Shown here in pieces: positions 1-64,000 of a stretch of 64,000 nucleotides of DNA. Below the pieces are notes generated by a model. The model did not search any database and was not told the origin of the DNA. It saw only the letters and a list, made by a program, of their open reading frames with translations. The translations under genes and the position numbers were made by a program. Location of the stretch: positions 130,636,001-130,700,000 of the forward strand of contig CM059431.1 of the NCBI GenBank assembly GCA_030390025.1, in the 5' to 3' direction. The DNA is from Squalus acanthias (Eukaryota). Each line of letters begins with the position of its first letter. Within the stretch, counting starts at the first letter, position 1.

Positions 1-1088
1 TTGGTTAACGGACAGAAAACAGAGAGTAAGGATAAACGGGTCATTTTCCAGTTGTCAGGCTGTAACTAGTGGGGTGCCGCAAGGATCAGTGCTTGGGCCT
101 CAACTATTTATAATCTATATTAATGACTTAGATGAAGGGACCAAGTGCAATGTATCCAAGTTTGCTGATGATACAAAGCTAGGTGGGAAAGTAAGCTGTG
201 AGAAGGACACAAAGAGCTGCAAGGGGATATAGACAGGTTAAGTGAGTGTGTAATAAGGTGGCAGATTAAGTATAATGTGAGGAAATGTGAGGGTATTCAC
301 TTTGGTAGGAAGAATAGAAAAACAATATTTGTTAAATGGTGAGAAGCTATTAAATGTTGGTGTTCAGAGAGATTTAGGTGTCCTCATACAGGAAACAAAC
401 AAAGTTAGCATGCAGGTAAAGCAAGCAATTAGGAAGGCAAATGGCATGTTGGCCTTTATTGCAAGGGGGTTGGAGTACAAGAGTAAGGAAGTCTTACTAC
501 AATTGTACAGGGCTTTGGTGAGACCACACCTGGAGTACTGTGCACAGTTTAGGTCTCCTTATTTGAGGAAGGCCATACATGCTTTCGAGGCAGTGCAATG
601 AATGTTCACTAGATTGATCCCTGGGATGAGAGGGTTGTCTTATGAGGAGAGATTGAGTAGATTGGGCCTATACTCGTTGGCGTTTAGAAGAATTGAGAAG
701 TGATCTCATTGAAACATATAAGATTCTGAGCGGGATTGACAGGGTAGATGCTGAGAGGTTGTTTCTCCTGGCTGGAGAGTCTAGAACTAGGGGGCATAGT
801 CTCACGATAAGGGGTCAGCCATTTAAGACTGAGATGAGGAGGAATTTCTTCACTCAGAGGGCTGTGAATCTTTGGAATTCTCTACCCGAAAGGGCTGTGG
901 ATGCTGAGTCATTGAGTATATTCAACGCTGATACAGATGGATTTTTGGACTCTAAGGGGATCAAGGGATATGGGGATCGGGTGGGAAAGTGGAGTTGAGG
1001 TCGAAGATCAGCCATGATCTTATTGAATGGTGGAGCAGGCTCGAAGGGCCGTCTGACCTACTCCTGCTCCTAATTTTTATGTTCTTAT
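1..1088 (+). mobile_element. CR1-type LINE, 3' part of ORF2 (RT C-terminal region) and 3' UTR; frameshifted
   Basis: GVPQGSVLG and KFADD motifs near the start; ORFs 287-601 (LLQLYRALVRPHLEYC) and 693-998 (DLIETYKIL...RTRGHSL...FFTQRAVNLWNSLP) are typical of CR1; ends in a cctactcctgctcc...ttcttat tail. Confidence 0.9.
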
Positions 1089-1299
1089 AGAACAGAATGA
1101 GGTGGATCAAGGGCTGGACAGTGGTACTGTGAGTGATCATGGCGCACATGACAGAGCTATCACATCCACAGAGCAGTTGTCCAGAGTGGGTACACGGGTG
1201 ACATATGCTCTAGAAGGGACTAATGAATGGAGAGATACAACAATTTTGGAACGTGCAGGAAAAGCTACTGCTGGGAATATTCCCTGGAAGCTGCGCTTT

Positions 1300-1634
1300 G
1301 TTCTGCGCAGCCTGTTTCTTTTAGTGCACTGGCCCTTTAAATTTCCACGCATGTGTGGTATATACAATGAAGAAACTGGTGAGCGGCCTGCGCGGGACCT
1401 TTCCCATTACTGCGCAGCCTAGAGAGAGCATTGCTGGTAGCTTTAGGATGATGGCCAAGAAGCGAGCTCCATGGACTTGCAGAATGGGGCGAAAGAGTGG
1501 AAAGTAAGAAAGCGCACTACAGATAGTGATAGGGAGTCCGGAAGTGACTCTCGCATTAGAAGATGATCGCGAACTAGAGAAAGAGCCTCCGATAGTTGTC
1601 ATGGTCGGGCCTTATTTTAATATTCACGGTGAGC
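1300..1634 (+). promoter_or_regulatory. Candidate CpG-rich promoter / first exon
   Basis: Locally CpG-rich non-repeat sequence; CCGGAAGTG (ETS/GABP-like) at 1538-1546; TGCGCA sites; TCGCGA near 1567; Kozak-context GTCATGG at 1601; donor-like ACG|GTGAGC at 1628/1629. Confidence 0.35.
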
Positions 1635-2759
1635 TGCCGGCATGTTTGGGGTGCTGACAGGCAGCGTGCTGATCCATTCGTTAGTAAGACTTTCTTACTG
1701 ATGTTCACCTGGTGAAACGTTTGTTTGTTCATATTCTCTTCTAAAACACATTGCAGAACAAATCAAATCTTAAGTTCTTTGGGTAATGTTTACATTTGAA
1801 CTAATATGCTTTAAATGTTATCTCCAAGACAGAGAAACATCAATTATGCTTTCTATTATTTATTCTTAAAGCCAAACAACAATTTTTTTAGTGGAAAGCT
1901 GTCTTCATTTTGGCTCCGTGTATAGTTAAGACAAATGGCCTTCACTGCACTGGTAGTGTACACTGGACAGTTGATTGTCCCTGCAAGTCATCATGGACCA
2001 TACCTCAATCACAACCTCTCTGTAAAGTTAGATTCTAATCAAGCATTACTCCTTGGTACTGCCCAGGTAGCTGGCTCGATGTGGTAGATTTGCGGCTTGG
2101 GGTACTTTGTTCTGTGAGTGATGCCCCTAGTTCTTTTCTCGCCTTTGTTGCAGTAAGTGATAACTAGAAATGTTTGCTGCAGCTATAATGTGTGCCAGAA
2201 ACCTCCTCTGTACTGTTCACTTATGGTGTGGTGATACTCCAAAATCTTTGAGTGATGCTCGATGTGATTTGTCAATCATGCCCTTATGTGGAAGTCGTTA
2301 ATTCTGCGCAAGTTTCTCATAATTGGGCTTTAATGAGGTATTAATAAGGAAAGTTTCTCTTTACATATTTCCTGTAAACATTTTTGAATAGGATTGATTC
2401 TCAAATTAGCACCAAATATTGATAATGGTAATACACCATTATTTAGACATGTCTAATTTTTCAGTAGATTAATGAACAGAGAAAAATGAGTTTTGCTGAT
2501 GTTTGAGAGGTATCTGCCAACTAATGTGGTATGTTGTTGAATGCATATTATCTTAGAGAGTTCTATAGTAGTCCAGGCAGCTGAGGGAGCAGTGGTGAGA
2601 TAAGCAACTGGGAGGTCACCTCAATAATTTCAGAGGAACTCCAGTTTATTACTGCACCAGCATCAGATCAAGTTCAACTCATTTTTCATTACTTCCACAA
2701 GAGGATAAGTTTGCCTGAATTTTAATGTATATCTCTTGCTTGAGGATAAAATATGATGA

Positions 2760-3012
2760 TGAGGCCATGCCTTCAGCTGCCTAGGCCCTAAGCTCTGGAA
2801 TTCCCACCCCCATCCCAACCCTCTCCGCCTCTCTGCCCCTCTACCTCTCTCTCCTCCTTTAAGATGCTCCTTAAAACTTACCACTTGTCACCTGTCCTAA
2901 TATCTCCTTATGTGGCTCGTTGTCAAATTTTGTTTGATAATCGCTCCTGTGAAGCGCCTTGGGATGTTTTACTACATTAAAAGTGCTCTATAAATGCAAA
3001 TTATTGTTGTTG
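2760..3012 (+). mobile_element. L2-type LINE 3' end fragment
   Basis: gccttcagctgcctaggccctaagctctggaattccc...tgtgaagcgccttgggatg...ctataaatgcaa(ttg)n tail; reverse complement of sequence at 53600-53770 and 58262-58410. Confidence 0.75.
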
Positions 3013-4377
3013 GTGTCATCGGGATTCGCAGGGCTAGTGACTGTGTAGGAATTTAATACACATATCTGAAATCTCACCTGAGAAATTAATTGAAAATAGC
3101 TTGAACTGGTGCTGTTTCAAATGAGGTTTCTGTCAGAACTGTAACATTTGCAGTCATGACATTTTAATTTAATTTTACTGTGAAGCAGAGAAGCTTTAAA
3201 TATCCATTCACATTTTTTTGACAGCAGCCAGATATGTGTCAGACAACATACGCCTTTATGTTGAACAAACTGGAAAAGGGATGCGTGCAAATAATTCTTG
3301 TAAATACTACTTCATTTATAGCTTGTGACAAAAACAACTGTTTTAATAACATTGTGTTCTTGACTTACTGAAAATAAAATGAGATGCTGCCAGACTAAAA
3401 GCATATGAAGCTCCTTGTTCTGAGCACAAGTTAAATTTCTGATACTCTATGATGTGTTTTGATTTAGTCATGTCGTTAACGATGGAAACCTGTAGAAGGA
3501 AAAGGTTATGACGAGATTGGCAAAGTACCTCGATGGCCTGCATCTGAGTTAATCTTGGGCACAAAGCAGCTATTGATTTCCAGTGACGCTGAATTCACTT
3601 GGTTGTGCGAACAGTCAAATCTGGAGTGGATTACAGCCTGAAGCAATCACACTGCCCAATAAATCTTTGCAGTTTTTCCCACAGAAAACATGTCCTAGGG
3701 CAGTTTTATGCTTTTGAGGGATAACAGGGAGGACAAGTGAGATTCTGCTACAAAAAAGCAAATGGTCTTAAAATAAAAGGGTTTCATATTAAGCATTTCA
3801 AGTAGCTGAGGTGACCTGTTCTCGTGATAGTTCTTCATAATTGATGACTTCCTTTGGTTTTTCTTTTGTTAGGTCATATTTTCCAAAGGTATTTTCATTA
3901 AGGTTTTGCTTGTCTGCGTAAGAAGTAAATTATCCATTACTATTCTTTTTAGTGGGAGAGGGAGGCCTGGCGAAGTATTACCCATGTGATTTGTAATAGT
4001 TTTGCATTATGTTGCCATAAATACCACTAATTTGTGTACAAAACATTAGCACAAATGGGGAAAAATAATGCAAATTCCTATTAAAAATTAAATTAAACTT
4101 CAGGTTAGTCTGCTGATCCCCAGCAGGTTGTTGATCTTTGAATAAAAGTTCCCTCCACATTCCTACCAAACCCCTGATTGCTGAGACTTCTCTTGCCCAC
4201 TCTATACCCATGCTATACTTACAGCTTCCATTCTTCCACCTGCAGACCCCATCAGAGTGGTTCATAATAGTGCAAGGTTGTTAATTTGTTAATCGGAGCT
4301 TTAATGCTTTTTGTTATGGTGTCCTTTAATCACAGTAGTTCCTCCATGGCAGGACAAGTTGATACGGCTGTTTTTTT

Positions 4378-5007
4378 AAAAAAAAGCATATGGGATCTTT
4401 GGCTTTATAAACAGAGGCGTAGAGTACAAAAGCAAGGAAGTTATGCTAAACATTTATAAATCACTGGTTAGGCCTCAACTGGAGTACTGTGTCCAATTCT
4501 GGGCACCACACTTTAGGAAAAATGTTAAGGCCTTGGAGAGGGTACAGAGGAGATTTACTAGAATGGTACCAGGGATGAGGGGCTTCAGTTATGTGGACAG
4601 AGCAGAGAAGCTGTGATTATTCTCCTTCGGTTATGGGGAGATTTAATAAAGAAGTTCAAAATTATGAGGGGTTTTTATAGAGTACATAGGGAGAAGCTAT
4701 TTCCACTGGCAGGATGGTCAATAATCAAGAGGACACAGATTTAAGATAACTGGCTGAAGAACCAGGGGAGGAAAGGAGAATTTTTTTTACGCAATGAGTT
4801 ATGATCTGGAATGCACAGCCTGAAAGGATAGTGGAAGCAGATTCAATAGTAACTTTCAAAAGGGAATTGGAAATATACTTATAAAGAAACATTTGCAAGG
4901 CTATGGGGAAAGAGCAGGGGAGTGGGACTAATTGGATAGCTCTTTCAAAGAGTTGGAACAAGCACAATGGGCTGAATAGCCTCCTGTGCTGTAAGATTCT
5001 ATGATTT
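4378..5007 (+). mobile_element. CR1-type LINE 3' fragment
   Basis: Decayed VEYKSKEVMLNIYKSLVRPQLEYCVQFW coding remnant; 3' tail gtaagattctatgatt. Confidence 0.85.
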
Positions 5008-5009
5008 TA

Positions 5010-5837
5010 AAGGAGGGTGAGGGGGTGGGGCTGGTACAGTATGCACGAGCCTTGAAGTGGGTGACACATTCGGGGAGTCCGGGGTTGTGGAGGCTAGGTT
5101 AATCTTAATGGCAGGGCCTCATTTCCATAAATGTTCCTGGAGTCCCGCCTGAACCCGGCCAGATCCTAGCTGACGGGCGGAAGGAGGAATTTGGTGGCAG
5201 GAGACCCCAGCTGGGGACCCATGGGAACGGACCCGGTAGTCAGTGGGAAGGGGGTGCAGGTGCTGGGTGGGGGTTATAGCCGTGATCGAGGATGGTCTTT
5301 GGTCGCGATTTGGAGGGGGGAGGGCTCTGGTCATGATCGGGGGTGGGGGGAGAGGGGGCTCTGGCCAAGATTGTGGGGAGGTGGGGTCTGGCCGTGATCA
5401 GGGGGAGGTGATAACTGGTCGCGATCGGGGGGTGGGTGGGGGAGTGGATCCCGGGGCAAGGCTTTCTTGTGAGGCCTGGAGGAGCACTCTTTGACCACAA
5501 GGAAACCTAAAATATCAATATTAAAACTTACCTGCTGGGACTCTTCTGGCCCACGATCCGGATCTCCCGGCAGGTCTGGCCCAACTGGGAAGCCGACGCT
5601 GTTCTCACTCCACCCACCCCCTCCCCCCACCGCTCAGGCCTTCGACTAAAATTGCAGATCAAGTCCTGATGACATCATTGGACCTGATCTGCATATTTAA
5701 AGTAGGAGTCTGCTTCCTTCCTGTGGGTGTCCCGCTCACCTGCTCAAGAGAGAAGGCTAAGACTGGGACACAGCGGGAAAGCAGCAGGATCAGAGGCTTC
5801 TGGTTTCCACCAGGCAGGGGGAGTTAAAATCGGGGCC
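5010..5837. mobile_element. Probable partial Harbinger-type non-autonomous element
   Basis: GC-rich; ends in AAAATCGGGGCC (5826-5837), resembling the TIRs of the other Harbinger MITEs here; internal gatgacatca and tatttaaa motifs are shared with them; left TIR not found. Confidence 0.4.
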
Positions 5838-6474
5838 TATGATTCCCCAGAATTCAAGTGATGTCTTGCCATAGGGAGCCACCTTGAAGCTGTATTCTTT
5901 ATCAGGCTAATTTTGTAAAGATATTGGCCGGAATTTTCTGAGGTTCAAGCGGCCGCGATTGGAGGTGGGTCGGGAGGGAAATTTGAAAAACCTTGGAGCG
6001 GGTCGGGAACCAGCCGTCATCTCGCCCCCACGTGCCTTTCCCTCGGGGGCGTTTGCCAGCACGTCAGCAACCCGAACGGCAGCGATGGCCGAGGTAATTG
6101 AGATCATTATGAGGTACTTGTCAGAACCTTAAGCATATTCTTAACCCTACCTTTCAAATTTCCCTGGATGAGCACGGGAATCACGCAGCTCAGGAACCAC
6201 GTCTGTGAACCTGAGGTGGAAGTCGAGTGGCCATTGATCCACCTCATTAATGCACAGCCTGAAAAGTGCAATAAAAACTCCCACCTGACAGCTGGTCACT
6301 TTCCTAAGGCAGATGCAGTTGCGGACTGCATTGTCAGCACAGATTTAGCTTTCTAGAGGTTGCACGTGTTCACAGCAAAGTCGGGATCCACTGTCACCTC
6401 ATTGGTAGATCCTATCACACCGTTGACAGATTGCATCTGTCATCTCTACTTAACCTGCCATCGATTACATCAGA

Positions 6475-7640
6475 ATGGATGCCGTTTATACTGTCTCACC
6501 TTGGTCCTCAGAATCGGACCATGATGAGCCCCAACACCACCATCAAACTTCTCCTCAACCACCTGATGCTCCACAGGACAGAGGGCATCAGCGCAGGCTG
6601 TGCCATGCCGGAGGCGATACCCCCAACACAGGGTATACAGGCAGAGGATGAGCTTCCTCAACATGACGGAGCAGCAGTGCAAAAGGAGGCTCAAGCTATC
6701 ACACCAGGTCATCGCAGACATTTGCAGATTGCTGGAGAAAGACCTGCAGCCCAGAGGAGGGGTGGACACGCCTTACCAGTGACTGTCAAAGTCACCAGCG
6801 CCCTCAACTTCTTTGCCTCAGGCTCCTTCCAGGGAGCTGCAGCAGACATTTGTGGCATCTCGCAGTCGGCCGCCCACAGATGCATCAAAAAGGTCATAGA
6901 TGCCCTCTTTGACAAGTCAACCAATTATATCAACTTTGCCACTGATGAAGCCAGTGTTTCTGAGCGGGCGCTGGCCTTTGCCAGCTTCCCACAGGTGCAG
7001 GGCGTCATCGACTGCACACATGTGGCCATCAGAGCACCCCATCATCACCCAGGAGTCTTTGTCAACCACAAGGGCTACCACTCCCTCAATGTGCAGCTCA
7101 TCTGCAACCATAGGAAGATCATCATGCATGTGTGCGCCAAATTCCCTGGCAGCTGCCATGACTCTTTCGTCCTGCGCCAGTTCACTCTCCCTCAGCTCTT
7201 TGCTCCTCCAAACATACTTTCCGGCTGGCTGCTTGGAGATAAGGGCTATCCACTGAAGACGTGGCTCATGACACCCTTGAGGAGGCCGAGTATTGAAGCC
7301 GAGGAGAGATATAATGATAGCCACATTTTCACTAGATATGTCATAGAGCAGACAATAGGCATGCTGAAAATGCACTTCAGACATCTTGACAGATCTGGAG
7401 GAGCCCTTCAGTACAGACCAGCCAAGGTCTCCAGAATCATCGTGGTCTGCTGTGCCCTGCACAACATAGCGCAGCAGTGAGGATTAGCGCTGCATGAGGA
7501 GCAAGGTTCTAAGTGCACAGCCTTTTCAGGGTGGAGGGAGCAGGAGGAGGAGGAACCTGCGGTACAGATCCCACCAGCACCCGAGCACATTGCTGCCCGG
7601 GAGGCCAAGGATGGCCTCATCATGGCCAGATTTACTTACC
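6475..7640 (+). pseudogene. Harbinger (HARBI1-like) DDE transposase with frameshifts
   Basis: [18 protein letters not shown] (D), [24 protein letters not shown] (D), VIEQTIG (E), CCALHN; N-terminus split over three frames (shifts near 6600 and 6760); in-frame TGA at 7478 before an acidic tail. Confidence 0.9.
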
Positions 7641-7931
7641 TTCACGCATTACACCCATATGGCTGCCACATGCTGCGCCAGGTTGGCACCACCCCACAGC
7701 AACACCAAAAAGCATCCCTACAATGACCAAGCCATTCCTTTCACACTGACCACCATTCCTGGAGGTAATGTTATGTCTGACCATTCACTCCAACTCACTA
7801 AGTCACTTCCAACGTTGCACAAAAATTTGTCCATTTGGTGGTGAAAATAAATAGTTTTATGCGTGACATCGCAGGAACGGAAACTTTACAGAAACATTTA
7901 TTAAAACATCCAAGTGGCTACCCTTGTGCAT

Positions 7932-9630
7932 CTACTTGTGTTTCATCCTTCTCTTCCGCGTGCTTCTACGAGGTGCTACCCCTGTGGCTTCAGCCTGCTC
8001 ACTTCCCTGCTGCGACTGCATAGACGCTTTTGGCGGACATCCTCTGGGTTTTGGAGCCTTTGATGGCCCCGCCAAAGACTGCTCCTCCTGCAGTGGTGCA
8101 GGGGCAGACTCAGCCATCGTGATCCGAGGAGCCATCTGGGGCTCTGACTTGGTGGGGTGGGGTGGGGGGGGCGGGCAACAGGGGAGAAGTCTATGAGCCT
8201 CCGCCATCTATTCTCCATAGAGACAATGTGCTCCTGTGAGTGGCACATTAGCTGCTCCATGCAGGTGGCCATCCTATCCATGGAAGAGCCTATAGTCGCC
8301 ATTGCCTGCAATACTGTGGTGCTCATGTTGGAGATGGACTCCTCCATTCTCTGCACATTTTCAGACATCGCGGTCGCAAAACCTGCCCAAACCTCCTGCA
8401 CTTCTTGCTGCACCTCCAGGTTCGCCCTCTTTCTGGATGGCCCCGAGGCTCAGCGTCTGCATGCAGCTGAGCAGAGCTGGGAGCGTCCTGCGCCCTCCGG
8501 CGAGGAGTCTCCACTGCTGTCCCTGTCTCCACCATTTGCTTTTGCTCACTTGTGAGTTGTGAGACACCAGGTGACAACACCATTCTATCTCGCGTTGCAC
8601 CCACCAAGGTGTGCATATTTGCGCTGGTGCTGGGTGACGGTGCGCCCTCAGAGGCTGAAGGCTCCTCCTGAGGAGTCATCTTGCTCTTCCTTCTGGACAG
8701 TGGTGGGGTGTGGGGGGGAGGGGGGCTCTTGATGGACCTGTGGGAGAATAACGAGATGAGTTAGGTATGTCATATCAAGAATGAATACAGATACTATTAT
8801 GCACATGATAAACATTCACTGGCTGCTGACATCAGTCCCCATATGAGTGACTGCTGTATGCCATGTGGCTGTACGAGATGTAATTCTGTCACCAGGTTGC
8901 TAAGATGTCTCCCTCTCTCCATCTCCCACCTCCAGCTGCTCTGCGTCTCCAGACACTTCCAAGGTAACCTCCTCTACTGCTGTTAAGGTGGCCAATGATA
9001 GAGTGCCACCTCCGGTTCTCTCCCTCTCCCTCTTATTGTGGACTCTCTTTTCCTGCAAGGAGGGAAAGAAGAGAAAGTTGAGTGAGAGTGATGGAACGAG
9101 TGTAAGGAATGGTTGGGTTAGATCTTTAGAGGGAGACTATGATGGATAGGGGTGCCAATGCCAAGCGGCCTCCTTGTGTGTTGTTAGTTGGTATGATTGC
9201 ATTACGATGAGGGTGAATGTGAGGGGTGGTTAGTAAGATGGGGATGTGATAATGTAGATAGAGAGAGAGGGATGGGTGGACGAGCAAGGTATGTTGGTGT
9301 GAGTAAGGATGTGCAGGAGCAGGGTTGGGAAGGCAGAGTGAGGGGATGTGATGAGAGGCACAGCAGGATGAAGTTGAGTGTGGCTTTGCACTCACTGTTC
9401 CTGATCTAATGAGATCATTGAAACGTTTCCGGTACTGCACCCAGGTCCTCCTGACCACATCCCTGCTGTTGACCTCCTCTGCTATTTGGAGCCGGGCTTT
9501 GATCTGTTAGGGAGATCTCTTCTGCTCATCGGAAGGGAAGAGGACCTCCCTGCATGCTCTCACTCCCTCCACAAGCATATGGAGGGAGTCATCGGTGAAC
9601 CTGGGTGCAGCCCTCTGTCTCTGCAGTCAT
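7932..9630 (-). pseudogene. Harbinger Myb/SANT-like DNA-binding protein gene, 3 exons (9630-9396, 9052-8893, 8737-7932)
   Basis: Exon 1 reads RAAPRFTDDSLHMLVEGV...LFP...IAEEVNSRDVVRRTWVQYRKRFNDL; GT-AG introns with pyrimidine tracts; exon 2 EKRVHNKRERERTGGG; basic C-terminus PRRSTRKRRMKHK; contains stops and frameshifts. Confidence 0.85.
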
Positions 9631-11354
9631 GTTTAAAACTCTTTGTAATCTTTCAATGGTGCAGTGCAGTGCCTGCATTATCCTTGATGAACCTTCAAAT
9701 GCAATGTGGCCATGGCTCCTTTAAATATCCCGACTGAAGACGTGTCATCGATGACATCATCAGACCTACACTATTTAATAGGGCCGGGTTACGCGTAGGG
9801 CTGCCTTAATAGGCGCCATTAATGGAAAGTCGATCTCGGGAGCGAGATGGAATCAGGAACGGGGTCGCCTTCTGCCATGGCGACCGCCCGCACCCGACCC
9901 GCCCAGGTACAGAAAATTTCGGCCATTGCTGTCAAGTTGCAAATTTAACTGGAAAAAATAAATTAAGATCATTATCTGAAAGACCTTTACAGAGTTAACC
10001 ACCAGTCAGACAATGGGAATATAAATGTTTGTCAGCTTGAAAGAGTGCATCTTAAGCAAATGTTTTACTATCAGAGCATGACATTTATTTTCCATGTGAT
10101 CCAAACTAATTGAATTCAAACATCAGTGCTTTCTCCTCCCCAATGTTTGGTTATGTTGTTCCATTTTACAGCATGACATTTATTTCTTATGTACTGCAAA
10201 CTGCATACAGATACCAGTATCTTTTAATATTACTGACTGTATTCTTCAAAAAAGGTAAAATAATGTATTGGAAACAGACCACATGAAGTAACCTTTGTCC
10301 TCTACACAATAAGGTGACTTTTTTTTAGAATGAATCTTAGCAACACAATCTGTTCAGAGAACACTTGACTTGAATAGAAAAATACAAGCAAATGGAAAAT
10401 GAGATGAGAGTACCAGGTGTGGGAATCAGCAACATTTTTATCAGTCCACTCACTTGTAAAAGAAGAATTTGTATCAACTTTATTGGAAAGAAGAAAAAAG
10501 CAGGGGAGTCGATCCATGCGGGAGACATCAATCAGCTCTGAAAGGGGCTGTTTTTATGAAGGTTGTTTGCAAGGTGACCTCTACTCAGTGAAGCTGAAAA
10601 TTTGCATGCCATTTAAAAAAAATATATATTTTGGATCTTTTTATAGTATTTAATATTTGTTTTCGATGTGCGGTGAGAAGTACAACAGTATATATCAAGT
10701 TTGCACACAACAATTTACTAATTGTTACATTATGGCTTAATATTTTAATATCCCATTGTCAGTTGTATTTTAATGACTTCTGCTGCTTGCACGACCGTGT
10801 TGCTAGTTTTCCGCTGCCCTGGTCTTCAGTTTTTGTGGTGGTGGATTAACTATTTCCCTCTTCTATGTCTCTGTTATAGCTGGCACCAATTCTGTGTGAA
10901 TCAATAATCTGGAACTCCCTGTGACCCACATGGGATTCCCAACCATACCAGAAGATCCCTAATAATTTAGATTTTTATTTTGTCCACTTTTCAAAGTTAG
11001 TTTACTAAATGCTTTTGACAGTTCACATTTATATTTTATATAAAAATGAATGGAAAAAAATGAACAACATCTTGAAATCTGCGGGTAAAAGGGTTGCCCA
11101 TTCTCATACAGTTGAATAATTCCAATAATTCTAGTGTTGCCAAACTCAAATAATTAATCTCTCTTCACTGAAATTACAAATGAGTGAGTCTAAATTGTCA
11201 GTGATGTCACATTATCAGTGTCTACACACAAAACACCCTACCCCCCTTTTGTAATCTGCAATTCTGTCAGCCATGTTGTAATGGAGCTTGCTTTGAGAGT
11301 ATGTTTGAACGGTATCTTTGAATATCTACAATTCAAAGTGAATCTTTATGATCA

Positions 11355-11930
11355 CATAAAATTACATAGAATATACAGCATAGAAACAGGTCATTCGGCC
11401 CAACCAGTCCATGCCGGCATTTATGCTCCACACGAGCCTCCTCCCATCCTTCCTAGTCTAACTTTATTATCATAACCCTTTATTCCCTTCTCCCTCATAT
11501 GCCTATCAAGCTTTCCCTTAAATGCATCTATACTTTTCGCCTCAACCACTCCCTGTGGTAGCGAGTTCCACATTCTCACCACTCTCTGGGTAAAGAAGTT
11601 TCTTCTGAATTCCCTATTTGATTTCTTGGTGACTATCATATATTCATGACCTCTAGTTTTGTGCTTCCCCACAAGTGGAAAACACTCTCTCTGATCTATT
11701 CTATCAAAGCCTTTCAATTTTAAAGACTTCTATTAGATCACAGCTCAACCTTCTCCTTTCAAGAAAAAAGACACCCAACCTGTTCATCCTTTCCTGATAG
11801 GTATAACCTCGCAGGTCTGATATCATCCTTGTAAATCTTTTTTGCACCCTCTCCAGTGCCTCTATATCCTTTTTATAGTATGATGACCAGAACTGTACAC
11901 CATACTCCAAGTGTGGTCTAATAAAGGTTT
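11355..11930 (-). mobile_element. CR1-type LINE 3' fragment
   Basis: ORFs 11704-11910 and 11421-11717 (EYGVQFW...LERVQKRFTRMI; FFTQRVVRMWNSLP); closely similar to the 3' end of 51381-53433. Confidence 0.9.
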
Positions 11931-12648
11931 GATGGTTCTTTGGCTGGTTTAATCACAACATCCATGAATATGATGGCATACTTGCCAGTCATTTAACAAG
12001 CAAACAATGCTTCGGAAATACACAGTCCGGAGATGTCTCCGTGCTTTGGTAGAGGTAAATCATGCCAATAAGGGAGGGAGCAGTTGTGATGAATTGTGCA
12101 GTTCTCCTCCAAGTTTAAAGGCACTTCACTGAACTTAAAGAAAGGTTAGGATAAATATTGTGCGGATCCGCTCCGAGTGTAGATGAAGAATTAGTTGCAG
12201 AGGTTAGCATGCCAGATTCGTACTGCTCCCAATTTTCAGGTCACCAGCAACAGAACCTCACAAAATTTGCCTTGCTATCAAATACTGAAAGTCCTCACTT
12301 TTATTAAAAATGTATATTGTTAGCTAAACAACATTGATGATTCCTAAAGTATAACATCAAATGATCTAAAATGTTTTTTAAAATGTTATCATTATTCTAC
12401 ATACTGGATATAAACAGTGCAAAAAACTATCCAATCATCCACCATTTCCAGTGTTTGAATTGTCATTTTGACTAGAGAAATACTGTTTTATTTATTATAC
12501 TAACAGATGTCCCATGGTGTTCCTCATGGTTAATCTCAATATTTCTGAGAGCAGGGGTGTTATGGCATGTAGTATTGATAAGGATACTGAATTATCAGCA
12601 TTGGAGGCAGCCCAGGGAGCACTGCAAAAGGGGGAAGGAGCAGAGTCT

Positions 12649-12985
12649 GAAAGAAAGAAAGACTTGCATTTATATAGCGCCTTTCACGATTGCATGACAT
12701 CCCAAAGCGCTTTACAGCCAATGAAGTACTTTTTGAAGTGTAGTCACTGTTGTAATGTAGGAAATGCGGCAGCCAATTTGCGCACAGCAAGCTCCCACAA
12801 ACAGCAATGTGAAAATGACCAGATGATCTGCTTTACTGATGTTGAATAAGGGCTAAATATTGGCCAGGACATTGGGGATTACTCCCCTGCTCTTTTTCAT
12901 AATAGTGCCATGGGATCTTTTACATCCACTTGAGAGGCCAGACGGGGCCTTGGTTTAATGTCTCATCCGAAAGTCTGGCAGTACT
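12649..12985 (-). mobile_element. SINE, probably DeuSINE type (SacSINE1-like), 5'-truncated
   Basis: L2-type tail (reverse complement of gtgaaaggcgctatataaatgcaagtc(tttc)n) plus the central gccatgggatcttttacatccac...ggtttaatgtctcatccgaaag block, recognised from memory as Deu-domain-like. Confidence 0.65.
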
Positions 12986-13593
12986 GGCATAGGGACTCAA
13001 GATTTACACTATTTTCAGGAGGTCCTGGAGTTTCAGCACTGAGAGATGTAGTGGGGATGTTCCAGAAAGTTTGGAGAGGAAGGTTTTGGAAATGAGGAAG
13101 TTCTGGGAACACTGGGGCATGTCCTGGGATCTAGGATCACTGAGCGAGGGGGATCTGGGAGAATTGGGAGGGAGATATGGTAGTATTGGAGCTGGTCCTA
13201 CAGTCGGGGGACTGGCAATGAAATATTGGAATTTGTGAGAACTAAGAGGGGTCCCAGGATCTGGGAGGGTTTTTTTGGTTTCAGCAGATTGGAATGAGTG
13301 TTTTGGAGCTTTGGGGGTTCAGAATTTGGCAGTTTTGAAGGGTAGCTGGCATCTGGCAATGCTCTAGGGGGAACAGGGTCCAGCAGCCATGTTGGGGCAG
13401 GGGCCCAGGACAATGGGACCCAAACATTCAGACCATGAGGGCACCACCCTGCCACTGCATTCCCATCCATCCATCTCCTCCCCGAACACAACCTCAGGTA
13501 CCCCACACCACCACTTTTCCCATTGTCAGTGTATCCTGTCTTTATGTTCTTGCCTTAAAACATGTAAGGGCAAATTTTCTGCTTCTGGGTCCC

Positions 13594-15600
13594 AACATAG
13601 GAATAGGAGTAGGCCATTTAGCCTCTTGAGCCTGTTCTGCATTCAATTAGATCATGGCTGATCTGTATCTTAACTCCACCTACCCGCCTTGATTCCATAA
13701 CCCTTAATACTTTTGCCTAATAAAAATCTATCAATCTCAGTTTTGGAATTTTCAGTTGACCTAGCCTCAACAGCTTTTTGGGGGAGAGAGTTCCAGATTT
13801 CCACTACCCTTTGTGTGAAGAAGTGCTGCCCGACACCACCCCTGAACGGCTTAGCTCTAATTTTAAGGTTATGTCCCCTTGTTCTTGACTTCCCCACCAG
13901 AGGAAATAGTTTCTCTCTATCTACCCTATCAACTCCTTTAATCATCTACACCTCAATTAGATCACCACTTAATCTTCTACACTTGCGGCAATACAAGCCT
14001 AGTTTATGCAACCTGTCCTCATAATCAACCCTTTTAACCCCGGTAACATTCTGGTGAATCTGCACTACACCCCATCCAAGGCCAATATATCCTTCCTGAG
14101 GTGCGATGCCCAGAATTGAATGCAGTACTCTAAATGGGTAAATAACCAGAGCTTTATATAACTGTAACATAACTTCCACCATTTTGTATTCCGGCCCCCT
14201 CAAGATAAAGGACAACATTCCATTAGCTTTTTAAATAATTTTTTGTATCTGCAGCTTTTAGTGATTTCTGTACTTGGACCCCTAAAAATCTCTGCTGCTC
14301 CACAGTTCCTAGCACCTCGCCATTTAAAAAATACTCAGATATAGCTTTCTTAGGTCTAAATGGAAGATCTCACATTACCCCATATAGAACTTCATCTGCA
14401 ACAGTTTTGCCCACTCACTTAATCTATCACTGTCCCTTTGCAATGTTTTGCTCCCACCTACAGCAAACTTTATCTAAGTCATTTATAAATATAGTGAAAA
14501 GCTGAGGCCCCAGTACAGATCCCTGGGGGACACCACGTGTCACATCCTGCCAATTGCAGTACATACCCATTAACCCTACTCTCTGTCTCCTACCTCCTAA
14601 TTAATTCCCTACCCATGTCAATAGGTTACCTCCAATTCCATGTGCTCTCATTTTTGCTAGCAGTCTCTTATGTGTAACCTTATTGAATGCCTCTGGAAGC
14701 CCATATAAATAACATCCATAGAGACTCCCTTATCTACCATGTTAGTTACCTCCTCAAAAAATTCAATTAATTTCCTTAGAACATAAGAACATAAGAAATA
14801 GGAGCAGGAGTAGTGGGGAACCAAGGGTCTAGTGAGAATGAGGAACTTGGAGAAATTAGTATTCGTAAAGAAATAGTACTGGAGAAATTAATGGGACTAA
14901 AAGCTGACAAATCCCCTCTCCCAGTCCACAGGATCTCTACTTTGCATTCGTATAAGCCTTTTCTTTTAGTTTTATACTACTTCTCACTTCTTTAGTTGAC
15001 CAGGGTTATTTAATTACACAAGTAGAGCTCTTGCCCGTTAGAGGTATTCTACCAAATATTTCTTTGAACACCTCCCATGGTTCATCTGTAGTATTATCCA
15101 TTATTAGTTCTGCCCAGTCTATTATGGTCAATTCCTACCTCATCCCTCCAAAGTCAACCTTATCTAAATTTAAAACCTTGGTTCATGGCTCACCCTTCTC
15201 CATCTCAAACCTAATATCGAATTCTATCTTGTTTTGGTCACTGTTAGCTAGGTGTTCCCTTACTGTTAGATTATTGACTAATTCAGGCTCATTGCAATCT
15301 AATATGGCCTGTTTTCTTGTTGGTTCAAGAACATATTGTTCCAGAAAACTGTCTCGAATACACTCAAGAAATTCACTGGCTTTGGAACGTGAGCTGTTCT
15401 GCTTCTCCCAGTCTATGTGAAAATTAAAGTCTCCCATTATAACCACTCTGTTTTTGCAACAAGCATCTCTGATCTCCGTGTTTATGCATCCCACTACTTT
15501 ATCACTGCTATCAAGAGGTCTGTAGACAGCTCCCATCAAAGTCTTTTCTATTCCTGAACTCTATTCAGCGCATTCTACTGCCTGCTCACCCTTATCCCCT
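13594..15600 (-). mobile_element. CR1-type LINE ORF2 remnant (APE endonuclease, RT and 3' UTR) with internal deletion and a nested CR1 piece
   Basis: ORF 15183-15539 GAVYRP...VIMGDFNFHIDW (APE); ORFs 13946-14218 and 13670-13945 match the CR1 C-terminus; 3' tail at 13594. Confidence 0.88.
14779..14916 (-). mobile_element. Small nested 5'-inverted CR1 insertion
   Basis: agaacataagaacataagaaataggagcaggagtag (CR1 3' tail, minus strand) fused to plus-strand internal ORF2 sequence EIVLEKLMGLKADKSP. Confidence 0.6.
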
Positions 15601-15667
15601 CTTTCTAATGCTGTAATAGTGTCCTTTCTAATGCTGTAATAGTGTCCTTTCTAATGCTGTAATAGTG
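15601..15667. repeat. 23-bp tandem repeat x3
   Basis: ctttctaatgctgtaatagtgtc repeated at 15601, 15624 and 15647. Confidence 0.95.
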
Positions 15668-15793
15668 GCATATACCAAGATCACATTAACAGAAGGAATA
15701 ATCACAGGATGGGGTTGTTCAATTTTCTGACGTGCCAGGAATGTAGGAGTGGAAAATTCATTGTATTGTGTACTATTAGTTTTATGACTTATA

Positions 15794-16686
15794 GGGGGAA
15801 AAATTCAGTTGGTTGCGCCACCCGTTAGCGCCTTAAGAGGGCGCTAATGGGGCGCAAAGCATCTAGCGCCCAGGCGCGGCGAAGTTTGCGCCGATCGTGA
15901 AATTAACTAGACATTTTGCGGTGATGCTAAACACTACCGCCACGATCTCCTGCGCCGGCAGATCATGACGTCACTCGAGTGCGCAACGCCCTGGTATCGC
16001 CCCAGAGCGGATATTGAGTGGCGCCCCCTGCCTTACCACCTGACGCTAGCAACGACAGGTTGAGGGGAGCGTTCTGCAGTCATGAAGGGAAAGGGGGAGC
16101 GCTATTTAAAGGTGACCGCTTCCTGCCTTTTATTGTTGGTGCCATTTTTGAACTACACATTCTGAGAGAGAGAGGGAGAGACTTCTGGAGAGATTCAACG
16201 TTGTGTGAAGGAGTTTTGGGTACTGAGCAGCACTTTGCAGGTTCATTTTGACTTGCCATTCCTTGTATCGATTTAGCAGAGACTGTGGGGGCTGCACTCT
16301 GAGCTCTTGGCCTGGTACTCTCCATTGTTCTTTCCAGCACATTTGATGTGCAGTTCTCTCCAGGCCGAGATTCAAGGCTGCAATGAGCAGGATGTGGATT
16401 GAAAGCAAGATTAACCATCCCCTTTAAGAACTGGCCCATGCCATTGTGTGTGTGTTCCATTGCTGACTGACATTACATGAGCTTCGCCAGCGCTCTGAGG
16501 TAGCGCCTCGCTCCTCGGCCTTTGCGCCTTAAGACAGGTGTGAAGCGCCTGATATAGCGCTGCAATCACCTCCAGGGGCGATAAAAGTCAAGTTTGCAGT
16601 CGGTGGCGATAATTAGCGACAGGCGCTAATTTTTGCGCCCGGCCGATAATTGCGCCCCAAATGGGGCGATACTGAATTTCTCCCCC
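15794..16686. mobile_element. Harbinger MITE family A, copy 1 (893 bp)
   Basis: TIR GGGGGAAAAATTCAGT / ACTGAATTTCTCCCCC; ATA TSD; near-identical to 59094-59986 in reverse orientation. Confidence 0.95.
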
Positions 16687-16856
16687 ATACAGTCTTTAGT
16701 ATGCATACATTTCCATAAACACACAAAAATAATTACTTCATAGAGAGATAGAGGGATGGTCATGTTGTGGTTACGATACTGGACTAACAAGCTAGAAATT
16801 CCCCCCTGATTTGGCTTAAATATGACTTTAGTCCACAGTATGCCCTCAAAAGATAA

Positions 16857-17732
16857 GGGGGAGAAATTCAGTATTGCCCCATTTGGGGCGCAATTATCAG
16901 CCGGGCGCAAAGATTAGCGCCTGGCGCTAATTATCGCCTCCGACTGCAAACTTGACTTTTATCGCCCCTGGAGGTGATTGGAGCGCTAAATCAGGCGCTT
17001 CACACCTGTCTTAAGGCGCAAAGGCCGAAGAGCGAGGCGCTACCTCAGAGCGCTGGCGAAGCTCATGTGATGTCAGTCAGCAATGGAACACACACACACA
17101 GTTCTTAAAGGGGAGGGTTGATCTTGCTTTCCATCCACATCCTGCTCATTGCAGCCTTGAATCTCGGCCTGGAGAGACCTGCACATCAAATCTGCTGGAA
17201 AGAACAATGGAGAGTACCAGGGAAAGAGCTCAGAGTGCAGCCCCAAGAGTCTCTTCTAAATCGATGCAAGGAAGGGCAACTCAAAATGAACCTGCAAAGT
17301 GCTGCTCAGTACCCAAAATTCCTTCACACAGCGTTGAATCTCTCCAGAAGTCTCTCTCTCTCAGAATGCGTGGTTCAAAAATGTCACCAACAATAAAAGG
17401 CAGGAAGCAGTCGCCTTTAAATAGCGCTCCCCCAGTCCCTTCCTGACTGCAAATCGCTCCCCTCAACCTGTCGTTGCTAGCGTCAGGCGGTAAGGCAGGG
17501 GGCATCACTCAATATCCACTCCGGGGCGATACCGGGGCGTTGCGCACTCGACTGACGTCACGATGTGCCGGCGCAGGAGATCATGACGGTAGTGTTTAGC
17601 GCCGCTGCAAAATGTCTAGTTAATTTCGCGAGCGGCGCAAACATCGCCGCGCCCGGGCGCTAGTTGCTTTGCGCCCCATTAGCGCCCTCTTAAGGCGCTA
17701 ACGGAAGGCGCAACCAACTGAATTTTTCCCCC
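16857..17732. mobile_element. Harbinger MITE family A, copy 2 (inverted relative to copy 1)
   Basis: TIR GGGGGAGAAATTCAGT / ACTGAATTTTTCCCCC; TAA TSD at 16854-16856 and 17733-17735. Confidence 0.95.
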
Positions 17733-18208
17733 TAACTGTCAGTTATCAGGTAACTAGGGATGGGCTCCATTGAGGCATTGCCAGCATTGCCCACATTCAT
17801 GGGCAATTTTTTTAAATTCTTAAACGTTCATGGTTTACAGTTTCCAAGTTTTTGTATAAATAAATTTCCCAACTTTTAAAATGGTTGAGAAGATAACAAT
17901 TTTTTAAACTGAATTTACACCAGAAATAGACTCAAAAAGCAAAACGTTCTTTTTGTTTTCTTTTCTAACCAGCAGCAAATAAACAATATTCACAGATGTT
18001 TCTAATCTTGATGTCTGTTTGTGAGGGGTTCATAACAGAAAAACAGCAATTCTTAATAAATTTAAATAAATGCCATCACTTGCCTGAAATTAAGCTTTGC
18101 GAATTCACTATTTATTTTATTTCAATATCTTTTGGTAAAAGCAAGGAAACTTTTAATTCCTCAAATAATCCTTCATGATGATGCACAGATTGCATATCAG
18201 GAAACTTT

Positions 18209-19008
18209 GGCTGCGATTTTATCAATGGAGGCGGGTTGAGTGCGGGTCAGGTGGTTTCCGGCTTCCAGTCCCGCCCCCAACTGCATCCGGCCCACAGACG
18301 TGATTTTACATTGATTGACCTTGTTGCCAGCCAATTAAGAGGAAGCCGGTCTATTGACATCATTTGATGACGCATCATCTGTCGGTTTCCTTAAAGGGAC
18401 CACGCACAATTTTTTTTTGACAGATGATTGCTCAGTGTTTGACAGCATTGAGGTGCTCCAAACACTGACAATCAATGCACAAAGGTGAGCTCTTGCACCC
18501 AGGCTCCCCAATGACTCCCTCCATGTCACTGGTGAGAGAGGTTCTCCCAATGAGGTGGCACTGGACATGGATTTCAAATCTTGTAACCCAAAGAAATGTG
18601 TAAATGTATTAAAAATGCATTTCCCAACATTTTCTTAGCTCTGAGACTCACCAGTGCAACATTGGATCCTTCACACCACTTCTGCAGCTGTCATCAATCC
18701 AGAAACATTACAGCAGACTCATAGCACGCCACACTTACCTGGCGTGGTGTCCGGACGTCAGGAAACCCAAGCCAGAAGCGGAAAAATTCAAAAATAGCCT
18801 GTCAACTACTCGCAACTACCTGTTAATAGGCTTTAATCCTCTTCCCACCGCGAGGTGTCGGGTCCATGTGAAAATTGGGGATCCGACACTTGGGAAAACT
18901 GTTTGGAGGCGGGTTGACAGCGGGATCGCAACCCGCCGTCAATCAAAATGATTTTAACCTTTGACCCGCCTCCAAACCCGCCCTCTGAGCGCCGGCAAAA
19001 TCCAGCCC
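18209..19008. mobile_element. Harbinger MITE family B, copy 1
   Basis: Ends GGCTGCGATTTT / AAAATCCAGCCC; TTT TSD; homologous (inverted) to 62264-63120; Myb N-terminal remnant APRLPNDSLH near 18495-18525. Confidence 0.85.
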
Positions 19009-19203
19009 TTTGTAAATTACACATGCCCGCAATGCACAGATGTGGTTGAAAGCTCAGTCCAACTGTTTTGAGGTAAAAATATTTAGTCAAAACCCAGGCT
19101 TTTAAGATAGCAAAATACTGCGGATGCTGGAAATCTGAAAAAAACAACAGAAAACGCTAGAAAAACTCAGCAGGCCAGGCAGCATCCGTGGAGAGAGAAA
19201 GAG

Positions 19204-19240
19204 AGTTAACGTTTCAGGTCGATGACCTTTCGTCAGAACT
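19204..19240 (-). ncRNA. Minimal type I hammerhead ribozyme motif (inverted arm)
   Basis: Reverse complement of 22629-22665. Confidence 0.8.
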
Positions 19241-19924
19241 GTGAAGAGCCGGAAATCAAATAGATTTAAGGCCAGAGTAAAGCTGGTAAAAGGGGGAGGG
19301 GATAAAAGAACAAAGGGGGAGATGAAGAGACATTAAGAGACATTAAGAGATATGCAAGGCTAGAGGTGGTGTTAATGTGACAGATTAAGGCTGAAAGAAG
19401 TGTGAAATCCACTGGCAGAATGAAGGACAGCTGCCAGCTTCTAGGAGGAAAAAAAAGGTGGGGGGGGCAAATAAAAGGGTGGAAAAAATAAAATATAAAT
19501 GTGATTGGAGCTGAGGTTATGATCTAAAATTGTTGAACTCGATATTGAGTCCAGAGGGCTGTAGCGTGCCTAAACGAAAGATGAGGTGCTGTTCCTCGAG
19601 CTTACGCTGCGCTTCCGTGGAACAGTGTAATAGGCCGAGGACGGTGAGGTCAGAGTGGGAGTGAAGCGGTGAATTAAAGTGACAGGCCACCGGGAGCTCG
19701 GGGTCCCCCTTACGGACTGAACGGAGGTGTTCCGCAAAGCGGTCACCCAATCTGCGTTTGGTCTCCCCAATGTAGAGGAGACCACATCATGAGCAGCGAA
19801 TACAGTATACTAATTTGCAGGAAGTACAAGTAAATCGCTGTTTCACCTGGAAGGGGTGTTTGGGGCCCTGGACAGTGGGAAGAGGGGAGGTGTAAGGGCA
19901 TGTGTTGCATCTCCTGTGCGTGCA

Positions 19925-22351
19925 TCTCTCGACATCTCTCTTCAGCAGCACCGACGCACTCTATCTCAAAGCTGTCCGGGTCCACAGTTCCATTTCATCC
20001 TTAGACTCATCCGACGCTTCAACAAAAAACTTTTCTTCTTCCTTTCCGATGTCAAGGATCGCAAGCTTCAACAACTCTTGGACACTAACGCCCCTCCGGA
20101 ACCTTCTTCCCCTTCACTTTCCTCTGACCCCCCTTCTCCCAATCTCACCCCCTGCCGCGTTTTCACTATCCCCTCTGACCTTCCCCTCTCTGACTCCGAA
20201 CGATCAGTCCTCAGCAAAAGCCTGACCTTCATCCCCTTACGCCCCCATCTCAATGAATTTCGAGCTCGGCACGATGCTGAGCTCTTTTTCCGCCGCCTCC
20301 GTCTCCGTGCCCACTTCTCTGGCCAGGAGTCTTCCCCCCGCACGGCTGACCCTTTCTCCCGCTTTCAGAATTCTCGTTCCACCTGGACCCCTCCCTCTGG
20401 CCTCTTACCCTCTCTAGATCTTTTCATTGCTAACTGCCGCCGTGACATCGGCCAGCTCAATTTCTCTGCTCCCCTCACTCACTCCAGCCTACCTCCCTCT
20501 GAACTTGCAGCACTCCATTCTCTCCGATCCAACCCTGACATTGTCATTAAACCTGCTGACAACGGTGGCGCTGTTGTTGTTTGGCGAACCGACCTCTACC
20601 TAGTGGAAGTTGAACGCCAACTCTATGACACCTCCTCCTACCTCCACCTGGACCATGACCCCACTACTGAACATCAAGCCACCGTGTCCAAGACCGTCAC
20701 TGACCTCATCTCCTCTGGAGATCTTCCCGCCACGGCCGCCAACCTCATAGTTCCCCAACCGCGCACAGCCCGCTTCTACCTCCTTCCCAAGATCCACAAA
20801 CAGGACTGCCCCGGTAGACCCATCGTTTCAGCCTGTTCTTGCCCCACGGAACTTATCTCTTCCTATCTCGACTCTATTTTTTCTCCCCTTGTCCAGTCTC
20901 TTCCCACCTACATCCGCGACTCTTCCGATGCCCTCCGCCATTTTAACAGTTTCCAGTTTCCCGGCCCCAACCGTCTCCTCTTCACTATGGACGTACAATC
21001 CCTCTACACCTCCATTCCCCACCAGGATGGCCTGAGGGCGCTCCGCTTCTTCCTTGAACAGAGGCCCAACCAGTCCCCATCCACCACCACCCTCCTCCGC
21101 CTGGCTGAACTTGTTCTCACATTGAACAACTTCTCCTTTGACTCTACCCATTTCCTCCAAATTAAAGGTGTTGCTATGGGTACCCGCATGGGTCCTAGCT
21201 ATGCCTGCCTTTTCGTGGGATATGTGGAACACTCTTTGTTCCAGTCCTACTCGGGTCCCCTCCCTTACCTCTTTTTCCGGTACATTGATGACTGTATCGG
21301 TGCCGTCTCCTGCTCTCGCCCTGAACTAGAACATTTCATTCACTATGCTTCCAATTTCCACCCTTCCCTCACCTTCACATGGTCCATCTCCGACTCTTCC
21401 CTTCCCTTCCTCGACTTCTCCATCTCCATCTCTGGGGATAGGTTATTGACTAACATTCACTACAAGCCCACTGACTCCCACAGCTACCTGGACTACACTT
21501 CCTCCCACCCCGCCTCCTGTAAGGACTCTATTCCATTCTCCCAGTTTCTCCGTCTCCGCCGCATCTGCTCTGATGATGCCACCTTTCATACCAGTGCTTC
21601 CGACATGTCTTCCTTTTTCCTCAACCGAGGATTCCCCTCTACCGTGGTCGACACGGCCCTCGACCGTGTCCGTTCTATCTCCCGCACTTCTGCCCTCAAC
21701 GCTGCCCCTCCCTCCCGGAACCACGATAGGGTTCCCCTTGTCCTCACCTTTCACCCCACCAGCCTCCACATTCAACGGATCATCCTCCGCCATTTCCGCC
21801 ACCTCCAGCGTGATCCCACCACCAAACACATCTTCCCCTCACCTCCCCTTTCAGCATTCCGCAGGGACCGCTCCCTCCGCGATACCCTAGTCCACTCCTC
21901 TACCACCCCCAGCACCCCTTCCCCTTCGCCCGGCACCTTCCCGTGCACGCGCAGGAGATGCAACACATGCCCTTACACCTCCCCTCTTCCCACTGTCCAG
22001 GGCCCCAAACACCCCTTCCAGGTGAAACAGCGATTTACTTGTACTTCCTGCAATTTAGTATACTGTATTCGCTGCTCACGATGTGGTCTCCTCTACATTG
22101 GGGAGACCAAACGCAGATTGGGTGACCGCTTTGCGGAACACCTCCGTTCAGTCCGTAAGGGGGACCCCGAGCTCCCGGTGGCCTGTCACTGTAATTCACC
22201 GCTTCACTCCCACTCTGACCTCACCGTCCTCGGCCTATTACACTGTTCCACGGAAGCGCAGCGTAAGCTCGAGGAACAGCACCTCATCTTTCGTTTAGGC
22301 ACGCTACAGCCCTCTGGACTCAATATCGAGTTCAACAATTTTAGATCATAA
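19925..22351 (+). CDS. Penelope-like reverse transcriptase + GIY-YIG endonuclease (5'-truncated, otherwise uninterrupted)
   Basis: IKPAD, FYLLPKIHK, GRPIVS, FTMDVQSLYT, GVAMGTRMGPSYA, RYIDD, LPFLD, HYKPT; C-x4-C-x2-C linker; NLVYCIRCSRCGLLYIGETKRRLGDRFAEH. The first ~23 codons of the listed 831-aa ORF come from the inverted arm. Confidence 0.95.
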   Translation, partial: SLDISLQQHRRTLSQSCPGPQFHFILRLIRRFNKKLFFFLSDVKDRKLQQLLDTNAPPEPSSPSLSSDPPSPNLTPCRVFTIPSDLPLSDSERSVLSKSLTFIPLRPHLNEFRARHDAELFFRRLRLRAHFSGQESSPRTADPFSRFQNSRSTWTPPSGLLPSLDLFIANCRRDIGQLNFSAPLTHSSLPPSELAALHSLRSNPDIVIKPADNGGAVVVWRTDLYLVEVERQLYDTSSYLHLDHDPTTEHQATVSKTVTDLISSGDLPATAANLIVPQPRTARFYLLPKIHKQDCPGRPIVSACSCPTELISSYLDSIFSPLVQSLPTYIRDSSDALRHFNSFQFPGPNRLLFTMDVQSLYTSIPHQDGLRALRFFLEQRPNQSPSTTTLLRLAELVLTLNNFSFDSTHFLQIKGVAMGTRMGPSYACLFVGYVEHSLFQSYSGPLPYLFFRYIDDCIGAVSCSRPELEHFIHYASNFHPSLTFTWSISDSSLPFLDFSISISGDRLLTNIHYKPTDSHSYLDYTSSHPASCKDSIPFSQFLRLRRICSDDATFHTSASDMSSFFLNRGFPSTVVDTALDRVRSISRTSALNAAPPSRNHDRVPLVLTFHPTSLHIQRIILRHFRHLQRDPTTKHIFPSPPLSAFRRDRSLRDTLVHSSTTPSTPSPSPGTFPCTRRRCNTCPYTSPLPTVQGPKHPFQVKQRFTCTSCNLVYCIRCSRCGLLYIGETKRRLGDRFAEHLRSVRKGDPELPVACHCNSPLHSHSDLTVLGLLHCSTEAQRKLEEQHLIFRLGTLQPSGLNIEFNNFRS

Positions 22352-22628
22352 CCTCAGCTCCAATCACATTTATATTTTATTTTTTCCACCCTTTTATTTG
22401 CCCCCCCCCACCTTTTTTTTCCTCCTAGAAGCTGGCAGCTGTCCTTCATTCTGCCAGTGGATTTCACACTTCTTTCAGCCTTAATCTGTCACATTAACAC
22501 CACCTCTAGCCTTGCATATCTCTTAATGTCTCTTAATGTCTCTTCATCTCCCCCTTTGTTCTTTTATCCCCTCCCCCTTTTCCCAGCTTTACTCTGGCCT
22601 TAAATCTATTTGATTTCCGGCTCTTCAC

Positions 22629-22665
22629 AGTTCTGACGAAAGGTCATCGACCTGAAACGTTAACT
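22629..22665 (+). ncRNA. Minimal type I hammerhead ribozyme motif in Penelope 3' UTR/pLTR
   Basis: AGUU-CUGACGA-A-AGGUC(AUC)GACCU-GAAA-CG-UU-AACU: intact core, 5-bp stem II, palindromic AACGUU in place of stem III, stem I AGUU/AACU. Confidence 0.8.
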
Positions 22666-23199
22666 CTCTTTCTCTCTCCACGGATGCTGCCTGGCCTGCT
22701 GAGTTTTTCCAGCGTTTTCTGTTGTTTTCCCAGGCTTTTAAGTCCTGCTGAGGCCTTAAAGTAAAAACTTTAAAGAAGGCTTTAAGCACACAAACGACAA
22801 TTTAATAGTTCAATTCATTCATGCTATTGGGAAATGTGTATTTTTTTTAATTTTGTTTAAAATATTATTTTGGATATTGAAAATTTATTAGAAAAATTGA
22901 TGCATGGATTCTTTTTCACAAAGCTTTTTGAGCGAGTCTGTTGGTTCAACAACAAACATGACAGTTAAATGTTTAAATAGTGATTTTCGTTATAAAATAC
23001 TGACATGTTTGGATAGGGTCTTCTCATTATAAAATGTTGACATGATTAGATAGGTTTTTCCATTATAAATGTTTACATAAGCAGTTTCTATCACACCATA
23101 AATTTTAACATAAAAATTATTACTGTAAAGAACATTTGTAGACAGGAAGTTTCTTGTCATGTGCAGTATTTTTTTATAATATGTTGATTATATGCATTT

Positions 23200-23612
23200 C
23201 CAGGTAGGTCTTAGGTTTGATCCCTGGTTTGTGCTCAGTTAGCTCACCTCACCCGTGATAGCTGTAAAGATACTACAATTAGACTTAACAGCCGAAAATG
23301 CTGGAGATACTCAGCAGGTCAGGCAGCATCTGTGAAGAGAGAAACAGAGTTAACGTTTCAGGTCGATGACCTTTCGTCAGAACCAGTCCAGTGCATTGCG
23401 GGCACCAGTTCTGACGAAAAGTCATCGACCTGAAACGTTAACTCTGTTCCTCTCTTCACAGATGCGGCCTGACCTGCTGAGTATCTCCAGCATTTTCTGT
23501 TTTTATTTCAGATTTCCAGCATCTGCAGTATTTTCTTTTTGTAGACTTAACAGCCTATGTTATCAACCAGGTTTGTTGCTCCAAAGTGCTATCAGTGACC
23601 CCCTGCTCTTTG
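23200..23612 (+). mobile_element. Old tRNA-derived SINE remnant interrupted by the Penelope hairpin
   Basis: B-box-like ggtttgatccc followed by tgtgctcagttagct; resumes as ctccaaagtgctatcagtgaccccctgct after the insertion; similar sequence near 63150-63245. Confidence 0.4.
23294..23541. mobile_element. 248-bp Penelope-derived hairpin element with two hammerhead motifs (23349-23383 minus, 23407-23443 plus)
   Basis: 14-bp TSD tagacttaacagcc at 23280-23293 and 23542-23555; ~90-bp inverted arms homologous to 22630-22720; ~44-nt tail homologous to 19107-19150. Confidence 0.93.
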
Positions 23613-24896
23613 CTTTCCATCTCACTAACAACGCAATGCAAGTTACAGCAACGCAGCAGCAGATAGCCCAATGGAAATTCAGGGCATTTATTTCAATATT
23701 GTGTACAAAATGTACTGATTTATGTTCAACAGAGAAACAATCTCAATTCTAAATGATTGAAATTGTTGTTCACCAGGTGTAAGTATACTGGTCCATGATA
23801 CTTTATTCGGAAAAGCTGAGACAATATATAATCAGTGGTTAAACAACAAATACCTTTTCAAATGGGAATTAAATCTAACAGTAGATTAGGCGTTCCTGCC
23901 ATCTTAACTCACCTCAAAACAGACACAGGAGAGCCGCCCACCCCAAATAGGCGGGGGCTTATTGTACATTCAAAAGCCGTGGCCCGATGATGTCACCAGC
24001 ACTGCAATGGCATTTTAACTGAAAAATTCGGGAGCCTCCATGGGCCAAATCTACCAGCCAGGCGGCAGTCAGCTGAGTGGCCAGAAGAGGTTAGTCTCTA
24101 TATTTAACATTTCTGAAGATTCTTTGTGCGCCAGGATTGCTCCCCTGGGCCCCGATAGGTGCCCTTGGGTCTCCCCAACCCCGGCCTTGCCTCTCCCTTC
24201 CAGTGCTGCTATCTTCTGTCCAATCACCAACCCCTCAGCACAACTTAATGCCTTGGCTCCCTGGCATCCAAAAGCTCCTGTCCCAGTTTCCACTCCTGCC
24301 AGTTTTGGGCAGGAGACAACTATGCCACATGTTAATGAGGCCCGGGAGTTAAAGTAGCCCATGTCTCACTTTCTATAGATATTTCCCTCCCGCCTCACAC
24401 CCTGCCCACTCTGAACACGCCCCAAATTGAAATCAACCCTATCTGGCCCCAGTTTTATCTGGGGTGAGGGGGCGAGGGCCGGCACGACAGGCATCAGGCT
24501 CTTCCCGGCTTGCTGACATATGGCCTGGGTCATTTTAGCTCCTAGGCCTCATTTCATTCGGTTAGGCCCGACTCCCATCCGAACTTGCCATCAATGACTT
24601 GGTGCTCATGGGCGAGAACATATGAGCGCAGCGGGAGGCCATCACCAAGGAAGTGAGCGAATGGCTCCCAGGCAAAGTTAAGCCTAGAGGAGAGGTTCTG
24701 GTGGCGATTGCAGGGGGAGGGAAGCCCGGGGCAGGGGAGGCCTAGGTTTCCTTATGGATCCCGGAGGAACACTCCTGCTTCACCTGGCTCACAAGGAAAC
24801 CTATTTTTAAAAAAACTTACCCTCTTCTGGGTCTGCCACTTCTTGGTGTCCTTAGTTGCTGGTGAAACCAGTATCAAGCGCTGATCTAGCTGAAAA

Positions 24897-25312
24897 TGTT
24901 GGGGGAATCCAGAACAAGAGGGCACAATCTTGAAATTAGACCTAGGCAATTTTGGAGTGAAATCAGGTAGCACTTTTTCACACAAAGGGTAGTGGAAATG
25001 TGGAATTCTCTCCCCCAAAGGCTGTGGATGCTAAGTCAATTGACATTTTCAAGACTCAAATCGATGGACCTTTTTGGATAAAAGAAAGACTTGTACTTAT
25101 ATAGCGCTTTTCACAATCTCAGGATGTCGCAAAGCTCTTTACAGCCGGTGAAGTGCTTTTAAAGTGTAGTAACTGTTGTAATGTAGCAAACAGTAAGTGT
25201 ATCGAGGGATACGGACCAAAGGCGGGTAAATAGAGTAAAGGTACAGACCAGCCATGACAGGTACAGATAGGTGCAAGGGGCTGATTGGCCTGCATCTGTT
25301 CCTATGTTTCTA
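24897..25312 (+). mobile_element. CR1 3' fragment interrupted by a minus-strand SINE tail (~25080-25192)
   Basis: ggggaatccagaacaagagggcacaatc...tggaattctctcccc...ttcctatgtttcta; the insert aaagaaagacttgtacttatatagcgc matches 12655-12765. Confidence 0.8.
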
Positions 25313-26127
25313 TAAAATCAGTGCTTTAATATAATCCATTAAGCTCTTGTTAAAAGTTGCACATTTATCATGCATACCTTTTTAAAAATTGCTGTAGTAA
25401 ATTAGCTGCTCCACTCCCGCATAATTTGAAATGAGCATTCCCAGGTGCAGCATTGAGGAAGTCCATCCTAAAATTTCAATTAGTTCCCCCCTGCATTGGT
25501 TACTGGTTTCCTTTCTCTCCGTGTTGCGCTCTCCCTCTATGTCTGTTGCTTTCCCTCCTTTTTCCTCTTTGTTACTCTCTTGCTCCGTCTCCATTATCTT
25601 CCCTTTTCTCTCCGGTCCGCTTTCCCTATGTTGTTACTTGCCCCGTGTTTCTGCTTCTGTTCCCCTTACTCTCTGTGTTGTGTTGTTTTCTCCCTCTCTC
25701 TCTCTGAGTAATCCTGGAAATTTCTGTTATTGCAGTGATCTCTGGATTTTCCAACTGTGGCCTTTTTATCCCAGCGATCTCCAAATGCAGCCTTTTCCTC
25801 CAACAATCTTTTCAAATTCTGTTCCCCATAAACTACTGATAAAATCTCATTTACCAATGTAGTAAAATTGAAAAGATAAGTCAGACTTCGAAAAGATTTA
25901 TACATTGAGTATCCATCAAGTTGGGACCCTTTGTGACCATAGGATTTGCAGATGTCTTAAGAAGGATCTAATATTGTAATTTAATTTACCAAGCGCAATA
26001 AACTACAGCAGTCACCTCAGTCAGCCCATAAAAGTTCAGACAAACTATGATGTTAACAAAATGAAAACAATTTTGACTATTGACGGATCTTTGTGTGAAA
26101 GGAAAATGCCTTTGTATTCAAACAGGA

Positions 26128-26370
26128 ATGGTGCATTGTGGTAACGTCACTGGGCTAGTAATCCAGAGGCCTGGACTAATGATCCAGAGACGTGAGTTCA
26201 AATCCCACCATGGCAGCTGGGGAATTTAAATTCAGTTAATTAAATAAAAAGCTAGTATCAGTAATGTAGGAAACAGTAAGTGTATCGAGGTGTACGGACC
26301 AAAGGCGGGTAAATGGAGTAAAGGTACAGACCAGCCATTGTCGTAAAAACCCATCTGGTTTACTAATGAC
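26128..26370 (+). mobile_element. tRNA-derived SINE head/fragment
   Basis: A-box-like tggtgcattgtggtaa and B-box gagttcaaatccc (26196-26208). Confidence 0.6.
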
Positions 26371-26374
26371 TCCA

Positions 26375-28325
26375 GACGCACAGCAATGTGGTTGAAAGGA
26401 CTAGCAAGCCACTCAGCTGTAACAAACTGCTACGAAACACAATAATAAGAATGAAACCGGACGGACCACCCGGCATCAACCTTGGCACCGGCTACGGACA
26501 TGGAAACGGCACACCCAGCCCAGTCGACCCTGCAAAGTCCTCCTCACCAACATCTGGGGACTTGTGCCAAAATTGGGAGAACTGTCACACATACTCACAG
26601 AATCATACCTTTCAGCCAATGTCCTGAACTCCACCATCTAGGTATGTCTTGTCCCACCGGCAGGACAGACCCACCAGGGGTGGCGGCACTGTGGTATACA
26701 GTCGGGAAGGAGTGGCCCTGGGAGTCCTCAACATTGACTCCAGGTCTCATGGCTTCAGGTCAAGCATGAGCAAGGAAACCTCCTGCTGATTACCACCTAC
26801 CACCCTCCCTCAGCTGATGAATCAGTACTCCTCCATGTTGAACACCACTTGGAAGAAGCCCTGAGAGTAGCAAGGGCACAAAATGTACTCTGGGTGGGGG
26901 ACTTCAATGTCCATCACCAAGAGTGGCTCAGTAGCACCACTACTGACCGAGCTGGCTGAGTCCTGAAGGACATAGCTGCCAGTCTGAGCCTGCGACAGGT
27001 GGTGAGAGAACCAACACAACCTACTTGAGCTCGTCTTCACCAATCTACCTGTCGCAGATGCATCTGTTCATTGACTGTATTGGTAGCAGTTACCACCGCA
27101 CAGTCATTGTGGAGACGAAGTCCCGTCTTCACACTGAGGACACCCTCCATCGTGTTGTGTGGCACTACCACCATGCTAAATGGGATAGATTCAGAACAGA
27201 TCGAGCAACTCAAAACTGGGCATCCATGAGGCGCTGTGGGCCATTAGCAGCAGCAGAATTGTATTCCACCACAATCTGTAACCTCATGGCCCGGCATATC
27301 CCTCACTCAACCATTACCATCAAGCCAGGGGACCAATCGTGGTTCAATAAGGAGCATAGAAGAGCATGCCAGGAGCAGCACCAGGCATACCTAAAAATGA
27401 GGTGCCAACCTGGGGAAGCTGCAACACAGGACTATATGCATGCTTAACAACGGAAGCAGCATGCTATAGACAGGGCTCAGCGATCGCACAACCAACGGAT
27501 CAGATCAAAGCTTTGTAGTCCTGCCACATCAACTCGTGAATGGTGGTGAACCATTAAACAACTAACGGGAGAAGGATGCTCCATGAATATCCCCATCCTC
27601 AATGATGGTGGAGCCCAGCACGTGAGTGCAAAATACAAGGCTAAAATGTTTGCAACCATCTTCAGCCAGAAGTGCCGAGTGGATGATCCATATCGGCCTA
27701 CTCCTGAGGTTCCCATCATCACAGAAGCCAGTCTTCAGCCAATTCGATTCACTCCACATGATATCAAGAAACGGCTGAGCGCACTGGATACAGCAAAGGC
27801 TATGGGCCCCAACAACATCCCAGCTATCGTGCTGAAGAATTGTGCTCCAGAACTAGCTGCGCCTCTAGCCAAGCTGTTCCAGTACAGTTACAACACTGGC
27901 ATCTATCCGACAATGTGGAAAACTGCCCAGGTATGTCCTGTTCACAAAAAGCAGGACAAATCCAATCCGGCCAATTACCGCCCTATTAGTCTACTCTCAA
28001 TCATCAGTAAAGTGATGGAAGGTGTAATCGACAGTGCTATCAAGCAGCACTTACTCACCAATAACCTGCTCACTGATGCCCAGTTTGGGTTCCGCCAAGA
28101 CCATTCGGCTCCCGACCTCATTACAGCCTTGGTCCAAACATGGACAAAGGAGCTGAATTCCAGAGGTGAGGTGGAAGTGACTGCCCTTGACATCAAGGCA
28201 GCATTTGACCGAGTGTGGCATCAAGGAGCCCTAGTAAAACTGAAGTCAATGGGAATCGGGGGGATAACTCTCCACTGCCTGGAGTCATACCTAGCACAAA
28301 GGAAGATGGTTGTGGTGGTTGAAGT
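26375..28325 (+). mobile_element. Non-LTR LINE (CR1/L2/Jockey group) ORF2 remnant: APE + RT N-terminal half
   Basis: LITTYHPP and WVGDFNVHH (APE); ORF 27583-28329 KAMGPNNIP, NYRPISLLSIISKVME, QFGFR, LDIKAAFDRVWH; same family as 42481-44621 and 56271-56966. Confidence 0.9.
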
Positions 28326-29231
28326 GTGAAGGAATAAGCCATAAAACCTATTCAGAAAAATACACCACTCTATGAAAGAATTCTGACCTTATTAAAACAT
28401 GACAAACTGGGTCTGGAAATCTGGAAACCTAACTGAAAAAGCTGTAGTAGCATTCTGGCAATAGAGATAAGATAATTGTTGACACTGAATCAATAACCTT
28501 ATTGAAACAGAAGGTTAAAGACTCCTGACAGTCTGAATCTTTCGGAACAAAACAAAAGATCACCCTGGTTAAGGTGTTCTAATTTACACTTCGTAAAGAG
28601 GCACAAACAGAAGGCCTTAGTAAAAATGACATCAAATAAAATGCACCTGCTGTTACACCATTTTTTATGGTAAGCTTGGAACACCTAGAGGAAACACGAG
28701 TCTGTATTGCTACCAGCTGAGGTGACTTAGAATTGCAGAAGTCAGCAGAAAAATGACTAGAGATAATTAGCTTACATCAGCAGAAAACCTTAAAGGGAAT
28801 ACCACTGGAAAAGGGTATAAATATTGAACTCTCAAATCGGATAATAGATTTGCTATAAAGGGGCAAAGCGATTCTCAGCTTCAGAGGCAGGCTCTGTAAA
28901 TCTACAACTCTTTGTACCTCGGGGATCAATGGTACTGTATTTGATTTTGGTGGATATCCTGAATAAACTTTAAGAACTGTAAAACTGTAGCGAAGTTAAG
29001 ATTTGAGAATAGGATCTCTGATAATAAGATTGTAAAGCTTTCTCTTTTTGGAACTGTTAATGTTGCGATTGAATCATCAACTGTAAATTACATGTCGGTT
29101 CTTTAATAAATCTATATATTTTTAGAATTGTCTCACATAATACTTCTGTATCAAACTCGCGAACTCAATCTCTGTACACTCTTTGGTGAGGAGTTGCAGA
29201 ATTCTGGGGGAGTTTTCCGGACCCTCATAAT
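28325..29231 (+). mobile_element. Possible solo LTR (~0.9 kb)
   Basis: Starts TGTG exactly where the LINE ORF stops; TATA-like GGTATAAATA near 28813; AATAAA near 28962 and 29105; ends cctcataata just before Harbinger sequence begins; no TSD seen. Confidence 0.4.
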
Positions 29232-31111
29232 ATCTGCACCTCAGCAATCCTAGTACTCTGTTTGAGACCATTTGTTGAAGTCCTGTGATGCGCTGGAAGC
29301 CCCTTTGAACACTGGTATCCAGAGCCGTGATGGCAGCAGTTTGAGCTTCCACTGCAGCACTCAGACGTTGGGTGGCTGCTGATTGTGCTGCAATAGAAGC
29401 TGAGAGATCAGACGCTGCATCATGGTTGGTTCCTCAGGTATGTTGATGGAGCTGACCCCCGTTCCATGTTGGAAAGGATGGGCTCCAAGCTCTGCGCAAA
29501 GGCCTGTGCCAAGTTAGTGTTGGACTCCTCCATGCTCCTTTAAATTGAACGCAGGCTTTCTGGTAGGGTTTCCAGTGCACCAAGCATTTGGGTGTGTACA
29601 CCCAGCAGCCTTCTTCTGTAGCCTGGCCCATCGAAGTCCTCATCTGAGTCCCCTGCAGCAGAACTAGTGTGCGACCTCATCCTCCAGCGAGCTGCCACCT
29701 GCACTATCCTTTTCCCCATCCCTGGCTCCAGCGCACTTGTGGCAAGTGTCTCACCACATGCAGCTCCCGCCTCTATGCTACCCTTTAAATTACGTGCAGT
29801 GTCAGTATCTGAGCTGGTGGCTGTGATATCGAGTGACGGTGTCCCTTCATCTTCACTTTCTTCTGGCTCTTCCTCCTCCACTGCCTGGGCAGGTTCCAGT
29901 TCTTGAGTATATAAAATGAAAAAGAGACAAGGGTTGGGTTGTGGCGAGAGGAGAGGAGAAAGTAAGACATACATGCTCGACGGGCTGAATGGCCTACTCC
30001 TGCTCCTAGTTTCTATGTTTCTATGTTTCTATGTTTCTATGCTTACACCACCTGCAGCTTGTAAGTCAGAATAAATTGAGGGATGAGGAAGAAGTGGGAT
30101 GAGAGAAGGAGGATAAGGTATGCGGATACCTTCATCTTCAATGGCTTCAGCCCTTCCATGGCCGCAGCCTCAGCAATGTCCCTTCCCATAATGACCAGCA
30201 CTATCTCCTCCATAGGGGTTGAACATGCAGGCACGCCTCTCCCCCTCCGGTTAGTTCCTGCTGCCTCTGGTTGTGCGCTACCTTCTCCTGGAACAGAGAA
30301 GTAAGTGTGTCAGTGAGTGTTGTGCAATCTGTTTGGGTGATGTGGCTGTCATGGTTGAATAGCTGGCAGTGTGTGCTAGCTGTGAGATGTCGCTGTGAGG
30401 CTTGCAACAGTGCTAAGTGTGTGAGGGTGAGGTGAAGCATATGAATGTTAGGTATGAGTCCTGATTGATAGAGATTGTTGGTAGGTGAGTGATGGGTGTG
30501 GAGTGAATTGACCAGTGAATGAGGCGAGTGGTGCAGTCAGTAGGAAATAGCATTTGAAGATGCAGTCACTGACCTTGACCACTCGTGTGACATCATTAAA
30601 CTTCTTCCTGCACTGCATCCAAGTCCTTAGAGCTACACTTCTTGCATTGACCTCCGCAGCTATCTCTTGCTGCTGCCTTCTGACCATGTGTCTGGAGGGT
30701 CTATGGCCCTCCTGAGGATACAGGATATCTCTCCTTTCCACCTCTTCCACCAAGACGACAAATGCAGTGTCCAAAAATCTTGGTGCCCGCTCTCTCCCAT
30801 GGTCAGCCATTGTTGATTCTTCCACAGCACAATATTCAGAATGATTTCAGGACCACCAGCAGCCACAATGTACTTCCCCTTTAAGAGGCGCAGGCTAGCT
30901 TTAAGTAGTGATAGGCACTTACGATATTGGGCCACCTGCTGATGTGTGCTGCCAATGAGCAGCGCAGGGAGCGCTGGCTGCACACAGAAATCATGGAAAT
31001 GAGCAGGCAGCACGAAGTTGGTGTCCTGCCTGCATTGCAATGAACGGGCACGAATTAATTGCGCATTGCGATCCCTGCACCTGTTTTCGGGGGCTTTCCA
31101 ATTTAACCCCC
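29232..31111 (-). mobile_element. Harbinger right-half remnant carrying a spliced Myb/SANT gene
   Basis: MADHGRERAPRF...IAAEVNARSVALRTWMQCRKKFNDVTRVVK followed by a gtcagt donor (exon 30810-30574); exon 2 EKVAHNQRQQELTGGG; acidic exon 3; terminal AATTTAACCCCC. Confidence 0.85.
29975..30041 (+). mobile_element. Extremely 5'-truncated CR1 3' end in a Harbinger intron
   Basis: gggctgaatggcctactcctgctcctag(tttctatg)x4. Confidence 0.75.
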
Positions 31112-31781
31112 ATCAGCTTTTCTAAAAAAAAATGAAAGACCTTTTCACGGTTGCCAGTATTTTGTTAACATTATACTGGGAAGAAGTTTGAAATGCTGTG
31201 CAGCATAAATTTAATAAATTCTTTTGAAAAACTTCACTAAAGAAAGCATTTATAAATCTGACATATCTCTCAGTCTCTCATGGGATTTAAATACATAAAA
31301 TATTATAATAAAACTGGCTTTCTACCTAAAATTTGATACATGAAGCATAAACAGATAACCGGTAGTAATATCAGTTCCAAATGATTGTGTTCTATATTTA
31401 AGACTGTTGCTTTCTTTCCTTTCTTTGAAGCTTTGTCTGTTTTGTAATCCCTGGTTCCTGAGCCAATTTTATCACTGAGCTGCCACATTGTTTGGGAATG
31501 AAAGTGTCAAACGATCGTGCATTATGTGCACTGTGGGAGTAATGGAGGTAGATTATATGCTGTATTCTATTCACAGCCATGAGTCACAGTTTTGCTACTG
31601 AAGCTGAATGAAATCAGATGCAACAATAAGAGAAACTTCACCTGCAGTAAGGTAAGATAAAAAAAAATGTTAATGTCCACGACGGGTACAAATTCTCATG
31701 CTCTTAAAGTGGATAATGTGCAGATGTGAAATATAATAGCGCTACCAGTTTACAACAATACTGGGTGATCTGTGTGTCTAT

Positions 31782-32679
31782 GGGGGAAAAATTCGGTTCG
31801 TTTGCGCCTCCCGTTACCGCCTTAAGAGGGCGCTAATGGGGCGCAAAGCAACTAGCGCCCGGACGTGGCGATGTTTGCGCTGCTCGCGAAATTGACCAGA
31901 CATTTTGCGGCGGCGCTAAACACTACCGCCACGATCTCCTGCGCCCGCAGATCGTGACGTCAGTCGAGCGTGCAACACCCCGGTAGCGCCCCGGACCGGA
32001 TATTGAGTGGCGCCCCCTGCCTTACCTCCTGCCGCTAGCAACGACATGTTGAGGGGAGCGTTTTGCAGTCGGGAAGGGACTGGGGGAGCGCTATTTAAAG
32101 GCGACCGCTTCCTGCCTTTTTTTTGTCGGCGACATTTTTGCACCACGCATTCTGAGTGAGAGAGAGAGAGACTTCTGGAGATATTCAACGCTGTGTTGAG
32201 GAGTTTTGGGTACTGAGCAGCACTTTGCAGGTTCATTTTGATTTGATCTTCCTTGTATTGATTTAGAAGAGACTGTGGGGGCTGCACTCTGAGCTCTTTC
32301 CCTGGTCCTCTCCATTGTTCTTTCCAGCAGATTTGATGTACAGGTCTCTCCAGGCCGAGATTCAAGGCTGCAATGAGCAGGATGTAGATGGAGAGCAAGA
32401 TCGACCCTCCCCTTTAAGAACTGGCCGGCGCCATTGTGTGTCTGTGTTCCATTGCTGACTAACATCACATGAGCTTCGCCAGCGCTCTGAGGTAGCGCCT
32501 CGCTCCTCGGCGTTAGCGCCTTAAGACAGGTGTGTAGTGCCTGATTTAGTGCTCCAATCACCTCCAGGGGCGATAGAAGCCAAATTTGCAGTCGGAGGCG
32601 ATAATTAGCACCAGGCGCTAAACTTTGTGCCCAGCCTGATAATTGCGCCCCAAACGGGGCGATACCGAATTTCTCCCCC
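31782..32679. mobile_element. Harbinger MITE family A, copy 3
   Basis: TIR GGGGGAAAAATTCGGT / ACCGAATTTCTCCCCC; TAT TSD. Confidence 0.95.
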
Positions 32680-32899
32680 TATATATTGAACTTAATACTG
32701 AGGAATTCTTGCTTTAGCTGAGACCTTTGTGCTGGATGAATTCTGTTCCTGAGCTCCTGCTCTGATATTGTCTCTTATTGTGGGAAACAGCTTGTCGTAT
32801 GAAACTTGTACTTTAAAAAAAAAGTCCTCAAAAGTTTTACATATTGTGTTGTAATTTCCCAATATAAAACTAAAAAAATATATACACTTGTAAAGAAAA

Positions 32900-35245
32900 G
32901 TGCTGGGAGAGTGCGCTGGAAGTATGCAGAGTAGGCAGATCGTGACAACAGTCAGCGTATAACGCTGATTTGACGCCAGCGCTGCCATTTTCGACGTCAA
33001 CGCTCCAGCTAACGCCCTCTCTTAAACACGCACAGCTGAACATGCATTCAGCAGCAGGAAAGACCCCCCACCAGCGCTATTTAAAGGGATCATCATCTGC
33101 TTTCAGGTTAGTTGTTGATTGATTTCTACTGGCTCTTAGTGAGTTTGTAGAGGTATTTCTTGGTTTGATGTCTTATTTGAAGTTGCTGAAGTCTCCAGGG
33201 AGTGATGTGACAGGTTACTTAAAGGCTTCTGCTCAAACCAGTTGCTCCCAGACATGGGTGCAGTAGTTTGTAACTCCCTTGGCCTCCAGCATGACAGGGA
33301 GAATGAGCAGCGGCGACACAGAGGAGAACAAGCTGCTCGAAGAGGGAAGATGGGGAGAATGGCTCTCAGCAGGAGGACATATTTACCCAGGGTCTTCAGG
33401 GAGCAAGTCTCTGACCTCAACCTCAGTGAGGAACAGTGTATGTGATGTCTCCGCTTCACTAAGGAAGTGCTCACTGAAATCTGCCACCTGTTGCAGGCAG
33501 ACCTGCAGCCTCAGAGCAGGGCGAGGATGGCTTTGCCAGTGACTGTGAAGGTGACAGTGGCCATGAATTTCTATGCGTCGGGCTCCTTCCAGGCTGGAGC
33601 AGGCGACATTTGCAACATCTCAACTCGCCGTTCACCATTGCATAAGGGAAGCTCTGTATTCACAGAGAGCTGAATACATTTCATTCTCTCTTGCTAGAGA
33701 GAAGCAGGCAGAGCGAGCACGCAGCTTCGCCAGGATTGCAGGCTTCCCCGTGGTGCAGGGTGCCATTGAGTATACACACATCGCTTTGCATGTGAACTCG
33801 GAGATGTACCACAACCGGAAGAGATTCCATTCCCTCAATGTCCAGCTGGTGTGTGACCATGCAAGTCAATGCTCGATATTCTGGCAGCAGCCATGATGCC
33901 TTCATTCTACGCAGTCCGCTGTACCATTCGCTTTTCAGCCACCACGACACACCAGAGGGTGGCTCCTGGGCGACAAAGGCTATTCATTAACCACCTGGCT
34001 CATGACTCCGATGCACAGCCCAACCATACGAGGGCAGTATGCCTATAACGAAAGCCATCGAGCAGACCATTAGGGTCCTTAAACAATGCTTCCACTGCCC
34101 TGGAGGAACCCAGCAGTACTCGCCAGAGCGCATCTCAAAATTCTTCATGGTCTGCTGCATGCTGCACAACCTCGCCATCATGAGGGCACCCTCCTCGCCA
34201 TCAGGTATACGGCGAAGAGCTGCCCATGATCAAATGCGGTACCAGTGAACGCAACTCCAATTCCCTATTCACCCATAGTCCCACACCTTACCATCTCTCT
34301 GTTACGGACCATCACAGTGTCCTCTTGGCCACAATGCTACAATAAAAGCCACCGCAAAACAAACATTCCAAACCAACTTTATATATCAATCCATCCAGTA
34401 TTACATAACAAAGTCAACAAAGATAAAGGGAAGTGTATCAGTGAGTGTGGTGCAATGTGTTTGGGTGATGTGCCTGTCATAGTTGAATAGCTGACAGTGT
34501 GTGCAAGCTGTGTGAGATGTGGGTGTGAGGTTTGCAGCAGTGGTAAGTGTGGGAGGGTGAGGTGAAGCTATGTATGTGAGGTATGAACTGTGTTTGATGG
34601 AGATTGTTGGTAGGCGAGTTATGGGGATGTGGTACATTGAGCAGTGTGTGAGGCTAGTGGTGCAGATGTGGCATTTGAAGATAGATTCACTGACCTTGAC
34701 CACTCGTGTGAGGTAATTAAACTTCTTCCTGCACTGCATCCAGGTCCTCGGGGCTACAGTGCTTGAATTGACAGCGACGGCTATCTGCTCCCATTCCCTT
34801 CTCAGCATGTGTTTTTAGGGCCTCCTGGCCCCCTGTGAACAGAGGAAACCTCTCCGACTGACCACCTCCTGCACCAAGAAAATCTTGGAGGACACTTTCT
34901 ACTATGTTGCACCATTACTACGTCATCTTCTTGGTAAGACTCTTCTCCCCAGCTACTTCCAGTGCCTGCTCCAGCCAGAATGCGTCTCCCTTTAAGAGGT
35001 GCAGGCTAGCTTTAAGAAGTGCAGGCTAGCTTTAATTAGCTTTAATTGGTGTTAGCCTCACTGAGCCCCCTGCTGAGGCGTGCAGGCACTCAACAGCGCG
35101 TTTAGCACTGGGCTGCACGCTGCTGTCATTAAAATTAGCAGGCAGTACGAAGTTTGCGTGCTGTCTGCATTGGAAGGAACGGGCACAGGGTAGTCACACA
35201 TCATGATACTCGTGCCTGTTTTCGGGCCATATCCAATTTCTAAGT
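32900..35245 (+). mobile_element. Decayed, internally deleted Harbinger (transposase ~33254-34250 plus; Myb exon 1 ~34915-34695 minus)
   Basis: MGAVV...[68 protein letters not shown]; minus strand APRTWMQCRKKFN. Confidence 0.88.
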
Positions 35246-35259
35246 CAGCAAATCCAACA

Positions 35260-35388
35260 ATGTAGCATTCCCTCCTTATTGACCTAAAGTGTCAGCCTAG
35301 ATTAAGTATCCAAGACTTGGAGTGGGGCTTGAACCCACAGCCTTCTGATTCAGAGGCAAGAAAGCTACCAACTGAGCCACGCTGAGTC
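35260..35388 (-). mobile_element. tRNA-derived SINE 5' head
   Basis: Reverse strand gtggctcagttggtagc (A box) ... gtgggttcaagcccc (B box). Confidence 0.65.
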
Positions 35389-35526
35389 ATAAAAATGCAA
35401 AGAAAATAATTTAGCCTAATGAGAGTTGGCCTTTATTTCAGTATAAAAGTATTTGCTTCCAGAAACGGCTCTTATGTTTGAGGTATTCTCAGCACAGACT
35501 CAATGAAGGCTGTACAGAGATTCATA

Positions 35527-35762
35527 GGGCTGGATTTTGTCTGGGGTCGTGTAATCCGCATTTCGTGTTGTCCCCCCCGACTCCAGATTAATGTGGATGA
35601 ATGATGCAATTTTCACTTAATTGGGCAATTAAGTTCCAGCATGTGGGAACCCATGAACCAATTAGTGGTTTCAGTGGGAAAGTCGCCTCTGATGATGTCA
35701 TCATTGCAGGCTGCCTGGTCTCAGAGATTGCCTGGCTTTTGCTGTGAGTGGACCTGGATGCA

Positions 35763-35793
<31 letters not shown>

Positions 35794-36248
35794 TATGTTT
35801 TTCCATCCAGGTCCTCTCACAGCAAGGCCAGGCAGTCTCTGAAGACATTCAATGCATCAGCATCAACTTTCAGACCTAATACTACTATTACCTTCGTCAC
35901 ATCTCCGTTGTAATAGTGGACCTGCAGCCGATAGTTAGCTATCCACTTGTGCTCCCGCCAGGTTTCACTGGAGTGCTTCACATCAGGCATACTTCACGTC
36001 GGAAAAGGGTTAAACTAGCTAAAACGTTTCAAAATGGCATTACAGAGCCAATTTACGGCTTGTTAAGCGCTTTAATGGCCTCTCCCGCCTCTTGGAGGCG
36101 GAACGGAGTCGGGAACCCCGTGACTGATTTTGTCAAAATTGCGTGGAGGCGGGTTGGAGTCGGGATGGGGTCGGGACCCCCGACCCCGCAACTTTAACCC
36201 CCCACACGCCTCCAAACCCGACTCCACGGGTCATTGAAAATCCAGCCC
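35527..36248. mobile_element. Harbinger MITE family C (722 bp)
   Basis: Perfect 12-bp TIR GGGCTGGATTTT / AAAATCCAGCCC; ATA TSD. Confidence 0.92.
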
Positions 36249-36524
36249 ATAGACTAAGATATAAGAAAAATTGATCAGGTATCTACTAAAACTTGCTTTC
36301 GCAGCCACATAGCTTTCCTCAGCAACTATCTTCAGCTCAGACTTATTCCATATGGATTCCACCATTCATGTTTCGGATCCATGCTTGTCTCATCCAGGTG
36401 TTAACAACATCTTGGTTTGTTTAGACCGCATTCGGAGAGACCAAATGGAGTGTGAAAACTGAGAATGTTCTTGCACAGGTTGCTTATAACCACTAAGGAG
36501 CAACATAGGTCTGGAACTTATCTG

Positions 36525-36845
36525 TTATTGTGACCTTCGTGCATTATCCCTCCTCGACTTCTGCAGTCTTTAGCACGGTCGACCACACATCCTCCTCCAA
36601 TGCCTTTCCTCCGTTGACCAGCTCAGTGAGATTGCCCTCACTTGGTTCCACTCTTACTTATCTGATTGTAGCCAGAGCATCCTCAGCAATGGCTTCTCTT
36701 CTTGTCCCTACATTGTACCTCCAGAATCCCCAAGGATCTATGCTTTGCCTCCTCCTCTTCATCATTTACATGCTACCCCTTGGCAGTATCATCTCTAAAC
36801 GTGCGACCAGCTTCCTTGTGTACGATGAGAATACCCAGCTCTAAC
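36525..36845 (+). mobile_element. L2-type LINE RT fragment, decayed
   Basis: Degenerate LDxSAxFxTVDH and PQGSMLCLLLFIIYMLPLGSII...YDENTQL (YADDTQL). Confidence 0.7.
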
Positions 36846-36849
36846 TCTC

Positions 36850-38330
36850 CCCAGATCCCCGTTGCTCACCACATCCCCATTATACCATCCCTCTGTCACA
36901 GCGTCTCCTGGGCATAAAGCTGAAATGAGAGCCATCACAAAAGATTCCAAACAAAATTAATAAATTTATCCAAAATCACTTCACACATATTTACACTTAT
37001 GATATGAACTAATCACCCTTGTGCAATCCTTTAGTGCCTGTCGTTCGGGTGCCCTTTCCTGTCCTAGTGCTCCTATGAAGTCTTCTCTTCTTCTCTTCTT
37101 AGTCAGTCCCTCGGAACCGAGGATGACTTGCTTCCACACTAAAAATTAGTTCTCAGGTGACTGATGAGTCCAATGTGGGACCTACAGTCTCTGTCACAGG
37201 TGGGGCAGACAGTGGTTGAAGGGGCGGGTGGGTGGGGTGCTTGGGTTGACGTGGGCTCCTTCCGCTGTTTGCGCTTGTCTTCTGCTTGCTTCCGGCAAAG
37301 AGACTCGAGGTGTTCGGCGCCTTCCCGGATGCTTCTCCACCACTTTGTGCGGTCTTGGGCCAGGGATTCCCAGGTGTCGTTGGGGATGTTGCACTTTTTC
37401 AAGGAGGCATTGAGGGTGTCCTTGAAGCGTTTCCTCTGCCCACCTGGGGCTCTCTTGCCGTGTCGGAGCTCCGAGTAGAACGCTTGTTTTGGGAGTGCGG
37501 ACGATGTGGCCCGTCCATCGGAGCTGATTAAGCGTGGTCAAAGCTCACCCTCAGTAAGCTCCCCGCTGGAGTGGAGCTAATCTACAGAACAAATGAGAAA
37601 CTGATCAACCTCCATCGCCTCCAGTCCAGATCTAAGGTCGTCACATCCTCTGTCATCGAATTACAGTATGCAGACGACGCTTGCGTCTGCGCACACTCTG
37701 AGGCCGAACTCCAAACCATCATCAACACCTTCACTGAAGCGTACGAGAGCATGGGCCTTACACTAAACATCCGTAAGACAAAGGTCCTCTACCAACCTGC
37801 CCCCGCCACACAGTATTGCTCCCCGATTATCAAAATCCATGACGAGGCCTTGGACAATGTGGACCACTTTTCATACCTCGGGAGCCTACTGTCAACAAGG
37901 GCAGACGTCGATGACGAAGTCCAACACTGCCTTCAGTGTGCCAGTGCAGCCTTCGGTCACCTGAGGAAGAAAGTGTTTGAAGACCAGGACCTCAAACCCA
38001 GCACCAAGCTCATGGTCCTATGAAGTGCTCCCCCAGTGACTGCAGCATGGCTGGTAGAAGGCTGCTGAGTTTAGATGGCCTTGCAGGACAACCTCGAGCA
38101 GCTCTGGACCTAGAACGCCTGGCTGTACACTGCACCAGCTCAGCATGGGCGGCAGCAGTCTGGGCTGACTGGCTGATGGGCAGCAGCAAGGGCAATGGCG
38201 GTGTGGCAGTGGTGGGAACAGGAATGCTGTCATCCTGAGTGAGGACAGCAGAGTCCTGCTCCACTGACCCACTGCCACTCCCCCAGGCGGTGCCTCAGCA
38301 TTCCTACCAATTTGTTAGAGCAAAGATTGC
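36850..38330. mobile_element. Harbinger internal remnant (convergent 3' ends and Myb C-terminus) hosting the RTE insertion
   Basis: aatcacccttgtgcaatcctttagtgcctgtc and gcagcatggctggtagaaggctg match 47725-47832. Confidence 0.65.
37082..38015 (-). mobile_element. RTE-clade LINE, 5'-truncated and 5'-inverted
   Basis: Minus arm 37082-37541: QLRWTGHI and CPTCDRDCRSHIGLISHLR with a (gaaga)n tail; plus arm 37542-38015: LQYADD...GLTLNIRKTKV...FSYLGS; 11-bp TSD tcctatgaagt at 37071-37081 and 38016-38026. Confidence 0.92.
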
Positions 38331-38481
38331 TGGGCTGTTGCGACATCCTGCAAGCCCCGGTCGACACTGGTAAGCCCAGCCACGATGGCAGCAATCTTAG
38401 CTTGGGTGGTATCAAGATGAGACTGCACAAGAGCAGTCTGAGCTTGGGTGGCATCAAGCTGAGCCTTCATGAGAGCGGTCT

Positions 38482-41400
38482 AAACAAACCTAACCTTTCC
38501 ATGATCAAACATCTTGACCAAATATGTGCGAGGGCCACATATCTTCACTACTCTTCCTGGTAACCACTTTAACCATTTATGGTGATGGTTCTTCACTCTA
38601 ACCTTCTGGTTCAACTTCACACTTTACTCTCTCTAGCTCTATCTTTATCATGACTCTCTTCCTGCCTTGATTGTTTCTCTTCTATGGACTGTGCCAAGTT
38701 TGGCTTTAACAACGAGAACCTGGTTCATGGCTGTCATTTGAAAAACAACTCTGCTGGTTTTCTACCAGTAGTAGTATGAGGAGTATTCCGATAGGTAATC
38801 AGAAAATTTGCCAGTTTGTGGTCCAACGACAACTGACGTTTCTTTGGATTTGGATCCAACATTTGCTTGATGAGGGCACGTTTGACAATCTGTACTGTGC
38901 GCTCTGCTGCACCATTTGAAGCAGGGTGGTACGGTGGAACTTTGGTATGTTTCACACCGTTTCTGCTCATGAACTGTGTGAACTCTTCTGAACAAAATTG
39001 CGGCCCATTATCAGACACAATTTCTTCTGGGAGGCCGTATGAAGAAAACAATCTTCGCAAATTGTCTAGTGTTTTGCTTGTTTTTATTATCTGCATCAGA
39101 AACACCTCTACCCACTTCGAGTGACTATCTATCACTATGAACAATTGCTGTCCTTTTAGCTCAGCAAAATCTAAATGTAACCTTTGCCACACTCTGGGAG
39201 GCCATTTTCATGGCTGTAATGGTACTGATGATGGTTTCTTGCTCACCGATTGACATGTTATACACTGACTGACTATGTACTCTATCTCTTCATCTAAACC
39301 TGACCACCGTAAGTAACTACATGCAAAGCTCTTGGTCAAACACATTCCCAGGTGCTGGTCATGAAGATCTCCTAATAATTTAGACCTGAACCTATTTGGG
39401 ATAACCACTCTTTCTCCCCACATGATACAATCTTTATCCACTGGCAATTCATTCCTACGAACGAAGTATGGATGGATATCTTCCTCTGATACCTGGTTTG
39501 GCTGTCCATTTGCAATGTTTGACACCTTTGACATAATTGCATCACATTTGGTTGCCCTACCAATCTCTTCAGCTGTGACTGGCAGCTCATCAATGTATGA
39601 GAAATAGAACACTTCTTCCTTATTGGGTGTAACTTGTGATGGGGATGGCAACCTGGACATAGCATCAGCATTACTGTGATCAACTGATCTTCTGTACTCA
39701 ATGTCATACGTATACGCTGACAAAATCAAAGCCCATCTCTGCATTCAGACTGCAACTAAGATTGGAACTGGGGACTTTGGATGGAGGATTGTTGTCGGGG
39801 CTTATGGTCGTAACTATGGTAAACTTACGACCAAACAAGTATTTGTGAAACTTCTTGAACCCAAAAATCAATGACAAAGCTTCCCTTTCAATCTGCGCAT
39901 AATTCTGCTCACTGACACTGAGAGTGCGTGAAGCAAAAGCAATTGGTCTCTCCTCCCCACTATCTAGTACATGAGAGATCACTGCCCCAACTCCGTACGG
40001 AGAGGCGTCACACGCTAGCTTGATCTCCTTAGATACATCATAGTGAACTAACATGGTACTCTCTACTAACTGGCTTTTACACTCTTTGAATGCTGGTTCG
40101 CATTCTTTTGACCACTTCCAAGGGACCTGTTTTCTCAATTCAGTGGATTTAACAATGTAGCCAAGTTTGGGAGGAACTTTCCGTAATAATTCAAATGACC
40201 CAAAAATGATCGAAGTTCAGAGACATTAGGGACTGGGTGCATTTCTGATTGCATCCAACTTTCCCTTGGTTGGATGTAAACCATCTTTGTCTACTCTGTG
40301 CCCTAAGTACTCCACTGAGTTTTGAAACAACTCACACTTGTGAGCTGTCACTCGTACTCCGTGCTTCTCTAGCCGTTTGAGCACTACATTCAACACCTCA
40401 TCATGGATTTGCCTGTTGGTGCTGAAATAAGTATGTCATCCAAATAACACACTACCCGTTCAATACCTTGCAAAATTTGGTTCATCAGCCCCTGGAATAT
40501 GTTGGGGGCAGAAGACACTCCAAATGGTAGCCTATTAAACTGATATAGGCCTCGGTGAATATTTATAGTCAAGCATGACTTGGACTCTTCATCTAACTCA
40601 AGTTGTAGGTAGGCATTTGTTAGCTCTAACTTCGAAAAGATCTGGCCATCTGTCAGCGTGTGAACAAATCTTCCACATTTGGCAACGTATTGGGTAGATT
40701 ACACTCTAGAACCTGGTTTACGGTTACCTTATAATCAGCACAGAACTGTACCTTACCTAATGACTTAGGTACAACAACAATGGGTGTAGCCCAATTACTC
40801 AGATCCACCTTAGAGATAATGTTCTCAGTTTCTAGTCTTTTGAGTTCTTGCTCAACTTTCTCCTTGAGTGCATATGGTACAGGACGTGGCTTGCAGTAAA
40901 CTGGTCTTGCGTTCTTCTGCACTCTGACCACCTGTCAGCCTTGGAGTCTTGGAACGGACTGCCCGTTTCGCTGAACACCTTCAGATACTGCTTGATGACA
41001 TCATATTTCGATGCAAATTTCGCGTCCACACGAAAACTAGTCGATAATCACGCAACTTGTCGCAATATAGTGATTCCGGTACTACGCTCACGGATGCACC
41101 AGTGTCGATTTCCATGGGTATCCTGGTTCCTGCGACATCTACTTGGAAGACGATACCTCACGAATCGCTGTTAGATACCTTCATGCTCCTGATGACGTGA
41201 ATCTCCAGAATCTCCTCGTCCTGCTGCTTCTCTTCAACGGTATGAAGTGCCTGGCGATTTTTACTGCTCGCATTGCCAGTCGGTTTACTCTTCGTATTGG
41301 CACGCCTTCGCAAGATGCCCAGTTTTCTTGCAGTAGAAACACTCTGCCTTCACATACGGACAGCTTTGAGCGATGTGTTGTCCCAGGCACCGATAGCATG

Positions 41401-42354
41401 ACTTCAATGCACTGTTACCCTGGCCAGTTGCTGAGGCCTTGGGGCCCAACTGCCTTTTACTTTTAGCCAGCAGCCGATTCACCTCGGTTGTCTGATGATT
41501 GGAAATGGCGCGGAACTCTCGGGAGTATCGGTCAGCCATATCCATCAACATAGCTGTCTGACAAGCTAAGTCAAAAGTCAAGTTAGGGCTAGTCAACAAT
41601 TTACTTCCGATACGTTCATTTTTCAACCCACAAACAAAGCGGTCACGCAAAGCTCGGTCCTGAAAGTTTCCGAAATGACAGTGAATGGATAGCTTTTTTA
41701 AAGCTACAATGTACTCACTGATATCCTCGTCATTTAATTGATCACATATTCCAAAATGATAACTTTCAGCAATTTCCAGGGGCTCAGGACTGTAGTTCTG
41801 TTTTACGTTGGTTAGGATCTCCTTCTGTGGCGTGTCAATCGGCTTAGCGGGAACAAGCACATTTTTCAGGGTTCCATACACCTCAGCGCCTGCTTCCGTC
41901 AAAAAAATAGCCCGTTTCATTTCTAAAACCACCCGGTTACGGTTTACATCATCGGGGACTTCGACAATACTATTTATGGTGAAAAATATTTCTAGCCGCT
42001 CCACACACACTCCGAAAGTCTCTCGGTCATGATGGAACTCAGCCAAGCGCCCTATTATTCCCATAGGTGCGACCATCTGGACTCTGGCAACGTCGACAGT
42101 TCAGCCATGTGTGCTCAAAATTAACCTCGGATTTTTAAGTGTTTCTGCAAAACGAAGAACCTCTAACAGTCCCTCCGTCGGTTGGCAGGATTATCATCCA
42201 ACAAAAATTTCAGCTAGGGAATCCGCAATCGTATCCTCATCGCCAATTCTGTGATATCTTGGGACACAGCATATATGCACAACATAGCTTCCGGGTAAGA
42301 ACTGTACTGCACATGGCTTTATTATTATATACATCAGAAGTCCACTCTATTACA
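38482..42354 (-). mobile_element. Gypsy/Ty3 LTR retrotransposon, decayed and 3'-truncated
   Basis: gag 42076-41285 with CYRC and CFYCKKTGHLAKAC knuckles; protease MEIDTGASVS near 41125-41096; RT (WATPIVVVPK, RLPFGVSSAP, YLDD); RNase H (CDASPYGVG, YAQIEREAL); integrase (HLGMCLTK, LHLDFA, VSDNGPQF, PYHPASNGAAER); domain order PR-RT-RH-IN. Confidence 0.95.
42227..42245 (-). other. Primer-binding site of the Gypsy element (tRNA-Ser(GCT) type)
   Basis: Minus strand TGGCGATGAGGATACGATT, 16/19 match to the complement of the vertebrate tRNA-Ser(GCT) 3' end as recalled; 4 nt from a CA LTR end (candidate short LTR 42250-42354, TGTAA...CACA, with AATAAA). Confidence 0.7.
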
Positions 42355-42480
42355 TAAACAAGTGGGCAAAGGTTTGCCAAACACTTACTCATGAAGAAAA
42401 GTTCAATTTCCTAAAGTATCTGCTATTACTTTTTAATACAAATCCCATACTGTTCACAAAATTAGTACTATTTAACACAC

Positions 42481-44621
42481 TCGTGTTGTGTGACACTACC
42501 AACGTGCTAAATGAGATAGATTCAGAACAGACCTAGCAGCTCAAAACTGGGCACCCATGAGGCGCTGTGGGCCATCAGTAGCAGCAGAGTTGTATTCCAC
42601 CACAATCTGTAACCTCATGGCCCACCATATCCATCACTCTACCATTACCATCAAGCCAGGGGACCAACCCTGGTTCAATAAAGAATGTAGAAGAGCATGC
42701 CAGGAGCAACACCAGGCGTTCCTAAAAATGAGGTGCCAACCTGGTGAAGCTACAACACAGGACTACATACATGCTAAACAGTGAAAACATCCTGCTATAG
42801 ACAGAGCTAAGCAATCCCACAATCAGATCAAAACTCTGCAGTCCTGCCACATCCAGTCGTAAATCATTCACGGGAGGAGGAGGCTCCATGAACATCCCAT
42901 CCTCAATGATGGCAGAGCCCAACACGTGAGTGCAAACGACAAGGCAGAAGCATTCGCAACCATCTTCAGCCAGAAGTGCCGAGTGGATAATCCATCTCGG
43001 CCTCCTCCTGATGTCTCCACCATCACAGAAGCCAGTCTTCAGCCATTTCAATTCACTCCACGTGATATCAAGAAACGGCTGAGTGCACTGCATACAGCAA
43101 AGGCTATGGGCCACGCCAACATCCGGCTGCCGTGCTGAAGACTTGTGCTCCAGAGCTAGCTGCGCCTCTAGCCAAGTTGTTCCAGTACAGGTACAACACT
43201 GGCAATGTGGAAAACTGCCCAAGTATGTCCTGTCCACAAAAAGAAGGAAAAATCCAATCCAGCCAATTACCGCCCCATCAGTCTACTCTCAATCATCAGC
43301 AAAGTGATGGAGGGTGTCGTCGACAGTGCTATTAAGCAGCATTTACTTACCAATAACCTGCTCACCGATACTCATTTTGGGTTCCGCCAGAACCACTCGC
43401 TCCAGACCTCATTACAGCCTTGGTCCAAACATGGACAAAAGAGCTGAATTCCAGAAGTGAGGTAAGAGTGACTGCCCTTGACATCAAGGCAGCAATTGAC
43501 GGTGTGGCAACAAGGAGCCCTAGTAAAATTGAAATCAATGGGAATCAGAGGAAAGACTCTCCACTGGCTGGAGTCATACCTAGCACAAAGGAAGATGGTT
43601 GTGGTTGTTGGAGGCCAATCATCACAGCCCCTGGACATCGCTGCAGGAGTTCCTCAGGGCAGTGTCCTAGGCCCAACCATCTTCAGCTGCTTCATCAATT
43701 GGCTTCCCTCCATCATAAGGTCAGAAGTGGGGATATTCGCTGATGATTGCACAGTGTTCAGTTCCATTCGCAACTCCTCAGTTAATGAAACATTTCGTGC
43801 CCACATGCAGCAAGACCTGAACGACATTCAGGCTTGGGCTGATAAGTGGCAAGTAACATTTGCGCCACACAAGTGCCAGGCAATGACTATCTCCAACAAG
43901 AGAGAGTCTAATCACCGCCTCTTGATATTCAACGACATTACCAATCTGAATCCCCCAACATCAACATCCTGGGGATCACCATTGACCAGAAACTTAACTG
44001 GCCCAGCCACATAAATATTATGGCTACAAGAGCAGGTCAGAGGCTGGGTATTCTGCGGCGAGTGTCTCACCTCCTGACTCCCCAAAGCCTTTCTACCATC
44101 TACAAGGCACAAGTCAGGAGTGTGATGGAATACTCTCCACTTACCTGGATGAGTGCTGCTCCAACAACACTCAAGAAGCTCGACACCATCCAGGACAAAG
44201 CAGCCCGCTTGATTGGCACCCTATCCACCAATTTAAACATTCACACCCTCCACCACCGGCGCACCGTAGCTGCAGTGTACCATCTACAAGATGCACTGCA
44301 GCAACTCGCCGTGGCTTCTTCAACAGCCCCTCCCAAACACCTAGAAGGACAAGGGCAGCAGATGCATGGGAACACCACCATCTGCAAGTTCCCCTCCAAG
44401 TCACACACCGTCCTGACTTGGAAATATATCGCCGTCCCTTTCATAGTCGCTGGGTCAAAATCCTGGAACTCCCTCCCTAAAAGCACTATGGGAGCACCTT
44501 CACCACATGGACTGCAAAAATTCAAGTGGCTCACCACCATCTTCTCAAGGGCAATTAGGGATGGGCAATAAATACTGCCTTGCTAACGATGCCCACATCC
44601 CATGAACGAATTTAAAAAAAA
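42481..44621 (+). mobile_element. Non-LTR LINE, 5'-truncated, RT through 3' UTR and A-tail
   Basis: [44 protein letters not shown] near 44568 and an A-run near 44613; multiple frameshifts. Confidence 0.92.
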
Positions 44622-44828
44622 TCCCGTACTGCTCACAAAATGAGCACTTTTTAATACAATCCCATACTGTTCACAAAATTACATTTTGTTTGTTTTCCAA
44701 TAATATTTTGTAGTAGCTGATAAATTTGTTAGCAGCATTAGAGGCCCTATATCTGTTAATATGTTGCCTCCTGAAGCCTCTTTATCATCTCATATAGCTG
44801 AGACATTAGGTGATCAGTTCTGTGTTAA

Positions 44829-45600
44829 CCTAATTGACCTTAAATATCTTGGGGCTGACTTAATGATTTCTAATACATTTTGTATTGATATAAAGGTATA
44901 TTTTACTACTCTGTGACGTGATACATTGGAATACAAACTGTGCCAGTGTTGGGTCAACCTTGATAGTGTTAAGAGAATCACACTACATACAGAAGTAGCA
45001 ATGTCAATTTGTGACAATAAAATAAATATATAGAATAATGTATACCTTGGACTGATTAAAATCCAGCAATAATTGTATAACAGCCTTGAAATTACTGCCA
45101 GTTGTGCTATTTTTTTATATGTTCTTCTAACATTGTTTCAGTTTTATGGGATATTTGATTTTATCTTGATCATTTTTTCTGCTAGCAGCAGTTAGTGTAG
45201 TTGGTTAATATCAATGGATTCCGTATCCCTCATATGTGATTATATTCATACAAGTAGGATAACAATTGTCATATCATTGCTATAGATTTATCAAGAAATA
45301 ATCTTCTGTTCAGAACTGTAAAGCTCTACATCTGGTATATATTACAAATCGTTGCACACAGCATTTGGAACAGAAATAGTCACACTTACTGTTGCTGTTT
45401 TTAGCAAATGTAGCATCATTACATTATCTGATTTATATAATGTCCTTTCATGAAACTAATTGTTGCCCTAATGGACCTTAAGTATCTTGGGGCTCACTTA
45501 ATGATTTCTAATACATTTTGTATTGATATAAAGGTATATTTTACTACTCTGTGACATGATACATTGGAATACGAACTGTGCCAGTGTTGGGTCAACCTTG
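44829..45600. repeat. 134-bp dispersed direct duplication (44829-44962 and 45467-45600)
   Basis: About 5 substitutions and no indels by visual alignment. Confidence 0.92.
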
Positions 45601-48600
45601 CTCATGCTACTGTATTTCAACCAGAGGTCACACTGCTCATAGTTAGATTCCAGGCCTTAGAACAGCTGCAAGGTTAAAGTAAAAGGCGTAATAATAGGAA
45701 AAAAATTAGTGACAGCATGAAAGTCATTTTGATGGCCTCTAGGCAGCCATGGTGGCCTTGAAACTCAAATCATTACATTTTTCATTAAAGTGGTACAATT
45801 TATCTCTAACTGTGCACATTGACTAGAGTCACTGATGTCAGCAATTCAATAATCCGGATTCCACAAAGGGAAACCAATTAATTTCTTATAACCCAACCAA
45901 ACATTTATATTTTCTGAGTGGAAGAGTAATTTGGAGAGAAGACTTTTGTTGGTTTTAACATTTTAAGCACAAGTATAGAAGAGTATATTTTAATTGGATG
46001 CCTATTTTTCTGTTGTTAGCCAACTGTTGGGGCGAATTTGCATTTTGGTTCATATTTTGATGAACAATGATAAAGGTGAATAGTCTGGAGCTTTGGGGCT
46101 GGATTTTCCACTGGGAACGCACCCATTCTCTGGCAGTCCTGGAGCATTGCTCAGAGGAATATAGAGCAGGGTCGGCCAGAAAGTGTAAGTCCTGCCCTAA
46201 CCCGCTTCCAGAAGACACTACCATCGTTAACGAAATCCCAGCCACCCCACCCCATCTCTGATCCAGTTGGAGCACAGCACTTCTGAAGTATTTGTCCAGA
46301 AATGTACATTTGTGAGCCTCCGTCTAATAAACTCCTGTCACCATGCCAGATTTGAAAAGATTGCAAAAAAACATTTTGGGTTCTCTAAAAGTCCACCATG
46401 ACAAACTTGTGGACGACTACACAATATTGGATCTCTTCAAAAAAATGAGCATTTAGTGCCAGAACCTGGCATTAGTCTTTAAAGAAAGTAAAATGTATCA
46501 GCATAGCAGAAATTGAATTGTAAAGAACAGGTGATTTTTCTGCCCCACAGCACAGGTACAGCAGCTGTCATCAGGTTTCTCCCTCATCATGGCATAAACA
46601 ACATATTTTACATCACCCTGCACCTGTCATTTCTAATACATTCATTGCTATGGTTGGCAATTTCCTGCTCTGCTGCTATAACTTTGTTGGAAGTGTGGCA
46701 AAAATCCAGTTTATGCATGTAAACTCCAAGGGAATGTACCCTACATCTTTGCTAAGATTTGTATAACATTTTTTGAATACAGTATTTTTTTCACAACTGT
46801 TCATCATGTGCATATGCATCCTGTACTGTTACTTTATGGTAGTTTTCAGACTTTGCCTTGACGCTCTTCCTTAAGTAACATTGGGCTAGAAATTCGGCTC
46901 CACAGCGCCCATTTTCCGGTGCTATGGGTGCCGAATTGCGTCTGCACCATGCGCACACAATTCTGGTGCAGGCTGCTCCGGCGCCATTTTGGTGAGGGTG
47001 GTAGGGCGGGCATCAGGAGCACGCCAGAAGTATGTAGAGTAGGCAGATCGTGACGTCAATCAGTGTGCAACGCTGATTTGACGCCGGTGCTGCCATTTTT
47101 GCCCTCAATGCTGGAGCTAACACCCTGTCTTAACCACACACGGCTGAACATGCGTTCAGCAGCAGCAAGGAACCCTCACCAGCGCTATTTAAAGGGATCA
47201 TCAACCACTCTCAGGTTAGTTGCTGATTAATTTCTACTGGCTCTGTGTAAGTTTGTGGAAGTGTTTGGTGGTTTCCAGAGTTGTTTAAAGTTGGTGAGGT
47301 GACAGGGAGTGGTGCTGCAAGTGGTTCTGATTTCAAGGGTTCTGGTCAGACCACTTGCTCCCAGACATGGGTGCTGTAGTTGCTATGCCCCATAGCCTGC
47401 AGCATGACAGGGAGATGGAGCAGAGGCAGCAAAGAAGAGGACAAGCTGCTCGCAGAGGGAAGAGCAGGAGGAAGAGGAACAGGAGGAAGGGAGGAGGCAA
47501 CCAGCACATCCCGTCTCTGGCCGGGCTGCCTGTGATCAGCTCATTCGACTACAGTTCCACTGAACACAACCCCAAATCCCCATTGTATAACAGTCACACA
47601 CCTTACCGTCCCTCTGTTCTGGACCATCACAACATCCTCTTGGCCACAATGCTGAATAAAGCCACCACAAAAGAAACATTCCAAACCAACTTTATACATC
47701 AATATTTCCTAACAAAGTCAACGAATCACCCTTGTGCATTCCCTTAGTGCCTGTCTTCCCTTTGCCTTTGCCTGTTTTAGTGCTCCTACGAAGAGACATC
47801 GCAGTGGCTACAGCATGGCTGGTGGAAGGCTGAGCATCCACTGCAGCACTCAGACGTTGTGTGGCTTCTGCTTGTGCTGCAATGGAAACTGGGACATTGG
47901 CTTTCAGACGCTGCATCATGGTTGGGTCCACAAGTGCACTAATGGAGTTGCCCATCACTTCCATGCTGGCAATCATGGGCTCCAAGCTCTGTGCAAAGCC
48001 CTGTGCAAGGTTCGTGCCAGACTCCTTCAACTCCTTGATATTGCACTCAGGCTTTCTGACAGGCCTGCTAATGCCCCAAGCATTTCATTGTGCATATCCA
48101 TCCGCCTTCTTCTGTAGGCCGCCCCATCGAAATCCTCATCTGAGTCCTGTGCAGCAGAACTCGTGTGCGATCTCGCCCTTGGGGAGCTAGCACCTGCGCT
48201 ACCCTTTCCCCCTGCCCTGGCTGTAGGTCACTCATGCCCGGTGACTCACCACGTGCAGATGCTACCTCTAACCTATCCTCTAAAGTACGCGGAGTGTCAG
48301 TATCTGAGCTAGTGGCTGCAAGTGTGAAATCGAGTGACTGTGCCATGTCTTTATCGTCAGTGTCCTGTTGCTCTTCAATTTCCTCCCCCTCCACCAGTAC
48401 CTGCCAGGTGTCAGTTCTTGGGTATCTGAAAGGAGAAAGGCACAAGGGCAAGGTTGTGGCAAGGGGAGGCAGGGTGGGGAAGCAAGAGATGCATGCTCAC
48501 ACAATGTGCATCTTGTAAATCTGAAGAGATTGTGAGGTGAGGGGGAAGTGGGATGTAAGAAGGAGGATTACATACCGAAATCAAGAGATGGTGCATTTTC

Positions 48601-48695
48601 ATCATTACTTCTTCACTGGCTGAGGAGCTTGAAATGTAAAAGGGACAAGGGTTAGTTTGTGGTGTGGGGCGAGGAGAGAGGAAGAAGTAACGCCA

Positions 48696-48965
48696 TAGAA
48701 TCATAGAATGGTTACAGCACAGAAGAGGCCATTCAGCCCGTCGAGCCCGTGCTAGCTCTCTGCAAGAGCACTTCAGCTAGTCCCACTCCACCGCCCTTTC
48801 CCCACAGCCCTGCAAATTTTTTTCCTTCAGGTACTTATCCAATTCCCTTTTGAAAGCCACGATTGAATCTGCCTCCACCACCCTTTCAGGCTGTGCATCC
48901 CAGATCATAACCACTAGCTGCATAAAAAAAGTTTTTCCTCATGTCACCTTTGGTTCTTCTGCCGC
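48696..48965 (-). mobile_element. CR1 3' fragment nested in Harbinger
   Basis: atagaatcatagaatggttacagcacag tail; similar to the reverse complement of 4750-5005. Confidence 0.85.
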
Positions 48966-49121
48966 TTCTCATTCAAAGTGTGTCAGGTGAGGTAGAAGTG
49001 AGAAGGCGGATTAGGTATGCAGAAACCCTAGTCATCGATCTCACCAACGCCCCCTCCCATTATTGCCAGGACGGTCTCCTCCAGGGGGTTGAGTACGTGA
49101 AGGCGTGCTGCTTCTCCACCA

Positions 49122-49339
49122 TGATGTGGAGATGCCGGTGTTGGACTGGGGTGGACAAATGTGAGAAGTCGCACAACACCAGGTTATAGTCCAACAGCTT
49201 TATTTGAAATCACAAGCTTTCGGAGCGGCTGCTCCTTCGTCAGGTGAAGAAGGAGCACCTGATGAAGGAGCAGCGCTCCGAAAGTTTGTGATTTCAAATA
49301 AAGCTGTTGGACTATAACCTGGTGTTGTGCGACTTCTCA
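49122..49339. mobile_element. 218-bp hairpin element of a second Penelope-type family with two hammerhead motifs (49211-49246 minus, 49256-49290 plus)
   Basis: 13-bp TSD tgcttctccacca at 49109-49121 and 49340-49352; arms 49162-49246 and 49256-49339; 40-nt tail at 49122-49161; core CAC-CUGAYGA-A-GGAGC(loop)GCUCC-GAAA-GY-UU-GUG. Confidence 0.9.
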
Positions 49340-51380
49340 TGCTTCTCCACCAGTAACAGTTTGCTACCTCCTATTATGCACAACCTCCTCCTGCAAGAAA
49401 GAGGGAAGTGCGTTTGTGAGTGTCTGTGATATGTCTGGCTGATGTATCTGTGATGGCTGAATAGCTGGCAATGTGTGTGTGGGATATGAGTTGTGGGTGT
49501 GAAGTTTTTTATAGTGCTGAATGTGTGAGGGTGATGTTAAGCATATCAATTGAAATGTTCAGTACTGATTAATAGAGATTGTATGTGGGTGGGGGTGGAT
49601 TGAATCCAGCAGTTGATGAGGCTAGTGGTGCAGCTCTTATGAAAAGCCATGTGAAGGTTGACAACTTTGGTCCAATCTTTAAACTTCTCCTGACACTGCA
49701 TCCAGGTACGTGGAGCCATACTCCTCGCAGTCACCTCTTCGGCGACCTTCTCTAACTGCCTCTTCATCATGTGACATGAAGGCTTCCTGCCCCCAGTGGT
49801 TAGAGGATGTCTCTCCTCCTCTCAACCTCCTGCACCAAGGACTCCAGTGCACATCGGAAAACCTTGGTGCACGCACTCTACCAGATTCAGCCATTTGAGT
49901 AATAGATTTTTCACAGAAGTTCTGCTCAGCACTTTTTGTACTGTCTCCCTTTAAGTAGCGTTGTGCACTTCCCATATTGGGCCGTCTTCTCATGTGTGCA
50001 GTCAATGAACGACACGGGTAGCACTGGCTGCATCCAGCAATCATTGAAATCAGCAGGTGGCATAGACTTTACGTGCTGCCTGCATCGCAATCAACGGGTG
50101 TGAGTTAATTATGTCCCATGATCCCATTCTCCCGTGTTATGGAATTTAACCCCACCTTATGTTTGATCTGCACTTTCTTTGAGTGCAACTTTACAGCTGG
50201 GAGCGCAAGAAGAAATTAAATCTGTAGTGATTATAGTTCTTTTTCCTGGTAGACTGTTATAATTAGGGATTTCAATTCTACAAATTATAATGGAAATTTT
50301 CCTATAATTTCAGAAATAAGGCATTTTAGCATCTATTCCTACGCAAAACATTTTCAGTGTCTTAAATAAGAACATTGCATACATTTGGAATCCATTTTAA
50401 AACTGTGGTGTACTTTTGTGGATCACAGAATTGTGATCAGGCCAAATGAAATACAAAATATGATGTTTTTATTGAGAAAACAGCGCTGACCTGTTTTTCT
50501 ATTTTTGTATCTTTTCCACATTGACAGCTGATGTGGATTATCCATATAAAACCTTCATTAATGTCTGGTAATAAAAATGTTTATGTGCCAAATTAAATAG
50601 TGCCATGTAAATATGCTATAAAATCCTATTTTGAAACACAGTTCTGCTCCTGACAGGAAAACAGCACAAATGTGGTTTCAAAATCTACAAAGATTCATCA
50701 TAATAATAATAAACGATGGCGGGTTTGGGACATTAACTTATTAGTGCTTATTGCAGTAAATCCTTCTCATCACAGAAGGAAACAGCAGTGATTTGGTACC
50801 TGATACCACGTTGAATATAAATAATGCAGTTATTGCATCAAATACAATCTCAGTAGTAGCATACACTAGTGCATTAAAACTAATTAAATTGTATTCATGA
50901 ATTGTAATGTGATCTAAAAGTACAAGTAAACTTATGGCAGCTATCACTGGTCCTGCACAACACAGCCTCAGGCATAGACTGTCTACTAAGAGGTAATTTT
51001 ACTTTCAGTTAAATCTTGCTACATGATTTATCATTCCAAATATAGATTTACAGATTTGCAGCATGCAACATAATTCATCAGGTGCACTGTCCACGCAGTT
51101 GCACGTAGAATAGTCAAATTGAGAAACATCAAGACAGGAAATCTGTAGCCCTTCCGATGCACTCCTGCCGTAAGTGTGGCAGACGTGCAGCAGTAGAGTT
51201 GGAACTTAGGCCGGAAGCCAGAAACAGCGGCTCCCCATCTGTTTCAGCAGAGCATTGTTTAGGACAAAGCATCCACCCTTCCCAAACAAGGTCACCCGTA
51301 TCAGAGGGGGAATGGCTGAGGGGTGCAGACTCTGGGCCACGGCTCCAGCCTGGAAACATATTGGCAGGTTGGCAGACCCA

Positions 51381-53433
51381 AAGGAAAGAACAAACTAAAC
51401 ACTAATGAGACTCCATGGATGAATAAAGACATAAGGGAACAATTGAGGGTAAGGAAAGAGGCATACATTAAGTACATAGACAGCAGAGGAGTGCATGATA
51501 GGGGAGAATATGAAGGGATTAGGAGAGAAGTCAAAAAAACAATTAGGAAGGCAAAGAGGAACTATGAAATTAAATTATCAAGGATCATAAAACAAAATAG
51601 TAAAATATTTTACAGGCACATCAATAAAAAAAGGAAGGTGGGGATGGGAATAGGGCCATTAAGGGATAGACAGGATAATACTACAGGTAACGATAGTGAG
51701 ATGGCAGAAATATTAAATAATTATTTTGCTTCAGTATTCACCAGGGAGATAGAACAGGTGGACATGACATTGGATAATGAGATTAGTAATGAGATAAGTG
51801 CATTTAAAATAAGGGGATATATTAAATAAACTAATCAAACTCAAAGAGGATAAAACCCCTGGTCTGGATGGATTACATCCATGCATTTTTAAAAGAATCG
51901 AGGGAAGAGATAGCAGAGGCATTACTACACATATTTAATAATTCATTAGAAAAAGGTGTAGTGCCAGAGGACTGGTGGATAGCTAAAGTAATACCTATAT
52001 TTAAGAAGGGGGATAGAACATGTCCAGCGAATAATAGACCAGTCAGCTTAACATCGGTGGTAGGAAAAATAATGGAATCCCTACTAAAGGAGAGAATATA
52101 AGAACATCAAGAAACCAAAAATATAATAATGAATAGTCAACATGGATTTCAAAAGGGAAAGTCTTGCTTGACCAACCTTATTGAATTTTTTTAAGAGGTA
52201 ACAGAGAGAGTAGACAATGGTAATGCAGTAGATGTAATTTATCTGGATTTTCAAATAGGCCTTCGATAAGGTACCCCATAATAGACTAATGAATAAGGTC
52301 AGAGAATGCGGAGTCAGGGGACAAGTAGCAGAATGGATTGCTAGCTGACTTCAAGACAGAAAGCAGAGAGTAGGAGTAAAGGATAGCTATTCACAGTGGC
52401 AGAAAGTGGGTAGTGGTGTTCCACAAGGATCAGTGCTGGGACCACTGCTGTTCACAATTTATATTAACGATTTAGACTTAGGAATCAAAAACACAATTTC
52501 TAAATTTGCAGATGACACCAAATTGGGGCGGTAGTCAATACTGAGGAAGAATTCAACAAATTACAGGAGGGCATTAATAAACTTGCAGAATGGGCAAATA
52601 ATTGGCAAATGAAGTTCAACACAGATAAATGTGAGGTATTACATTTTGGGAGGAAGAATAGGGAGGTCACTTATCACTTGGAGGGTGCGAGTCTAGGTGG
52701 GGTAGAGGAACAGAGGGATCTCTGAGTACAGATACACAAATCACTAAAAGTTGCACCACAGGTTAGTAAGGCCATAAAAAAAGCAAACCAAGCACTAGGG
52801 TATATTTCTAGAGGGATAGAATTGAAAAGTAGGGAAGTTATGCTAAAACTGTATCGAACCTTGGTTAGACCACACTTAGAGTACTGCATGCAGTTCTGGT
52901 CGCCATTTTGTTAAAAGGATATTGAGACACTGGAGAGGGTGCAGAGAAGATTTATAAGGATGATACCAGAAATGCGAGGGTATACATATCAGGAAAGGAT
53001 AAACAGGCTGGGTCTCTTTTCTCTTGAAAAAAGAAAGCTGAGGGGTGACCTAATAGAGGTCTTTAAAATTATGAGAGGTTTTGATAGAGTAGATACAGAG
53101 AGAATGTTTCCACTTGTGGGGAAGAGCATAATTAGAGGCCATCAATATAAGATAGTCACCAAGAAATCCAATAGGGAGTTCAGAAGAAACTTCTTTACCC
53201 AAAGAGTGGTGAGAATGTGGAACTCGCTACCACAGGGATTGGTTGAAGCGAATAGTATGGATGCATTTAAGGAGAAGCTGGACAAGCATATGAGGGAGAA
53301 GGGAATAGAAGGTTACGCTGATAGATTTAGATGAGGAAAGACGGGAAGAGGCTCGAGTGGAGCCTAAACACCGGCATGGACTGGTTGGGCCAAATGGCCT
53401 ATTTCTATGCCGTATATCCTATGTAATCCTATG
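51381..53433 (+). mobile_element. CR1-type LINE, 5'-truncated, RT to 3' tail
   Basis: [67 protein letters not shown]; tail cctatgtaatcctatg; stops and frameshifts. Confidence 0.93.
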
Positions 53434-53599
53434 AGAAGCAGAATACTGGCCTGCCAGGTTGTGGCAGTGAGGCCCACCTAGGGTTGCAAGCCTGGGACGT
53501 GACTTTGACACCTGAAGGTTTTGATAACTTTTTAGTTTTTTTGTCCCCGTTTATAAAGCCACGTTTCCATGTGTCACAGTGGGTGGGTGGGGAGGATAA

Positions 53600-54720
53600 C
53601 CAACAACAACAACTTGCATTTATATAGCGTCTTTAACGTAGTAAAACATGCCAAGGCGCTTCACAGGAAGTTATAAAACAAAATTTGACACCGAGCAACA
53701 TAAGGAGAAATTAGGGCAGATGACCAAAAGCTTGGTCAAAAAGGTAGGTTTTAAGGAGGAAAGAGAGGAAGAGATGCGGAGAGGTTTAGGGAGGGGGTGC
53801 TCAAGAGGCCAAAATTCGAAGAGTGCAGATATCTCGGAGGGTTGTGGGGCTGGAGGAGATTACAGAGATAGGGGAGGGCCAAGGCCACGGAGGGATTTGA
53901 AAACAAGGGTGATAATTTTAAAATCGAGGCGTTGCTTTACCGGGAGCCAATGTGGGTCAGCGAGCATATGGGTGATGGGTGAACGGGACTTGGTCCGAGT
54001 TAGAACACGGGCAGCAGAGTTTTGGATGACCTTAAGTTTACGGAGGGTAGAACGTGGGAGGCCGGCTGGGAGTGCATTGGAATAGTCAACTCTAGAGGTA
54101 ACAAAGGCATGGATGAGGGTTTCAGCAGTAGATGAGCTGAGGTGGGGCAGAGTCGGGTGATTTTACGGAGGTGGAAATAGGCGGTCTTAGTGATTACGCG
54201 GATATGTGATCGGAAGCTCATTTCGAGGTCAAATATGGCACCAAGGCTACGAACAATCTGGTTCAGCCTCAGACAGTTGCTGGAGAGAGGGATGGAGTCA
54301 GTGGCTAGGGAACGAGTTTGTGGCGGGTACCGAACAATGGCTTCGGTCTTCCCAATATTTAGTTGGAGTAAATTTCTGCTCATTCAGTACTGGATGTCGG
54401 ACAAGCAGTCTGACAATTTAGAGATAGTGGAGGGGTTGAGAGAGGTGGTGGTGAGGTAGAGCTGGGTGTCGTCAACGTACATGTGGAAACTGACGCTGTG
54501 TTTTCGGATGATGTCGCCGAGGGGCAGCATGTAGGTGAGAAATAGGAGGGGGCCAAGGATAGATCCTTGTGGAACACCGGAGATAACGGTGCAGGATCAG
54601 GAAGAGAAGCCATTGCAGATGATTGTCTGGCTACGATTAGATAGAATGGAACCAGGCGAGTGCAGTCCCACCCAGCTAGACGACGGTGGAGAGGCGTTGG
54701 AGGAGGATAGTGTGCTCAAC
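53600..54720 (-). mobile_element. L2-type LINE RT and 3' end with internal deletions
   Basis: GVPQGSILGP, YVDDTQLY, NLLQLNIGKTEAI, IHAFVTSR motifs; (gtt)n tail at ~53600. Confidence 0.88.
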
Positions 54721-54818
54721 CCCTTAAAGTAGGCACCCTATGATGCCATTACTGAGCTCCTCCAATTAGTGGGTACCCAAGTTGCCCTCCAAGTGCGTAA
54801 GCGCCCCCAGCAATATTA

Positions 54819-55040
54819 AAACATAGGGATAGGAGTAGGCCAGTCAGCCCCTCGAGCCTGTTCCGCTATTTAATGAGATCATACTGAGATCTGTATCCTA
54901 TCTCCATTTACCCGCCTTGGCTCCATATCCCTTAATACCCGTAGCTTGCAAAAATCTATTAATTTCAGACTTAAAATTATTAATTGAGCTAGCATCCTCT
55001 GTTTTTTGTGGGAGGGAGCTCCAAACTTCCATCATCCTTT
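54819..55040 (-). mobile_element. CR1 3' fragment
   Basis: aaacatagggataggagtaggcc... matches 13594-13815. Confidence 0.8.
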
Positions 55041-56270
55041 GCGGTGTCTCCTCCTGACCCTATAGACTCTGGCAGAGTCAGGAACCCAGGTCACTGCCAG
55101 GCACATCCCAGCACTTACACCAGGATATCAGGACTGCGGATTTTCAAGTCCATCATTCTCAGGTCCAAAAAGTGTCCCTTTCATACATAATGGGCTTTCC
55201 TATTTAATCAAAGAATATTACAGTGTTTACAGTGTAATAAAAGTATATCAATGCAAACATTTGTTAGAAATTAAATGGGAACTGTTAGGTCCACCCCCAC
55301 AAGGCCATCCGGGTTTGCCCCATCAACAGCCGAACAATTTCAACCCCACTATGTTCTTTCTTGTCAGCAGTTGGAAGTTGGTAGGATGAGTCAATTTTGG
55401 TCCACATTTCCACCTGAAGGAACTTGAATCCTGGTTTCAGGTTCAGGTTATTATCACAGCTCTGACATTCTCTCAGCACAGGAAACCTTCTTCATAGGGC
55501 CTTGTGCCCCATAATGGAGGAGTAAGGGGCACTGCTGCTGCAGCTTGAGTGACCTTTGGCATTGGTAATGGCTACTGGCTTTGAGGCTTTGTGGTTGCTG
55601 TCCAAAAACAGCAGCTGGAAGGCCTGAAGCCAAAAAGTGGGCAAAGACACGGCGTAACAGGTCTCCATCTCTGCTTTGAGAAGTAGGTATATGATGGCTA
55701 AATAACAGAGAGCCTAGATTAGACCATATTCAGGAATGCAATGGTGTTTAATATCTATTTAAAAGGAGCAAATAGCTTTAGATAGAATACTTTATTGCTC
55801 AGATTTTTTTTTTAAAGTTAACCGTTTAAAACGTTTTTGCCCAACTCGTTCAACCACCATTCGTTGCAAAGTTAGTAAATTTTACCATTTTAGAGATAAA
55901 TTTCTTTACAAATTATTAGCCGTACATCTATAAACGTTTCTAGAGGTGAGCTAGTTATTTATAACAGAGCCAAACTAACATCATTAGAAACTTTCATCCC
56001 AGTGAGACAACATGGTATAGTTGCGTGAATCTGAATTGTCTTGACTTCAATGTTTGTTAAAGGATGCCAGGGTCATTTTTGCTCTGCAGTAGGTAGGTAT
56101 TCAATGTCTCAAATCTCACTGTTACCAACTGACAGTAAATCTGATTTACTAGAGGCAACACTGACAGAAGCTTGGTTGATGCCGTTCAAAGGTTCTGACA
56201 AGGCAATGCAGATCACTTTCCTATAATGCTGCCAATTAAAAATGAGTGCCTGATCACTTATTGTGAGAAA

Positions 56271-56966
56271 ATGGCTGGAGTCATACCTAGCACAAAGGAA
56301 GATGGTTGTGGTGGTTGGAGGTCAATCATCACAGCCCCAGGACATCGCTGCAGGAGTTCCTCATGTCATGTCTAGGCCCAACCATCTTCAGCTGCTTCAT
56401 CAATGACCTTCCCTCCAACATAAGGTCAGGAGTGGGGATGTTCGCCGATGACTGCACAGTGTTCAGTGACATTCACAACTCCTCAGATAATGAAGCAGTC
56501 CATGCCCGCATGCAACAAGACCTGAACGACATTCAGGCTTTGGCTGATAAGGGGCAGGTAACATTCGCACCACAGAAGTGTCAGGCAATGACTATCGCCA
56601 ACAAGCGAGAGTCTAACCACCGCCCCTTGACATTCAACGGCATTACCATCGCCGAATCCTCCACCATCAACATCCTGTGGGTCACCATTGACCAGAAACT
56701 TAACTGGACCAGCCACTTAAATACAGTGGCAACAAGAGCAGGTCAGAGGCTAGGTATTCTGCAGCGAGTGTCTCACCTCCTGACTCCCCAAAGCCTTTCC
56801 ACTATCTACAAGACACAAGTAAGGAATGTGATGGAATTCTCTCCACTTGCCTGGATGAGTGCAGCTCCAACAACACTCAAGAAGCTCGACATCATCCAGG
56901 ACAAAGCAGCCCGCTTGATTGGCACCCCATCCACCTCCTTAAACATTCACTCCCTCCACCACCGGA
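56271..56966 (+). mobile_element. Non-LTR LINE RT fragment (same family as 42481-44621)
   Basis: LGPTIFSCFINDLP...MFADDCT...FAPQKCQ...YKTQVRNVMEF. Confidence 0.9.
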
Positions 56967-58261
56967 CGATATCTAATGGTGACTTGATTGTTTTGAGAGC
57001 TGTTTCTAACTGAATTCAATGAAAAGGAAAAATAGGCGGGATGTATAACAGGCGGCCGATCCGCTTCTATCTGCTTTGGGCCCTCGACAAAGTTGAATTT
57101 CACCCCCAGGAGTGTCAGCTCCTGTTTAGAAGAACCTTTACACTTGGCTACATTAAAGCTGCTTGGATCTGCCTAAAACACTTTGGCTCGAGGTCTATCA
57201 GCTTTGCTGTTTTTAATTTGAAATGTGTGAACATCTGCTATGTTATTGATCTCCATCGTTAATAATGTTTTTAATACATAATGTTCCTGTTTTTCTCATG
57301 TTTGAAGTAATTTTCTTTCAGTAGCTTTTTAATTTCAGCATAATGGATACATGGAGCACTCTTATTTTAACTTGGTGATCCTCAGTCTCCTCTAATTATG
57401 TTTCCAAATGATGCTTTTAGAAATTTTAGATTGGATAGAGAGGCTTTATTTGACAACTTTTCCGCACTTTCTAACAAATGTATAAGAACAGTGTGAGTGA
57501 TTTGGGAAAACCGAGCAGCAATGGATATCCAAAAAGATAAAAATGGTAACTGGCAGAAAAACGGTGAAGTGGCTGGTCACCTTTAGGATCTCAGTAAGGA
57601 TAGAGCATTCCAGCAAGTATCGTCTAGGAATATCCTTAGTAACACAGTTCAAAGTTGTGGATTCTGTGGTCTTTGCAGGAAACTATAAAAAGTGTTTGTG
57701 TAAAAATAAGAAAAATATTCCATCTGACATATTGTGGCTTCAAGCAGCAGTTGTGGGAAGCCAGCTGTGTAGTTTGATCGAGGTGTATACAAGTTTGGCA
57801 TTAGAATTTTTAAAATTTGTTTCTCTTGGAAAATCTTTTGTCGAATTTACTTTTGCATTTCTTATACTGTAAATCTTCTGAAATAGAAGCTTCTAATGAT
57901 TGACACAGAATTATCAGAAAAAATGGTCTTACTTAGATTTTATAGAACCCAAAGTTTTAATTTTTTTTATATTAAACTCAGGACCTTTGCTGTTTTTCCA
58001 TATTAAAAAGTCCTCTGTTACATTCCACAAGACAGAAGTGCACAAATAACAAACCTGGGTCACAGAGAATGCTTTCAATGCCTTTCTTTTCATGCTTCCA
58101 AAAGGTTTCTATTAAATTTAGTCAGGTAACTCTCAAACTTTCCTTTCCCTCAGAGCTAGTAAAAGAAATTGTTGAAAAAACTTAACTACATAGCACCCTA
58201 TGGAATTTATCAATAATTTCTTTAAATTGTAAGAGTGGACTGTATTTAGCCATTAATCGAA

Positions 58262-58865
58262 ATGCATAAGGAGATATTAGGACTGGTGACCAAAAGCTTG
58301 GTCAAAGAGGTAGGTTTTTAAGGAGTGTCTTAAAGGAGGAGAGAGAGGTGGAGAGACGGAGAGGTTTAGAGAGGGAATTCCAGAGATTAGGCCTAGGCAT
58401 CTGAAGGCACGGTTGCCAATGGTGGAGCGATAAAAATCGTGGATGTGCCAGAGACCAGAATTGGAGGAGCGCAGATATCTCGGCAGGTTGTAAGACTGGA
58501 GGAGATTACAGAGATAGGATGGTGTGAGGCCATGGAGGGATTTAAAAACAAGGATGAGAATTTTAAAATCAAGGTGTTGCCGGACCGAGGGAAAATATAG
58601 GTCTGCGACCAGGACCACAGGGGTGATGTGTGAATGGGTCTTGGTGCGAGTTAGGATACCAGCAGCAGAGTGTTGGATGAGCTCAAGTTTACGGAGGTTG
58701 CAAGGTGGGAGGCCGTCCAGGAGAGCATTAGAATAGTCGAGTCTAGAGGTAACAAAGGCATGGATGAGGGTTTCAGCAGCCAATGAGCTGAGGAAGGGGT
58801 GGAGATGGGCCAGGTTACGGAAGTGGAAGTATAGGGTCTTGGTGATGGAAAGGATATGGGGTCGG
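58262..58865 (-). mobile_element. L2-type LINE 3' fragment
   Basis: ORF 58277-58783 AETLIHAFVTSRLDYSNALL...HITPV...FKILILVFKSLHG. Confidence 0.9.
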
Positions 58866-59093
58866 ATTATAATTATCTGTACTTTTTAAGTCTATTTTCC
58901 ATTGTGATAGAGCGTGCAAGTTTTGATGTAGTAACTAAAAGAAGCAGATACCGCTGTAATTTTTATGAAACATTTGAAGCCATGTTTCCTAGAAAATTGA
59001 ATTAGTAAGATGATTAATTTTTCAAATGTATCTGCACAAAAACTTGATGGAACATCACAAAATGTCATTAACTAAATCCAGTGGAAAGTCATA

Positions 59094-59986
59094 GGGGGAG
59101 AAATTCAGTATCGCCCCATTTGGGGCGCAATTATCGGCCGGGCGCAAAGATTAGCGCCTGGCGCTAATTATCACCACCGACTGCAAACTTGACTTTTATC
59201 GCCCCTGGAGGTGATTGAAGCGCTATATCAGGCGCTTCACACCTGTCTTAAGGCGCAAAGGCCGAGGAGCGAGGCGCTACCTCAGAGCGCTGGCGAAGCT
59301 CATGTAATGTCAGTCAGCAATGGAACACACACACAATGGCACGGGCCAGTTCTTAAAGGGGATGGTTAATCTTGCTTTCCATCCACATCCTGCTCATTGC
59401 AGCCTTGAATCTCGGCCTGGAGAGACCTGCACATCAAATGTGCTGGAAAGAACAATGGAGAGTACCAGGCCAAGAGCTCAGAGTGCAGCCCCCACAGTCT
59501 CTGCTAAATCGATAGAAGGAATGGCAAATCAAAATGAACCTGCAAAGTGCTGCTCAGTACCCAAAACTCCTTCACACAACGTTGAATCTCTCCAGAAGTC
59601 TCTCCCTCTCTCTCTCAGAATGCGTAGTTCAAAAATGGCACCAACAATAAAAGGCAGGAAGCGGTCACCTTTAAATAGCGCTCCCCCTTTCCCTCCATGA
59701 CTGCAGAACGCTCCCCTCAACCTGTCGTTGCTAGCATCAGGCGGTAAGGCAGGGGGCGCCACTCAATATCCGCTCCGGGGCGATACCGGGGCGTTGCGCA
59801 CTCGAGTGACGTCATGATCTGCCGGCGCAGGAGATCGTGGCGGTAGTGTTTAGCGCCGCCGCAAAATGTCTAGTTAATTTCGCGAGCGGCGCAAACTTCG
59901 CCGCGCCTGGGCGCTAGATGCTTTGCGCCCCATTAGCGCCCTCTTAAGGCGCTAACAGGAGGCGCAACCAACTGAATTTTTCCCCC
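59094..59986. mobile_element. Harbinger MITE family A, copy 4 (893 bp)
   Basis: TIR GGGGGAGAAATTCAGT / ACTGAATTTTTCCCCC; ATA TSD. Confidence 0.95.
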
Positions 59987-60460
59987 ATAGAGTCATAGAG
60001 TTATGCAGCACAGAAAGAGGCCCTTCGGCCCATCGTGTCTGCGCCGGCCATCAAGCCCTGTCTATTCTAATCCCAGTTTCCAGCACTTGGTCCGTAGCCT
60101 TGTATGCTATGGCGTTTCAAGTGCTCATCTAAATGCTTCTTGAATGTTGTGAGGGTTCCTGCCTCTACCACCCTTTCAGGCAGTGAGTTCCAGATTCCAA
60201 CCACCCTCTGGGGTAAAAAGTTTTTCCTCAAATCCCCTCTAAACCTCCTGCCCCTTACCTTGAAACTATGCCCCCTGGTTATTGACCCCTCTACTAAGGG
60301 GAAAAGTTCCTTTCTATCTACCCTATCTATGCCCCTCATAATTTTGTACACCTCAATCAGGTCCCCCCTCAGCCTTCTCTGCTCTAAGGAAAACAACCCC
60401 AGCCTGTCCAGTCTCTCTTCATAGCTGAAGCGCTGCAGCCCAGGTAACATCCTGGTGAAT
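59987..60460 (-). mobile_element. CR1 3' fragment
   Basis: ORF 60067-60450 YEERLDRLGLFSLEQRRLRGDLIEVYKI...WNSLP; (agtcatag)n tail. Confidence 0.92.
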
Positions 60461-62263
60461 GTTTATTCCAACATTAAGAACCTCAAAAAGTACTTGGGTG
60501 TATGGTTGAAGATAAATTAAAGCTGAATTGTCACTGGATCCAGATTCCTGGCATACCAAGAACACTTTTCTGGGAAGGTGCAGGGAAAAATTCTCCTTTT
60601 TCTCACTGAAGGACCCCAAGCCTGTAGCAAGCTTCCAAGAATTCCAAGCACTAAAGCCATATATTGAATTCGTATCTTTGTGTGACTAATTCTAGATGTA
60701 CTTTGTTGGAGAAAAATTGTTTTTGCATGAATGAGGAGCTGAGCTTTTCATAATACAACATGAAATGCAAGTAATATCTTATTCATGGCTGGACAACATT
60801 TGTCATTCCTGATTAAATGTCAAATTCATAATCAGTAGAGATTTGTCTTTTTAAATAAGATCTTATTTTATGCAGGTGTAGGAAAATATTTGAAAGGACA
60901 ATGTTAAAGAGAAATTGACTGAGATGTATTGAGGGTAGGGCAGCAATTTAACACAGTATGGCATCCTGTGACAGATGCCGAGAATTTCTAAACTTAACAC
61001 GTGCAGTGCAATTTGCTGCCTGATATCAGAATTTGGCTTAAGAAGTTCTGAATGTAGTGAAAATGCCAGTTCTGGTGTGGAACTGAGTGATAATTAAAGA
61101 CTACAACCTTCATGAAAAGGTTTTTATGAAACTTGCTTTTCTTTAGGAAGCCAGTAGAGGCTTCAGTCATAGTTATAACACGCGATTACCTGACTGACAT
61201 CGTTGAACTGTGTTTGTAAACAAATGAGGAAAGATTTGATAAACATTTTAATAAAACAGTGTCCCTTTAGTCAGTCTCTTTTCAATTCCATAGCAGATTC
61301 TGAAACCATAAAAATCTGCAAAACTCTTCTTTTTTTCGATATTTTAATTTCAATAGTTGAAACAAAATCCTGTGCAATTTTTTTCTGAAGATCCCTGTTG
61401 CTGTGTTTTGTAAGAAGCTATTTTATTTGTAATTACTGTGAGCATAAAATGCATTATGGGAAAGTTGACATTACTGTGACCAGCTGTGTCTGTGTTTGAA
61501 ACTTTTCCATAGAATTTTGGCTCATAAACAAAAACACATATGTATTATTTTATTAGGAGACACAATTCTGTGGAAAGTTTTATATTAAAGCAGTGGAGCA
61601 CAAGCCAATTATAATGATGTCAGAAGCCCTGGAATTATGTGCTGGAAAAAGAAGTAATATCATCTCCCTTGTGGTGAAATAAATGTTTGTTACAAACTGG
61701 GTTTCTTCACAGCACACCAGCACATAATTCAGAACAACTGGCAGAGAACTTTTATGTGAATAAAGTCACAAAATTTAAAATAACTTAAATAGGATGGTTT
61801 CCCATCACGAGTTGTAGCTAAAGTTATAGAAATAATTATTAATAACCAGGAAACTATCTGAAAGAATTTGGGAAATCTACCTTATTTTTAGAATCTGTGG
61901 ATTTCTTGTTTTTGTTTTGCTGATTTCCTGCTTCAGATTTAACCTCATCCACTTCTCTTAAAGGCATTCATTCCCTGCTCTGGGTGTGGTTTTACACGTG
62001 TGGGCAGCCTTCTGTGCCGTACCCATTTGTTGTGAAACCCGATGGGATATCCTGAGGATGCGAAAAGGTGCTATATAATGCAAGTTCTTTCGTTCTTTAT
62101 ACTCACAACTTAGTAAAAGTACAAGAATGGTCACAACATAAGCAATGGTGTGCTTCGTGATTACCTAATAGAGTACTATAACTGGAACAACTATATTAAA
62201 TTAAACTGTCAAACAAATCACCTGTTCCAAAATTGCTTTGATAGCTTATTGAGTTGATCCAAT

Positions 62264-63120
62264 GGCCGTGATTTTGCCGGCGCTCAGAGAGGTGGGTCAG
62301 AGGTTAAAGTCCTATTGATTGACGGCAGGTCCCGAACCCGCCATCAACCCGCCTCCAAACAGCTTTCCCAAGTGTCGGGTCCCCGATTTGCGAATGGACC
62401 CGACATCTAGCGACGGGAAATGGATTAAAGGCAATTACTTGCCTATTAACAGGTACTTGTCAGCAGTTTTCAGCCTGTTTATCGATTTTCCCGCTTCTGG
62501 GTCGGGTTTCCCGATGTCCGGACACCACGCCAGGTAAGTGTGGCGTGTTGCGAGTCTGGTGTAATGTTTGTAATAAGATGACAGCTGCAGAAGTGGTATT
62601 GGATGCAATGTTGCACATGGTGAGTTTCAGAACAAATAAAATGTTGGTTACTACATTTTTAAAACATATACAGATTTCTTTAGCTTACAAGTTTTTAAAT
62701 CCAACTATATGTCCAGTGCCACCTCATTGGGAGAACCTCTCTCACCAGTGACAGATCGCTTCAGTCACCTCACCTGCAGCTGCCATCTATTCCAGCATAT
62801 GGACGGAGTCATTGGAAAGCCTGGGTGCAAGAGGTCACCTTTGTGCAGTGATTGTCAGTGTTTTCAGCACCTCAATGCTTTCAAACACTGAGAAATCAAC
62901 TGTCAAAATAAAATTGTGCATGGTCCCTTTAAGGAAACCGGCAGATGACGCGTCATCAAATGACGTCATCAGACCCGCTTCCTGTTAATTGGCCGGCGGG
63001 CTTAACAAGGTCAATCAAAGGAAAATCACGTTTGTGGAGCGGAGGCAGCTGGGGGCGGGACCGGAACTCGGAAACCAGCTGACCCGCACCCATCCCGACA
63101 CCGAACGCAAAATCGCGGCC
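62264..63120. mobile_element. Harbinger MITE family B, copy 2
   Basis: TIR GGCCGTGATTTT / AAAATCGCGGCC; AAT TSD; inverted homolog of 18209-19008. Confidence 0.92.
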
Positions 63121-64000
63121 AATGAGTAAATAGTCATATAGACAAGAGCAGAGCTCCCACTCCTGATCAACATTCAGCAACCCCTCTGGAACTGCCCATG
63201 TGTGAACATTGGGCAAGGATATGATCAGGCCTGGCTGTGAAGTCCATCACAAATGAACTGTTTAGACTTACACGTGATTTACACCCACCAACTTTTTTGC
63301 TAAAATTAAGAACTGAGAGAAAATATGCTCCATTTTATTTTAGTGTGATAACTAAGAAAAACTGAGTTCTGGGGTGCCACAGTGGTACTGCATTTTAAAC
63401 ACAAGCGCACAACACCACAGAGTGGGGAGGCTACAGATTCAATGCTGTACTCTGCCCAATTTTCAATAAAAGCGGTATCTGGCAGGGAAGCACCAGGAGT
63501 CTCACCTCTCAAGAGAGAAAAAATCAGATGGGAATATCATTCTTGTTTGGTACCCAACATTTCCAGCAGCAAATTAAAAGGACAATTTGCAAAGTTCTCG
63601 GAGCAGCCCTCTTAGCAGCCAAGATTTTTGTTACTTAAGGGCTTAAAATACAATAAAAAAATATCCTGAGTGTTCAAATAAATGACACAACTCATTTCAG
63701 CCATTTCATGCTAATCAGCCAAATATCAGGAGTCTTTCCCACATACATAAAAATAAAATGATCTAATTAAAATAGTAGCACTTTAATATCTCAGCTGGTT
63801 ATGAAATGTGTTTGTATGGTACTGTGCACAGTTCTTGACAGTCTTTTAAATATACAGAAATTCCTGCTGCATAACCTCACTTAATTAGCACCTTCAAACA
63901 CTTAGAAGATATGTTTAACTTAATAATTCAAGAGTGAGAAATGCTTTATTGGGGATGCAACTTATTAAAAAATATTCAGTCTGAGGATTCTAACATTCTA

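Follow-up and report, generated by a model that had tools for sequence, protein, structure and literature searches.

The window analysed here is a stretch of 64,000 nucleotides from Squalus acanthias (GCA_030390025.1, contig CM059431.1, positions 130,636,001 to 130,700,000 of the forward strand). Direct reading confirms the original prediction of a 248-bp insert (23294-23541) that is flanked by an exact 14-bp TSD (23280-23293 and 23542-23555) and made up of two inverted arms starting at hammerheads and a one-sided 44-nt tail. Positions within arms are numbered with the C of the hammerhead CUGA as 0 and are counted (+/-) along the sense strand of the element. The insert comprises the following features:

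23280..23293, plus strand: left TSD, 14 bp, an exact repeat of 23542-23555
23294..23383, minus strand: tail-less left arm, 90 nt, -3 to +86, matching subfamily A at all diagnostic sites
23349..23384, minus strand: intact copy of a minimal type I hammerhead (core, 5-bp stem II, 4-bp stem I), predicted cleavage between 23352 and 23351
23384, minus strand: non-templated G, a candidate cap-derived base directly 5' of the left arm, where the templated base would be A
23384..23404, plus strand: copy-specific junction filler, 21 nt, in which two additional CCAGT units overlap with 14 nt copied from nearby DNA
23405..23497, plus strand: tailed right arm, -6 to +86, beginning in the Initiator-like CCAGTTC
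23407..23443, plus strand: damaged copy of the minimal hammerhead with a stem II mismatch, predicted cleavage after 23439
23498..23541, plus strand: one-sided tail, 44 nt, abutting the right arm
23542..23555, plus strand: right TSD, an exact repeat of 23280-23293

The arms differ from each other at 3 of 90 positions, with all three changes in the right arm, and the left arm is near-identical to subfamily-A copies elsewhere in the genome. As a whole, the insert folds into one long hairpin (-173.7 kcal/mol, z -22), a stability that none of 200 shuffles equalled. It combines pLTR-derived sequence, an inverted copy with a one-sided tail, and a TSD, the marks of an EN+ Penelope-like element (PLE) insertion, and is a real, dead insertion of this known class without evident function. 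Its Penelope-like origin, already proposed from the letters of the stretch, is supported by 87-91% identity of the arms to the 3' end of a neighbouring PLE.

Each arm starts 3-6 nt ahead of CUGACGA, which is followed by an extra A, a 5-bp stem II, GAAAC and GUU, with a stem I of 4 bp. The hammerheads were called by manual comparison with the minimal hammerhead given in the accessible part of PMC4209133. The left arm has the complete minimal type I layout of PLEs (CUGANGA, extra base, stem II, GAAA, palindromic minimal stem III, NUH and short stem I), and the right arm has the same layout with one mismatch in stem II. Pair 10.1-11.1 is A-U rather than the usual G-C. An Rfam scan of the window returned no hammerhead match, and in unconstrained folding none of five 61-nt hammerhead pieces was more stable than its shuffles; in a constrained fold the left-arm hammerhead reaches -6.4 kcal/mol and the right-arm one +0.1 kcal/mol. 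A transcript of the insert would contain one sense hammerhead together with its complement, and the predicted pairing probability of the core is 0.96-0.999. With the core buried in duplex according to this prediction, ribozyme activity of the insert appears unlikely. PLE hammerheads are described, in the available portion of a review, as cleaving slowly and only as dimers (PMC6765202).

The spacer between the arms, originally put at about 24 nt, is present but measures 21 nt (23384-23404), its supposed last 3 nt being part of the right arm. As had been noted, it does not match the upstream element, yet 14 of its nucleotides match the minus strand of a nearby site:

19024..19037, minus strand: probable template of the 14-nt core of the spacer (14-nt match)

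This 14-mer occurs at only eight sites in the 3.7-Gb genome, and the one in the window would lie ~620 bp from the insert if the neighbouring PLE were absent. Shuffled spacers had a 14-mer match anywhere in the window in 5 of 2000 cases and within 5 kb in 2 of 2000. The longest run that this filler has in common with any other collected spacer is 7 nt. Splicing onto host exons was rejected as a source of spacers, there being solo copies with little or no filler between TSD and arm. The single G at 23384 proves nothing alone, and such a signal was sought in the population of arms.

Upstream of the insert lies a larger element:

19093..22742, plus strand: Neptune-type PLE from another subfamily, truncated at its 5' end; a separate 14-bp TSD (19093-19106 and 22729-22742) encloses the element proper (19107-22728)

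This PLE carries a 785-bp inverted arm and a tail on its left, with the arm junction inside its ORF and the arms identical at 778 of 785 positions. The ORF matches RVT_1 (RT) and GIY-YIG, both below the curated Pfam cut-offs, and has 889 relatives at E <= 1e-50 among 8000 candidates; its nearest named matches are shark and ray proteins. A CX4CxxC linker is found at residue 674, and the linker pattern is present in 100 of 120 listed relatives. In the accessible text of PMC8557442, a CX2-5CxxC linker before the GIY-YIG motif defines Neptune and is shared with Nematis; the neighbour and the parent element of the insert are probably of Neptune type, and by the linker alone would be Nematis-compatible as well. 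The neighbour had been taken for the probable autonomous partner of the insert, which is not borne out, as it belongs to a different subfamily (83/90 positions identical to the left arm of the insert, 7/90 sites differing) and its ORF is short by a median of 100 N-terminal residues relative to 25 full-length relatives. On sequence grounds we regard it as a relative of the insert and not as its source. The differences between its arms (7/785, versus 3/90 in the insert; p 0.07) are no more than suggestive of a neighbour younger than the insert. At 23451-23541 of the window, a reading frame starting with an ATG at +46 extends across the tail of the insert, and the length of this frame would suit the missing N-terminus of the neighbour ORF; no copy continuing it beyond the tail was found among 52 genomic sites with extended tails.

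We use the term mini for a short double-arm hairpin with two opposite-strand hammerheads, and we examined where the arms of such hairpins and of related copies end, using the first 40 to 100 matches on the first contigs. An unbiased sample was formed by the first 40 loci in genome order, of 4,940 sites, located by a motif 60 nt downstream of the core. The 5' ends of these 40 arms fall at -6..0 (10 arms), +4..+9 (4) and +20..+49 (3); upstream, none ends at -73..-7, 11 end at -240..-74 and 12 are longer, giving a hotspot with p 1e-10. Among the short arms of this sample, ten are solo, for the most part with a TSD that can be recognised, and seven belong to minis. By eye, 26 of 100 further cores end at -8..-2 and 2 at -23..-9, and the overall spread of ends near the core is -8 to +9. 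The expectation that arm ends lie close to the ribozyme is thus borne out when loci are picked by criteria that ignore what lies upstream. On the other side, 3' ends lie mostly near +91..+99 or +129..+134, both classes occurring in solo and paired arms, and some tails reach ~+140 as a minor third class (52 genomic sites). A large public run of contigs, possibly unrelated to the present genome, has 227 loose ends at -3 and piles of ends at +96/+97 and +132. Partner arms were short-short in seven cases of the 40-locus sample, long-long in two and mixed in none (chance 1 in 36); one mixed long-short pair (L037) was seen among 29 other loci. The arm ends lie ~30 nt upstream of the cleavage site, so ribozyme cleavage (+28/+29) did not set them, and this candidate was rejected; one of the 40 index arms starts nearby (L111, +27), as do three among the 29 other loci (L050, L059 and L060).

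The end site of this family (family 1) reads CCAGTTC with its A at -4. It fits the Initiator consensus, YYANWYY, and it also resembles a 3' splice site. To see which base precedes the A, we went through the first 100 of the 1,175 sites where that base is other than C and left out 17 (13 mutated long copies and 4 of another family). By eye, the 83 remaining arms starting at -4 are preceded by G in 40 cases, A in 25 and T in 18, against an expected G frequency of 28% (from flanks) or 18% (from TSDs), an excess with p 1e-4 that persists if the 18 hairpin rows are excluded (G 32/65, p 3e-4). One exact 22-mer starting with the G has 360 genomic sites. A scripted count of the collected loci, mostly filler-bearing hairpins, found G in 10 of 30 at -3/-4 and in 4 of 24 at -6, with no excess. 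In a further subfamily (G000:C1:7886542, 160554030, 160593005 and 160782918), the hammerhead starts in the same way but is preceded by a different, purine-rich sequence.

A second PLE-like family (family 2) is also represented in the window:

49109..49352, strand not assigned: second mini, of family 2, with a 13-bp TSD, arms starting at -6 and -3 and a tail on the left

The 6-nt filler of this second mini is copied from stem II. The family 2 end site is TCACTTC at -9..-3, without AG. Among 100 family 2 cores inspected by eye, 50 end at -11..0 and none at -21..-12, and in about one third of the first 100 listed, again by eye, a partner arm immediately precedes the core. All seven distinct family 2 arms starting at the Initiator-like A (-7) are preceded by G by eye; in hairpins the G may derive from the partner arm, as it may in five of these seven (about 5 in 9 by chance for each). 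Nine of nine further cases show the complementary C from the other strand, also by eye.

An extra G is reported as a capping mark at full-length L1 5' junctions in the available part of PMC11702581, and the junctions described here resemble them in this respect. It seems probable from these end and base counts that the arm ends are set by the capped 5' end of the RNA. Against this stand the spread of ends from -8 to +9, the lack of a G excess in the scripted count, the likeness of the family 1 site to a 3' splice site, the mixed pair L037 and the failure to find a full-length source copy, as 0 of 52 extended tails (to +140) continue into shared sequence. Drosophila Penelope is a further point against it: there, helix I marks the end of an intron, and transcription begins 46 nt before that intron, according to the portions of PMC4209133 and PMC2377424 at hand. 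In the literature consulted, mostly open-access and without Repbase, no report turned up that short PLE insertions have 5' ends at a fixed point or marked by a cap, nor did the cap or start-site signal; the inverted-arm-plus-tail pattern has already been published.

Taking together the structure, the copy population, the end hotspot, the G excess and the unique spacers, we favour as the likely origin of a mini the end joining of run-off cDNAs from capped, uncleaved RNA of an EN+ Neptune-type PLE, a reading that infers a start site, a cap, twin priming and a repair route. The element RNA would start, capped, at the Initiator-like motif ~2-6 nt upstream of the hammerhead core, and the protein would nick both target strands ~14 bp apart. 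Reverse transcription would begin at two putative internal sites, which lie ~90-100 and 130 nt past the core; when the sites closest to the RNA 5' end are chosen, both cDNAs would cross the uncleaved hammerhead and, ~90 and 135 nt from their starts, reach the cap and run off, in some cases with a C added opposite the cap G. The free ends of the two cDNAs would then be fused head to head by end joining, and the filler between them would be copied from DNA in the vicinity. Two primed run-off cDNAs joined in this way would yield inverted arms, a one-sided tail, a unique spacer and a TSD. In the insert, the left arm would be the cDNA from the upstream RT start site and the tail the stretch between the two start sites. 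The resulting minis are predicted to be unable to move again. In vitro evidence for such priming comes from the Poseidon element of Anolis, not from Neptune: in the available text of PMC11167929, the protein nicks and extends both strands with uncleaved RNA as template, two internal start sites bracket the tail, and RNA to +172 of the ORF is required, with starts at +111-118.

The same ends could be produced on a long template RNA if RT stalled upstream of the hammerhead at a roadblock (splicing factors, the U-rich tract or the ribozyme fold), with joining unchanged. The pyrimidine tract of family 1 ends in CAG at -3 and is kept in all subfamilies seen, a branch-point-like CTTAA lies ~35 nt upstream in long copies, a few arms end at -12 to -14, and the position of the Drosophila intron end at helix I (PMC4209133, accessible part) would also suit a stall of this kind. 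However, family 2 has the same hotspot without an AG at the site, a roadblock does not predict a non-templated G, and the arm ends lack a shared upstream exon, and we judge this explanation unlikely.

Less probable still is that one cDNA snaps back and primes itself, the second arm being a copy of the first, as was proposed for the palindromes of rotifer PLEs in the available part of PMC3846280. Perfectly palindromic junctions do occur, and the two arms of a locus usually match in subfamily, with an arm divergence of 4.4% within loci versus 8.0% between loci. The tail-less end at +91..+99 is, however, also found in solo copies with TSDs and thus marks a priming site rather than a second-strand stop, and the extra G is found on either arm. 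Locus L021 is a further difficulty for snap-back, with two tails and arms from two subfamilies inside one 14-bp repeat with a single mismatch, which suggests two RNAs in one event. L013 likewise has tails on both sides and arms from two subfamilies, and no TSD was seen at this locus. The arms of L029 (~1490-1760) also come from two subfamilies; one of them seems to have inserted into the other a short way upstream of the hammerhead, and 13 bp of element sequence are duplicated.

The original prediction had left a choice between an extreme truncation product and an independent non-autonomous retrozyme- or MITE-like hairpin family mobilised in trans. Copying of the hairpin as a unit would fit the common architecture and size of minis, with at least 163 genomic loci having two cores within 30 nt by exact pattern. 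These tight double hairpins hold 326 of 22,534 exact core sites (1.4%), a share that on a rough estimate is about that expected from independent ends at the hotspot, so that separate amplification is not needed. Against a hairpin family, no filler recurs in 50 listed loci, and the four junction types that do recur consist of element sequence only. We assembled a sample of 54 double-arm minis, partly from biased searches, after dropping duplicates and one secondary L008 row. All 24 spacers of at least 8 nt in this sample are distinct, and for nine of the 24 the match to the flanking 60 nt is better than that of 95% of shuffles. A TSD was found in 46 of the 54 minis (mode 14), and tails are one-sided in 51, on both arms in two and absent in one. 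The minis come from at least three subfamilies, and no arm-specific variant sites were found besides +55, an artefact of query selection. Minis also lack the sequence beyond the tail that the Poseidon enzyme requires in vitro (PMC11167929, available text), and a transcript would bury the core, with a predicted pairing of 0.96 and 0.999. Unique fillers, a local template and several subfamilies fit separate joining events rather than a copied hairpin. An independent family is not borne out, given copy-specific fillers, several subfamilies with matching arms, and solo arms that share the same ends; copying as a unit in trans is very improbable, and we are highly confident that the insert arose de novo as a one-off and is not a member of a hairpin family. 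Of the two signs proposed for one-offs, unique spacers are seen, but randomly distributed arm lengths are not, the ends being sharply fixed. The run-off model accounts for one tail per insert, matching subfamilies, the uniqueness of the fillers, the G and the pairing of short arms with short arms. That both arms were truncated at random from the 5' side, with ribozyme proximity a sampling effect, is largely refuted and now hardly credible: long inverted pairs and within-core ends (+4 to +49) occur, tight double hairpins make up only the small share of core sites given above and the initial genome search was biased towards such hairpins, but the hotspot persists in samples blind to the upstream side and recurs as the loose contig ends at -3 of the public run.

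Canonical EN+ PLE insertions, as presented in the accessible parts of PMC8557442 and PMC3846280, likewise have head-to-head arms, a TSD and a pLTR hammerhead, with an adjoining inverted copy that is 5'-truncated and a one-sided tail of 30-40 bp; the insert here is also tailed on one side. Unlike them, the insert has no ORF and almost no 3' UTR, and both arms end at a fixed point by the hammerhead, with G excess. Fixed ends and G excess point to complete run-off copies and not to truncations. The TSD of ~14 bp compares with 8-10 bp in rotifer PLEs (PMC8557442 and PMC3846280, same parts). In Schistosoma, opposite-strand minimal hammerhead pairs 100-700 bp apart are described in the available part of a 2014 study (PMC4209133). 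The Anolis Poseidon system shares with the present elements two start sites bracketing the tail, priming of both strands and a template hammerhead that is left uncut; our element has a Neptune/Nematis-type linker, unlike Poseidon. In the accessible text, the Poseidon paper proposes multi-copy transcripts, leaves later steps unexplained and is silent on short run-off products and on the 5' end of the RNA (PMC11167929). Non-LTR retrozymes are likewise short, non-coding and PLE-derived with a type I hammerhead, and are defined in the available part of 10.64898/2026.07.22.740005 as head-to-tail repeats with two same-strand ribozymes; here the ribozymes lie on opposite strands and spacers are not inherited. 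Identity with such retrozymes, which calls for at least two head-to-tail units, was rejected, the insert having one unit per strand, head to head.

MITEs are short, palindromic and TSD-flanked, with fixed terminal repeats and a fixed short TSD. Minis, by contrast, have neither fixed terminal repeats nor a fixed short TSD; their ends would be RT start sites, and their tail is asymmetric. In LTR retroelements, minus-strand strong-stop DNA is primed near the RNA 5' end and runs off at the cap. Unlike this DNA, minis would be target-primed and integrated, as two cDNAs head to head, with no tRNA primer or integrase. A speculative extension, which we hold to be doubtful, is that minis are integrated strong-stop DNAs of a transcript that starts, capped, at the hammerhead and has its closest usable RT start sites 100-135 nt further downstream, and that the run-off cDNA can instead jump to the matching region at the RNA 3' end or on a second RNA, giving long copies and pLTR tandems. 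If so, PLEs would combine target priming with a strand transfer of the LTR kind, and the task of the hammerhead might be to bring RNAs together in pairs or to mark their ends, not to release the template. Two loci offer leads on strand transfer. In L089 (337 to 238), on one contig of the public run, a head-to-tail joint leads from +96 back to -3 and delimits a 100-bp unit, possibly a template jump and the seed of retrozyme-like tandems. The other is L021, the two-subfamily, two-tail insertion.

Should the run-off reading be true, more than a thousand genomic copies would record the transcription start of the element at base resolution, and the in vivo template would be capped and uncut by the ribozyme, with both target nicks primed from one RNA region. 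It would also tell CAGE experiments and a capped-template assay exactly which coordinates to examine, and it bears on how PLEs build inverted and tandem insertions and on the role of the hammerhead. The insert is of value as one record among many of where the RNA of the element starts and where it is primed. Hairpins of this kind should not be annotated as MITEs, retrozymes or microRNA precursors. A MIR396 Rfam match in the window (37.7 bits, cut-off 80) is the hairpin of the second mini and was rejected as spurious. A tRNA-like match at 26132-26216 reaches 26.5 of the 29 bits of the Rfam cut-off and is probably a SINE head. Another repeat of ~900 bp is present at 15783-17734, 31769-32689 and 59091-59999, with copies 89-97% alike, and forms a head-to-head inverted pair at 15792-17734.

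Follow-up and report, generated by a model that had tools for sequence, protein, structure and literature searches.

The hairpin at 49109..49352 of the window, the whole 64-kb stretch of DNA analyzed here, almost certainly represents the shortest form of the head-to-head insertions made by an abundant Penelope-like retrotransposon (PLE) of the Neptune type. We believe, with a probability of about 0.6, that the insertion arose when two target-primed cDNAs ran off the 5' end of the element's RNA just upstream of its hammerhead ribozyme and were joined head to head. The original prediction had regarded the hammerhead region as a preferred stop or template-switch point in Penelope integration. Arm ends do cluster in this region, but naming the hammerhead as their cause is probably wrong. 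For the hairpin's family, we could directly observe its identity, the ORF linkage, the target-site duplication (TSD), and two sharp 3' ends 31-41 nt apart, as well as the 5'-end clustering, its specificity for the first crossing of the hammerhead, and the near-unique junction of the hairpin.

The coordinates confirmed the predicted 218-bp insert with a 13-bp TSD, a 40-nt tail, and arms of about 85 bp. The two copies of the TSD (TGCTTCTCCACCA; 49109..49121 and 49340..49352, plus strand) enclose the insert of 218 bp at 49122-49339. The one-sided 40-nt tail (49122..49161, minus strand) extends as far as base 1 of the start codon of the element, which is likely the outer reverse-transcription start site. 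On a position scale that sets the C of CUGANGA to 0, the tail-side arm, a leader/pLTR segment (49162..49249, minus strand), reaches from -6, one base short of the predicted transcription start at -7, to the inner start site, and the inverted tail-less arm (49256..49339, plus strand) reaches from -3 to the inner start site. When 49162-49246 (85 nt) and 49256-49339 (84 nt) are aligned, 82 of the 85 columns are identical, and the arms differ by two substitutions and one indel. Their loop II variants are different, AGCC in the tail-side and AGC in the tail-less arm. The predicted spacer of 9 nt is present at the center, but three of its nucleotides extend the tail-side arm. The true filler is the remaining 6 nt (49250..49255, plus strand), which repeat +6..+11 of the other arm as a templated insertion of bases from the adjoining arm. 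The insert region folds as one hairpin (-188.8 kcal/mol, z -23.9), and 0 of 200 shuffles were equally stable. Just downstream of the hammerhead, an AATAAA hexamer (49199..49204, minus strand) resembles a polyadenylation signal and might act as one; the same hexamer is found in long copies.

Each arm carries one hammerhead, and both face outward. The tail-side one (49210..49247, minus strand) is a minimal type I hammerhead with an intact motif, identified by a descriptor match and its local fold. It is composed of stem I UCAC/GUGA, CUGACGA, an extra A, stem II GGAGC/GCUCC with the AGCC loop, GAAA, and a palindromic AAGCUU, and it would be cut between 49214 and 49213. The arm thus combines CUGANGA and GAAA cores, an extra base before stem II, the G10.1-C11.1 pair, a palindromic stem III remnant, and an NUH triplet. 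The minimal hammerheads of PLEs in the accessible text of PMC4209133 likewise have a conserved core, the extra base, the G10.1-C11.1 pair, a palindromic 15.2-16.2, and a short stem I; compared with them, the hammerhead here would have a CUU triplet. The second minimal hammerhead (49256..49290, plus strand) is weakened, with a stem I of 3 bp and AAGUUU in place of the palindrome, so that the predicted AAGCUU is intact in the tail-side arm and altered in the tail-less arm. A hammerhead does lie in each arm, and the tail-side arm runs on to -6, three bases further than originally predicted. The minimal-hammerhead descriptor found five sites in the window, all within the two Penelope families present there, and the same number in total when the window was base-shuffled 20 times. 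Across subfamilies, covariation is seen in stem II. A scan with the Rfam hammerhead covariance models, which the original prediction had recommended, gave no match at E<=1 in the window. In any read-through RNA, both hammerheads are predicted to be sequestered within the 84-bp hairpin.

The original prediction had expected the arm to be linked to a Penelope ORF and the break points to cluster near the ribozyme, and both were found. Locus L031 contains an ORF with a Pfam RVT_1 match (E 2e-9) and a GIY-YIG region; the arm of the hairpin lies on either side of it, as direct pLTRs with 141 nt identical. The whole is preceded by a 2.9-kb inverted tail-less copy between 13-bp TSDs, which is the design of the hairpin at a larger scale. 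The GIY-YIG match in L033 was weak (E 8e-4, below the cut-off), although the core with two cysteines is visible, and PF01541 is listed for many homologs. The tail joined to the ORF start gave 391 exact matches. The closest named proteins to the family's ORF are from sharks, with 82-92% identity. Proteins of both families contain a CX4CxxC linker between the RT and the endonuclease; according to the available portions of PMC8557442, a CX2-5CxxC linker marks Neptune and is shared with Nematis. The linker motif together with the vertebrate hosts would place the family with Neptune rather than Nematis, and we therefore call it Neptune-type.

The second Penelope family is that of the palindrome at 23.3 kb in the window, and the original prediction had proposed that two different families converged on the same layout. 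A blastn search with the hairpin insert against the 23.3-kb family gave no match at E<=1. The proteins of the two families are homologous, however, with 34% identity over 680 aa, and convergence is probably wrong: the layout is general to the superfamily, and the design of tail, arm, and hammerhead appears to be inherited because both families encode homologous RTs of one superfamily. The window also contains a long copy of the 23.3-kb family (19094-22743) with an 845-aa stop-free frame (19814-22351) including RT and GIY-YIG parts. Its inverted copy measures about 0.7 kb and has the tail at the left; a 14-bp TSD and hammerheads at 19236 (minus strand) and 22633 (plus strand) are also present. 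The short palindrome (23280-23555) has a 14-bp TSD as well. The tail of this family has 19,008 exact matches, and its short copies are inverted less often (28/79) than those of the hairpin's family (62/77).

As exact patterns, a 26-nt arm piece of the hairpin's family occurs 56,256 times and a 31-nt tail piece 33,708 times in the 3.7-Gb genome. We sampled the first 100 listed tail matches together with the window element, 101 in all. The window element itself, a second-crossing pLTR, a compound copy, and two duplicates sharing their flanks were set aside, and the remaining 96 independent copies were analyzed. The samples came from one contig, from its first 9 Mb for the hairpin's family and 23 Mb for the 23.3-kb family, and an exact 31-nt tail was required. 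The pLTRs of the family are direct in L031, tandem in units of about 3,138 bp, and inverted in 82 of the 96 tail-anchored copies. The predicted recurrent class of short palindromes does exist: in 47 of the 96, both arms stop at or before -13 and contain no ORF sequence. A TSD was found in 68 of the 80 short copies tested (window element included), with a length of 12-13 bp in 50 of the 68. Of 68 copies, 56 have the 3' end of the tail at -1..+4 relative to the ATG, and the tail-less arms of most copies end at a sharp site 31-41 nt before the ATG. Two loci, L188 and L191 (G000:C2:211213566-211223012 and G000:C2:175562952-175569269), are head-to-tail arrays of four and three units spaced about 3,138-3,142 bp apart and are candidate multimeric source loci.

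Could such palindromes be a non-autonomous MITE-like family moving as one unit, or a pre-miRNA? The long inverted arms and the TSD are what such a family would have, and the hairpin drew its best Rfam match from MIR396, a plant microRNA model, in line with the anticipated confusion with pre-miRNAs. The score of 37.7 bits is, however, less than half the cut-off of 80. The tail is one-sided, the arm is part of a Penelope element, and the junctions vary from copy to copy. The 22-nt junction of the hairpin occurs at two genomic places, the window and L254 (G000:C6:41693105), against the 33,708 tail matches. L254 was inserted independently: it has the 9-nt center of the hairpin, whereas its loop II and its flanks are different. 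This recurrence of the junction would speak for transposition as a unit. A fixed-unit MITE family was ruled out by this junction count, and the explanation as a whole is extremely improbable. Since the junction of the hairpin recurs at a single further locus in different surroundings, the short palindromes are built at insertion and not copied as a unit; a finished palindrome may occasionally be copied again. L256, L257, and L258 (G000:C1:3433148, 3966991, and 3983681) have one unusual junction in common within 0.6 Mb, and two of them differ in flanks and tail-side loop II, which suggests local gene conversion or re-copying of a finished palindrome. Another junction, in which a short TG filler precedes the end at -7, is common to four independent loci (L242, L243, L248, and L251), reflecting either a preferred repair path or an aborted snap-back.

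The ends of the arms were mapped against 18 real long copies per family, as a single reference was distorted by subfamily differences at stem II. Tail-side ends fell within the 31-nt interval of -13..+17 in 49 of the 81 copies of the hairpin's family that reach it (three end-calling rules gave 48-49/81), compared with 4/32 in the next stretch upstream, -14..-44. Further downstream, 7/96 ended in +83..+31 and 8/89 in +30..+18. For 100 copies of the 23.3-kb family, the counts were 42/82 in the 31-nt interval and 3/40 just upstream. The per-base probability of an end increases about 20-fold between +83..+31 and +17..-13 in both families, and it drops 7- to 9-fold immediately upstream of -13. When the ends were placed relative to the CUGANGA core, as had been suggested, they peaked on the far (5') side of the whole ribozyme, at the predicted initiator. 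A TATA-like box is present at -34..-44 in 18/18 reference copies, and 30 nt behind it an initiator-like TCACTTC has its A at -7. We take -7 to be the predicted transcription start, based on the Inr consensus and the TATA spacing.

Genome-wide exact counts for one subfamily resolved this edge to the base, with 2,370 ends at -6, 3,956 at -7, and 613 at -8, which correspond to 11.7%, 22.1%, and 4.4% ending at the respective positions. The share at -7 falls to 15.9% without the T class, for the most part a templated variant. The edge is not strict: 13,324 of the 20,263 matches go past -9. Among the sampled ends, 21/109 are at -7/-6, 17/109 at -4/-3 (the stem I edge), and 14/109 at -9..-12. Ordinary random 5' truncation by an enzyme of low early processivity, with the hammerhead and the start site at a typical length by chance, would agree with the arm lengths, which form a continuum from <60 nt to 3 kb and are coupled between the arms; 5' truncation is also general in PLEs, as far as the accessible part of PMC8557442 goes. 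The steep rise and fall in two families and the single-base step from 22% to 4% between -7 and -8 nevertheless make this explanation very unlikely.

Two further candidate signals were weak. A peak at the cleavage site amounts to four tail-side ends, each no more than one base away from the predicted cut. An excess of G beside the -7 ends might have marked a cap: by hand count of the first 100 listed, 58 G and 14 A stood beside -7 ends, and 43 G and 33 A at -8. This signal is not clean, since the partner arm or arm-copied filler supplied the G in 13 of 20 inspected G cases. In the public runs, which were available as contigs of uncertain kind, no RNA start or end was seen.

The same hammerhead is crossed a second time by copies that contain the ORF, and there it seldom marks an end. 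In a matched subfamily, 3/40 second crossings ended at the hammerhead, against 13/30 first crossings (p=0.0006), or 5/40 when ends at -17 and -19 are included (p=0.005). The 40 were obtained from 50 ORF-start copies after leaving out two with an ORF stopping within 30 nt, four with internal jumps, and four ending before +17; three of the 40 come from one locus. The two families offered a second comparison. Stem I starts at -4 in both, whereas the initiator-like A of the 23.3-kb family is at -4, and the ends in that family lie further downstream (p=0.007; p=0.07 for the narrower contrast of -7/-6 with -4/-3). The edge thus seems to shift with the initiator between families and not with stem I.

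These data bear on the explanation in which the hammerhead itself, whether folded, protein-bound, or self-cleaved, stops the RT or triggers a template switch. The strong clustering in both families, the ends at the 5' edge of stem I, and the few ends near the predicted cut would fit it. Four of the 101 junctions among those listed turn exactly on stem II or the AAGCTT palindrome, and a lizard hammerhead cleaves only with protein bound (PMC11167929, in the portions accessible). However, an enzyme traveling in the 3'-to-5' direction reaches the ribozyme at +20..+35, and only the 8/89 copies noted above end in +18..+30. The peak lies beyond the whole motif at -7 and drops at -8, the second crossing is mostly passed, and the edge follows the initiator. 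In addition, hammerhead mutants left the in vitro insertion product of the lizard element unchanged, according to the same portions of PMC11167929. The hammerhead would need to act only on a protein-bound copy beside the start site, and we consider this explanation unlikely. A run-off at the RNA 5' end, our preferred reading, has its own difficulty with the long copies. Their 5' ends had been expected to serve as start-site markers, but this was not borne out: they do not pile up at the predicted start, and 23 of 50 run >200 nt further. A second class of template must therefore be assumed.

How does the second arm arise? In one explanation, a single cDNA self-primes by fold-back and copies itself into the second arm; self-priming on an antisense template was proposed for head-to-head repeats by Arkhipova et al. 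(2013), as far as that source was available to us. Several observations are compatible with it. At 5 of 30 loci, the junction looks like a tight snap-back at -7, and seven more have short TG or GTG fillers resembling an aborted snap-back. Of 54 pairs, 44 have the same loop II variant in both arms. Almost all of the 16 internal differences that separate the arms of L031 are private. Yet either arm can be the longer one: among the 82 inverted copies, the tail-less arm goes further in 30, by >5 nt beyond the tail arm, and the tail arm goes further in 23. A simple fold-back copy cannot give this. The sharp end of the tail-less arms also speaks against fold-back, and two different common loop II variants are combined in 7/54 pairs and in the window element, several with linked differences elsewhere. 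The control for this discordance was a background mismatch of 0.7%, with three indels in a 45-nt control over 68 pairs. The discordant arms fit two simultaneous primings, at times on two RNAs, although later gene conversion could also make them. The lengths of the two arms correlate in pairs of long arms (rho 0.78, n=22), whereas pairs of short arms show no such coupling (rho 0.02, n=47), as expected if both arms run at once and the short ones hit a fixed end. Fold-back may account for a part of the copies, but as the general origin of the second arm it is quite unlikely.

With two primed cDNAs as the preferred origin, the following course can be envisaged. The endonuclease would nick both strands 12-13 bp apart, and each nick would prime one cDNA on the leading pLTR of the capped RNA. 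The two reverse transcriptions would start at the element's two sites beside the start codon and proceed over some 90-130 nt until they reach the RNA's predicted 5' end. A copy would then end at or slightly before the transcription start, which is predicted at -7 here. End-joining repair would then join the cDNAs, and trimming and microhomology would produce the smear of ends toward +17. Repair would also leave templated filler of the polymerase-theta-like kind, such as the 6 nt in the center of the hairpin. Long and tandem copies would come from multimeric, circular, or jumped templates, which are endless at the position of the hammerhead. Located at the very start of the transcript, the hammerhead would be copied along as a passenger.

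Biochemical work on a lizard PLE protein agrees with parts of this course. In the available portions of PMC11167929, the protein nicks and extends both strands in vitro, two internal start sites define the tail, shorter products are obtained on 5'-shortened templates, the protein is predicted to be a dimer, and hammerhead cleavage is not needed. This element, PAc (Poseidon, Anolis carolinensis; Frangieh et al., 2024), belongs to the Penelope/Poseidon clade, and its hammerhead overlaps the start codon with the start sites inside the ORF. In contrast, the hairpin's family is marked by a CX4CxxC linker of the Neptune type; its hammerhead is located about 120 nt upstream of the ATG, and its outer start site coincides with the ATG. 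For PLEs, hammerhead-made circles have been proposed in the accessible part of PMC4209133. A more specific joint version of our reading would hold that a dimeric enzyme primes both nicked strands, sometimes on two RNAs, that the short copies (stubs) are fossil "strong-stop" products formed by run-off from the capped leader, and that long and tandem copies derive from a separate endless template, provided by hammerhead circles or a jump to the 3' repeat. We put this forward tentatively, at somewhat less than even odds. If it is true, the transcription start can be read with single-base precision from tens of thousands of stubs in the genome, the layout of inverted pLTR plus tail is explained without an antisense template, and the hammerhead would sort RNAs into templates for short and for long copies.

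L1 twin priming, which Ostertag and Kazazian reportedly described in 2001, is said to let both nicked target strands prime cDNA and to leave a 5' inversion between TSDs with a microhomology junction. The priming of two nicked strands, the inversion between TSDs, and the microhomology junction are common to both systems. Twin priming in L1 inverts a different, more 5' stretch of the RNA, whereas the primers here start 31-41 nt apart; both therefore copy the same stretch, which yields a palindrome.

The layout with an inverted pLTR, a one-sided tail, and a TSD has been described for PLEs in the accessible portions of PMC3846280 and PMC8557442. Pen2/Pen2a_Av of Adineta vaga have a head-to-head inverted pLTR, a 30-40-nt tail at one end, and a short TSD (PMC3846280 and PMC8557442, same portions), as well as a TATA plus an Inr-like TCACT in the pLTR and a continuum of 5'-truncated copies (PMC3846280, same portion). 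Unlike in these descriptions of the Adineta vaga PLEs, the ORF-less form here makes up about half of the sampled tail-bearing copies. The same portions of the two papers credit the inversion to self-priming on an antisense template, which our arm-length and arm-variant data disfavor. Minimal hammerheads are known from fish PLEs, with opposite-strand pairs about 100-700 bp apart, and the parts of PMC4209133 covered contain no break-point mapping or explanation of these pairs. The layout and the opposite-strand hammerhead pairs are hence already known, and the single locus is ordinary. Within a limited coverage of the literature, we found no paper tying stub ends to the transcription start or comparing first with second crossings, and the accessible parts of the preprint 10.64898/2026.07.22.740005 and of PMC6431247 have nothing on inversions.

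The interest lies in the population-level tests rather than in the single hairpin. The break-point map makes the mechanism of inverted and tandem insertion and the role of the hammerhead directly testable, through a start predicted to the base in two families, first- versus second-crossing stops, and two-template arms. Applying 47/96 to the tail matches gives a rough 16,000 stubs from the hairpin's family, extrapolated from one contig. In annotation, stubs can pass for MITEs or pre-miRNAs, and they would put long perfect hairpins into host transcripts.

Some minor observations concern the surroundings of the copies. Several young copies lie inside CR1/L2-like LINE remnants, judged from the flanks of L031, L033, and L034, and certain TSDs at different loci are almost identical in sequence, a hint of target preference. 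The left flank of the hairpin (48700-48960) is a high-copy repeat with about 65 matches among the fetched loci. Elsewhere in the window, a weak tRNA-model match at 26132-26216 is probably the head of a tRNA-derived SINE.
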